DNA of 64,000 bases from NCBI RefSeq assembly GCF_046119375.1, contig NW_027362765.1:146196001-146260000 (forward strand). The letters run 5' to 3'. The notes under the pieces were generated by a model. The model made no database searches. It had not been told where the DNA came from and was given only the letters and a program-made list of their open reading frames with translations. This DNA is from Phyllobates terribilis. Its lineage: Eukaryota. Below, one piece after another: positions 1 to 64,000 of the stretch (positions within the stretch are counted from its first letter, which is position 1; every line of letters begins with the position of its first letter). A program made the position numbers and the translations under genes.

Positions 1-3000
1 ATCATAGCAGGTAGTCTCTACCCACTAGCTCAGAGACAACTGAAAATTACAGCTAGAGCCTGCAGAGAGGAAAACTGATGAAAAGTGCAGGATACACATC
101 ATATAATGGCCAGAAATACTGTTATTTATCATGTACGCACATGACAGTTTGGTCTGAAAAGTCACGTGAAACAATAGGTACACTAAAAATCAATATCCCA
201 TACAAATACTAATGGATGCAGTATACATTTTAGAATCAGTACTGTGACCACAACACATGAACAATACTCAATTCTACTTCACAGTGAACCTCTATGGTAT
301 TCTAAGTTCAGTAAGGTGGGATGTCTAGGTGTTGAGGCCAATATTTGGATCCTAAAATGTTGCCAGAGTACAGCCATGTGATATCTTAAAGAGGTTCCCT
401 AGGACTTAAACTGATTAGGATAAAACATTCATGCTTGAGAACAAATTTCAAGACCGCCACCAATCTATACAATAATAGGGGGTTGTGGCCCAATTCTTTA
501 TATAAACGACTATGCTTGGTATTCCGGCTTTTTTAAGCAGCCTTCACTTTATTTTGTTGATCGGTGTGGGTCTCAGAGAACACTATGGGATGCCCTGAAG
601 ATATGCTATCAATGGGAGAATCCCATCTTTGAACTATGGATAGATTAGGTAGTCAACAGAACATTATTCTCTACAGATACATTTCATTATCAGCTTTTGA
701 TCTTATATAGATACTTTCTTTTTAAAGCCCATATAGAGCATGTTACATATTACAGACTATAATCAGCACTAACGACACTCATTTTGCTTCTCTTACAGAA
801 GAGAAAACGCAGTTTAAAGATTGAGGACCATACATATGAGGTACGTACTCCACGTTAATGCTGTACAATTGGCCATAGACAGAATTATATTGGAGAAGAG
901 TTATTAGAATTGGCTCCATACAGTCAGTGTCGGACTGCGGCGCCAACGGCCCACCAGTAACCAACTCCAGGGCCCCACTTTTCAGCTACATGCAAATGTG
1001 ACATTATCTTCAATCACAATGAACTGGGTAGATTGTTACATGAATACGATGCTGCCTTTGTATGTATATAGTGATTCAAGTATATAGTGCCAAGTACTGC
1101 TCATATAAGAGGATGGTGGCCCACCGGAGGATCCACCTGTTCTCATGTGGGCCAGTCCAAGCCTGCATACAGTACGTGGATAACCTCTACTTCTCTGGGT
1201 TTGTCTTACCATCTGCTGTAGGACATGCTAGGATTTTTCTCACTGCCTGTCCTTTATACAACGTGTTGCATGACTCCATATCATCTCCTGCAAGCCAGTA
1301 TAAAATGACAGGTTCACCAAAACCGTGAATTCAGTGTTTCCATATGGGATAAAACTTTGTAAGGAATCTTACAACTACTGCAAATTTTCTGACCATATTG
1401 GATTTCTTAATGGTGATTTGCAGGCAGTGCTTAAAGAGGTTGTCTGATTTTGTTTTTCACTTAAACGCATGTATGTGTGGCTTAAAAATCATTTTTGCAA
1501 TTGGGTGTCATTAAAAATGTTGCACCTTTTGGCTTTTTACAGGCTCTTTGTTTCCGAGCACATTCATATTTGATGTGATCTGTGGTCATAAGTCATCTTA
1601 GAGCAGGTTAGAATAATACAGATAAAAAAGTTACAAACTCACCCATCAGACCGAGCTCACTGACAGATTCTTAGATAACTCATTCTGCAAGCAAGCAACA
1701 CCGAGGCAAATGGTGCAAAATGTCTGATGAATCCCAATTGCAAAAATGGCATATATGGCACATGTGGGGCTCAAACTCAATGTGCAGAATTCAAATGAAT
1801 TATGTATTGGGGATGTACTGACACAATCAGTCTTGTTGGGTGGTAGTGAGACACCTAGTGGAGACTTTAATGTACTGCTTGAATGATGGAAATGTTAGCA
1901 TGGAAATGCAGCCTTCCAATACAAACGGTCATTTTCCTGAAGCAGTTTCGCCATTGTTCTTGCAGCAGCCGGCGTCTTTTACTCTATACTTTCGAGTATA
2001 TAGAGAAGAAGAATGAGCATGTCACTTTTTTAACCACTTCTGGGTTTCCCAACTCTATAGCTGTTCAAAGACGCGACATAAAACGGAACGTACACAGCAA
2101 TGTTCATTTTATAGGGCACTTTTGCAGGACTTTTTCAGGAGGAAACCGCCTGAAAAAGACACTGTGTGCACATACCCTTACACAACCCTTACATTTTTAC
2201 ATCCATATTATGGCCATAAATGCCAATCTGACCTGAATTAATTGCATTACAAATCACTATTGAGCGATTAGTTCAGCATCATTAGGATCATTGGGATTTC
2301 CAGCCGCCATAATGGATGCGCAGAAATATGCTCGTATTTCACTGGCCCATATGCCAGATCCTTATAGAGCCGTGAGCGGAGCCTTGGGAACCATATATTT
2401 AGTATTGGATTGTCATCATCCACAGTACGCTTTGTTTCAGACATATCTAGTATGTGTACTTATATTTCGTGTTGTGCATTACACAGGGGCTGGAAGCCTA
2501 TCAGACAGCGACCTACGAGGACATCCAAAACGTACGAGTCCTTGCAGCTAAGACCATGGAGGGCGAGCACCCATGCCTTGAGTAGAAACATCACGATGGG
2601 GGATATTCTGACCCTTTATTGCAAAGTCTTGGGTTCAAAGTCACGAATAAACCAGTTCTTCACCATAACACCTGAATGCACTGGTTGGAACCCAAAGTTA
2701 TGAGGATGGACTTGCCGCAAACTAACAGGAAAAGACTACTATGTTGAGGGATCTTGTCCTCATTTTTTTTTCTCCTCTGCCTTTTGGGACAAGTGGGACT
2801 AATATGTACCCAGCTTTAGCAATGTATAAACCTGCTACACCTGTGAAACTCCTGAATGTACCATATATTGTAGCTATCTATCAGGCGTTGTTCAGATGTT
2901 TTTGACTTGATGGGGAGATCCATCTTAAAGGGGTTGGTCAATTTTTATAATCCCTTTTAGTTAGAACAGACTCATCTAGGGTTATTGCAGCCAGCTGTAC

Positions 3001-4088
3001 AGGGTAGCAAGTGTTCAATTTCCCTGCAACACCCCCACAGGGTAAAAGAGGTATTACATTGTGTATATTAAAATCATTGGTCTGTGTAATGTACAGATAT
3101 GTTGCTCCTCTAGACTAGCTCTCCGCAGCCACTCTCTACTTTGTCTAGCTGATGGAGAAACCCCCGCTAGTAACCCAAATTTGACCTATCAAGAAATCTA
3201 AAATTAGGTTTTTGAAATAAAACAACCCCCTTATGCATCATAATGTGCCGACTGTGGGTGTCAACACTCAGTGAACAGACCGCAATGTTCAGTAAAGTGT
3301 CCTAGTAGTTTTGAACCTCACAAACCCATTGCCCATATTATAGTAAAGGTGCATCATTGATATCTAAAGCAGTGATCTGCAACTCCAACGTTCATGCTCT
3401 GATGAAACTACAACTCCCAGCATGCCTTGACAGCCGCAATTTGCTGAAAACTATTGTTCCAACAGTCGAAAGCCAATGGTTGCAGTCCTCTGAGCTAAAG
3501 CTATGTGAAAGGAAGTCTGTCAGCACAAAGTGACTGTTCAAACCAAGCTTGGTTCCCCATTGGTGTGGCCAAACAGTTAAGTTCAACTTCCCACCTACTT
3601 GTTTTTCATCTATCTCTTCCCCTTTTCCTTAATTGACATCTCTAGCTTTAAAGGAGAAAGATGAGGGTGGAGATCAACAAGTAGGTGGGAAGGTGCTGAA
3701 AACGGCTTAGCTACTCCAAGAGTACACCAAGTGACTGTGCTTGGTTCGTACAGTCATTTTGCGCTGACAGGCAGCCTTTAATAAATAAGTTACTTTCTTG
3801 GCAGACTTTAAGAAATTATATTTTACTCACTCCATCACTTGCATTTAGAGGAAAGTGTTTAAACTAATGGATTGTGCAGAAGTGTAACCGGTTTGCTCCT
3901 TCTATAATATGGTGCTATTATTATGATCCCTGATGCATATACGTAAGTGTGTAATAAATGCAGAAAAATAAAATTATTACGTGGAAATGCTTGTAAGATT
4001 CAATTTCACGATTTTTCAAAACTTTCACGTCAATGTCCTACTTCTTGGTTGGCAAAAGTGTTTAAAAAAATATGAAAGGAAGCATTAA

Positions 4089-4351
4089 AGGGAATGTTTC
4101 ATCCCCCTGGGCGATATCAGATCTCTACTACGGCCATATAAGGTATATAAAAGTAAATCTATACATACCTATATGGCCCATAGCAGAGGTCTGATTGCAG
4201 AGAAAAGCACTTTAATCAATTCTTTTTTCCACAGGTTTGGCGTCTGCTTATTATGGCTATGGGCCATACAGGTATGTATAGATTTACTTTTCTATACCCT
4301 GTATGGCCATAGTAGAGGTCTGATATCGCCCAGGGGGTTGACACATTCTCT
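4089..4351. mobile_element. Palindromic T2-type MITE
   Basis: TTAA-AGGGAATGT...ACATTCTCT-TTAA with paired arms. Confidence 0.8.
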
Positions 4352-6071
4352 TTAACTCCGTGACATTGTCCCAACTGACAGAGCATGCTGCCATGATGAA
4401 ATAAAATCACACCATGGATGTCGTTTGGTTTTTGACCTCATATGTGAATAGGATTTTTTAACATTTGCACTTTATCCTATCACATCTGGAAGCTGGATTC
4501 TGCTCCTGTTTTTGCAAGAAATATACTGTTCTCTCGCAGACTGTACAAGTGTGAATGCAGCCTGTCTCATGTACATTACTGTCTTATGTTCTATAGAAAA
4601 CCAGGTGTGAACAGGTGCAAGATAAGATAGCCACTTCAATATGTAGCTAACCAGTTAAAGCAGCACTCCATTACGCTATAGTATGCATACATGGAATATA
4701 TGAAATTGGAATTGCATCACTGCTATAGGAAAAAGTTAAAAATTAAGATAGTTAGCGCATAAATTGGCCAATTCATGTGTGCCCAATAGCCATCGACAAG
4801 GAGACTTTCTTTGCTGGGAACCTAACCTAATGTGATTCCTCTCTTGTGCTGATAGTCTACAATTATATGGGTAGGTAGGATTGAACTGTGATTAAAACCG
4901 CCATAGGCTGATGGGTGGAGTGCTTGGTCGGAACCTCTCAGCCCAGGAGAGGTTTCTTACTAGTTTAGGTTCCCAGCAAAGAAGGCGCCTTGTCAATGAC
5001 ATAACACAGCTTCTACAGAGGGTCCTAATGTACCTCGTCTATGTTACACTGAAAAATATGGAATGCGGAGGACAATGGCAAAGGCACACTATAGGGACTT
5101 GTTTGCCATTGCACCAGCTCCATGCACATAGCTTTGAATTTAGTGTGCAAACAGCGTCATTGTTCTCGGCAGCACAAGTCCTGCTTACAAAAGACGATGT
5201 GCTGCTGAGAACAATGATCTTTTCTGCAAACCGAAAGATGATTTCACCATTCATCAGGTGATAGGCAACCTGTGTAGACTGCACGGTTATGATAAAACAA
5301 GCGCTTCTAGAACTCGTTACCGATAATCGTGCAGTGTACATGGACCTTCAGGTTAACTCAAGGCAGCTGTAATATGGCCACTGTATTACAGCTACAATAA
5401 TCAGCCTTTCTGTGAAGAGCACTATTGTAATCTAGGGTCAGATGAGTTGTCAGTGGGTCTGGGTGTTCAGGTGTAAGGAGATTCGGAGTATGGAGCCATT
5501 TGCTAAAATGAAAGTTACTTTGTGATCCCAATCTGGCTTCCATTCCAGCAACTGTCTTTTACCACCAGAAAAGAGTCCAGACGGAGAACAAAGTGCCTCC
5601 ATCTTCCACGTTATAGTTGGGGGTTCTGCTGCCCAAATCCCATTTTTCATGGCATCAGACGCAAGCCCTGATAGAGCCAGAAAGGATTTGTATATAAAAT
5701 GTAATAAAAAAATGAATAGGACAGTATGAAAGCGGTGTATGGAGGCAACAACAAATTGTGTGGGGTGAGTGCAAGGTCTCCCTTAGCGTCTACTCTACGT
5801 CTGTCCACTTCTTTAATATTCAGAATGGATGTGTAGCCAAAGAGCGGGTGGATTTCTGCCTATTTAATATAAAGGATATAGGTGTCACTTACTGCATTAA
5901 TGGATCAGAACGATCCACATGGTATTCAATGAAAGCCAAGCTACGCTCCGTCAATGGAATATAATGCGAGCGGTAATATGAGCTTTACAGAAATACTGTA
6001 TATAGATGTTTGTACGAGGAGAAATGTCACCTTGTTTTATCCATATTAAAGAAGTGTCACATGAGAAACGT

Positions 6072-6143
6072 TTCATACATGTATTAGTTGTGACCTGACC
6101 GTTGTAAACACCTTTTGATTATTAATCATTTTACATATATAAA
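6072..6143 (+). promoter_or_regulatory. GH proximal promoter: TATA box with upstream Pit-1-like AT-rich sites
   Basis: TATATAAA at 6136-6143, about 70 nt before the ATG. (A/T)nNCAT motifs TTCATACAT (6072-6080) and ATTAATCAT (6121-6129). TGACCTGACC nuclear-receptor-like half sites at 6091-6100. Factor assignments are by motif resemblance only. Confidence 0.7.
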
Positions 6144-6213
6144 TGGATGAGACCGGACCTGGTCCTTACATCAAGAAGACCTGCACCACCAACTGCTCCA
6201 CAACCAGAAAGCT

Positions 6214-8946
6214 ATGGCTTCAGGTATGTCTTCAAGCAGATGGCTAGAAAAAAAACATGGCTGCTGGCTTCCAAAAAAAATTTCTCATCTGTCCGTAGGT
6301 TGTGACTTGATATTGCAACTCAAGTGGATGGGACTAAGCAATACCAAGCGCAATCTGTGGGCAGGGTTGGCAAATTGATGGTGGCCAATGCAGAAATGTC
6401 TGAAAGAGTTGTGGTGACATCATAATTTATTATCTCATGTTAACTTATGTTGTTCATTACCTCTGCTCCTAGGACTGTGCTCCTCGCTTGGACTGCTGCT
6501 CATCATGGGCCTACAAAGCCCTCCAGGGTTCAGCGCCTTCCCACAGATACCTCTTGCCAGTCTCCTCAATAATGCTGTAATCAGGGCACAGTACATTCAC
6601 CAGGTGGTGGCAGACACATACAGAGACTATGTAAGTACTGGACTGATTGGAATAGAACATGTATAGCAGCACTTTTATATCTGAAGGGGGTTCTCAACTG
6701 AGAAACTGACGCCATATACCATGGTGCACCTCCAATGTCCTGACTGAGGCGGTATATAAAGACTCAGACATATACTAATGCCTAGAAGGGTGGGACTGGC
6801 TACTTCAGCTTCTTATATAGATATAATGCATGCACTGTGGCTCAGTGGTTAACACTGCAGTCTTGCAGCTCTGTGGTGTCCTGGGTTCAAATCCCACCAA
6901 GGACAACATCTACAAGTAGTTTGTATTTTCTCCCCGTGTTTGGGTGGGTTTCCTCCGAGTTCTCCAGTTTCCTCCCACACTCCAAAGACATACTGATAGA
7001 GAATGTAGATTGTGAGCCCCAATGGGGACAGTGCTGATATGGGCTGTGAAGGGCTGTAGAATTAATGGTGGTATATAAGTGAGTAAAATAAATAAATATT
7101 CTGCTCCTGAGCAGCTAATATGCAGAGAAATGCTAAACAGCCCCTTTAAAGAAAATCAGGCTGTGTTGCAGTTCCTACTCAGTACCTGGGAGTAGCACCA
7201 TTACAGACAAAAAGCTGACAAGAGTTCCTGAATTTTACTTAGCTCAGTAGAAGGTCCATAAGGCCACTAGACATCAGAAATAATCAACTAAACCCATTGA
7301 TTTTGGCAGAATTGCTTGTTTTCTTAAGCATATGGGGGCCTCTTAATAACAGATATTGAGGGGAAGAAGGATCAGGCTTTTAACGTTCAAAGCTCTATCC
7401 TTTTGTTCTCAGGGAGATAAGCAGTCACCAAAAGTATCTGGCAATGGCTTTTTCCCTTTTCCCTATTGAGAACACATGCCAAGCCAACATGCACGTGTAT
7501 GGGAAGGGCAAGAACGAGTCATCCTGCCGAATGGGCATTTGGAGAAAAACTGTTGAAAATGTATGGCTGCTTCCTAATGGGCCCCAATGGTTGGCAGATT
7601 TCAAACTGGAGTCCAATATATGTAAATGTAATTACTGTAGGGTCACACAACCTTATGTTCTCCATCCGAAAAAAAGCGGTCCGATTATGCTAATCAGACT
7701 CTGATCATAGTGGGATCCGTTTTACTCGGATGTGAAGAATAAAAAAAAAACGTCTTCATCTTCTCCATTCTGTTAGTCTGTAAAAATAAGACTGCACTCA
7801 GATGTCAGATTTTTTCCACAAACCCATATACTTGAATGGCTGATTGCGATCCGATTATTGGAGGCAAATTTTACATGCTATGATTTTTTTACTTGGACCA
7901 CTCGGTCAGAGGAAAAAAATTGGAAATGTGCACAGCCGCATAGTATAGCATTGGTCCGAGTGTGATCCGATGTTTAATGGATCGCACTCAGACCGAAACT
8001 ACGGTCATGTGCATGAGCCCCATTTCTCAGATGATATTGCAAAGAACCAAACCCAACCAATATTGTGTATTGCCATGAATTATTAATCGCACTATAGCCG
8101 GCTGTCCTGTTGACTAGCTTACATCTCTCTTCCAGGAACGAACATTCATCCGTGAAGATAAGAGATACTCAAATAAAAACTCCTATGCAATGTTCTGCTA
8201 CTCAGAAACCATCCCAGCCCCAACCGATAAGGACAACACCCACCAGAAATCAGTAAGTTGGTTCCTCCGCTGTATGGGTATCTAACAGCCTGAAGGTTGT
8301 TTCGCGAGTCTATCACCATAACTACACCGCTAGCAAAACTCTTAACTAGTTTTCACTTATTACAGGATGTGGACCTTCTTCGATTCTCCCTCACACTCAT
8401 TCAGTCTTGGACGACACCGGTGCAATCGCTGAATAAACTGTTCACCAATCAAATGTTCGGGAATGCGGTCTATGAAAAACTGCGAGATCTTGAAGAAGGA
8501 TTATACGCTCTCATAAGGGTAAGATGAACCTTCACAGTACTCCCCCTGCTGGTGAGCTAGTGGTAATGCACCCATACTGCGGTTCTCGGCAGAGGCTGCT
8601 ACCCATTGAATGGAGATGTGCCACACAGCTCCATTCAATGGTCACATCCAGAGCTAATAACAGCTCAGGGTGCTGGGTCATCGATCCGATATGGATGACC
8701 TAGTCTATCCTTTTAATGATTCATCTTTTTTGCTATCACCAGGAACTAGATGATGGAAACGCCCGGACTTACGGCCTACTGACCTTCACGTATGACAAAT
8801 TTGACTCCCATCCAGACAACAACGATGATGCACGGATTAAAAACTATGGTCTCCTGTCCTGTTTCAAGAAAGACATGCACAAGGTGGAGACTTACCTAAA
8901 AGTGATGAAGTGTCGACGGTTTGTGGAGAGCAACTGCATGGTGTAA
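6214..8946 (+). CDS. GH1: Growth hormone (somatotropin) precursor, 213 aa; join(6214..6223,6473..6630,8136..8252,8366..8518,8743..8946)
   Basis: All four introns are GT-AG and the frame is continuous. Translation: [25 protein letters not shown]|[90 protein letters not shown]...[21 protein letters not shown]...[35 protein letters not shown]. It has a signal peptide, the four canonical Cys and the tetrapod 5-exon layout. Confidence 0.98.
6832..7097 (+). mobile_element. tRNA-derived SINE (V-SINE type) in GH intron 2
   Basis: A-box TGGCTCAGTGG (6838), B-box GGTTCAAATCC (6884), central GTTTGTATTTTCTCCCCGTGTTTGGGTGGGTTTCCTCC domain, L2-like 3' tail and an AAAT end. Confidence 0.8.
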
Positions 8947-9127
8947 ATGAATGCTACAAGTGGCTGCCCTCTTACAAGAAGCCCAGAAACCTGCTGCATT
9001 TTATCATCAGCCGCTTGGAGAAAATCAGAATGGTTAATGTAATGCTACTATCATACTTCCTGACCAAAGAATATGTGTTTCTAATGTATTTTGCCTAGTC
9101 TCTTAAATGTATTGTATATTGTAAAAT

Positions 9128-9133
9128 AATAAA
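9128..9133 (+). terminator. GH polyadenylation signal
   Basis: AATAAA about 180 nt after the GH stop codon, in an AT-rich context. Confidence 0.7.
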
Positions 9134-10324
9134 AGAATAAGAAGCAGAATCATTGTAAGGCGTTAATAATCTACTTCAGAATAACTACAGTAACACGTAT
9201 ACTCCCAAAACCAATAAAAACAAAATCAGGTGGCATGAAGGGCATATACTGCCAGGATCTTATGGCTGTCAAGCAGCATAAAAGTCCTTGTGTCCAAGGC
9301 TGACACATAGTCAATGACACACATGTGCTTAAAGGAAATCTGTCAGAAGGTTTTGCTACACAATATAAGAGCAGGATGATGTAGGGGCTGAGACCCTGAT
9401 TCCAGTGATGTGTCACTTACTAGGCTGTGTGTTGCTGCTAAAAAGAAAAATATCAGTGTTTTAACACCAGGAGATTATCACTACAGGGCTAGGTGTCTTG
9501 TGCCTCCTAGTCCTCCTGCTTTGTGTAATCCTGGCCCCCACCACTGATTGTACACAGAAAGCTGCCAATAAGTGGTATAGGTGGGGGTTATACAGGGTTC
9601 AGCATTCTCAGCACTGCTACATCTGCAGCAGAGAAAACAGTGGTTGTATCAAAATGACAGTATGAAGACCAGCAAGGGCCACAGGATATAGGGGCTGAGA
9701 TCCCGATTCTAGCGATGCTACTCTCAGATTACATTGCAAAAGCCTGGTGACAGTGAGAAAAGCGTCATTTTCTATGTCTGTGTATCACTGTTGTCTACCA
9801 TTAGTTATTATGTAATACAATTCATCAAGCAGAATGGGCTCAGTCAATTGCAGAGATGCTCTGGGTGATGACCACAAATCTTCATGCCCCTGTGTGTTCT
9901 GTTTTTCCCAATGAATCTCCTTCTGGCTAACTCCCTTATTTTGTAAAACTACTGGCACCCAATCATTTTGCCTGAGTTTGCACATCGCCTGTGACACGCA
10001 TGCTGCTGCAAAAAGCTCAGTCTGTAGCCTCTCCTGTGCTTTTAAGCCATGAAATGTGAATCTACATGACTAGAACCTCTTTACGATGTGATCTGGTGAC
10101 GCCATCCTTTGGGATGCCTGGGCAATTTATCATGGGACATATAATTACTAGTGTTTCTGCCTGTAATATCTACGATCGAGATGAGGAACAGCAGTCTGCT
10201 GGTGTAACTTCTTAAATAAGTCACTTAAACATACTAATAAAGGTTTAGAAATAGCCATTATAGAAAAGACACAAACTACGGTAAATATCACAAAATTATA
10301 CATTTCACAACAAAACGTTACACA

Positions 10325-10330
10325 TTTAAT
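10325..10330 (-). terminator. Candidate RDM1 polyadenylation signal
   Basis: ATTAAA on the minus strand about 40 nt after the stop codon. Confidence 0.45.
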
Positions 10331-10369
10331 GTACAAAGTACAAAAATAAATTATGAAAGATAAGAACTC

Positions 10370-10634
10370 TTATGATTCTATCACAGTGTCTTCCTGGAAG
10401 GTGAGCTCGGCCCAGTCCTCGTCTTCCCCTCCTCCAGGATCTAGTGGAGTCCATGAGAAGTCATTTACCTACGACACAAAAATATTTATAACAAGTCGAA
10501 AGGGAATAGCAAAATTCCAACACCTGCCGAGAGGACGGCACAAAGAGACTTAAGGGAATGTGCCCACGATCCAGAGCTGCGACACTGCAGAACAGCCACA
10601 CGGCTTCCGCCCTCATTATGCAAACGAGCGGCCG

Positions 10635-10673
<39 letters not shown>

Positions 10674-13600
10674 TGTGGACTTTCCTCATTGATGATGGGT
10701 TGGAAAAATGCGCCGCATGTCAGTTTCCGCAGGTGATCCGCAGGTGCACTGGGACGCATAGTGGACATGGGATTTCTAGAAATCCCATCCACTATACTGT
10801 AACATCTGGCCATAAACACGCAGCCTCAAACCCGCAGAATTTCCTGATCATTGGCATATACACCAAGGGATTTTATAAGTGATTTTCTGGGAAAAACATT
10901 AAACCCCATCACCCCAGGGCCATTTTCCGTTTTCATTTTTGTCCTCCCCTTCTTCCAAGAGCCATAAGTTTTTAAAATTTCCATCAATATAGCTTTATGA
11001 GGGCTTTTTTTGTGGGACGAGTTGTCATTCAAAAGTACACCATTGATTTTACCATATAAAGTACTGGAAAATGGAAAAAAAAAAAATTCAAGTCCGGTGA
11101 ACTTGCAAAAGTTCAATTCCACAATTGTTTTTTTATTTACGATGTTCACTATATGGTAAAACGGACCTGGCAATATGATTCTCCAGGTCAGTACTATTAC
11201 GGAGATACCAAACATGTATAGGTTTTTTTCATTTAAGTGGTGAACATTTTTTGGTGAAATTTGTATGAAAAAACATTTTTGCTTTTGTTGCCATTTTCCG
11301 AGACCCATAGCATTTCCATTTTTCGGGATCTGGGCCTGGGTGAGGGCTTATTTTTTTAGTAAACAGCATCGCATTTAACAGCACCTAGTTCCACTTTAGG
11401 AAATCACACGGAGCTCTCCTAGTCTGGGACGTAGAAGCACAAAATTCAAACAAAGAAGATTCCTCCAGGGATGACAGGTTATTAAAAACTAGAAAAAAAA
11501 TAGTCTTTATTTACTAATGTTAAAAATAGGTAAATTCTCTGGTCACCATGAGATCTTCAGAAAAAAACACACTCAACCGACGCATTTCTTAAACTGAATC
11601 TCTCCAAAACTGAACTCCTTGAGTTTCTCCCCTCTACTAACCTAGCCTTAATCATCGTTAAGGCTTTTAGCTGAAACGCGTCGGTTGTATGTGTTTTTTC
11701 TGGATATCTCATGGTGACGAGTGCATTTATCTATTTTTAACATTGGTATAATGAAGATCAATGAAATCATGATCTCTTATTAACACCTGCCACGAGCCGG
11801 CATTCACAGGAGTATTGTAATGACAGGCACGGGGGTCATTAGCAGACCCCAGGCTGTCATGACAACGAATTGGCGCCCTGCAATCACATCATGGGCGCAC
11901 CGATGGGAGCGTGGAATGACCTGCGAACCTGTTAAATCTTTCAGTCAGAGATTGACAGCAGGATTTAACAGGTTAACAGCCACAGGCGGAGCACCGCTCC
12001 TCCCACGGCTGTTAAAGGCATATGATGGCTGACTAAATCATGTGTCGACAAAGCCATCATGTGTCGACAAAGATGTGGGCTCAGCATGCGAGCCCGCATT
12101 AAAATCAGGGGTCACGACATATGACGAAAATACGCTATATCTCATATGTCGTGAAGGGGTTAATGGGGATTCCCAAGAAAATAAATTTCCCCAGTCAGCT
12201 TGCATTAGTTAATAATATTAAGCGTTACTTACACAACAAGGCTTAGGCAATGACTTTTTTTGTGGCTGCCCATTTTCGTTTTTGACAACCTGCAGTCATT
12301 ACATCATGATTACAGTGCATGTGACTGCTGCAGACAATCACTGGGCTCAGTGGTCTTGTGTCTACTACCTTGGCATCAATATTGTGCCCATTAATTGGTT
12401 GCAGCAGTCACTGGGATACTGAAGGACAAGGTGATTCCATACCTGAATGAGTCTTTGCAGTTCTTCCTCTGTTAGGCAGTCTACAGTATCATCTTCACCA
12501 GCAACATATTCCACAGCAACCTTACCACTGTCTGTATTGGAAGGAAGACACATACAACTATCAAGAAGTCCCCTAGGGCAGATCAGAATTGTCGTGGAGT
12601 AATTTACTTTAATGGGCTTAATAGCCAGGAAATTCCTGCATGCAAGTCCTAATTGGCCAACACTCGAGATGCAGCCCACATTATTAGTATATTGCGCATT
12701 CACCTCTTTGTTGCTTTAGAGGATGATTAGAGGCCGAAGACCCTAGAGTTACTGTCACTAAAGACTGACAAGATAAAAGTAATTGGACCCCCCTTAATTA
12801 TATAGGTTAGGAATATGCCATAAATTTCTTTAGCGAGACCCTTTAATGTTACAGGATTATTTAATATTATGTAAGGTTATATAAAACAGTCTCCAATAAC
12901 CATTACCAAAAACCACCAGCAGGAGCTTCTGGAAAGCGTTAGACAGAGCCTTTTGCTGGGAAAACTTCTGTACTTTCTCGGTCTTTGATATAAATACCAT
13001 TGGATCTGGGAAGAAAATAAAACAAGACATGGACATATAATAGCAGTAGAAAAAAAAACTACCATGTACACCTGCACATCATAAGTGCTGTCACACGGTC
13101 ATTTATTGTACAGGTCCTATAGTCCTGCATCATTATTGCACTATATGTATGGGCTCATATAATGGTCAGTGGCACTTTATATCCCAGTGCTATGCTCCTC
13201 TTCCTCCGGCCCTGCACAGGTATAAAAACAAATTACCAGTTTACATAGTACCTCCCATTGCCCCAGGACATGTTCCCTCCATAGTAATACAAAAAGTGCA
13301 ACGATCACGTTGTGATAACAGCATTAAATTAAAATATCTCATAATATCAATGAAGTCATAATGCATAAGTAAAGCATTACAGGGGTAGTCCAGCAATAAC
13401 AAAACTGCAGAGATATGATAACATAATAAAATAACCAAAAACCACCTGTCAAGTCCCCTGTTCCAGCAGCGATAATATTACATATATCGCTACATGAACG
13501 CTGCAGCCAATCACTAGCCTCAGCTTTGATACTGGCATATGCAGCACAGGACCTCTCAGGCCAGTGATTATTCACGGGACCATTGTAAACAATGTTCAGC

Positions 13601-16600
13601 AGCAGGTACCACTGAAGCCGCAGGAATCGAGCGGCAGGTAATGTGAAAGGTGGATATGGCTATTTTATCATGCTATCATATTGTTGGCTATTTTATGAAA
13701 TTTCCTAAACTCTCAGACAATTCCTTTAATCTCAGCCTTGGAAATGTGAAAAAAATGGTTTCTATATAGATGTACAATCACAGTTCTCATTAGGAGTCCT
13801 CACCGTTCTGCATGTCGATGCTTTCTTCTACGACTCCGACTCCTCTGCTGCAAACTCCGTGGTAGGGAAGGGTCACCTGCACAACACACAGGTATCGTAG
13901 CTTTGATGGTTCTTGTAGTTCTGATTCCTCCTCTGGATCATGATCCAAACCAGTTATATTCTCCATCTAAAGGAAAATATACATATGTATAATCAGGAAT
14001 ACTTGTACAACCCCTGGCAAAAATTATGGAATCACCGGGCTCGGAGGATGTTCATTCAGTTGTTTAAGGTTGTTGAAAAAAAGCAGATCACAATCATGGT
14101 ACAAAACTAAAGTCATTTCAAATGGCAACTTTAGGGCTTTAAGAAACACTAAAAGAAATAAAGTTTAAAAATGTGGTACTCAGTAAGGGTAATTTTTTTT
14201 CAGACCACGCAGAGTGAAACAATTATGGACTCACTCAATTCTGAGGAAAAAATTATGGAATCACCCTGTACATTTTCATTTCCATAACTAACACCTGCAT
14301 CAAATTAGATCTGCTCGTTAGTCTGCATATAGTCTGGAGAGCTGTTGCACCAAGTGGACTGACATGAATCATGACTCCAACATGAGAGATGTCAATTGAA
14401 ACAAAGGAGAGGATTATCAAACTCTTAAAATAAGGTAAATCATCACGCAATGTGGCAAAAGATGTTGGTTCTTCACAGTCAGCTGTGTCTAAAATCTGGA
14501 CCAAATACAAACAACATGGGAAGGTTGTTAAAGGCACAGTTCGGTCACAGACATTGACTCCAGTTTCCTCCCATTCATTCCTCATTTGTTTTGTTGTGCA
14601 TTTCCTGTTTTCTAGACATATTGCTTTAAGTTTCCAGTCTTGACACTTTGATGTCTTCCTTGGTCTACCAGTATGTTTGCCTTTAACAACCTTCCCATGT
14701 TGTTTGTATTTGGTCCAGATTTTAGACACAGCTGACTGTGAAGAACCAACATCTTTTGCAACATTGCGTGATGATTTACCTTCTTTTAAGAGTTTGATAA
14801 TCCTCTCCTTTGTTTCAATTGACATCTCTCATGTTGGAGTCATGATTCATGTCAGTCCACTTGGTGCAACAGCTCTCCAGACTATATGCAGACTAACGAG
14901 CAGATCTAATTTGATGCAGGTGTTAGTTTTGGAAATGAAAATTTACAGGGTGATTCCATAATTTTTTCCTCAGAACTGAGTGAGTCCATAATTGTTTCAC
15001 TCTGCGTGGTCTGAAAAAAAATTACCCTTACTGAGTACCACATTTTTAATCTTGATTTCTTTTAGTGATTCTTAAAGCCCTAAAGTTGCCATTTGAAATG
15101 ACTTTAGTTTTGTGCCATGTCTGTGATCTGCTTTTTTTCAACAACATTAACAACTGAATGAACATCCTCCGAGCCCATAATTTTTGCCAGGGGTTGTACA
15201 TCTGGGGCCTAGGAAAGCAGGACAACAACCCTGTGGATCTATAGAAATAGTGGGGTTTAGGCATAGTATAGGTGTGGTCCACATCGAAGCCTCTCTATAG
15301 ACATATGCCACATACAGCATGCATATACACAATTTTGGAGCCCCCCCCCCCATATATTATTGCCTTCATGGCCACATAGTACATTAAAGGGACTGTCTGG
15401 GAATTTATGAATAAAATATTGGCAATTACTCACAGCAATTATCCTTTTGGACCAGCCATTAAAGCCAAGGTAATAGTTAGCCAGTTCCTGACATTTGTGG
15501 CTGTACAGCTCTAGAGACTTGTATGGAAATCCTTTCTGCTTGACACATATTTGTACCTAGGTACAAGGAAAACAAGATAAAAAGTTGAGTAACTTTGTAT
15601 ATACATTACTTATTTTGTGCTGATCCTGTGTTACATCCCGAATTACACTCCAGAGCTGCAATCACTAATCTGTTGGTGGAAACACATTGTACACATATTT
15701 ATATTACTTTTTTCCTGTACTGCTTCTGTTTCATAGCCTGAATTATACTCCAGAGCAGTACTCACTATTCTCCTGGTGGAGTCACTGTGTAAGTATATAA
15801 CATTAGTTATCTCCTCCTAGACCTGATTTACAGTCTGTATTATAATCCACAGCTGAACTCACTATTCTGCTGGTGGAGTCACTGTGTATATACATTATTT
15901 AAAGTGTACAGACCATGAGTTACATCCGATATTACACTCCAGAGCTGCACTCATTATTCTGCTGGTGAAGTCACTGCGTACATACATTGCATGACTTATG
16001 CTGTATTGATCCTGAGTTACAGTCCAGCTCATCGTTATTGGCACCCATAAAGTTTAAGTAGATAATGTGAAATATCTCCTGAAAAAAATGAATCAAGTGA
16101 AACAGTTTTTTTTGTATAGAGCGCTCATGTTAAATAGAAAAGAGCAAATGATAAACAATAATTGAAAACCAAAAACAATGGGAGGGAAAAATAGAAAAAC
16201 CTAAAGCTTGCGGTGTCACTGGTTTTGGCACCCTTTACATTAATTTAGTATGGAAACACATTTTGACTCACCTGTGGTAAATCACAAAAGAGATTCATCT
16301 GTGATTAATTGTCGATGTCCATGTGACATGAATTAGCCAATGAATGATGACTTCAGTGTTTTAAAAAGCCACATGGTAGGCCCTATTCCTTTGTCACAAT
16401 GGTGAAGACAAAGGAGCTGTCTGAGGACATCAGAACTGCTATTAATAGCAAACACAAGATTTACAAAGGGTATAAGACCATCTTCAAAGACATTGGTATC
16501 CCAGTTGCAACAGTGCGCAATGTTATTTAGAAGTCTACAAAGCATGGAACCATCAAGAACCTCCCTGGACGTGGGGGAAAGAGGAAAACTGACAAGAGAT

Positions 16601-19600
16601 GTCTTCGAAGGTTGGTGCGAATGGTGGAAAAAACACCACGTCAAACATCCAAAGACCTGAAGGCCACCCTGGAACAGTCTGAGGTCATGGTTTTAACAAG
16701 TACCATACGCCGCACACTAAACCAAGCAGAGCTTTATGGGCGAAGGCCAAGGAAAAGACATTGCTGAAGAAAAGACATAAAAATGAACAACTGATCTTTG
16801 CCAAAAAGTACCTTGACAAACCACAATCTTTCTGGGGAAATGTCCTATGGACAGATGAAACAAAAATAGAGCTTTTTGGCAATGCAAAGCAACAGTTTGT
16901 TTACAGATGGTGCAATGAAGCTTATAAGAACACCTTACCAACAGTTAAGCATAGTGGAGAATCCATAATATTGTGGGGTTGCCTTGACCGTACCACAGGA
17001 ATCATGAAATCAGAGAATTATCAAGGGATTTTAGAGCGAAATGTCCTACCCAGTGTAAGAAAACTTTGTTTGAGTCGAAGATCATGGGTCCTCCAGCAAG
17101 ACAATGACCCAAAGCACACATCCAAAAGTACACAGGAATGGTTGAAAAATAAAAAATGCACTGTTTTAAAATGGCCAGCAATGAGTCCTGACCTCAATCC
17201 CATTGAAAATCTTTGGGGTGAGCTGAAATCTGCCATTGGGAAAAGAACCCTGTAAACATTCAAGAACTCAAACAAACTACAAAGGAAGAGTGGGAGAAAA
17301 TTCCAGCTGAGAAGTGCAAGAAGCTTATAGATAGCTACAAGAAATGTATGGAGGCTGTCAGCAATGCCAAAGGGTGTGCAACCAAGTATTAATTAGGGCT
17401 GCTATTATTGCTGCACTTGCTGTTTATTCTGTTTCATCTTTGAAATTGCAACATGGAAGTTGAAAAACAATGTTTTATTGTTGTATTACTTTGGACCAGT
17501 AATTAAAAAATCATGAAGATATAACTTTGGTACTTTCCATTTATTTCTGAAGATATTGCACAGTCTATGAAAAAAATGAAGGGGTGAAAATAATGGTGAG
17601 CATCCTGTATTATACTCCAGAGCTGCACGCACTATTCCGCTGGTGGAGTCACTCTGTAACTATATGACATTAGTTATCTTCTCTTAGACCTGATTTACAG
17701 TCTGTATTATAATCCCGAGCTGAACTCACTATTCTGCTGGTGGAGTCACTGTCTATACATACGTTACTTAAAGTGTACAGATCATGAGTTACATCCGATA
17801 TTACACTCCAGAGCTGCACTCACTATTCAGCTGGTGAAATCACTGCGTACATACACTACATGACTAATCCTGTACTGATCCGGAGTTACAGCCTGTATTA
17901 TACTCCAGTGCTGCACACACTTTTCTGCAGAAAGAGTCACTTTGTCAGTATATAACATTAGCCATCTTCTCCTGGACCCGAGTGAAAGGCTTTATGATAC
18001 TCTAGAGCTGCATTAACTATTTTGCAGGCCTCAATGCTGAATTCCTGGGAACTTGGGGTCTGCACTGTACTAATTACAGTGATTTGATTCTGAGATATGA
18101 AAACTTTACAGCAAACACTCAGCAGTAATGTGAGATTCTAAAAACTGGCTTTCTATCTGCACCCTAGGAGTTTAGCTAAGGGACTGTTCATATGTGCAGT
18201 TTCATCTGTTTAGAGTATTAAAAAAAAACATTAAAAAAAAATGGACCCAGTTACTATCGGTTTTTGTTGGCCAAACAATAAAGTTGGGCAGAATACATTT
18301 TTTTAACCAGCTAAAAAACGGATTGCAGTCAAAAGAAAGATATTTTATGACATTTCCTTCCTCATTCAAATGAGTGGATCCTGCACTGGATCATTTCTGC
18401 TTTTGTCATCACAAAATGGATCCAAAAAGGAAAATAAACTACTGAATATGTGAACAAAGTTTTAGCTGCGGAAAGTGTTTGCCAACAAGCTTACTGACTG
18501 TTTCCAATGACTCTCAGCAGAATAATGAGCGCAGATATGATACTGGCTGTGACTTTACACATGCTTGATGAAGGTCAGACTGTAACCCGCTGTCATCTCA
18601 ATTACCTTTACAGGGGTGTCCTGGAAGAGATTCTTCTTGTCACACGATGCCTGTGCTCTCTTGGCACTTTGGGATGAGAAGTATTTGATGACAGCATAGT
18701 ACCCAGGCTCTGCCACGCCAGCATTTGGGAAAAGTTTCAGGGAGTACAGAGGTCCAAACTGAGAAAACACTTCTTGCAGAGAGCACTACAAAGAGAGAAA
18801 TGTGTGAGAGCAGGTCACTCCAAAATAAAGGAACATGATGAACAAAACCGAAACTGTGATGTGGACCTGGGGGCAGAGCATGACACAAGGGGTCACAGCA
18901 CACATCATACTCTGCCCCTGGGGTCCTGCAATGGGCACAACACAAACGCCACACATGCTTCTACAGATGCCTTGTGATTATGGTATTAAAGGGAACCTGT
19001 CATGTTGTACATGCAGCCTGATCTGTTCCCAGCATGGTAAAGGGAAGAAGCTGAGCAGTGGGATTTATGGGTTTAGAGAAAAAGATTCAGTAGAACTTGT
19101 ATTTTCTTCATTAAAATCCCTGGTGTTTGTATGTATATGAGTCCAGTGTGCGGTGCTACTCAGTGATTGACAGTTTTCCCTGTATAACTGCATGCAGAGA
19201 TATCTGTCAATCACTGAGTAGTTCCGCCCACTGGACTCATATACATACAAACACCAAGGATTTTAATGAAGAAAATACAAATTCTACTGAATCTTTTCCC
19301 CTAAACCCATATATCCTACTGCTCAGCTTCTTCCTTTTACCATGCTGGGAACAGATCAGGCTGCATGTACAACATGACAGGTTCCCTTTAATACCATCAT
19401 CACAAGGCATCCGTAGGAGCATGCTCTGCGTTTGTGTTGTGCTCATTGCAGGACCCCAGGGGCAGAGTATGATGTGTGCTGTGACCCCTTGGGATTTTAA
19501 TGAATAAGATTCTAGTTTTACTGAAATATCATTTTTACCCCGGAGAGTGGTCAGCAAATGAATACTTTTATACACACGGATGAGCCATAGCATTAGAGAC

Positions 19601-21746
19601 CACTGACCAATGCAGTGATTTTCTTGTGACAATAGCACCCATCAGGGGTGGGAGATATGAGACAGCAGATGATCCAGATGTTCCTACTGGAAGCACGAAA
19701 AATGGGCAAGGAGGAAATTGAGCCGCTGAGCAAAATGTGATGGCCAGACAACTGGGTCAGAGCATCTCCAAAAAGGCAAGTCTTGTGGGTGTTAGTATCT
19801 ACCAAATGAGGTCCAAGGCAGGACAACTGGTGACACCCAAGGCTTATAGGTCTGTGAGGGGGTGAAGGCTAAATAAACCTGTCTGTCTGATTACAAAGAA
19901 GAGATACCATAGAACAAATTGCTGAAAACTTAGGTCATGTGCTTGCGGAGTTTTTTAAGGAATCTTTTGAAGTGGGTCTGCTTCAAAAACGCCAGAAAAA
20001 AAAAAAAAAAAAAAAAAATCGCTAAAAAATTGTTTGAAAGAGACTCTTCCTGTTCATTTCTATATGTTGTTCATATGTTCAATCTTATCAGCGTTTTTTT
20101 TATTTTTGTAATTATTATTCAAAGTCTGAAAAATGCCTGGTAAAAAAAAAAGAAAATAATTGCTTTGAAGCCTTTCATGATGTAATCTGTTTTACACCGG
20201 GCACCATCCAATCAAAAGGCTGAAAAAAAAAAAATTGTAAAAAAACACTTAAGGTGGAAAAAAAAACACTCCGAAGATGCTTCAGCAAATGAAAAACTGC
20301 GCAAAAACTCCCCAAAGAAGGAGTGTTCCGTAAAGCAATTTCCATTAAAAATGATGTTTTTTGACTAGGTGAGGTCTTGTCCCCAAATCTCAATTCGATC
20401 ATAGCTCTGTGGGATGTGTCCGATCCATGGAGGCCGCACCTGACAACTTACAGGACATAAAGGATCTGCTGCTTACATCTTGGTGCCAGATAGCACAGGG
20501 CATCTTCAGAGATCTTGTGGGATCCAAGGCTCCATAGGTCAGAGAGATGGCTGCAGGAGGACCTACACAATATTAGGCAGGTGGCGTTACTGTTATGGTT
20601 GATCGGTGCTTTCATGTCACAGATCCTGTTTCTGGTCTCTACCCTCCATTATGACCAGTGATAGACAAAAGCCTTTAATGTCCTACTGACTTTCATCACG
20701 TTACCAACAACAGAGGTGAGTCTACAGGCCCATTTTATGGTTTCGCAGACGGCTTATGCACAGCCATATGGTACCTCTGAGAAGTGTATTCTCCCCCAGA
20801 AAACATGCTTTGAGGGCAGAATGCCTGCGTAGTGCCACAGCACTGAATGCCACCTGAATTGGAAAAAGTGTCACCGGCCCTGATAACTATGGCAATGGCG
20901 GCAGGCCGTGATCTGCTATAGGGCCTTTTATTTCGGGGGTGCAGCGCACAGCGGCTGTGATATCCCCCTATAGATACAGCAGAAATCAGAGGATCTATAT
21001 GTGCGCTCATGCCTGCTCTGTTCCCAGAAGGTGCCTTCTGTTATACACAGCTGACGCCCATCGGAAACTGCTGCAATTGGTGCCAGCTTTCTTGGCAGTT
21101 TAACCTCTTAGATGCCATGAAGAAGTGACCACAACATCTAAGCAGTTAGAATGGTGGGAGGGGCTTCTGCCTCCCCTTATTGGCCCCAGGATATGATTGT
21201 GGGAACCTGCTGGATTGTTAATGGCTGCTCCGCACCGACACTATGAGGGCCAATGACTTCTATATATCCCCCTGCCGGTGAACAAGCGGAAAAGGAGGGG
21301 GACTAATGCAAACCCCACCACAAGGTGCCCATTTTCAGGGTGTTCCCTAGAGTTCACTAAATGTTCCAGTTTTCCATTATTTATACACATGCACTGGCTA
21401 ATTAGCACGTTTAGGCCTTCGCTATGAGGCTATTACTAGTCTATGTAAGCCTCATTCAGTACATGGGCCGTTAATTTGTCACTATAAAGCTTTATTTATA
21501 CGAGGAAGCTGACAATTTCCAAATATATTGCAAGTACAGTGCATCCCAAGCAAGGTAATACGTGGAAGCAAACAATGCGCATGCGCAAGGGAGACCCCGC
21601 CCACGTCGGCACGCGCACCTTCTGCAAAAAACGAAGAAGAGACTCACATAAATAACTCCTTCCGGTAGCTGTGCTGTGATGTTCCATACAAACACGATTT
21701 TATTACTCTCTACAGGAATCGTGAACGACAAAACCTCGGCTTCCAT
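10370..21746 (-). CDS. RDM1: RAD52 motif-containing protein 1, 283 aa; complement(join(10370..10468,12443..12531,12907..13005,13804..13966,15434..15556,18606..18785,21648..21746))
   Basis: Seven exons with GT-AG boundaries and consistent phases (99, 180, 123, 163, 99, 89, 99 nt). Translation includes [22 protein letters not shown], the [34 protein letters not shown], the RAD52-like motif [35 protein letters not shown] and SGKVAVEY...EEELQRLIQ, colinear with vertebrate RDM1. The true ATG is 21746; the ORF track used the upstream GTG. Confidence 0.96.
10903..12159. mobile_element. TTAA-flanked piggyBac-like non-autonomous element in the last RDM1 intron
   Basis: TTAA-ACCCCATCAC...GTGAAGGGG-TTAA termini; no ORF. 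Confidence 0.65.
14008..15196. mobile_element. Head-to-head palindromic (5'-5') Tc1 derivative
   Basis: TA-CAACCCCTGGCAAAAATTATGG...ATAATTTTTGCCAGGGGTTG-TA. Arms 14008-14536 and 14678-15196 are near-perfect reverse complements. Each carries the transposase 5' end ([14 protein letters not shown]...); there is no DDE domain. Confidence 0.92.
15600..16019. repeat. ~90-bp tandem satellite, left block
   Basis: Repeated TATACTCCAGAGCTGCACTCACTATTCTGCTGGTGGAGTCACTGTG...GATCCTGAGTTACA units. Confidence 0.85.
16020..17607 (+). mobile_element. Decayed Tc1 (DD34E) transposon in RDM1 intron 2
   Basis: TA-flanked with degenerate TIRs. Transposase remnant 16399-17392 ([12 protein letters not shown]..., [21 protein letters not shown]; 34 residues between D and E) contains stops and frameshifts. 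Confidence 0.9.
17608..18020. repeat. ~90-bp tandem satellite, right block
   Basis: The same units resume immediately after the Tc1. Confidence 0.85.
18990..19387. mobile_element. Palindromic T2/Kolobok-type MITE
   Basis: TTAA-AGGGAACCTGTCA...TGACAGGTTCCCT-TTAA; the arms pair over almost the whole length. Confidence 0.88.
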
Positions 21747-21900
21747 CACTCGTTAGTGTGAGACTCGTACGAGCCGCGAATTTAACTTAGACACGCCCCT
21801 TTTCAACTTTGTAAGCGGATCACGTGACGCAAGGAAGCGGCGCATCATCAATGACGTTATCACATAGACTTTAGCGGCCATATTTGTTTTGGGCAGTGTG
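21576..21900 (-). promoter_or_regulatory. RDM1 CpG-rich promoter and first-intron elements
   Basis: Local CpG enrichment. Perfect NRF1-type palindrome TGCGCATGCGCA at 21576-21587 (intron 1). E2F-like TTCGCGG on the minus strand near 21775, E-box TCACGTGA near 21820, YY1-like GCCATATT near 21876. Confidence 0.6.
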
Positions 21901-24020
21901 GCTATGTCGCGGCCTTTGCGCCCTGGTTTGGACACTTGTCTTTGCAGATTACTCAGCTGGTGAATCTCTATGTGAGCGGAATATATCAGCTTTTTACAGT
22001 AATAATGTTGGAATAGGTTTGGTGACAGTCATATATAATAGGGCGATGTTCACACTTGCAGCATGTGTGGCTGGTAATGCTGTGTTCACATTGGCACATT
22101 CTCTCCAAAACAACACAAATCGCCATGGACACCCACCACTTATAATCACCATCATTTCATTTGTATTTTTGCAGTGAGAATGGCAGTATTCACGTTGTGA
22201 CATTCCCGAGAGTCTAAGGCCATGTTCACACCGCGTTCTAGGGTGCACGGCCGTTCCTGAAATAATCACTCCATAAGCGGCTTACAGACTCTGCCTATGC
22301 ATTGCTATTGTAAATTCACTTTGCTGTCCACATGCTCAGTCTCTTGAGCGATTTTCTTCTGCTTCTGAAGAATGCCTGGTAGGAAAATAGTGTCTGTGAC
22401 TTCTCTGAGACATCTCCTGATAGGAAAAGCTCCCGCCCAGACTCTGCCCAAGCGCTGCAAAATAGGCATCAGGAAAAAGACTGCGCCTGGGGTGGTCCGA
22501 CATACAAAGTACTTCTCATCCTGAATCCTTCTATAGCTAATGACATTATATAAACTATTTTCTAATATACTTGAATTAAAAATTCCCTCTAGCTGGTTTT
22601 CTTTTATTTACTACTTCCTATTTTGATAACACTTTCCCAGTGCATGGTGGGAAACTCAAACAAAGCATCATCAGGGGGCGCCACTGCCTAAGCCTCTGCC
22701 CCTTCCCTGAAATTAAGCATCATCAGTAATCTTGGTTTCAGGGGCTGAGCTAATCCCTGTGGGATGTGCACAATGACAGTGCGCTCTTGCCGGCTCAGAT
22801 CAGCAGTAATGTGACGGTAGCAGAGCGCACTGTTGGGCCATAACCCCACTGTCAGTATTTTTTCTCACGAGTGTGAGCCAAAACCAGGAGTGGGTGATAA
22901 ATGCAGAATTGGTGACTTGTTTCTATTATACCTTTTCTCTGATTGTTCCTCATCTGGTTTTGGCTCCAACTCCTGAGAAAAAATACTGACCAACTACTGA
23001 TAGTGGGGCCGTGGCCTTAATGTGTGTTCTATGACTACCTGGCGTGAGGAGACCAGTGATGATATTGGTCACCTATCCTGACAATAGATCATCAATATCA
23101 AATCTCTGGAGAGCCCTTTTAAAGGGAACCGGATAGTTAATACATGCTGCCCGATCCTCTGTATCATCTCAGCCAGGTATGTTAGATTCTGAAACGCTAC
23201 GACATTTCAGAGAAAAAAATACTTTAAATCCACCGGGGACTGAGCCGCACTGGAGACTCGTCAAAAAGGCTGGTACCTGGCAGTTTCACCCCACCAGCTC
23301 CCCTTGAGTAACAGGTATGTGTGTGTGTAAGAAGAGACCTGTCAATCATTGCCAGCAGGCAAGGAGAAGCTGCCATGGACCCACCTGTCCAACTAGTCTC
23401 CCGTGCAAATGAATCGGTGTGTGCATGTCAGCGTGCTTCCACGCTGACATGTCTGTTTTTTATCTGCTGCACAGGTCGCAAAACATCGTAGAGTTAGTTC
23501 TGTTCCCAAGCGCCGGGTGCTGAACACTGCCCTCATCATTGTTCCCTGCCGGTGTTGCAATCAGCACCAGCAGGGGAAAATGTTGAGAGTAGTATTCTGC
23601 TCCCGCAGTGTCCAACTGGTAAAATCCTTAGGACAAATGACTAAGTGTCCCCCGCTGTATTCCATGCAATCCCTCACGCCAAGGAGCCAAAAAAATTACT
23701 CCTGCAGCAAGCGGGCCCCGGACCACCACTGCACTCAGCAAGCGGTGTCCTGTCACTCACTGAGCTCAGCGCAGCTCCGGGGCTCGCTTGCTGCAGCGTA
23801 TCATTCTCCCCGGCGTGAGCAGGGGACACTGATGAGGGCAGCGTTCAGCACCCAGCGCTTGGGAACAGCGCTAACTGTACATGGATTCCCAAGCGCCGTT
23901 ACTTGTGCTCCTGATGCGGCACAATGTTGTCACACTTGTGCCATACAGGTGCACACAGACATCTCCGATACTGTTTTTTCCAGTACCGGAAATATGAGGA
24001 CGTGTGCAAGAGGCCTTAAA

Positions 24021-24307
24021 CAGGGCTGTGGAGTCGGTAAACCAAACCTTCAACTCGGACTCTGACTCCTCAAATTCCTTGACTCCCTACTGAGCGTGTA
24101 CATAAAGTGTAGCACAGATTAATCTCAGCTAAAAGTCTAGACCTTTAGATCAGGAACAGAACAGACATTTATAGGGCATTTCATAACTTTCCCAAATTCT
24201 TATGAAAAAAAAATTATAGTACATCCTGCACTGAACTACTGTATCCAATTTATTATATATTTTCAGAGTCGGTCCATTTTATACAGACTTAAGACTCCAC
24301 AGCCCTG
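24021..24307. mobile_element. hAT MITE (CAGGGCTGTGGAGTC family)
   Basis: TIRs CAGGGCTGTGGAGTC / GACTCCACAGCCCTG; TSD GCCTTAAA / GCTTTAAA. Confidence 0.85.
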
Positions 24308-25628
24308 GCTTTAAAGTATGTTTTTCTCTGAAACGCTGCAGCGTTCCAAAGTCAGACATACCCGGCTGAGATCATACAGTCAATGTCTGATATGTGATGG
24401 CTGTGGATTGGACAGCATGGACCTGCTGTCAGGCTCCTATTAAGGTTACGTTTTCAAGTGGCAGAACATTTCAGCTGTAAATTTGTCTGCAAATCCATCA
24501 AAAAAAATTAGTTACTTGCGTATTTCTCAGCACTTCAGTATAAAGTAAGACAGCAGCACGGATCTCCCTCTCTTCCATGCTGCAACACTTCCAGTCTCTT
24601 CCCGAATCAGAGAAAATCTCCCGTCTCAGAGACAGGAAGTCTTCCAGAGTTATCAAAATAGTGACCTGTTGTCAGTCAACCTCAGTCTGTTTCTTAGGGC
24701 TCATGGACACATCCGACTGTCTTGTGCGAGTTGTGTGTGGTTTTCACAGGTGGTATTCCTTGGGGCTCGAGGACATGTCTGATTTTGATCTGAGGGGTTG
24801 GATCAAAATCAACAATGGTCTGTGTAAAAAATCTGAGTGCAGTCTGATTTTTACGGACTGACATGACAAGGTGGAGAAACTTTTTTTTTCTCTCCACAAG
24901 AAAAACTAATGCCACTTTGATCAAAATAATCGGTCCGTTTTTCGTATAGGTGGAGAGTGGGTGATAAATGCAGAATTGGTGACTCGTTTCTATTATACCT
25001 TTTCTCTGATTGTTCCTCACCTGGTTTTGATGCCCACTGCTGAAAAAAAATACTGACCGAATACTGACCAGCTACTGATAGTGGTGCCGTGGCCTCAGGC
25101 TGCTAGTTCAGGACAAGAAACCCAAAGTAAATTCAGCCTTAAAGGTCGAGCCATTATCACTAAATTAAACAGGATTTTTTCCCCTCATGTTATACATACC
25201 TGCTTACTTGAGAGTGATTGTGTATTGTAGTCTCCTTTCTTCATGAAGTTTTCCAGCAGGTTATAAGATAATAAACCACAGCAATTTGCCATGATCACAA
25301 AGCATAAAACACCCTGTGGCTAAAAGTCAATGGAATATGAGGAAAGATCATGTACCATGATGCCCATATCCTCATCCCCAAAACAATAGAAAGACTAGAT
25401 CCATTCAATGCAACATTTCTGATCATGATGACCTTTATTAGGAATAGCTTCTTGTGAAATTATTAATGCATTCCACAGAGGAACACTCTTTCTTTCTGGG
25501 GGGGTTAACAACTTTTTTTTTTATTCAACAGAACCCTGTGGATGCATTTTTTTTTCACTGAATCATTGAGGTTTTGATTTTTTCGATTTTTTTTAACCCC
25601 TTTCTAACATGTGCTGTACTATTACGAC

Positions 25629-25940
25629 TAGTGTTGAGCGAGTATGTTCTATTAACCCTTTCGCCGAGTATGCTCGGGCTGAGCTCCGAGTAGTTACAGC
25701 TGCTCGGTGATGTGGTTGAATCACTCCCGTGTGCATGATTTGTGACTGTTTGACAGTTTTAATACATGTGAGGAAAGTCTATTTCTTACACATTCCTCAC
25801 ATGTAATAAAGCTGTCAAACAGTTGCAAATCATGCACACGGGAGTGATTCAAACATATCACCGAGCACGCTATATACACTCGTTACTCGGCCGAGCATAC
25901 TCGGCGAAAGGGTTAACAAAACATACTCGCTCATTCACTA
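25629..25940. mobile_element. hAT MITE (TAGTGTTGAGCG family)
   Basis: Palindromic, with 8-bp TSD ATTACGAC / ATTATGAC. Confidence 0.8.
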
Positions 25941-27546
25941 ATTATGACATGTCAGGTCCCTCCCTTTTGTACGGGCTTCGGTGCTGAGCCCGCACCTTTC
26001 CGGGCACATGACCGCTGATCTGATCAGCATTCATGTGCCCCTCACAGCCGCAGGTAGAATCGTGATTCACCCGCAGCTGTTAACTAGTTAAATGCTGCTG
26101 TCAATCACAAATATGGCAGCTGAGTGACTTCATTAATCCCCAGGCTGATATGGAAACACAGGCACATCCCAATCACTAATTGGATGACAGATTGAGCCCT
26201 CTCTGTCCAACTACTTCGATGCCACAGTCACTATTGAATGTGCAGGTGCAGAAAACGATCATCATTTCTGTGAATTAGCTTATGGAATCCGCTCCCAACT
26301 AAGCACTGTCCAAGAACTTCCCAAAGAAGGAGCAGTCCCTGAAAAGGTTTCCACTAGAAAACTTGATTTAGGTTCACCATACAAAAAAAAACAACGCATT
26401 GTGCTCATACCACAAGATCTGATTTATGCATGGTTTCTGTAACATCAGTAGATCTCCACACCAATGAGATGTGTATATACTTGGCAAGTAGATGTGAAGG
26501 TACAACTTACATGAAAATGTGTGACTAGCCCAAAGCCTTATCATGGGGTGTAAATCTACACCTGTATCAGAGGCTTGTATGTTACCATCTGGAGACTACC
26601 ATTTCTGTAATTTTGGCCATATGCATCCATCTCTCCATTCAGTCTTTGCCTGGATATAGTGGCCATCTCATCAGGCAGATGGGGAGCTAGTTCTAGATAG
26701 ATGGGATTCAGTACTAGCAGATGCTTAATGGGCTCGCACAATAATCTGTTTGATTTGCAGAAAAAAAAAAAACTGAACCACGTGCACTTTTTGAAGAATT
26801 TGGAGCAATAAATGCAGTAACAAAAAAAAAAAAACCCTCAAATTATGAATTTGACCCCCAAGTACTCAGTTCATGAAGACCGGTATTCATTCACGCCAGT
26901 CTTGATGAGGGGGTGTGCTGGAGTCAGTTGCTCCCGGTTCATGAAGAGGTGAAAGCCTCTGGAGCGTCTGATGAGTGCCGTACACCTCCGTGTTCTACGC
27001 CAGAAATCTTACTCTAATCAGGTACTAGATTACTGGTGTATGGAACGTCAGGAATTAACAAGCTGTGATGTTTCGCCCCTGCCATGCTCCCATTCCACTC
27101 ATTTTATCAGAGCTAGGATAAACTGGCGTGATCACGGCAAGTCACAAAATGTAGGCTTAAATCAGAGTTGCACCTAAATTTTGCGACTTTAAGCTTTTAC
27201 ACTAGAATTCAGGCACGAAAGCTTTGATGAATTGGACCATTTGAGTTAGCAGCACTGCAAAAAAAAATTTAAATTAGTGACATCTACTGCCCACAAGAAT
27301 AAAGGCCGAGTCCCACGGTGTGGCTGTGGTGTGCAATATCAAAGACTATGACCAGATTCAGGGTCACATCACACAATTTACAGATGATAACTAAGGGTTA
27401 CACAAACACATTTTTATATCCACACAACGCATGGTGGAACACTAGATGGAGTTACTTGCGATCTTATAGTCTGCATCTGCCACTTGATAAGACTCTTCAA
27501 CTCAAGTCCAGTGGCCCGGTGCATCATGGCATGGTCAAATATTTAA

Positions 27547-27930
27547 AGAGCTTGACCACTACTTTAGCACTGATGACCTATTTTTAGGATAGGTCATCCG
27601 TGTCTGATCGGTCGGGGTCCAACACCCCCGCCGATCAGCTGTTATTGGTGTAGGCAACGGCGGCTGGAGGTCCTCACTTGCGGAGCTGCTCAGTCTTCCG
27701 ATAGTGGCCGTGGCTTGGTACTGTACATCCGCCTCTTATTCAAATCATTAGCAAGCGGATGTGCAGAACCCACTATCAGAAGACAGCCAGCTCCACAAGT
27801 GAGTACCTGTGGCTGCTGCCGCCGATAACAGCTGATCGGCGGGGGTGCCGGGTGTTAGGTCATCTATGTCCGGTCAGTTGGGGTCTATCGTTAAAATAGG
27901 TCATCAATGCTAAAGTAGTGGACAACCTCT
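27547..27930. mobile_element. T2-type MITE
   Basis: TTAA-AGAGCTTGACCACTACTTTAGCA...TGCTAAAGTAGTGGACAACCTCT-TTAA. Confidence 0.8.
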
Positions 27931-28499
27931 TTAAGTACACTTTCCCACCTAATTGATTCCCATCCATGTCCACCCCTAGCTCTTTGATTGACAGCTCTGG
28001 CCTTATGAAGCCAGAGATGGGCAGAGGTAGATGAAAAACAAGCAGGTGGGAGAGTGCACTTAAATATTAAGCCACATCATGATGCACCGAACACCTCTAC
28101 TTGCTTTGAACAGCCATTCTGTGCTGACAGTCCCTTTAACAGCAGTGATACCAAAAGTTTCCATGTAGCCCTAACCCTACGACTACATTCATATGAACGT
28201 AGCAATTCTGGAACCAGTCACACTCGCAGGCTTGTGTAGTCTCTCGAAGCACGATTGAAAATAGCGCCACTTAGTCCGTGAAACAGGCAATACCAACCGC
28301 CTGCTGCAGGTTTTATTTGTTTTACAAATGGGACTGTATGTCCGTGTGGAAAGACACATGTGAACTAGCAATGGTCCATATCTTGTCAGTTCCGCCACTG
28401 ACCAAAATTATGCATTGACAGCTATACCTAAAAGACCAATTCAGAGAAATAGACCACCTGTAATCAATTTAGCAAGAAAAAAAAAAAGTGCTAAACCTG

Positions 28500-30418
28500 C
28501 TGGTTACTTTAATACAGAACTCTTTTAATATAGAGCATTTCAGACAAATTACAACATGGTTAGAAAACAAAACAAAAAGAAAACAAAAAAAATAAAATAA
28601 AAAAAAATAAAGGAAACTCAATTTCGGTCCAATTGTACATCACATGGTTCACGCTTTTCAATCAGTTTTATACAGGAAAAAAGAAAATATTCGCTTTAAA
28701 GCTCTGATGCCGTTTATGCATGATATGAAAACTGTCTCATTTACAGACTGAAGTATATATAGTCATTTAAAATTGATAAGAGCTACAACCCGATCCCCAC
28801 AAAATAAACAGAAACCCGAAGATTTTAGATGCAGATTAAAATAGAACGCGATCCCGCCGTGTGCTGTCGAGTCTTTCACACGCGCAATACAGCAACAGGC
28901 CAGAAGGTGGCGCTGCAGGAGATGAGAAGAATTTTGGGAGTTTTAGAGTCACATTGCTGGTGAGTACCCCCCCCCCCCCTATTTAAATGCCAGGGTACAA
29001 AGTACAGGATTATCTCACTTTCTTTTTGATCAATTTTCAAACAACGCCATATTCATTTAATACTACTCAGTACTTATAACATTGTATATTCTTATAATTT
29101 AAAGGACTCCTCCTTACATTCATACATCTGGGTGATGTAACGTTCGCTGTCCTTATAGTCTATTCTGTACAAGTTCACGACCCAGGACAAGATGTTTACG
29201 GGTTTAAGAGCCTACGTCACTTGCGGTGTCTGCAAACCAGACCGCGCGGTAAAGAAATGTTCCCTTTCGTGTATATACCCCTCACCTCCCTCTGCACCTC
29301 CGTTCTGACGTTTAACCAAACGTTGGTCTATCAGACGACTAGACAGGGGGCCAGGGGCGATGCTGGGGATGAGCGTGGATGGGGCAAAAAAAAAAATAAT
29401 GAAAAAAGAAAGTGAAGTTAGTAAATTAGAAGAAAATATTACTGTACAGACTTCCTTCAAGGTACGGGAATACCACTTGATACCCCCAAAAGAAAAAGAA
29501 AAAAAAACTATGATAAGTTCTAGGAGTGGGAGCAGACATCTCAGGAGCCTCAGTGAGCCAGGCTGGTGATGTTACATGCGCGTCAGTACAAAGTGGGGAG
29601 AGAAGTCAGAATTTACAAAGCCCGACCTGGCGGTGGGATGTGTGGGAAACAGGTTGAGGTATTGAGACTATACAATTCACCGGTTACCTAGAATTGTGTG
29701 CCAGCCCCGTGCCAATATATGCATTCTCCTCTGCCCAGTAACATCTCTCCAGTGTGGTCATGAGTTGGATGTACCTGGTCATACATCCATCACTCCAGTC
29801 TAGAAAAGTCACAAGTGGATAAATAGTAGGTATATTAATAAAGGTAAACCAGAATATGCTAAAATACGAACTACAACCCCCATTAGCTCAGGAATATCAT
29901 AAATGATGACCTCCTGAGATACTAAAGGCTTGAATGTAGGCTATATCTTCTGAACGTTCTCCTGATTGACTGGGGCGGCTATGTAATACTAAGAGAAAGG
30001 GCATGGATCAGCCATATTCCCTCTCAGGAAAGTACCTCTCATTATGGAATATATTCGTGTATGCCCTACAGGTGGCATTGCGGTTTTGAAGACTGGTAAT
30101 CCATCTACCTGTGAAACTTTTTTTTGGGGGGGGCACAGTCGGGAGGGTGGAAAGAGATGCGCAGGCCGTTTACGTGGTGGGTAGTGTTTTGTTCAGAGGG
30201 GAAGTTAATACTGCTAAGCATGTATAAGGCACAGTGTGAGATTGCTGCTCCCACTCGCACAGGCGCGCAGACAGACACACGACACAGATGTGCGCGGAGA
30301 TGACATGCCCGCCTGGGAGGCAGCAGAGGTGCTGGCCAGCCCTGCCAAGATGCTGAACAGGATGGGAGTTAGGCGGAAGTAGGGGGCGGAGGGAGGGTGG
30401 TGGTCACTCAGGGTGGGA
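28500..30418 (-). other. Probable ARF2 3' UTR (about 1.9 kb)
   Basis: Stretch free of recognisable repeats after the stop, ending at two minus-strand ATTAAA hexamers (28508-28513, 28524-28529) next to a U-rich tract. The end point is inferred. Confidence 0.5.
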
Positions 30419-33026
<2,608 letters not shown>

Positions 33027-33348
33027 TCATGAAATTGCATTATTATATAGTTCTAAAAAACTAATTTAGTGCGTGGGATGCCTGTGACCTGTTAAAAAGG
33101 TTGTCCAAGATCAGAAGAACATGTCTGCAGAGGAGCACGACTTTCTAAACGGTGAGGCTGGTAACACCACACTTAATGTTGGCATTATCTACTTTAACCC
33201 TTGAAAAGATTAAAAGTAAAAACCCACAACAATCTGTCCAGAGTTCGCTCCCCACTTCCTTTAGATTGTCTGCGGTCTGCTGTCAAGCGCGCAAGTCCTT
33301 CACTGTCCATTAAAAGCCAGGAAGATTCAGGAGAAGAGAGAAGGAACG

Positions 33349-33362
33349 GTTACCATGGCAAC
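33349..33362. promoter_or_regulatory. RFX X-box motif in ARF2 intron 1
   Basis: GTTACCATGGCAAC matches the GTTRCCATGGYAAC consensus and lies in a small CpG-containing patch (about 33240-33430). Confidence 0.55.
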
Positions 33363-36300
33363 CTTAGACATCTGACAGCAAACTGCGCTAACGGGAAGGC
33401 GGGGGCTGTAACGTGACGCTGTACACGGGAGAGGAACAATTACAGTCTAATATTACATTAACACAAAGGGTCAAGGACAAGCGGGGAGGAGAGGATGTTC
33501 TGTCTTCTCCTCGCTTACAGGATCGGTTAACTCTTCTACTACATTTACCTGCAGAGTATCGCACTGCAGACTATTTGCGCAGTCAGTATAGCACATGCTC
33601 AGACCAGTGATGGAATATTTAACCCACAGCTGGATGAATCTTAGAAGACGGAAGGATAAAGTGCAGAAAACCCTGGCTTGCTTGTATTGGGGTTGTCCTG
33701 GACCTTGATTATGTACCCTTAGGATAGGTCATCATTATTGGATCCGTGGGGGTCCGACCCCAGGACGTACATAATGTACAACACCAGAACAAAACAGCTC
33801 CGTACACCATGTAGTGGCCATTATCCAGTACTGCAACACCGCTCTCACCGACAGGAGTGGGAGCCAAGCTGCAGTACTTGAGAACAGCCTCTACACTGAA
33901 GTTCTGTACAGTCCTGTCCGGTCACCACAGGACCTGCTAGCAGCTGATGTATGGGGCTGTGGGGGGGGGGGGGGGGGACACCACGGATATGATACAGATG
34001 GCCTATACTAGGAATAGACAATCAATAGCAAAGGCTTCGAAAATCCACTTAGTCCTTTCTGAGAATTAACCAATCCCATAGATAAGTATTGGTTCTCAGG
34101 ACAAGAGGTTTCCTTCTAAGGTGTGTAACACCAGTAGATCCATGTGAGCCACCATGTAGGATCTGTGCTTGAGGCCTCAATCTACAAAGTCCGGCCCCAA
34201 TTTCCCCAGAACAAGCAGTGCCATGCCGTCAGTATTGTAGAGAATACAAGCCATGTCCTATGCACCAGACTTCAAAATGTGAAAGCCATCTCAACAGAGT
34301 GACCTTGTTTAGGAGAAGGTCTCAGACATGAGGCCATTGATTGGTGACGCACAGAGCTGCGTTGTATGGGCAGCAGCTGCCATTAGTACAGACAGCTCCT
34401 GATGAACTGAATATGAATGGTACAGACCAGACCCTGGGCACCGGTATAATACAAGGAACACGCCATGTACATACTGAAAAGGCCAAAAAGACCAAACTAT
34501 CTATGTATGTGGTTAAGCTATAGAAATCCTCCCTGATAATGCAGCTTAACATGAGGAACACCATGGCGTGACGGCTGGTAAGCTGTTTTCCTCCTCTCTA
34601 CTGTCGGTGCAATCCCAATCTAGCTACAGGTAACTAAGCATAAACTGCCTAACAACCGTTGTCAGACAGGGACAGGACATCCCAGCAAGGCAGGGATGGT
34701 ATAAGGAGGCTCGGCTTAAAGAGGCACTGCTCCAGAAAACTTTGCAAATAGTAGCAGTGAATAAATATTACAAAATGTATAAATATATGGCAGAATATTG
34801 CCTCAATCGCCCCCACACAAAGTCAGAAATAATCCTCTCCCCCACCATTAATCAGCTGATCCAGTCATTGTCTACAGGACTGCTGGAAAAAGCAGAATAC
34901 ATCACAGCAGTCCTATAGACAATGAATAGAGGGCAGCTTGATCATGCGCAGCTCCATCCCATTCATAGGGATTGTCCATTCTCAGGATCACTGGGAATCC
35001 CATCGGCAAGTTCCGATTTTGTGGAAAACCCACTTTAAAAAGGTATATTGCAATCTCAGCCATTTTTTGTCATATCTGCTAAGTGAGGGACACAGAGGAC
35101 CCCCCCATCTCAGCCGTTGTCATACCTGCAATGCACAATCACCAATGCATCAGAGATGTGAGTACCTTTAAATCTCTTACAATTATATTAAATATATTTT
35201 AAAGAAATATCAAGTGAAGAAAAGTCAACTTGGGCCAACCTGTGGGACCGCACTGTCTTGTGATGGCGTGTGTTCACCATGTTGGCGGGCCCCTCCATTT
35301 AAGCTCTAATAACATGCCTCATATAGCTGTAGTACCATACAACATTGCTCTTAGCCACAGTGATGGCTTTAGAGATTTGGGCTCTAAATGCATTGACTCA
35401 AGTTATTTTTTCCGAAAAGATCGACCAAGAATGGAGAGAGATCATAAAAAAAAAAAATATATATATATATACCATCCAGATTTTGTCTTTGGTTGGCTCC
35501 CAGGACCCACCACGTAACCACTGCTCTGCCCCCTTTTTTCCGTAAATGCAGCGGAGCTGAAAGTGTGTGTTGATGAGGAGACCGGTGGCTCGCCTACATC
35601 TTTGAGCATCTACACAAATGTGGAATACAGTGGCCTGAAGACTACAATGAGTGAAGACTAGATGGAAGAAAATAATTCCTCTACCCATGCCCAGAAACAG
35701 CCCACTCGCAAATGAGACACCGCTTCTGCCCACACATCTATAGGCACAATGCAATAAATGAAGAAAGCTGCATATAACACAAAGTACATAAGCACTGCCT
35801 GCAAGATTACTGATGACTCAGACACGAGGGCGCAGGAAGGAACCAGATGAAGTGATGCAAGGTGACGTGTAGGAGGATTTCTATACCGCAAACATTTTAT
35901 GCTTCGTAATACATCCTCTTCGTGGCATCTAAGCGCAACTCCCTTTAAGAGAACCAAGCTGCAATACCAGACAGAACCTGGCAAAAGATGCGGCGCTGTT
36001 ACCAGAAGAAAGTAGTAGAGATGAGAGGAACTGATCCACAAGACCCTGGTCCGGCAGCTGGGTTAATATTCCATAGCCGCTGGACGGAAGCCCTAAGAAC
36101 CATCTCCTTCCTGACGGCATCCTCACCCCCTATTTAGATTAGCCAAATCGGGAAAAATGTCACAAGACGAATGCACAACGTCACATCAGGCTGGCTAATC
36201 AAAAGAGGAGTCGAGGATGCCATCAGGTAAGATGAGGCTCGCATGGCTCCTGTTCAGGCCATGGAATACTGACTTGGCTGCTTTATTGGCTCATGTCTAG

Positions 36301-37439
36301 TAAGAGGTCATGTTTCTGCCATCTTACAAAAACCTGGCTTCATTCTTTTAGAAATGACACCACCCCTGACCAAGGGTTGTGTCTGGTACTGCAACTGAGC
36401 CCCACAAAAGTGAATGAAGCTGAGCTTCAATACCACGCACAACCCATGGTCAGGAGTGGGGCTTTTTCTAAAATAAAGCAGCAATGTTGTTTTAATCCTG
36501 GACAACCCCATTAATTCAAGGAGATGTACCACCAATTATTCACAAAGCTAATCAGGCGATAGCTCTCTACCACATATGGTATACGTCTATACCAAAGCAT
36601 AGGCGAAAAATGGACAGAGTTAAAAGGGCTAACCCAACGAAAAAGAAAATGTATAAATGGAGGCCAAGCTGTCAGATCATTAAGGCATCTCTAATTGAGT
36701 TGATCTCCGTATACACCTTTTTCCAATAGTAAAAGCAACAAGTTACTCTTCGATTAGTCCCTTTAACTTAAAAGGAGTTTTCCCATGAACAAAGGCCCAA
36801 TTTAATGAATAGATCTTGTAATAATAATAACTTCCACAATCGGATGTGTTTAAATATAATGACCCTGTGCTGAGAATTTTATAAATGTGCCCCTGCTGTG
36901 TACTGTGTAATGGCTGTGTCAGCTATAAATACTGCCCATTACCCATTCAGGTTTCACAGCTGCTGCCTGCAATAAGGTTGGTAAATGGCAAACACTATAT
37001 ACTACAAATATGAAGGAGACCTCCTCAAAGCAGGAGATGCAAGAACCATGTTTCCACAATCATGCAGAAAAACCAAGTTTCAAGTGTCATACAAGCTGGA
37101 GTCAAAAAATGCTGGCAGGTCCTGTTCTCGTCAGATCTCTTCCTGAAACTCATTTCCTGGAACGTTCCACACGTGATCAGCAACTGCTGAGAGCACATGA
37201 TAGACACGTCCACCTCAAACAACTGCAGGTTGGAGAACCTACCCAACAGAAAGAAGTGCAGGATGCAGGGAGAGGCCAATATGGAGGCACCAGGACTAAC
37301 TGCATATGTAAAGCAAGTTCCTTATGGTAGACATGCACACAAACAAGCCTACATTTGTATGTCTAGATACAAAGTGATATTGAGTGCAAGAAGGGGGAAA
37401 CTGATGAAAGAAGGCACCAGGATGAAAAAAGCAAGGGAG

Positions 37440-38480
37440 AACTGACAAACGTTAGATTAGTGTGGTTATATAATAGGCCAGCCTAAAGATATGCGTCTTT
37501 AGGGCACGCTGAAAAGTGTGGACACTGGGAATTAACCGAATTGTCTGGGGTAGTGCATTCCAGAGAACTGGCGCAGCACAAGAGAAGTCTTGGTGATGGG
37601 AGTGGGAGGTTTAGATTATGGAGGATGTTAGTCTTAGATCATTAGCAGAAAGGGTAGCAGACAGACATGAGAAAGGAGAGAGATAAGCTTTGTTGGTGAG
37701 AGAGAAGTTTAAAGCATCACTCTAGTGGGTTTTCCTTTTTAAACTTCTCCACTGGAGGGATATCACTAATGTAAGTTCACGGTCCCTAGTATTATACTCA
37801 TCAGCCGCCGTCTAATTCTGTTCTCGGCCCTGCTACAGTAGTCTTCTGCAGGTTGTGACCTGCCGGATCACTCCAGTGTTTGTTGGGTGATCCTGAAGTC
37901 ACAACTCAATGCAAGTCTATGATGGCCAGAACAAGGTTCACAGATTTATATTGAGAGCTTGTCAGCCAGAATCTGCAGTCACAAGATGGCAGCGCTTCCA
38001 GATGCAGTGCCAGGAAGAGCAGAAGACGGTGGCTGGTATGTATATTACTAGGGGCAGGGAACTTATATTAGTGGCACCATTCCTGGTGGTGAAATAAAAA
38101 AAAACTGGTGGAGTGGTGCTTTAAATGTTATGTTTTGCGGCGGATAGGCTAAAAGTGCAATGACTGGCACAGGATGGAGGCTTCTGTGTATGGGCTGGAC
38201 AGAAAGGAGCATGGCTGCTGCATTCAGGTCAGATTAGAGGGTAGTTTTTAGTGACAGGAAGACTAATTATAGTGGATTGCAGTAATCAAGTCAACAATGA
38301 GCCAGAGAAAAGTTTTTGTAGTTTCCATGGTAAGAAAAGGTTGTATTCTGCAGCTGTTTTTGAGGTGCAATTGAGGAGAGCAGGAGAGATTAGATAGATG
38401 GAGACTTGCACTATCTCTCTAAAGCCATAACGATATAATCATGCCCAATAAAGTTCTCAGGTAATGAGTGCATCAGATGG
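37440..38480 (-). mobile_element. Decayed L2 LINE fragment
   Basis: Purine-rich plus strand resembling a reversed L2 ORF2 3' region (GTAGTGCATTCCAGAG..., GTGGATTGCAGTAATCAAG); split by a T2 MITE. Confidence 0.55.
37713..38120. mobile_element. T2-type MITE inserted into an L2 fragment
   Basis: TTAA-AGCATCACTC...GAGTGGTGCT-TTAA. Confidence 0.75.
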
Positions 38481-39100
38481 TCCATATGATCATCTCCTCA
38501 CACCCTCACATTGGTGTTTAACCACAGGAGAAAGTTTTTAGTTGCAATCAACGCAAAGTTCTGCTTCATAAAAATGTTTGACTACCAGTCAGTAGATCGC
38601 AGGGGCCGTCCGTTAGGACATCTCTTCCAGTTCTAATAGAGACCTCTGGAGTGGCAGGGAATCCTAGTGGCAAGTATTGCTTCCTTCTATAATAGGCAAT
38701 ACCCTTGAGGTTTTCAGATGTTGTGGACGAACGTGGCTGTTAACAAAATGTCTGCTTGTCTAACGGCTATTCCCCCAAACTGTGCATGATTTTTTTTCCC
38801 AATATGAGAGGAAAATAAGCTGCAGTCACAAGTACCTGGTAGGTAATCGGCTGTAGGAGACCCACAAATAAACTAATCAGCCCATACTTGCGAGAGTCAG
38901 CTTCAGTCCACATGTCTAATGATTAGTTTTATTTCATACGGTTCTAAAACTCTTTAAATAGATCTTAGACCTGTTGACGCCGCTGAGCATTTAAGTTCAG
39001 TTTCATCAGGTTTAGACAGTCTGACACGGATCACTAAAGCAAATACAAAGGCCTCATCAGGTCCAAGACTGTAAGTGAGAAATCTTGGGGCACATCAAAA

Positions 39101-40644
39101 CATGGCAGTGGAGTCAGTAAGCCAAACCTCCGACTCCTCAATTTCCATAACTCCGACTCCCTCATACATGGCTCATGTTTAAGTGATACATTTACTGTAG
39201 CACAGATTCATCTCAGCTAAAAGTCTAGACCAGGGGTCTCAAACATGCGGCCCGCGGGCCGCATGCGGCCCCTGAGGCTGCTTTATGCGTCCCGCAGGCA
39301 CAGACCCCTTGACGATCCCGACCTGGTCCAGGAGGAGCCGCCGACAGCAGCGCTGAATTGCCACACAGAGACTGTTTCCCAGCACTGCATTTCCAATGCC
39401 AGCCGCTGGCCAATCAGAGGCCAGCAGCTGATATCTGCGTGTCGGCGCAGCGAGTATGACGTCATTGCCATATGCAGATGTCAGCTGCTGGCCTCTGATT
39501 GGCCGGCGGCTGACATTGAAAATGCTGTGCTGGGAGACAGTCTCTGTGCGGCAATGCAGCGCTGCTGTCGGCGGCTCCTCCTGGACCAGGTCGGGATCGT
39601 CAAGGGGTCGGACTCTGTGGTGCCTGCGGGCCACATCTGCAGGAAGGCCGCCGAGGGAACGGAGGACAGGTGAGAATCAGCTTTTTTTTTTTCTATTTTA
39701 TATGTGTGAAGAACAGCACAGGGGGCACAGAGCCACAAAATGGGGACCGGGATGGGGCACAGAGCCACAAGAGGGGACCTGGATGGGGCACATAGCCACA
39801 AGAGGGGACCAGGATGGGGCACATAGCCACAGGATGGGGCACAGAGCCTCAAGATGTGGACCTGGATGGGGCACATAGCCTCAAGATGTGGACCTGGATG
39901 GGGCACAAAACGGGGACCTGGATGGGGCACAGAGCCACAAGATGGGGACCTGGATGGGGAACATTGCCACAGGATGGGGACCTGGATGGGGCACATAGCC
40001 CCAAGATGGGGACCTGGATGAGGCACATTAGTAAAAGATGGGCGCCAGGATGGGGAACTGGATGGGGCACATTAGTACAAGATGGGGAACATTACTACAA
40101 GATGTTTTCCATTATTACTATATGATGCTAATTGTAAGACAATATTACTGTATGTGGCCAATTGGGGGAAATAAAATTGTAAAAAAAATAAAAAATAAAA
40201 TAAAGCATGAAAAAATATTGGGCACTAAAAATGCTGTTTTATATGTAAACTAAAGTAAACACAAAAAAGTGCACGTTTATTATCGCCACATCCATAACGA
40301 CCCAAGCCATAAAAAAATAAACACGGCAAAAATGTTCAAAAGGTGTATACAAAAAAAATGGTATCACTAAAAATGTCACATTGAACGAAGAATGCGGCCC
40401 CCCAAATTCAAATTTTTTCCATGTGCGGCCCATATACCCAGCCGAGTTTGAGACCCCTGGTCTAGACCCTTAGATCAGGAATAGGACGGACATTTATAGG
40501 ACATTTCATAACTTTCCCAAATTCTTATGAAAAAATATTCCCCACAAACTGCATTGAACTACTGTACCCAATTTATTATATATTTTAGGAGTCGGTCCAT
40601 TTTATACCGACTCCACCAAAATGGAGTCCGACTCCACAGCCCTG
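39101..40644. mobile_element. hAT MITE (CAGGGCTGTGGAGTC family) split by the 39231-40459 insertion
   Basis: Both halves are colinear with the copies at 24021 and 41626; TSD CATCAAAA / CATCCAAA. Confidence 0.85.
39231..40459. mobile_element. hAT (Charlie/Chap-like) non-autonomous element
   Basis: TIR CAGGGGTCTCAAAC with exact 8-bp TSD GTCTAGAC (39223-39230 and 40460-40467). Contains an internal hairpin and a ~32-bp minisatellite (about 39715-40100). Confidence 0.9.
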
Positions 40645-40690
40645 CATCCAAATGTAAGTAGCATAGATCTGATGGTAGCAGGGTCTAGGA

Positions 40691-40942
40691 CATACATGTC
40701 AAACTCTGACCCATGAGCCAAATCTGGCCTGCAGTGTGAGTATATTTGGCCCGCATCACCAGAACCACCACCCCTATGTTAGGCCATTATACTGTATGGA
40801 GGACTGTGTGGGGCCCATTATTCGGTATGGAGGACTGTGTGGGGCCCATTATTCTGTATGGAGGACTGTGTGGGGCCCATTATTCTGTAAACTGGTTGGC
40901 CCACGACTTTGTCCCTCTGTGTGTTTGAGTTTGACATCCCTG
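40691..40942. mobile_element. hAT MITE carrying a ~31-bp minisatellite
   Basis: Ends CATACATGTCAAACTC / GAGTTTGACATCCCTG with exact TSD GTCTAGGA. Confidence 0.8.
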
Positions 40943-41625
40943 GTCTAGGATTACACCATACTGGGGGGTGTTAGAGAAATGAATAGCCTCGCCACACCAG
41001 CATTACAGTGTTAACCATCCTCCTCTCAAACACACACAACAGGTAATAAATGGCTGGATAATCAATGGCCTGGTTATATATTAAACACGTGGAAAGGTAA
41101 TCAATAAATCCTAATTGTGATGGGCATTAATAATTTTAGGGATCGTCCATATGCCTAATATTGGGAACTACTGGCATGTACAGCTACATCTCCTTCCTCC
41201 ACTAAGCTATTGAGTCCAAAGTCTTTTAGAACATGTGGAGATTACAGATTGTGGCGCCGGCTTCTGAGGTAGCGGGAGAAAAGTCAGTGCAAAGAATCCG
41301 CTAAAGCCTGTGAGGCCTGGAAGGGGTTAGTGATGGCTCATCAGTGTGGGCTAAAAGGGGTCTCTGAGCATCGATGGATTTGTTATATAATCGATGGGTG
41401 CTCCTTCAGACAAAAACTTGCTATATATATATATATATATATACAAACAAAACAATATCCATGTTCACACGTTCAGTATTTGGTCAGTATTTTACCTCAG
41501 TATTTGTAAGCCAAAACCAGGAGTGGGTGATAAATACAGAAGTGGTGACGTGTTTCTATTATACTTTTCCTCTGATTGTACATGGTTTTAGCTTACAAAT
41601 ACTGAGGTAAAAATGCACCAAATAC

Positions 41626-41917
41626 CAGGGCTGTGGAGTCGGTAAACCAAACCTCCGACTCCTCAATTTCCATGACACCGACTCCGACTCCCTCATACAT
41701 GGCTCATGTTTAAGTGATAAATTTACTGTAGCACAGATTAATCTCAGCTAAAAGTCTAGACCCTTAGATCAGGAATAGGACGGACATGTATAGGACATTT
41801 CATAACTTTCCCAAATTCTTATGAAAAAATATTCCCCACAAACTGCACTGAACTACTGTACACACTTTATTATATATGTTAGGAGTTGGTCCATTTTATA
41901 CCGACTCCACAGCCCTG
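41626..41917. mobile_element. hAT MITE (CAGGGCTGTGGAGTC family)
   Basis: Same TIRs and interior; nested in another MITE (about 41455-41945). Confidence 0.85.
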
Positions 41918-42757
41918 CTAAACACGCAATGTGTGCACGTGGCCGAAGACCCTGTGAAACCCCCAAAAATACAGTATAAAAGGCCTAATAATCTAGTGAG
42001 TCTAGAAGAGAGAATCAACCGAGGTCGAGCAAGAAGATCCGAACAGTGGTAGCCGTCTATGGCCGCCCTGGAGGTATTGAGGCAAGCAGTGGCAATCCTT
42101 GTGTCTACAGTACGGACACAGGCTCATCACTGTACAGCGTCTGGTCTATGATGGGGAGTGGTCCTATTAAGCCATGAGGTTTTTTTTGGAGGGGTCTGCT
42201 CTAAGTTAAGCCTGAAAGACTTTCTTATGCCTTTCTATTGTAAAACCACTTTGTTGTTCACATTGTCAGGGTTTTCAGAGTTTTTATTTTTTGCTTCAGG
42301 GTTTTAAAACTGGTGAGAATTAGCGAGTACAGGTCACTTCTTTGAAGGAAGCAACTCCTGATGGGATCTGCTCCAAAGTAAGCACTGACCAATCAAAAAT
42401 CTGCCAAAAATGTTCAGGAAACTCTCCTTTGAGGAATTTTTCATTTCCCGAAGTGGTTTCCACTAGAAAACCTGTCATTTTTAGACCTCCCAAAACCCCT
42501 CAGTGGGCACACAGCCATAGCACACGATCAGAGTTTGTTTTATTTTTCTAAAGCACAAAAAATCTTATGTGGTTTTCAACAGAAATCCACATCAGAAACC
42601 AGATTTTTCAGTTCTAAAGTGGTTTCTCCGCATATTTGCTTTGCAGTCTTTTTACTTCATTGTTAAGAGCGATGAAGATCAAGACCAAACTCGAAAAAAA
42701 AAAAAAAAAAACCCACACCCCATGCAGTATGAACAGTAACGGGAAATTAATCGTGAG

Positions 42758-43057
42758 TAGTGTTGAGCGAGTATGTTCTATTAACCTTTTCGCCGAGTAT
42801 GCTCATGCCGAGCTCCGAGTATTTATAGCTGCTCGGTGATATGGTTGAATCGCTCCCGTGTGCATTATTTGCAACTGTTTGGCAGCTTTATTACATGTGA
42901 GGAATGTGTAAGAAATAAACATTCCTCACATGTAATAAAACTGTCAAACAGTCACAAATCATGCACACGGGAGGGATTCAACCATATCACCGAGCAGCTG
43001 TAACTACTCGGAGCTCGGCCCGAGCATACTCGGACAGAACATACTCGCTCAACCCTA
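42758..43057. mobile_element. hAT MITE (TAGTGTTGAGCG family)
   Basis: Exact 8-bp TSD ATCGTGAG. Confidence 0.85.
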
Positions 43058-44551
43058 ATCGTGAGTGTTCTTCATTTCTTGAAGAGGATTTTGGGGCAAT
43101 TCTGCTTCAAAATACAAATAGGAAAAAACCCGGCGAGTACATATTTAAAGGCCAAGTTCACAAAGATTTATTTTTTTCATAAATTTTTAAAATCCTCCTC
43201 AAAACAATTTGGAAAACTTATTCTTTTCATGGAAAAATCATTCTCCTGTTCATAAGAGGTTCTATTAAGCACACCACTCTTTAGGAAACTTCTCCAAACT
43301 AAGCACTGTATAATCAAAAGGATGCAAAGAACATTTCAGGGGTGGAGTAAACTGATTGGAAAAAAAAAAAAAAAGAGAGGAAAAACTGGGAAAAAAATAA
43401 AGTGTATTTAATAAAACTCATCATTTTTGAACACCTCAAAAAACTCCAGATGCACGTCGCCTCCAAACTTCCCATGATCTGACCGGCGAAGAAGACGGCC
43501 CGTGCCCATATAGATCATACAGATATTGTAGAGAAGACCCCCATACACAGTAATGTTGGCCGAACCTGCCGGCACTCTAACATTTAAGTGATGGTCGGAG
43601 GAGATGACGATCAGGCATGTCCAATTTCGGATTGCCGATCATATTGTCCCAGAGATAAGCTACTAGCAAAGATGTTTTTTTTCCAAAGAGACCACATGAG
43701 CGCTCCTGTGTCTGGGAAAGATGGGCGAGATATCTGCGGCCCATATAATGTGTATGGGGGGCAGAAATCACAATGGTCCTTGTATTATCTGGAGAGCTGC
43801 TATGTCATTCAGAAGTCACCAGGGTGGTGGCAGCGGCTCCCTCCCAAACAACAGCCCCTATCAGGTCTCCATTTATTTGAGCTGTTGGCAGTTACATTAC
43901 AGGAAGTCCTGCAGGATCAGGAAAACATGTTTCAGAAACAGCGCCCCCCCCGCAACCATTGCTTGTCTCTGGTATTGCAATTGTGCCATACTGAATGAAC
44001 AGAGTTGAGCTGCAATACCTGACAAGCCTTGGTCTGGAGGTGGCACTGAATAGCGAGGAGGGGGCAGAATAATCAGGCTGTGGCCGCAGTCATTACATTC
44101 AGTCTACTGACAACATTACGGATTAACGGGTTTCTCCTATTATATGGCTTTTACGCCAGAGCTGCCTTTGTTACCAGGGATCCAGGCGTGCTTGGCCATA
44201 CACAGCAGGTCAGTCGCTGCGATTCGCCCCATGACATCTACATGGGGTCTGATCGCTACGCCACAGAACATCACCTCCATTGACTCCTATGGGGTCATGT
44301 GACCAGGGCTGAGGGGACCATGACATCAGGCTACGGATATATGGCGACCTGAGAGTTGTCATGATGGCGTCACAGCCCAGATATACGTGCGACTGGGATG
44401 GTGGATTCCCCTGGACACGATCGGGTGAATCAGCCCTCTCCTCCATCACTGCCCCATACACTACTACATACAGGCGCCCACCCCACTACCACAGGCCGCT
44501 CACCGACCCACCAATTATCCAGCAACACAGCAAACCACGACTACGTCTTAC

Positions 44552-44750
44552 CAGAGCTGTTCCTTCACCGACTTCCTGCTCTCGCCACCTCTTCCTTGCC
44601 GATCGGTCACACGAAATGGCGGCGATTGCTGACGTCACCGAAGGAAGAGTGCCGGAACTAGCGCAGAGCACGCATGCTCCGGAGCCAGCCAATCAGAAGC
44701 TCCGATTCTCAATCTGTAGGCGTTCTCTGAACCATACATCCAATCAGAAA
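44552..44750 (-). promoter_or_regulatory. ARF2 promoter and probable non-coding exon 1
   Basis: The first coding exon begins at an AG acceptor (exon starts 33001, 29 nt before the ATG), so an upstream exon is required. This CpG-rich block has the donor CTG|GTAAGA at 44552/44551, YY1 CGCCATTT (44614-44624), CRE TGACGTCA (44630-44637) and CCAAT boxes (44689, 44740). It implies an intron 1 of about 11.5 kb. Confidence 0.7.
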
Positions 44751-45019
44751 ACCGTAACGTCACACGCAGGAAGCTACATTGTAGCCATCTTACTAACGTT
44801 ATTAGCCCATCCAGGAAACGAGAGTTGTTACGTATTCCCGCCTTTAAAACAGCGGCTTTACTCATTTCCTTATCTTCATGTATGACAAGTGGAATAAGAC
44901 AGGGATGTGCACAGATGAGCCGTGTGACAGAACGTCGTAAAGTGTCGTACAGTTTCTATGGTTACGGTTCATCGTTCTTATCAGAGGGTGTAGTAAAAAA
45001 AAATGGGTGTCAAGTCTGA

Positions 45020-45137
45020 CCAATCAGGATGGGAAACGTCATTGTTCCGGTTACGCCCACCCTGACGGAGCACCAATCGGGTTCTTAGTCGCTTGACACA
45101 CGGTGAGGGCGTGGTTACAAGCTGCGGACTATATAAG
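45020..45137 (+). promoter_or_regulatory. CCAAT-CCAAT-GC-TATA promoter divergent from ARF2
   Basis: CCAAT at 45020 and 45073, GGGCGTGG at 45107-45114 and TATATAAG at 45130-45137, in canonical order pointing right and in CpG-rich DNA. Confidence 0.5.
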
Positions 45138-45849
45138 CATGGGGGATTCCGCTTAGCTATATTTAGCGCGTACACTCATGTAGTGAGGTCAGAGAGCAGG
45201 TCATGGTTGAGCCCAGTGGTGCCTGGGTGTGTAGGGCCGTAGGTTCCTACAGAACGAATTAATTATTTAGACCTGGGGAATATAGCGAGACTGTTCACAC
45301 TTGGAGTTAAAATAGCATTACAAGTTTTTTTGGTACTGTCACTTTAACCTTCAGGTATGAGGCCAATTTTGTGTTTTGTTTTTTCCCTCCCTTTGCAGTC
45401 CATAACTTTTTTTTTCTGTAAATGTAGCTGTGTAAGTTATGGTAACCTTGCGAAAACGGGATTCCTGCAGGGAATTAAGTGGGCTTAATCTTTTATCAGG
45501 CCTTGAGTTCCACCCACACACCCCCCTGTGATAACCTCATGTGGGCAGGGTTATGGGCTGTCCTCAGCCCTTCAGGATTTTATGAAATCTCAATTTATGC
45601 AACAACTCCTCACTGGATGATCGCAAAAGTTCAAGATTGCCGCCATATTTCCCATAGGGATTTTATCTTTACTCACATGGCATAGCTGTTGTCAGCTATC
45701 GTGTCACTGTGGATTTGTGGCTCATTGCCAGGGGTTACAGTTATGAAAAATTATGCGTCTTCTGGTGCTGAAAATGTATGTCTCATCAATATCGGATTTA
45801 TACAAACTGCAATGTTTTCTTTTTGAGACATCGAGTCTGATATGAGATA

Positions 45850-45952
45850 TGCTTATTCTGTATTGTCTGTATAAGTCCCCCCTAAAATTTGTAAAGTGCT
45901 GCGGAATATGTTGGCGCTATAAAAATAAACTATTATTATTATTATTATTATT
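45850..45952 (+). mobile_element. L2/SINE 3' tail
   Basis: TGTAAAGTGCTGCGGAATATGTTGGCGCTATAAAAATAAA followed by (TAT)n. Confidence 0.7.
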
Positions 45953-47702
45953 GTAAATATAACATTTCCTCTGAGGCAGCCTAGGTGTCATTCAGGATGT
46001 ATTTCCTGGAGACAAAGCCTCGTCCACTTGTAAACACAGGTACCCTTTTGTTGTCCAGTTCTCTGAAAAAGACTTCTCCTGCCTCAGTTACTTGTCTATT
46101 GTATAGCTCTTTGGCTATGTACATTATACATCCTCATGGTCTTTGTCCTAAAATAAGCTCTTGCATGTTAATTAAGCTGGTTCACTATTCGCCCACATTC
46201 AATATCCTACTTGTATTAGTCTAAGTCTAGGAGACTGTAAGCTCATGTTTCCTTACTGGAAATCTGTGTAATAAGAAAATTGAGGGGGGGGGGTGAGGGA
46301 CTTCAAAAATGTTTAATATTTTCTATGACGCTATGTAACTGCAGACTTGTGAATCCTCACAGTACACGCACTGTGAGGATTCTCTGGGGCCGGGAGCAGT
46401 GGTTGTGTGACTGCACGTATGCAATTTGTACACTTCAGGCCACATTCCCACTAGACTGTGTCCGGCCTCGCTTAATTCACTTGCACAGAGCGAGGCCGCG
46501 CACGTCTAGTCGGCACGTGTCTGCATGTATGCAAATCACATAATCACAATGGATGAGATCCAGCATCCGCCCAAGAAATTCTCTTATTTTCTTAAAATCA
46601 TCATTTATTGGAATGCTCTAAAAACAGAATTAGTTACAAAGAAAGGGAAACACTTGTACTACGCGTTTCAAACATGAAAAGCTCTTAATAATGTCTCTTT
46701 TCACAACTAAATGCAATCCTTATATACCTATAAGCATCATGACACACCACAAGGTGGCCATCCCTAATTATCTAGAACCAATGGTATAGTGTCATATATT
46801 TAACCCTATAATGGAATATAATTATCTCATCATTTATTTAGTTAGACAGACGATCTACAAGAAACAGACATCCATACAATTCTGTGTATACGTGGAAAAG
46901 ATCTGCACTCCAAGAGAAGGAGATTGGTCTGCCCTCCTGCGGACACCTGAGGCATTTTGGATTCTGTGTATGGAAACCTGGGCACCATTAGGTTTAAATT
47001 TTAAAACAGATTAGCTATACTATTAAGACAAAATAATACTAATATATACTTACCTGGATGTCTGCTTCTTGTAGATCTGTCAAAACAAGGTGTATCCCAT
47101 GCATCACTCCGTATTTGGTGCAGACTTGATACAGACCCTCCATTAGGTTGTAAACATTGCAAGTAATCCAAAAATACGAGGGACCAGGAAAGTTAGCAAT
47201 GTTTCGGCCACACAGGGCCTTTGTCAAGCCAAGAAAAAAAAAAGTGCATGTAGTGTGCTCTCTCCTGCACTGCTTTCATTAACAGAGCATGCGCCATGCT
47301 GGGCTGTGACGTGCAGTGAAACTCCGCTCACAGTCACTCAGGGAGAAAGGGTCCCTCCTCAGTGATGCCGGGTCAGCTTCCCATTCCAGAAGTTGACATG
47401 ACATCACCGGACATCTGCAGCAGGAGATCATGTGATGGGGATGAGCGGACAGCGATGGTACCGCTTACAGGCACATTTGGAAACGCAAGGTATCTTGCAA
47501 TCAATAAAGCTCCCATCGCTGACCGATGCAGATAGAAAAATACTAAAGATGGTAATGGGAGCAAGAGGTCATGATTGTGATAAAAACCTTAGCAAATAAA
47601 AAGGCACATGGCCCAGATCCTTTATGAAGTGTTATAAAAGCATGCCACAGAACTCACTTCTACACTAGTAGAGCTATATAACCACATACTAAGGGAGAAA
47701 AA

Positions 47703-48661
47703 AACTTCCCCTTTAGTCACCAATAGATGTCTTTTTACTGACCTGCGATATAAGAGACTAGCGTTCCCCGACAGATGACCATCTTGTAACTGTCATCTGT
47801 ACACTATAGCTGACAACTTGCTGTATCAGCCACGATCGGCATTGGCACCGGCCATGGACGTTTAACGCCTTATATTCTGCTGTTAATAGTGACTACAGAA
47901 TCTAAATCGTTAGTGTGGGGGCTCCCTCTTTAACCTCATCGGCACCCTGAGATCTTGATTGTGTGGTCCTGATGTTTGCCATGGCAGGTAACAGCCAAAT
48001 AACAGCCTTAGAGTCCTCCGGTTATAGCGGCCTGTTCAGAAGTTATCAAAATTTAGGTGGTAAAAATAAACTCTTTCATTCCTGTCATGCCACTTTCCAT
48101 TACTTCCTGAAAAGAACCAGAAGGGTTAATGAACTACCTGAAAGCAATTTCAAATACGTTGAGGGGTGCAGTTTTTAAAATGGTATCACTTTTGGGTGGT
48201 TTCCAACATATAGGACTCCCAAAGTCACTTCAAAACTGAACTGGTCCCTATAAACTTAGGTTTTGCAAATTTCCTTGAAAAAATGAAAAATTACTGCTAC
48301 ATTTTTAAACCTTCTAAAATGCTAACAAAATAAAACAACACTTTACAAATGGTGCTGATGTAAAGCAGACGTGAGGGAAATGTTATTTATTAATGTTTTT
48401 GAATGACTATCCCTTTAATCCCAATAGTCATACCACACAAAGTTTGAAAATTGCAATTTTTAAAACATTTTTGTCAAATTTCTGATATTTTTATAAATAA
48501 ACGCAAAACATGTCAACCTAAATTTACCAATATTATAAAGTATCTTATGTCACAAAAAAACAGTCTCAAAATCAATGGGATATGTTGAAGCATTCCAGAG
48601 TTATTACTACGTAAAGTGACACTGGTCAGATTTTTAAAAAATTGGTCCGGTCCCTAAGGCG
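47703..48661 (-). mobile_element. Decayed piggyBac-like non-autonomous element, family of the 51490-56516 host, reverse orientation
   Basis: Right end ...GGTCCCTAAGGCG-TTAA and internal similarity to 53210-53560 in reverse. The left boundary is approximate. Confidence 0.55.
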
Positions 48662-48900
48662 TTAAATGGGGTTGTCCGGTCCAAATCAATAAGTCTGTAA
48701 TCACTCTGTGTGACTGCAGACTTATGAATCCCCCCAGTGCACGCACTGTGCGCTGCAAGGATTCAACGATTTCTAAGCCGGGATCAGAGGGTATGTATGT
48801 ATGTATGTATGTATGAAATTAACCCATAAAAGGCCTAATTTGTGGGATCCTTCCCTTGCTGATGTAAAACTTTAATTTATGCCATGTCTCATTGTTTTAA

Positions 48901-50138
48901 AGGGGTTGTTTGGTCCAAATCGATAAAACTTCAGTCACTCTGTGTGGCTGCAGACTTCACGCACTGCGATGTGATTCGCCAGTTTCTGAGCCGGGACGGA
49001 AGGGTTTGTATGCGTTATATGACTCGTCGCCTGGGCCGTGGGGCACTCGGAGCCGGGCAACAGGGCAATAATGGGGGTAGTAGTGGCAACCCGGTCCGTG
49101 GCTCAGGGTGGTCAGACCAAACGTTGTGGCAGTCTATTTGTAGGGTTTTAAATATCCGACTACGCCACCCGTGGATTGCGGTCAGGGTTAACCGCCGCTG
49201 CAGTGCAGACCGCTGGGGCTGATGTAGGTGTGCAGCACTAAGTAGTATAACTCCCCACTGGAGGAGTGTGGCCCCAGGGCAGTATATAGATGGATGATGG
49301 AGGGGATGATTCCGATCGCAATAGCCAGGAGACGGAGGCCTCTTAAACAGTTCAGGGTCTTTATTAGGACAGGTGAGACGACCCAAAAACAGTCCCGGCT
49401 AGGAGGGGGCCTGGATGTCTGAGAACAAGTGGGAAGCTGGCCCTGGTCAGGGTGAGGGTGAAGGCCTACCGTATTCTCTGCGCTCTTTCTGGCTATTTCC
49501 CTCCTGGTGGTGTAACAGCCCACGTTCCTGAGCTCGGCGTGTCTTCTCGCCCGTATGGCTTGCCTCCTCTACTGCCACTCGTCCTCCTCAGCCTCAGCTG
49601 AACTGGCTCTCCCTTCTCTGGGACACCTCTCACTCCAGAGACAGGTCGTCCAGAACTCTCTAACCCTGCCCCCAGTTCCAGCTTTTATAGGGGCAGCCTG
49701 CTCCCCCTACTGGCCTGGGACAGGAGGTGCTGCATGCTAATGGTCCCTGACCAGAGAACCTCCCCCTTGCTCTCAGACACAGCTTTATTATACATTTGTG
49801 GCATCCAGGCCAGGGTGACACATTATACATACTCCTGGCCAGAGCCGGTCTAGTGGGTGCAGCCTCACTCCATACTCTTGTATTAAGCGAGGCCACGCCC
49901 CAACTAGTGACACGACCATCCAGTGAGAGTGGCTGTCTACTGGGTGCAGCCTCGCTCCATAAAAGTGTATGGCGCGAGGCTGCACCCACAATACAGGCCC
50001 TGGCCAGGAGTATATATAACGCATACAAACCCTTCCATCCTGGATCAGAAACTGGTGAATCGCCACATCGCACAGTGCGTGAAGTCTGCAGCCACACAGA
50101 GTGACTGAAGATTTAGCGATTTGGACCGGACAACCCCT
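48901..50138. mobile_element. T2/Kolobok-type MITE interrupted by a solo LTR
   Basis: TTAA-AGGGGTTGT...ACAACCCCT-TTAA with long paired arms. Confidence 0.85.
49020..49822 (-). mobile_element. Solo LTR (803 bp)
   Basis: TG...CA ends with an exact 5-bp target duplication TTATA (49015-49019 and 49823-49827). Minus-strand TATAAAA near 49685 and AATAAA near 49342. Confidence 0.8.
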
Positions 50139-51575
50139 TTAAACAATGAGACACTGCATAAATTAAAGTTTTACATCAGCAAGGGAAGGATCCCACAAAT
50201 TAGGCCTTTTATGGGTTAATTTCATTGGTAGACCAAGGTATTAAAATATTGTTCTGAATTTTGGCTAACTGTTTATCTGATCTGTTACCAAAACTAGTAG
50301 GACCACACCAAGTAGGTTTTGTAAAATGGTGATCAGCTGTGACTAATAAATAGACAATGTTAGACTATGTTCATATGTCCCGTAGTTATTTCCCACTTTG
50401 GATCTGTTTTGGGATGAGAAAAATTAAAATAAAATGATCAAGTACAGGATCCATTCATTTAAATAGGGACAGAAATGTCTGACTGCAGTCTAACTGCAAT
50501 CCATCTTTTTAGCTGGATCAATAAAACAGTCTACATAACTTTTCTTTCTGACTAAATAAATGCACTTAAATTTCTCCTGGTTTCCTGGCTCCATCCACCG
50601 ATGATCTCCGGTCTCAGTACTGGTATTCCCAGCAGTGCAGAAAAACACCTACTCCTTATTATTCATTCTCTCCCCGAGGTTCATTATAAAGACGAAAGAA
50701 ATCAAGGGTATCAAAGTCAGAAAAAGCAAAATGAAATTAACGACGATATGTGAAAATTTTTGGCATCTCCGCAGGACCAGCTGAAGTGTTAGAGATTCTT
50801 GAATACTATGGATCCTTTTCAATATATAAAATCAATACAGTATATCAAAATATCATTGACTCTTTTTTTGGCAAATCATCCAGGCAGGCAATGATTTGTA
50901 AAGTGGAAATCATAACTAACATATTTAGGAGTTAAATAGGGCTGTGTCCTTCTTTTATATATAACTTTAACCTGTGATAGAAAAGATTGTGAAAGAACAA
51001 GGATGTACCATCCTTCGGGGGCTGTACAAATAACACGCTATCTCCACCCACAAAGTACATCCTGATGCTGGCACTGATATCAGAACGTAATCTTTCATTG
51101 CACGCGCCTCAGCGTTCAGTAGTGAACATGGCGTGCGTGTGCTCACAGATCAAGAATAAATTAATGGGCCGGCTTCCAGCAAAATACAGCTGCATTCTCC
51201 GGAATCTGCTAGGGGGTTGGATAAAAGGTCATTGAGGCCACAGGCCTGAGGTTCCCCATCCCTGGCTTATAGGAAGCTGGATTTGCCCGAAACAGATGGA
51301 GGCTCCAATGGTTAGGTGCTACAACACGGTCACAATATTTAGGCATATTGCAGACTGAATTTGTGGTACCAACAACTAATCCAACTTAGCATTAGACAAA
51401 GGAATTTGCAGTTCCATAAGATTTTAAAGCTTTGCTACATTTGAAATATGGCGATCTTCCCAAAGAAATCAAGAGTAGTGTCTTATTAACTCCTTTACCT
51501 CCGAGGGTGGTTTGCACGTTAATGGTTTAGCAATTTTCAAAATTTGAATTTTTATGCACTTAAAGCAGAGAGATA

Positions 51576-53206
51576 CAGTACAGACCAAAAGTTTGGACAC
51601 ACCTTCTCATTTCAAGATTTTTCTGTATTTTCTTGACTATGAAAATTGTACATTCACACTGAAGGCATCAAAACTATGAATTAACACATGTGGAATTATA
51701 TACTTAACATAAAAGTGAGAAACAACTGAAAATATGTCTTATATTCTAGGTTCTTCAAAGTAGCCACCTTTTGCTTTGATGACTGCTTTGCACACTCTTG
51801 GCATTCTCTTGATGAGCTTCAAGAGGTAGTCACCGGAAATGGTCTTCCAACAATCTTGAAGGAGTTCCCAGAGATGCTTAGCACTTGTTGGCCCTTTTGC
51901 CTTCACTCTGCGGTCCAGCTCACCCCAAACCATCTCGATTGGGTTCAGGTCTGGTGACTGTGGAGGCCAGGTCATCTGGCGTAGCCCCCCATAACTCTCC
52001 ATCTTGGTCAAATAGCCCTTACACAGCCTGGAGGTGTGTTTGGGGTCATTGTCCTGTTGAAAAATAAATGATGGTCCAACTAAACGCAAACTGAATGGAA
52101 TAGCATGCTGCTGCAAGATGCTGTGGTAGCCATGCTGGTTCAGTATGCCTTCAATTTTGAATAAATCCCCAACAGTGTCACCAGCAAAGCACCCCCACAC
52201 CATCACACCTCCTCCTCCATGCTTCACGGTGGGAACCAGGCATGTAGAGTCCATCCGTTCACCTTTTCTGCGTCGCACAAAGACACGGTGGTTGGAACCA
52301 AAGATCTCAAATTTGGACTCATCAGACCAAAGCACAGATTTCCACTGGTCTAATGTCCATTCCTTGTGTTCTTTAGCCCAAACAAGTCTCTTCTGCTTGT
52401 TGCCTGTCCTTAGCAGTGGTTTCCTAGCAGCTATTTTACCATGAAGGCCTGCTGCACAAAGTCTCCTCTTAACAGTTGTTGAAGAGATGTGTCTGCTGCT
52501 AGAACTCTGTGTGGCATTGACCTGGTCTCTAATCTGAGCTGCTGTTAACCTGCGATTTCTGAGGCTGGTGACTCGGATAAACTTATCCTCAGAATCAGAG
52601 GTGACTCTTGGTCTTCCTTTCCTGGGGCGGTCCTCATGTGAGCCAGTTTCTTTGTAGCGCTTGATGGTTTTTGAAACTACACTTGGGGACACTTTCAAAG
52701 TTTTCCCTATTTTTCGGACTGACTGACCTTCATTTCTTAAAATAATGATGGCTACTCGTTTTTCTTTACTTAGAATTTGTATTATGGCAAGAAAGAAAGC
52801 AGCTAACAGTCTATTCAGTAGGACTATCAGCTGTGTATCCACCAGACTTCTGCACAACACAACTGATGGTCCCAACCCCATTTACAAGGCAAGAAATCCC
52901 ACTTATTAAACCTGACAGGGCACACCTGTGAAGTGAAAACCATTTCCGGTGACTACCTCTTGAAGCTCATCAAGAGAATGCCAAGAGTGTGCTAAGCAGT
53001 CATCAAAGCAAAAGGTGGCTACTTTGAAGGACCTAGAATATAAGACATATTTTCAGTTGTTTCACACTTTTTTGTTAAGTATATAATTCCACATGTGTTA
53101 ATTCATAGTTTTGATGCCTTCAGTGTGAATGTACAATTTTCATAGTCATGAAAATACAGAAAAATCTTTAAATTAGAAGGTGTGTCCAAACTTTTGGTCT
53201 GTACTG
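51576..53206 (-). mobile_element. Full-length Tc1-superfamily DD38E (Intruder-type) transposon with 268-bp TIRs
   Basis: TA-CAGTACAGACCAAAAGTTTGGACAC...GTGTCCAAACTTTTGGTCTGTACTG-TA. TIRs are 51576-51843 and 52939-53206. The ORF has [14 protein letters not shown] and NPIEMVW with 38 residues between the second D and E. Confidence 0.93.
51739..52881 (-). CDS. Uninterrupted DD38E transposase ORF (380 aa) with a non-native N-terminus
   Basis: Stop-free ORF with an HTH region (SKEKRVAIIILRNEGQSVRKIGKTLKVS), GRPR and an intact DDE triad. The first ~37 aa come from upstream sequence plus an inverted segment (see findings). Confidence 0.75.
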   Translation of the reverse strand: MGLGPSVVLCRSLVDTQLIVLLNRLLAAFFLAIIQILSKEKRVAIIILRNEGQSVRKIGKTLKVSPSVVSKTIKRYKETGSHEDRPRKGRPRVTSDSEDKFIRVTSLRNRRLTAAQIRDQVNATQSSSSRHISSTTVKRRLCAAGLHGKIAARKPLLRTGNKQKRLVWAKEHKEWTLDQWKSVLWSDESKFEIFGSNHRVFVRRRKGERMDSTCLVPTVKHGGGGVMVWGCFAGDTVGDLFKIEGILNQHGYHSILQQHAIPFSLRLVGPSFIFQQDNDPKHTSRLCKGYLTKMESYGGLRQMTWPPQSPDLNPIEMVWGELDRRVKAKGPTSAKHLWELLQDCWKTISGDYLLKLIKRMPRVCKAVIKAKGGYFEEPRI

Positions 53207-53599
53207 TATGTCACACAAAATAGTTAATAAATAACATTTCCCACATGTCTACTTTATATCAGCACAATTTTGAAACCAACATTTTTTTTTATTAGGGAGC
53301 TATAAGGGTGAAAAGATGACCAGCGATTTCTCATTTTTACAACAAAATTTACAAAACCATTTTGTTAGGGACCACATCACATTTGAAGTCACTTTTGGGT
53401 ATTTTCTGTAATGTAGACCCCTCAAAGTGACACCATTCTAAAAACTGCACCCCTCAAGGTGCTTAAAACCACATTCAAGAACTTTATTAACCCTTCACGT
53501 GCTTCACAGGAATTTTTGGAATGTGGAAGAAAAAAATTAACATTTAACTTTTTTCACAAAAATGTTACTTTAGACCCAATTTTTTTTTATTTTCACAGA

Positions 53600-54630
53600 G
53601 GTAACAGGAAAAAATGGACCCCAAAATTTGTTGTGCAATTTCCCCTGAGCACACAAATACCCCATACGTGGGGAAGAAACACTGTTTGAGCGCACGGCAG
53701 AGCTCGGAAGAGAAGGAGCGCCATTTGACTTTTTGAATGTAAAATTTGCTTGAATAATTAGCGGACACCATGTTGCGTTTGGAGAGCTCCTGATGTGCCT
53801 AAACAGTGAAATCCCCCACAAGTGACACCATTTTGGAAACTAGACCCCTCAAGGAACTTATCTAGATGTGTGGTGAGCACCTTGAACCCCCAGGTGCTTC
53901 ACAGAAGTTTAGAACATTGCGCCGTAAAAATAAAATTTTCACATTTATCCCACAAAAATGTTTTTCAGCCTCCAATTTTGCATTTTCATGAGGGTAACAG
54001 GAGAAATTGCACCATGCAGTTTGTTGTGCAATTTCTCCTGAGCGCGCCTATACCCCATATGTGGGGGAAAACCACTGTTTGGGCGCACGGCAGAGCTCGG
54101 AAGAGAAGGAGCGCCATTTGACTTTTGAATGTAAAATTTGCTTGAATAATTAGCGGACGCCATGTTGCGTTTGGAGAGCCACTGATGTGCCCAAACAGTG
54201 GAATCCCCCACAAGTGACACCATTTTGGAAACTAGACCCCTCAGGGAACTTATCTAGATGTGTGGTGAGCACCCTGAACCCTCAAGTGCTTTGCAGAAGT
54301 TTATAACATGGAGCCGTGAAAGTAAAAAAATCAAACTTTAAATAATGTTTTAGCCCCAATTTTTTTATTTTCACAAGGGTAAGAGGAGAAAATGGACCCC
54401 AAAAACTGTTGTGCAATTTCTCCTGAGTACGCCAATACCCCATATGTGGGGAAAATACAGTGTTTGGGCGCACGGCAGAGTTCAGAAGGGAAGGAGCATT
54501 GTGTGACTTTTTGAGCGCAAAATTGGCTGGAATTGAGAGCGGACGCCATGTTGCATCTGGAGAGCCCCTGATGTGCCTAAACAGTGGAAACCCCCCCACA
54601 CAAGTGACCCCATTTTGTAAACTACACCCC
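53600..54630. repeat. Three tandem ~390-bp units inside the piggyBac-like element
   Basis: Anchor TTGTGCAATTT at 53631, 54024 and 54409; CGCACGGCAGAG at 53691, 54084 and 54469 (periods 393 and 385). Confidence 0.85.
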
Positions 54631-54727
54631 TCAAGGATTTTATCAAGGGGTATAGTGAACATTTTGAATCCAGAGGTACGACACAGAATTTGATAACATT
54701 AGGTCATCATATTGAATAAGTTGTCAT

Positions 54728-55026
54728 TAGTCTTGAGCGCAAGTGCTTGCTACTTGAGTTTGCATCAGGTACTCGGGTGTGCACCATGTATCGCGCGTGC
54801 TTGAGGGACATGCTCGAGTCCCCGCTCGCATGTTTCATGGTTATTAGACACCCAAAAAAAACATGCGGGGATCGCTCGTGTATGGCAGGCAATCCCCGCG
54901 AGTATTTTTTGGCCACGAAGCATATGGGGCAGAGACTCGAGCATGTCACTTGAGCACCCGCAATAGCCAGTGCATTCCTGAGCACCCGATGCAAACTCAA
55001 GTAGCGAGCACTTGTGCTCAACACTA
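54728..55026. mobile_element. hAT MITE (TAGTGTTGAGCG-like) nested in the piggyBac-like element
   Basis: Paired ends; TSD GTTGTCAT / GTCGTCAT. Confidence 0.8.
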
Positions 55027-56643
55027 GTCGTCATGTCGTCTTTTTTTTTTTACTTTTGAAAAATATCCCAACCCCATCACAATCCTAACCCTAACACTAC
55101 CCTAACCCTAGAGTTTATATTTTACGCCGTTCCTCGTGCGGTATAAGTGATTAGATGACTTTATTCTTCGGGTCGGTTCGATTACAGCGATACTAGAATC
55201 ATATCGGGTTTTTATGATTGACAGCTGTCACACACTAAAAGACGCATTTTTTTTGCAAAATCTAGTTTTTGCATCGCCATATTTTGAGAGCTATAATTTT
55301 TCCATATTTTGGCCGACAGAGTCATGTGACGACTTGTTTTTTGCGGGATGAGTTGACGTTTTTATTGGTGCCATTTTCAGGCACGTGACATTTTTTGATC
55401 GCTTTCTATTCCGATTTTTGGGAGGAAGAATAAACAAAAAGCAGCAATTCTAGAATTTTTTTTTTATGGGCTTTTTTTTTATGCTGTTCCGTGTGTGGTA
55501 AAATTGATAAGGCAGCGTTTTTCTTTGGGTCAGTACGTTTACAGCGGTACCACATTTATATTGTTTTTCTATGTTTTGGCGCTTTTACACAAAAAGCTAT
55601 TTTATAGAAAAAAATATTTTTTGCATCGCTTTATACTGAGAGCTATAACTTTTTTATTTTTCGGCTGATGGAGCTGTATGGCGGCTTGTTTTTTGCGAGG
55701 CAAGATGACGTTTTCAGCGGTACCATTTTTATTTATGTTCGTCTTTTTGATCGCGTGTTATTTCATTTTTTGTTTGCCGGTATGATGATGAAGCATTGAG
55801 TTTTTTGCTTCGTTTTTTATTTTATTGTTTTTACTGTGTTCACTGAAGGGGCTAACTAGTGGGACAGTTTTATAGGTCAGGTCGTTCTGGACGCGGCGAT
55901 ACCAAATATGTCTACTGTTATTGTTTTTTTTTCATAATATTTATTGATGGGTACATTATATTTTTATTTTTTTTATTTTATTTTTTTCTTTCATTTTTTA
56001 ACACTTTTTGGACTTTTATTCTGTGTCCCACTCTGGGACTTTCACTTTTTTTATTCTGATCGCCTGTATAGCACAGGAATGTAGCACCATTCCTGTGCTA
56101 TACAGGCTGTCAGTGCTGTACCGGGAGAAGATTCTTTGGTCATGCACTGCGCATGACCAAAGAATCTTCCTGCTGTCTGGTGACTCGGATGTTGTCATGA
56201 CGACATCGGGTCATCATGGCAACATCCAGGAAGCCGCGGCAGACAGCGCTAGAGGCCGGAAGAGGAGGTGAGTATTGCGATCACCTCCCCTTGCCACCGC
56301 AATCGACTTCGATCGCAGCACTGAGGGGGTTAATATGCCGGAACCGCTCCCTGCACATAGTACCGGGTGTCAGCTGTGACTATCAGCTGACACCCGGCGG
56401 CAATCGCCCCGCACCACTTGTGTGCGGCGCGATTGCCATATGACCTAATAGTACGTCATTGGTCCAATCGGCCCAGGTCACCAAGACGTACTATTAGGTC
56501 ATACGTCAGAAAGGGGTTAAAATATATTATTGTAACCAGGAACACAGTGAGGAAATTATTTAGGCTCTCATGTTGCTTATAAATATACACGCCCATATGG
56601 GTCAACACTGTCTTTGACCAAGGTAACAAATTGTATTATTTGA

Positions 56644-56993
56644 AGGGGTTGTCCGGGACTTTTACATTGATGGACTAGCCTTAGGAAAGGTCATCAAATA
56701 TCTAATCAGTGGAGGTGCGACACCCAGCACCCCGCAGATCAGCTGTTCTTGTGTGGCGTCTGGATATGTTCAGTTGTAGAACTGCACAGTTTCATCAACC
56801 ATATAGTTGCCATGGTTGGGTGCTGCACATTCGCTTCTTATTTGAATCAATAGGGGGTGGATGTGCAGTACATGGCCACGACCACTATTCCGTTGAAAGA
56901 GCTGTGCTGTGTAGCTTCGCACCTCCACCGATCAGGTATTTGATGACCTTTGCTAAGGATAGTCCATCAATGTAGGAGTCCCAGACAACCCCT
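56644..56993. mobile_element. T2-type MITE
   Basis: AGGGGTTGTCCGGGACT...AGTCCCAGACAACCCCT-TTAA; the left TSD has decayed to TTGA. Confidence 0.75.
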
Positions 56994-57229
56994 TTAAGGA
57001 ATGGAATTTCAAGACCTAGGAAAGAACATCGTACTGACCTTGCAGGAATTAACTGCTAAATATGAAATGCCTACAAATCAATATCTACAACATATTCACT
57101 GTATAAATTATTTCAAATATCTAGTGAGATTAATCTACCTTTCTCCTCCTCCACTTCTCCCCTCTACAAATCCCTTCATTGACTTCCAATCCCCCAACGA
57201 ATCCAGTTCAAACTACTACACTGATTTAC

Positions 57230-57960
57230 AACAAGGTTCTTCATAATCTGTCTCTTCCATACATCTCTGAACTAATCTCTTGATATCTTTCCACACTTAC
57301 TCTCCAGTCCTCCCAAAACTTCCTTCTGTCCTACACATTTGTATGTTCCTCACTGAATCACCTCCAAGATTTCTCCCGAGTTTTCTCCATCATCTGGAAT
57401 TCCATGCACCAACACGTCCGATCATTCACCACATTCGGAATTTTCCCATTAATCCGCTAGACCACACGTGTCAAACTCTGGCCCGTGGGCCAAAATCTGG
57501 CCCGCCGGGTGGTTATATTTGGCACGCGACACCAGAACCACCACCCCTATGTGGGGCCATTATTCTGTATGGAGGACTTTGTGGGGCCCATTGTACTGTA
57601 TGGAGGACTATGTGGGGCCCATTATACTGTATGGAAAGCTTTGTGGGGCCATTATACTGTTTGGAGGACTATGTGGGGCCCATTATTTTGTATGGAGGAC
57701 TATGTGGGCTCATTATTCTGTATACTGGTTGGCCCGCGGCTTTGTCCAAGTTTTTCATTTTGGCCCTCTGTGTGTTTTGAGTTTGACATCCCTGCTCTAG
57801 ACTGTAAGTCCGGAAGGGCAGAGCCCTCTCCCCCTCTGTTCCAGTGTGTCGGTTTTAGTTTGTTCTTTGTAAATCATATCTGTATTTTGTATGTAACCCC
57901 TTTTCACATGTACAGCACCATGGAATAAATGGTGCTTTAAAAAAAACTAATAATAATAGT
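57230..57960 (+). mobile_element. L2 LINE 3' fragment
   Basis: Pyrimidine-rich ORF2 C-terminal remnant, CTCTAGACTGTAAG 3' UTR and an (AAT)n tail; split by a hAT MITE. Confidence 0.7.
57463..57794. mobile_element. hAT MITE carrying a ~31-bp minisatellite, inserted in an L2 tail
   Basis: Same family as 40691; TSD CGCTAGAC / CTCTAGAC; about six TGTGGGGCCCATTATACTGTATGGAGGACTA units. Confidence 0.8.
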
Positions 57961-58022
57961 GAGGGATATTGGTAAAGTGGAAAAACTGGGGTTGTTCGAT
58001 GGACTGATATATATATGATATA

Positions 58023-59628
58023 CACTACCGTTCAAAAGTTTGGGGTCATTTAGAAATTTCATTAGTTTTGAAAGAAAAGCACATTTTTTTCAATGAAGCT
58101 AACATTAAATGAATCAGAAATACACTCTATACGTTGTTAATGTGGTAAATGACTATTCTAGCTGCAAGCGTCTTGTTTTTATTGCAATATCTACATAGGT
58201 GTATAGAGGCCCATTTCCAACAACCACCACTCCAGTGTTTTGATGGTACATTGTGTTTGCTAACTGTGTAAGAAGGCTAATGGATGTTTAGAAAACCGTT
58301 GCACAAGTATGTTAGCCCAGCTGAAAACGGTTTGGCTGATTTGAGAAGCTATAAAATTGACCTTCCTTTGAGCTAGTTGAGAATCTGGAGCATTACATTT
58401 GTTTGTTCTATGAAACTCTCAAAATGGCCAGAAAAAGAGAACTTTCATGTGAAACTCGACAGTCTATTCTTGTTCTTAGAAATGAAGACTATTCCATGCA
58501 AGAAGTTGCCAAGAAACTGAAGATTTCCTACAACGGTGTGTACTACTCCCTTCAGAGGAGAGCACAAACAGGCTCTAACCAGAGTAGAAAGAGAAGTGAG
58601 AGGCCCCGCTGCACAACTGAGCAACAAGACAAGTACATTAGAGTCTCTAGTTTGAGAAATCGACGCCTCACAGCTCCTCAACTGGCAGCTTCATTAAATA
58701 GTACACGCAAAACGCCAGTGTCAACGTCTACAGTGAAGAGGCGACTCCGGGATGCTGCCCTTCAGGGCAAAGTAGCAAAGAGAAAGCCATATCTGAAACT
58801 GGCTAATAAAAGGAAAAGATTAATATCGGCAAAAAACACAGACATTGGACAGAGGAAGATTGGAAAAAAGTTTTATGGAAAGACGAATCAAACTTTGAGG
58901 TGTTTGGATCACACAGAAGAACATTTGTGAGACGCAGAACAACTGAAAAGATGCTGGAAGCATGCCTGATGCCATCTGTCAAGCATGGTGGAGGTAATGT
59001 GATGGTCTGGGGTTGCTTTGGTGCTGGTAAAGAGGGAGATTTGTAGAAGGTAAATGGGATTTTGAATAAGGAAGGCTATCACTCCATTTTGCAACGCCAT
59101 GCTATACCCTGTGGACAGCACTTGATTGGAGCCAATTTCATCCTACAACAGGACAATGACCCAAAGCACACCTCCAAATTATGCATGAACTATTTAGGGA
59201 AGAAGCAGGCAGCTGGTATTCTATCTGTAATGGAGTGGCCAGTGCAGTCACCAGATCTCAACTCCATTGAGCTGTTGTGGGAGCAGCTTGATCGTATGGT
59301 ATGCAAAAAGTGCCCATTAAGCCATTCCAACTTGTGGGAGGGGCTTCAGGAAGCATGGGGTGAAATTTCTCAAGATTACCTCAGCAAATTAACAGCTAGA
59401 ATGCCAAAATTCTGCAATGATGTAATTGCTGCAAAGGGAGCATTCTTTAATGAAAGCAAAGTTTGAAGGAGAAAATTATTCTTTCAAATAAAAATCATTA
59501 TTTATAACCTTGTCAATGTCTGGACTATATTTTCTATTCATTTTGCAACTCATTTGATAATTAAAAGTATGAGTTTTCATGGAAAACACAAAATTGTCTG
59601 GGTGACCCCAAACTTTTGAACGGTAGTG
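58023..59628 (+). mobile_element. Second DD38E Tc1-superfamily element, full length but inactivated
   Basis: TA-flanked with perfect 26-bp TIRs CACTACCGTTCAAAAGTTTGGGGTCA. Transposase 58424-59466 (MARKRELSCETRQ...; QQDNDPKH-38-E) has a frameshift near 58830 and an in-frame TAG near 59043. Confidence 0.92.
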
Positions 59629-59635
59629 TATATAT

Positions 59636-60143
59636 TGTGGGGGATTTAGTCTCTGGCAGCGGTTTAAGATCACACACAGGCACAAAATATCTTGAATCAC
59701 ACAGGAAAGTTTATTAAAGTTCATAACACTTCTGGCATAAAGGAAAAAATACACAGCTTTTTCCTGGCATACAAAAACAAGCAAGGGAAGACCAAAAACA
59801 GTCCATTTGATAGAACAGGATCATCTGTTGATAGTAATGTCCACTCATTGTCAGTCTTAGGCAGAGACTGAACAGCAAACACAAGTCTTCCCACCTTCCA
59901 CACACAGACACCACTGAGCTGCCTTAAATAGGCCATTCAAATCCCAGAGTGGAGATATGGGAACGGCCAGTCCCACCCAGCTCTTCTGGACACTCCTAAA
60001 ACCCATGTCTAGGGGCTGGATATTATACACCGGGGGCAATAGGACTGAATGAAAAACCCAAATTCAATGACTAAGATGTGTGTCCTAATGCTATTGCCCA
60101 TATAATGTATACAGGTGTGGGAAGACCGTACCCAATTCTTACA
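59636..60143 (-). mobile_element. Probable solo LTR (about 510 bp)
   Basis: TG...CA ends, with minus-strand TATTTAA near 59925 followed by AATAAA near 59712. No clean TSD. Confidence 0.45.
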
Positions 60144-61597
60144 TTTTCATAAGCCTTATCCTTTGTTCCCCTTGGAAACAAGTGATGAATCTTCCTTTCT
60201 CCACTGAAATAAATATACATGCTCTGTGAATTGATTGTGCTTTTTTGGGGGAAAAATCAAAGTATAGCTGTCATTTAGAGAAGGATTATAATAAATAGTT
60301 GTCCATGTAGCTTCTCAAAAATAAGCAGAGGCAAGCCATTATGGGACGAAGTGGCACAGCAGTTTCCTAGCATTGCTGAAACTTTCTAACGGTTAGTTGG
60401 CGTCGTAGGACCCCCAACAATCATACACTAATTAGGTAACCTGTCTATTCTGTAGCATTTCCTATATGCCACTAATGTGCATGACTAATGAGACAGCACC
60501 GAGTACACCATCTCACCTAATTATTGCAACTTGCTATTGACCTGCAGTAAAGTTTTATCAATTGGGGGCTCCTTTCTACACTCTTACCTGCACAACACAT
60601 TCAACCCTGTCTCATGTCTTAGGAAATTGCTACATACTAAACCCTAGTTAAAATAAGAGTAGCATATCACCCTTATTTCCTCAGACATCTGCTGTTGGTA
60701 GGGGCCAAGAAATGGTTGGCTGATCTATGTTTAGACTACTTTTGCTATCACTGAATAGAAAATCTGCACATATGTACGATGATACCATTCCTACTTTTAA
60801 TATTTGAGCACAGCAAATGTACCATTCATGATGAAAATCAATGCCCATAGGAATGTGTTTGTATCTTTGAATGTAGAGTTGCACATGATTACCCTTTGTT
60901 GAACACTAGGGGGAGCATTCCCCTATCACAATAAAAGGATGCAGCAATACTGCAGTATAAATGCCAGTGCCTCATTCGCCCTCTCAAATTACATTCTTAA
61001 TTATTGATTCATTGATATGGATTGATTTGTATACCCCTATTAACTGTAAGAAAGGCCCAAAACAGAAAAATAAATAATTCTGCGACTTTCAAAATGTAAG
61101 TAAGTCAATGTCTTTTGAGACTGCAGCTGAGCAATAAACCGTGTATTTAGGACAGGTAACACAATGTGGGGTCTGACTCTTGAAAGACTAACTTGTGGCA
61201 CAATCAACAAATAGCAGGAAATTTCTTTTATAACAATGACCTAACATATTATCACTAGAAGCGTTACTCTAAAGCTGAATTGATACTGAAAATGTTTGTT
61301 TCATGTTAATCTTTCAGTGTAAACAGGCTCACGATAACGCGATAAACAAGCACATATGTTCATCAGGTGAAATGATCGTTTGTGCTGCGCAAAAACTCAT
61401 CTGTATTGGTAATGCATAGTGCAAGTTCTGTTCTTGACGATCGATAAGTATGGCAGCCTATGCGCACTGATCTATTACAGATCGCTCAGTGAGCATTGTT
61501 TCCTATGGTCTGCCAGTGTAAACAGGCTATTAAACAATTGCTGATTGGTAAAGGTTTGTCTGTGTAAATGGACCTGTAGCTGATAATCCACGTGGTC

Positions 61598-62744
61598 ACA
61601 TAGTCCTTCCCTTAGCCTGGAGGTGTGTTTTGGGTCATTGTCCTGTTGAAAACACAAATGATAATCCTACAGACTGCAAATCAGATAGGATGACATGTGA
61701 ATGCAGAATGCTGTGGTAGCTATGCTGGGTAAGTGTGCCTTGAATTTAAAAGAAATCACCCACAGTGTCACCATCGGAGCACCCCCAACATCACACCTCC
61801 CCCTTCACCACACATGTAAAATCAGTGGGCACCACACATGTAAAAACCATCAGCTTACCTATTCTGCATCTCACAAAGTCATGGCGGCTGGTATAAAAAA
61901 ATCTCACATTCAGACTCAAAAGTCCACAGTTTCAAATTTCCAATGATTTATTGTCCAGTTCTTGTGTTGCTCAACCCAAACAAGCCTCTTCTTCTTGTCT
62001 GCAGTCCATATTAGTGGCTTCTTTGCAGAAATGCGACCATAAAGGCCTGCTTCTCACAGTTTCCTTTGGACAGATAATGTGGTGATGTATCTGCTATTTG
62101 ATGTCTGTGCATCATTTATGAAGATTATCTACGGTGGTGTCAAATTTTTTCTGAGGCTGGTAACTCTGATGAACTTATCCTCTGCAGCTGAAATAATTCA
62201 AGGCCTTCCTTTTCTGGGATGGTCCACATGAGAGACAATTTCTTCATAGCAATTGATGGTTTTTCTGACAACGATACCTTGAAGGTCAGTCAATTCAGAA
62301 AAATGCTAGAAACTTGATGTTGTAAAGTAATAATGGACTGTAATTTCTCATTAATAAGTTGAGTTGTTTGTGCCATATTACTCTACACCTGTATAATATA
62401 CCTGATAGTCGCAAAAGCATTCTGAACGCTTGTGATTCCACAAATGAAACTCTTGACGAGGCATACCTGTTAGTGAAGCTATTCCAGGTGATGACCTGAT
62501 GAATATTCTTGAGAGAATACCAAGGGGGTTTAATGCTGTCATAAAAACAAAAGGGAAGTACTTTGAGGAATCTAAGGCTTAACACAAATTCTGGTTCGTT
62601 TCACATGTGTTTCTTTTCTCCTTGTTGCTATATGTTTATTTTCATGACTTGGCTGCCTTCAGTCTAAATCTATAATGTGCACATTTTTATAAGAACAAGA
62701 AAAACCATTGCATGAACAAGGGTGTACAAACTTGACGAGTACTG
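61598..62744 (-). mobile_element. Old, truncated relative of the 51576-53206 element
   Basis: Nucleotide similarity ([51 protein letters not shown] remnant) and a degenerate terminal TIR ending ...GTACTG. Many stops. Confidence 0.75.
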
Positions 62745-63227
62745 TGTGTTTTTTTTTTTTCCCCTTTCTTCTTAGCTTTCGCCTGTGAAGTTTCAAAATA
62801 TAGTGGAAAACCTGCTCTTTCACTAGTAGCATACATTACTACCTATGGGAGTGCCCAAGTTTCCTTTTATTCCTACAATTTTTTCAAAATGGGGAAGTGT
62901 GGCAAAACTCCTCCAAATCATGTGAAAGCAATGTGCACTTGTTAGCTGTATACTCATGTGGTGTTTAGCCACCTGAGTCGGGCATGAAAGGCCTTTGATG
63001 AGATCAGAGGTTTGTGTCTAGTTAACACAGTGATTTGCAGTAGCACAGAGGGAGCTGTGTGCCAGTGAAAAAGGAAGCAAAGCCCGGAACTGGAGCCAGA
63101 ACAGGTGAGTCACATAGAGACACATGCGCTATGTTGGACTCACAAGAGAAAGTGAACTAGAGCAGAAGCTATCATGAGAAAGCCTGGAATATGGTCTAGT
63201 GACTCTCAGCTGCTGATTAATGCTCTC

Positions 63228-64000
63228 TTTTTTTCTGTCACCCATGACGGCACAACGAGAGAAGGGATCCGCCCTTCAAGGACAGGAAACCTTCAAGATA
63301 AAAAGAGCGGCGCCTCTCTCGGCCTCAGTGGTTTCCTGTCCTTGATGGGGGACCTTCCTTCTCGTCGTCGGCGACAGCAGCATGTTCAAGCTTGCCGGGG
63401 CCGGTCGGTGGTGGCCGGGCACAGTCTCTGCTGCGACCGGTCCCGTGGTTCCTGGAAGCGCCGCGGGGGGCGCCGACATGTGGTCTCCCCGCATGCGGGC
63501 GGGGGTTTGCGGCACCTACACAGCATGGTAGCCAGCAAACCCCGCGTCCCGGATGTGACATCACGGGGCGCGACCGGAAGTGACGAAACCGGAAGTCGCG
63601 CCCCGATGACGTGCGTTGGGACCTCTGACCCCCAGATGTAATTTTCGGGGGGGTACCAGAAGCTGCGGGGACGCCGGCCGGTGATCTCCCTGGCACAATA
63701 AGGGTACTTAAGGGTAAATCACCGGCCAGGCAGGGGCGCAGTGCACCGTAATGGCCTCACAGCAGCCCTCCCCACCGCATCAGCAGCAAGAGCAGCAGTC
63801 CATGCTGCAGCTGCAGCAGCCTGTGGAGATGGAGCAGCCGCGGCGCCAGAAGTGCACCCAGGAGCAGCGTCCACTGCAGAGCAGGAGCAGTGGGCTTTCT
63901 GGGACTCGCAGCACCAGGGATTCAAGATCCAGCCAGCATAGCTCCTGCAGGATCGATGATTCCGCGGTCTCCCGTGGAGAAGTATCGGATACCGTCCTGC
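63228..64000 (+). mobile_element. 5' end of a probable DIRS1-type tyrosine-recombinase retrotransposon
   Basis: Starts with a T-run then CTGTCACCCATGACGGCAC. Perfect 16-bp hairpin TCAAGGACAGGAAACC (63276-63291) / GGTTTCCTGTCCTTGA (63330-63345) around an ATAAAA motif. GC-rich leader and an ORF from 63751 open to the window end. Family call is by resemblance to anuran DIRS termini; RT and YR are not in the window. Confidence 0.65.
63751..64000 (+). CDS. Partial ORF (putative DIRS gag/ORF1 N-terminus), runs off the window
   Basis: MASQQPSPPHQQQEQQSMLQLQQPVEMEQPRRQKCTQEQRPLQSRSSGLSGTRSTRDSRSSQHSSCRIDDSAVSRGEVSDTVL... has no stop before 64000, so it is absent from the ORF track. Confidence 0.45.
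   Translation, partial: MASQQPSPPHQQQEQQSMLQLQQPVEMEQPRRQKCTQEQRPLQSRSSGLSGTRSTRDSRSSQHSSCRIDDSAVSRGEVSDTVL

Follow-up and report, generated by a model that had tools for sequence, protein, structure and literature searches.

The window, i.e., the whole 64-kb stretch of DNA that was analysed, carries the RDM1 gene on its reverse strand. Each RDM1 exon was searched singly against the Pfam profiles. Exon 2 (18606–18785) encodes the RRM (PF00076, E 1.5e-6), exon 3 (15434–15556; 123 nt, 41 aa) matched positions 2–25 of PF25517 (E 1.3e-10), and exon 4 (13804–13966; 163 nt) matched positions 31–79 of the same profile, DSRM_RDM1 (E 2e-10). Exon 3 of human RDM1 also encodes 41 aa (PMC2095821). The limits of exons 3 and 4 define intron 3 as positions 13967–15433 (reverse strand, 1467 nt), with the donor GTGAGT starting at 15433 and the acceptor AG at 13968–13967. 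A fold-back Tc1 element occupies 81% of this intron, with 237 nt left to the donor and 41 nt to the acceptor. Without the element and one TA, the intron would measure 276 nt. The preliminary description had placed the element in RDM1 intron 3, 41 nt before the exon 4 acceptor, and the exon-by-exon profile test agreed with this placement.

The read evidence consisted of Logan assembled contigs, in which the Tc1 family is collapsed and rare variants are lost. Two RNA-like runs, each from a different study, contained cDNA contigs in which exons 2, 3, and 4 are joined exactly; such contigs are blind to a minor exon-4-skipped isoform. Pieces of exon 2 and exon 4 lay 120 letters apart in both X10 (record 9) and X9 (record 25), which corresponds to exon 3 (123 nt) minus three ambiguous letters common with the start of intron 2, and the contigs ended exactly at 13966. 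No letters of the element were found in the assembled RDM1 transcript (spliced contigs of X10 and X9). Because exons 2, 3, and 4 are joined exactly in these contigs, splicing works and the element stays out of the mRNA. Likewise, intron 3 must be transcribed, since its flanking exons are spliced together; among the RNA sequences, none was seen to pass from the flank into the element. The reading frame of a retained intron stops at 15257, before the element is reached (ORF 15257–15433, reverse strand).

The element (14008–15196, 1189 bp) consists of two 5' (left-end) Tc1 halves joined head-to-head. Arm alignment confirmed the previously described architecture: a left arm of 529 nt in forward orientation (14008–14536), a second left end of 519 nt in inverted orientation (14678–15196, reverse strand), and 141 nt between them (14537–14677). 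A TA adjoins each end of the element (14006–14007 and 15197–15198), as was read directly from the sequence and as had been claimed for these target-site duplications. The left arm contains, in this order, the outer and inner direct repeats, the 5' UTR, and canonical codons 1–55 of the transposase gene. The repeat motif AAAAATTATGGAATCACC is present at 14019–14036 and 14248–14265, with a degenerate copy at 14218–14240, and this arrangement is mirrored in the right arm. The outer terminal repeats had been described as intact at both ends, which is correct for the left end. At the right end, the first 22 nt of the outer repeat are followed by a 9-nt deletion in the repeated motif, presumably the transposase-binding repeat; 1 nt further in is also missing.

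The two arms are 97.7% identical, with 12 mismatches (3 transitions and 9 transversions) and 10 gap columns over 521 aligned positions, and their K2P distance is 0.023. The transition:transversion ratio of 3:9 is odd for plain neutral decay.

The 141-nt "spacer" belongs to the element itself: the transposase gene of the right copy (reverse strand) continues through these 141 nt, which comprise the GRPRK motif and the first half of the second HTH and would form the hairpin loop. This segment ends with ...VNVCDRT, where canonical copies continue as ...VRNRLKEMGF (loose-end consensus of the contigs, and relatives). The coding reach is 55 canonical codons in one arm and 103 in the other copy, and the junction between them (14536|14537) has no microhomology. 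A TAA in one arm had been reported, and it is indeed present in the left arm at position 14431, where the right arm has GAA. However, a TGA at canonical codon 5 is common to both arms.

In the RDM1 sense direction, the stop-free ORF of 190 aa noted earlier exists (14253–14825, reverse strand). Its residues 1–97 correspond to a truncated, paired-like DNA-binding domain, and residues 98–190 are the antisense of the left arm. The canonical transposase ORF begins six codons upstream of the start of this ORF (MAPTRE...). The first 97 aa matched fish and frog Tc1 transposases with an E-value of 7.7e-49 and identities of up to 94%, with the closest frog copy in Ranitomeya imitator (P0002). The earlier reading had described these ~97 aa as the DNA-binding (HTH/GRPR) part; the second HTH (RED) breaks off at position 35 of its 72-position profile. 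The ORF matched the Pfam profiles HTH_SB, HTH_32, and HTH_Tnp_Tc3_2, all below the curated cut-offs because the domain is truncated. In a large protein database, no match spanned more than 55% of the 190-aa ORF, and all matches were to the N-terminal part of Tc1 transposases. No Rfam family was found at 13000–22000, and a text search of papers for the terminal repeat sequence found nothing.

The DDE domain is present in the relatives P0028 and P0005, where 34 residues separate the second D from the E. Examination of the ORF and the Pfam profiles found no DDE catalytic domain in the element, and the element is therefore non-autonomous. Judged from its sequence, it is a derivative of a DD34E, IR/DR-type Tc1. 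A full-length relative (L001:1625–3198, 1574 bp) shares the 24 terminal nucleotides of the element at both of its ends. A segment of ~67 nt, exclusive to the left end of this relative, is present in the right arm as well. By this comparison, which leans on one relative that is 71% identical and comes from another organism, both arms are of the left-end type. A chimeric right arm, with its outer part derived from a true right end, was rejected because the left-specific segment is present. The right arm agrees with the left end of L001 at mismatch columns 88, 89, and 95, whereas the right end of L001 matches only at columns 88 and 95. The 9-nt gap was also considered as a natural feature of right ends and was rejected, as L001 carries the complete motif at its right end.

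The family is very abundant. In run X1, 29,453 contigs were matched, and the summed contig depth was 3–5 x 10^5 on the arms versus ~20 on the flanks, a difference of ~10^4-fold that is not a copy number. In the RNA-like runs, the summed depth of the family was in the thousands, compared to ~7–38 for the RDM1 exons. Five more inverted repeats capable of forming hairpins, with arms of at least 100 nt and at least 91% complementarity, were found in the 64-kb window, one of them in RDM1 intron 1, so that long inverted repeats occur at ~1 per 10 kb of the window. Inverted ends of ~250–280 nt are also a feature of normal IR/DR Tc1 copies (e.g., 51570–53212). In a genome of which Tc1 elements account for several percent (PMC12208295, PMC6278860), fold-back structures of this kind are expected to be common.

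The most likely origin of the fold-back is interrupted gap repair after excision. One nascent strand would have switched template in the terminal repeat common to both ends and copied 672 nt of a left end in the inward direction. The second strand would have copied 531 nt, and the two would then have been joined without microhomology. The stop at codon 5 is common to both arms, indicating that the source copy was already broken. The shared defects include an A at 14374, where all matched contigs have G, and on this sequence pattern the arms are copies of one source. Whether the fold-back formed at the RDM1 site or elsewhere, and then transposed as a whole, is about evenly balanced. Given the loss of 9 nt from its right outer repeat, the element is probably immobile now.

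The claim that the RDM1 pre-mRNA contains a duplex of ~520 bp was borne out at the level of prediction: the predicted fold of the intron is a single stem (-988.7 kcal/mol), and the flanking exons are spliced in cDNA contigs. The element would be passively transcribed within the RDM1 pre-mRNA, and its RNA is predicted to snap into a ~520-bp stem with a 141-nt loop, bringing the two host parts of the intron (237 nt and 41 nt) side by side. The intron is removed normally, with exon 4 kept in the mRNA. Like other long duplexes in the nucleus, the hairpin probably undergoes ADAR editing or degradation once excised, which would be a by-product rather than a function. The A>G counts were 24–25 in the DNA runs and 24–25 in the RNA-like runs (5.5-kb stretch, family-level contigs). 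Thus, no excess of A>G in RNA-like runs was seen in this whole-family count of letter changes in contigs.

Taken together, we consider it likely that the element in intron 3 of frog RDM1 arose as a fold-back derivative, now dead and non-autonomous, from a very abundant DD34E IR/DR Tc1 family. We saw nothing to set it apart from the ordinary broken copies of this hugely repeated family.

The alternative that survives best is a mobile, MITE-like fold-back subfamily, in which the element formed elsewhere, was mobilised in trans, and exists in many copies with the same junction. We regard this as possible, though with clearly less than an even chance. The precise TA and the terminal repeat at both ends would fit such a history, and in Sleeping Beauty-type elements, two left ends can form a competent substrate. 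On the other side, no protein in the large database spanned the junction ORF, the look-up of exact records for the 190-aa ORF was empty, and the junction 20-mer had a single match among metagenome contigs. That match (L002) was rejected as chance, since it lies inside a bacterial ribosomal-protein operon. All three junction searches are weak tests because the frog's own DNA is poorly represented in the collections searched. A second copy was not found in the 64-kb window.

An influence on splicing, which the preliminary description had proposed, is quite unlikely. The 520-bp stem, with its base 11 nt from the likely branch point, would here alter the inclusion of exon 4. The distance between element and acceptor is indeed 41 nt, with a short pyrimidine tract, and exon 4 is alternative in human RDM1, where its skipping causes a frameshift (PMC2095821). 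However, exon 4 skipping is a normal human isoform that arises without any such element (PMC2095821), and the contigs from the two RNA-like runs described above keep exon 4, with exact exon 3–exon 4 junctions. In addition, the 41 host nucleotides contain both the pyrimidine tract and the candidate branch site (CUGAU, 26 nt upstream) as untouched host sequence, and self-pairing would take the insert out of the effective intron length.

We find it quite unlikely that RDM1 transcription yields a hairpin from which small RNAs against the terminal repeats, the 5' UTR, and the first 55 transposase codons are made, leading to germline silencing. Its stronger form, a vertebrate counterpart of maize Mu killer in which an RDM1 germline hairpin seeds small RNAs and keeps the transposase gene silent, is slightly more doubtful still. 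The Mu killer parallel consists of two same terminal repeats and an inverted partial 5' transposase gene that is read through from a flanking gene (PMC3440606). Further points in its favor are the transcription of the intron, as read from the spliced flanking exons in cDNA contigs, and the long predicted stem. Moreover, intronic transposon remnants yield siteRNAs of 23–29 nt in Xenopus embryos (PMC3875865), and testis and brain libraries yielded human RDM1 cDNA (PMC2095821). However, siteRNAs are mostly single-stranded clusters antisense to the transposon and not hairpin products (PMC3875865). The hairpin here is intronic and nuclear, the hugely repeated family is present in the RNA-like runs far above the depth of the RDM1 exons, and its normal copies already have inverted ends. 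The copies also look old and decayed, with a shared stop and CpG-type changes. One more hairpin is unlikely to act as a trigger for the family, because there are tens of thousands of family contigs and inverted repeats occur about once per 10 kb. The Mu-killer-like reading is unlikely to matter.

An assembly artefact, in which a palindromic chimeric long read produced the fold-back, is very improbable. For the internal fold-back junction, the assembly was the sole support; the short-read contigs stop ~20 nt inside the element, and independent contigs thus do not confirm this junction. On the other hand, the arms differ at 12 positions and by two indels and are unequal in length. The contig of the assembly is gap-free around the element. 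In two DNA samples from two studies, contigs crossed from the unique flank 20–24 nt into the element; short-read contigs did so at both ends in X1 and at the left end in X5.

Finally, a KP-like repressor, i.e., a protein of the 190-aa ORF that has only DNA-binding activity and blocks the transposase, can practically be dismissed. The RDM1 sense direction does contain this ORF without a stop, and homology to the N-terminus of the transposase extends over its first 97 aa. However, it starts at an internal Met after the premature TGA, its second HTH is truncated, it has decayed through CpG-type changes, it has R-to-C and R-to-W changes relative to its relatives, it ends in 93 junk residues, and it is intronic, downstream of the retained-intron frame stop and inside the stem, so that the translatable mRNA with a complete DNA-binding domain that marks KP-type repressors is absent.

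The present value of the element is descriptive. It is a clean example of a same-end Tc1 fold-back origin, with breakpoints that can be read from the sequence. It also illustrates that an insert of 1.2 kb can come to within 41 nt of an acceptor and be tolerated by the intron with no visible harm; self-pairing, which cuts the effective intron length, may be one reason for this tolerance. If the hairpin were a source of small RNAs directed at its own family, a rearranged transposon would have created its own silencer from a host promoter, which is rare in animals.

Among known systems, intronic inverted repeats that serve as ADAR substrates, such as inverted Alu pairs, share with this element a long, near-perfect intramolecular duplex in nuclear pre-mRNA. 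They differ from it in that they arise from two insertions and not from one fold-back element, and at the family level, A>G counts were alike in our DNA and RNA-like runs. The RdDM machinery of plants is not known in vertebrates. Mu killer likewise contains an inverted partial duplication of the transposase-proximal terminal repeat and the 5' part of the transposase gene (PMC3440606). Transcription from a host promoter would also be shared, judging from the spliced exons. However, Mu killer is a genetically defined, dominant, heritable silencer of MuDR with small RNAs, whereas our element is at most a putative silencer, and its target family is decayed and enormously repeated. As at the Xenopus siteRNA loci, a protein-coding gene of a frog here carries the remnant of a transposon in one of its introns (PMC3875865). 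The siteRNA loci are defined by repression of their host genes and by sequenced clusters of 23–29 nt that are mostly antisense to the transposon (PMC3875865), whereas RDM1 is expressed and spliced in the examined runs.

Fold-back derivatives of Tc1/mariner elements with both ends from one side have already been described. Goblin of Aedes and the Tc7/CeleTc1-type elements of C. elegans are known fold-back or long-TIR derivatives (PMC3814204). The element differs from Goblin in that its duplicated end is the left (5') one and reaches the coding region (55 + 103 canonical codons), in that at 1189 bp it is not miniature, and in that its junction has no microhomology. In common with Goblin, both subterminal regions come from one parent end, inverted and of unequal lengths. 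Goblin is thus a precedent for same-end derivatives that arise via template switching (PMC3814204), and the same route, in which gap repair switches template in the terminal repeat and ends with end joining, would account for the element in RDM1 intron 3.

The fold-back occupies positions 14008–15196, with TA at 14006–14007 and 15197–15198 as read from the sequence. Its left arm (14008–14536, + strand) is a Tc1 left end, and its right arm (14678–15196, − strand) is a second Tc1 left end in inverted orientation. Both the sequence and the arm alignment thus bear out the preliminary description of two TA-flanked Tc1 5′ halves joined head to head. Alignment of the left arm with the reverse complement of the right arm covered 521 positions, with 12 mismatches and two gaps, of 9 nt and 1 nt. 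The mismatches comprise 3 transitions and 9 transversions (K2P distance 0.023). This transversion excess is the opposite of the usual bias; chance could account for it, as could polishing errors in so repetitive a sequence or error-prone synthesis during the repair that formed the element. The stretch between the arms has the 141-nt length previously given for a spacer, but it is not foreign: read on the minus strand, it carries the transposase gene of the right copy onward to ...VNVCDRT. The fold-back is composed of a 672-nt and a 531-nt left-end fragment (TA counted in), placed head to head. Beyond each breakpoint, canonical copies carry different letters (loose-end contig consensus; the right arm itself), and the junction is without microhomology. 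Read in antisense, the family 5′ UTR and first codons are free of stops over ~94 codons in each arm (14677–14961, +; 14253–14534, −), and no protein match was recognised for these stretches.

Residues 1–97 of the 190-aa ORF (14825..14253, −) correspond to the N-termini of Tc1 transposases in many fishes and in frogs. The top match was from Lates calcarifer (E 7.7e-49, 94% identity), while Ranitomeya imitator matched at 89% and the closest frog proteins were dendrobatid. Many other teleosts have copies 80–90% identical to the frog N-terminus (matching proteins P0001–P0090). These fish identities (94% and 80–90%) fit the published fish–frog horizontal transfer of Tc1. Work on poison-frog genomes describes Tc1 families whose copies number in the tens of thousands, horizontal transfer between fishes and frogs, and a TcMar-Tc1 share of about 7% of reads (PMC6278860, PMC12208295). 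Longer relatives (P0028, P0005) start with MAPTREMS... and have a DDE domain with 34 residues from the second D to E. The full-length relative L001:1625–3198 from another organism (1574 bp, 71% identical) shares the 24 terminal nucleotides of the fold-back at both of its own ends and has outer and inner copies of a motif likewise repeated in the frog arms. Therefore, the family is an IR/DR-type DD34E Tc1. A ~67-nt segment present in the left but not the right end of L001 was found in both frog arms, which identifies both fold-back ends as left ends. In two Ranitomeya imitator gene models (P0002, P0006), a KRAB or C2H2 zinc-finger part is fused to the helix-turn-helix of this Tc1; these probably read through an intronic Tc1, and could conceivably represent a domesticated zinc-finger/Tc1 fusion.

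RNA and DNA evidence came from Logan contigs of four runs. Contigs from the unique left flank reach 20–24 nt into the fold-back in DNA runs (two samples, two studies), and a right-flank contig enters it in the DNA run X1. The insertion is therefore real and not limited to one data set. The huge repetition of the family is the reason why the contigs stop inside the fold-back. In X1, 29,453 contigs were aligned, and the summed contig depth, which is not a copy number, was 3–5 × 10^5 over the arms compared to about 20 on the flanks. The internal junction is backed by the assembly alone; the unequal length and divergence of the arms argue against a palindromic-read artefact. A mobile subfamily sharing this junction is plausible, while we lean against it.

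RDM1 exons were searched one by one as separate stretches and not as a joined model. Exon 1 CDS lies at 21648–21746 (−), exon 2 at 18606–18785 (−; RRM), exon 3 at 15434–15556 (−; 123 nt; DSRM_RDM1 positions 2–25 and Rad52 motif), and exon 4 at 13804–13966 (−; DSRM_RDM1 positions 31–79). The fold-back makes up 81% of intron 3 (13967–15433, −; 1467 nt), leaving 237 nt to the donor and, as described before, 41 nt to the exon 4 acceptor. These 41 host nucleotides hold the branch-site candidate CUGAU, whose A lies 26 nt before the exon, and a pyrimidine tract. Frog exon 3 encodes 41 aa, the same as in human RDM1, which has seven exons and an alternatively skipped exon 4, with frameshift (PMC2095821). 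Growth hormone exons were seen at 8300–8950 (+), ~5 kb from the RDM1 3′ end and on the opposite strand. One spliced contig was found in each of two RNA-like runs from two studies (X10 record 9, 791 nt; X9 record 25, 780 nt), with exons 2 and 4 exactly 120 letters apart. The opening letters of exon 3, GTA, are also the first three of intron 2; the 120-letter gap equals the 123-nt exon 3 minus these shared letters, so that exons 2, 3, and 4 are joined. These contigs contain no fold-back letters and show that the acceptor 13966/13967 is in use. The suggestion that the fold-back modifies exon 4 splicing thus gained no support from this exact joining and is quite unlikely.

The intron RNA is predicted to fold as one long stem with a 141-nt loop (−988.7 kcal/mol), which upholds as sound the expectation that RDM1 pre-mRNA must carry a ~520-bp duplex. 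Letter-change counts, which reflect the whole family, gave no editing signal (A>G 24–25 in all four runs). Most likely, the excised hairpin would be edited or degraded as a by-product. By structural criteria, the fold-back qualifies as Mu-killer-like (PMC3440606). However, the family has many other sources of double-stranded RNA, which makes a special silencer role unlikely, and we rate a locus producing small RNAs and silencing in trans as very improbable. The 64-kb window contains five further inverted repeats (arms of at least 100 nt, at least 91% complementarity). One of them, a palindrome at 18886–19491 in RDM1 intron 1 (300-nt arms, 93% complementary, 6-nt loop), lies upstream of the exon 2 acceptor at a distance of 100 nt; its near-single-copy DNA depth indicates that it is not a high-copy element. 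Another of the five is a Tc1 of a different family (51570–53212, 1643 bp) whose 278-nt inverted ends are 97% complementary; its 380-aa ORF is uninterrupted and has DD34E-type motifs, so that it may be an intact autonomous copy. A decayed Tc1 (16100–17550, +) lies in RDM1 intron 2 between repeats 15708–16075 and 17548–17915, which have extreme depth (summed up to 2.7 × 10^6 in DNA runs).

Canonical codon 5 is TGA in both arms, and both have an A at 14374, where every aligned contig has G. These common defects point to a single source copy that was broken beforehand. The TAA noted earlier in one arm lies at 14431, in the left arm. Compared to relatives, the right copy shows R-to-C and R-to-W changes, and the second helix-turn-helix is cut at profile position 35 of 72. 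The outer terminal repeats are only partly intact, as 9 nt of the presumed binding motif are missing from the right one. By its sequence, this Tc1 copy is dead. The condition and location of the 190-aa ORF all but rule out the proposed DNA-binding-only, KP-like repressor. The functional readings of the fold-back are unproven and mostly unlikely.

The fold-back probably arose when gap repair following an excision was interrupted and the template was switched inside the terminal repeat common to both Tc1 ends, with blunt end joining as the closing step. This would have occurred either at the present TA or elsewhere, with later transposition of the whole unit. A template switch in the shared terminal repeat during gap repair was also proposed as the origin of Goblin, a Tc1/mariner derivative of Aedes, whose two subterminal parts, like those of the fold-back, come from one end (PMC3814204). 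The fold-back is an ordinary representative of the already known defective Tc1/mariner derivatives.
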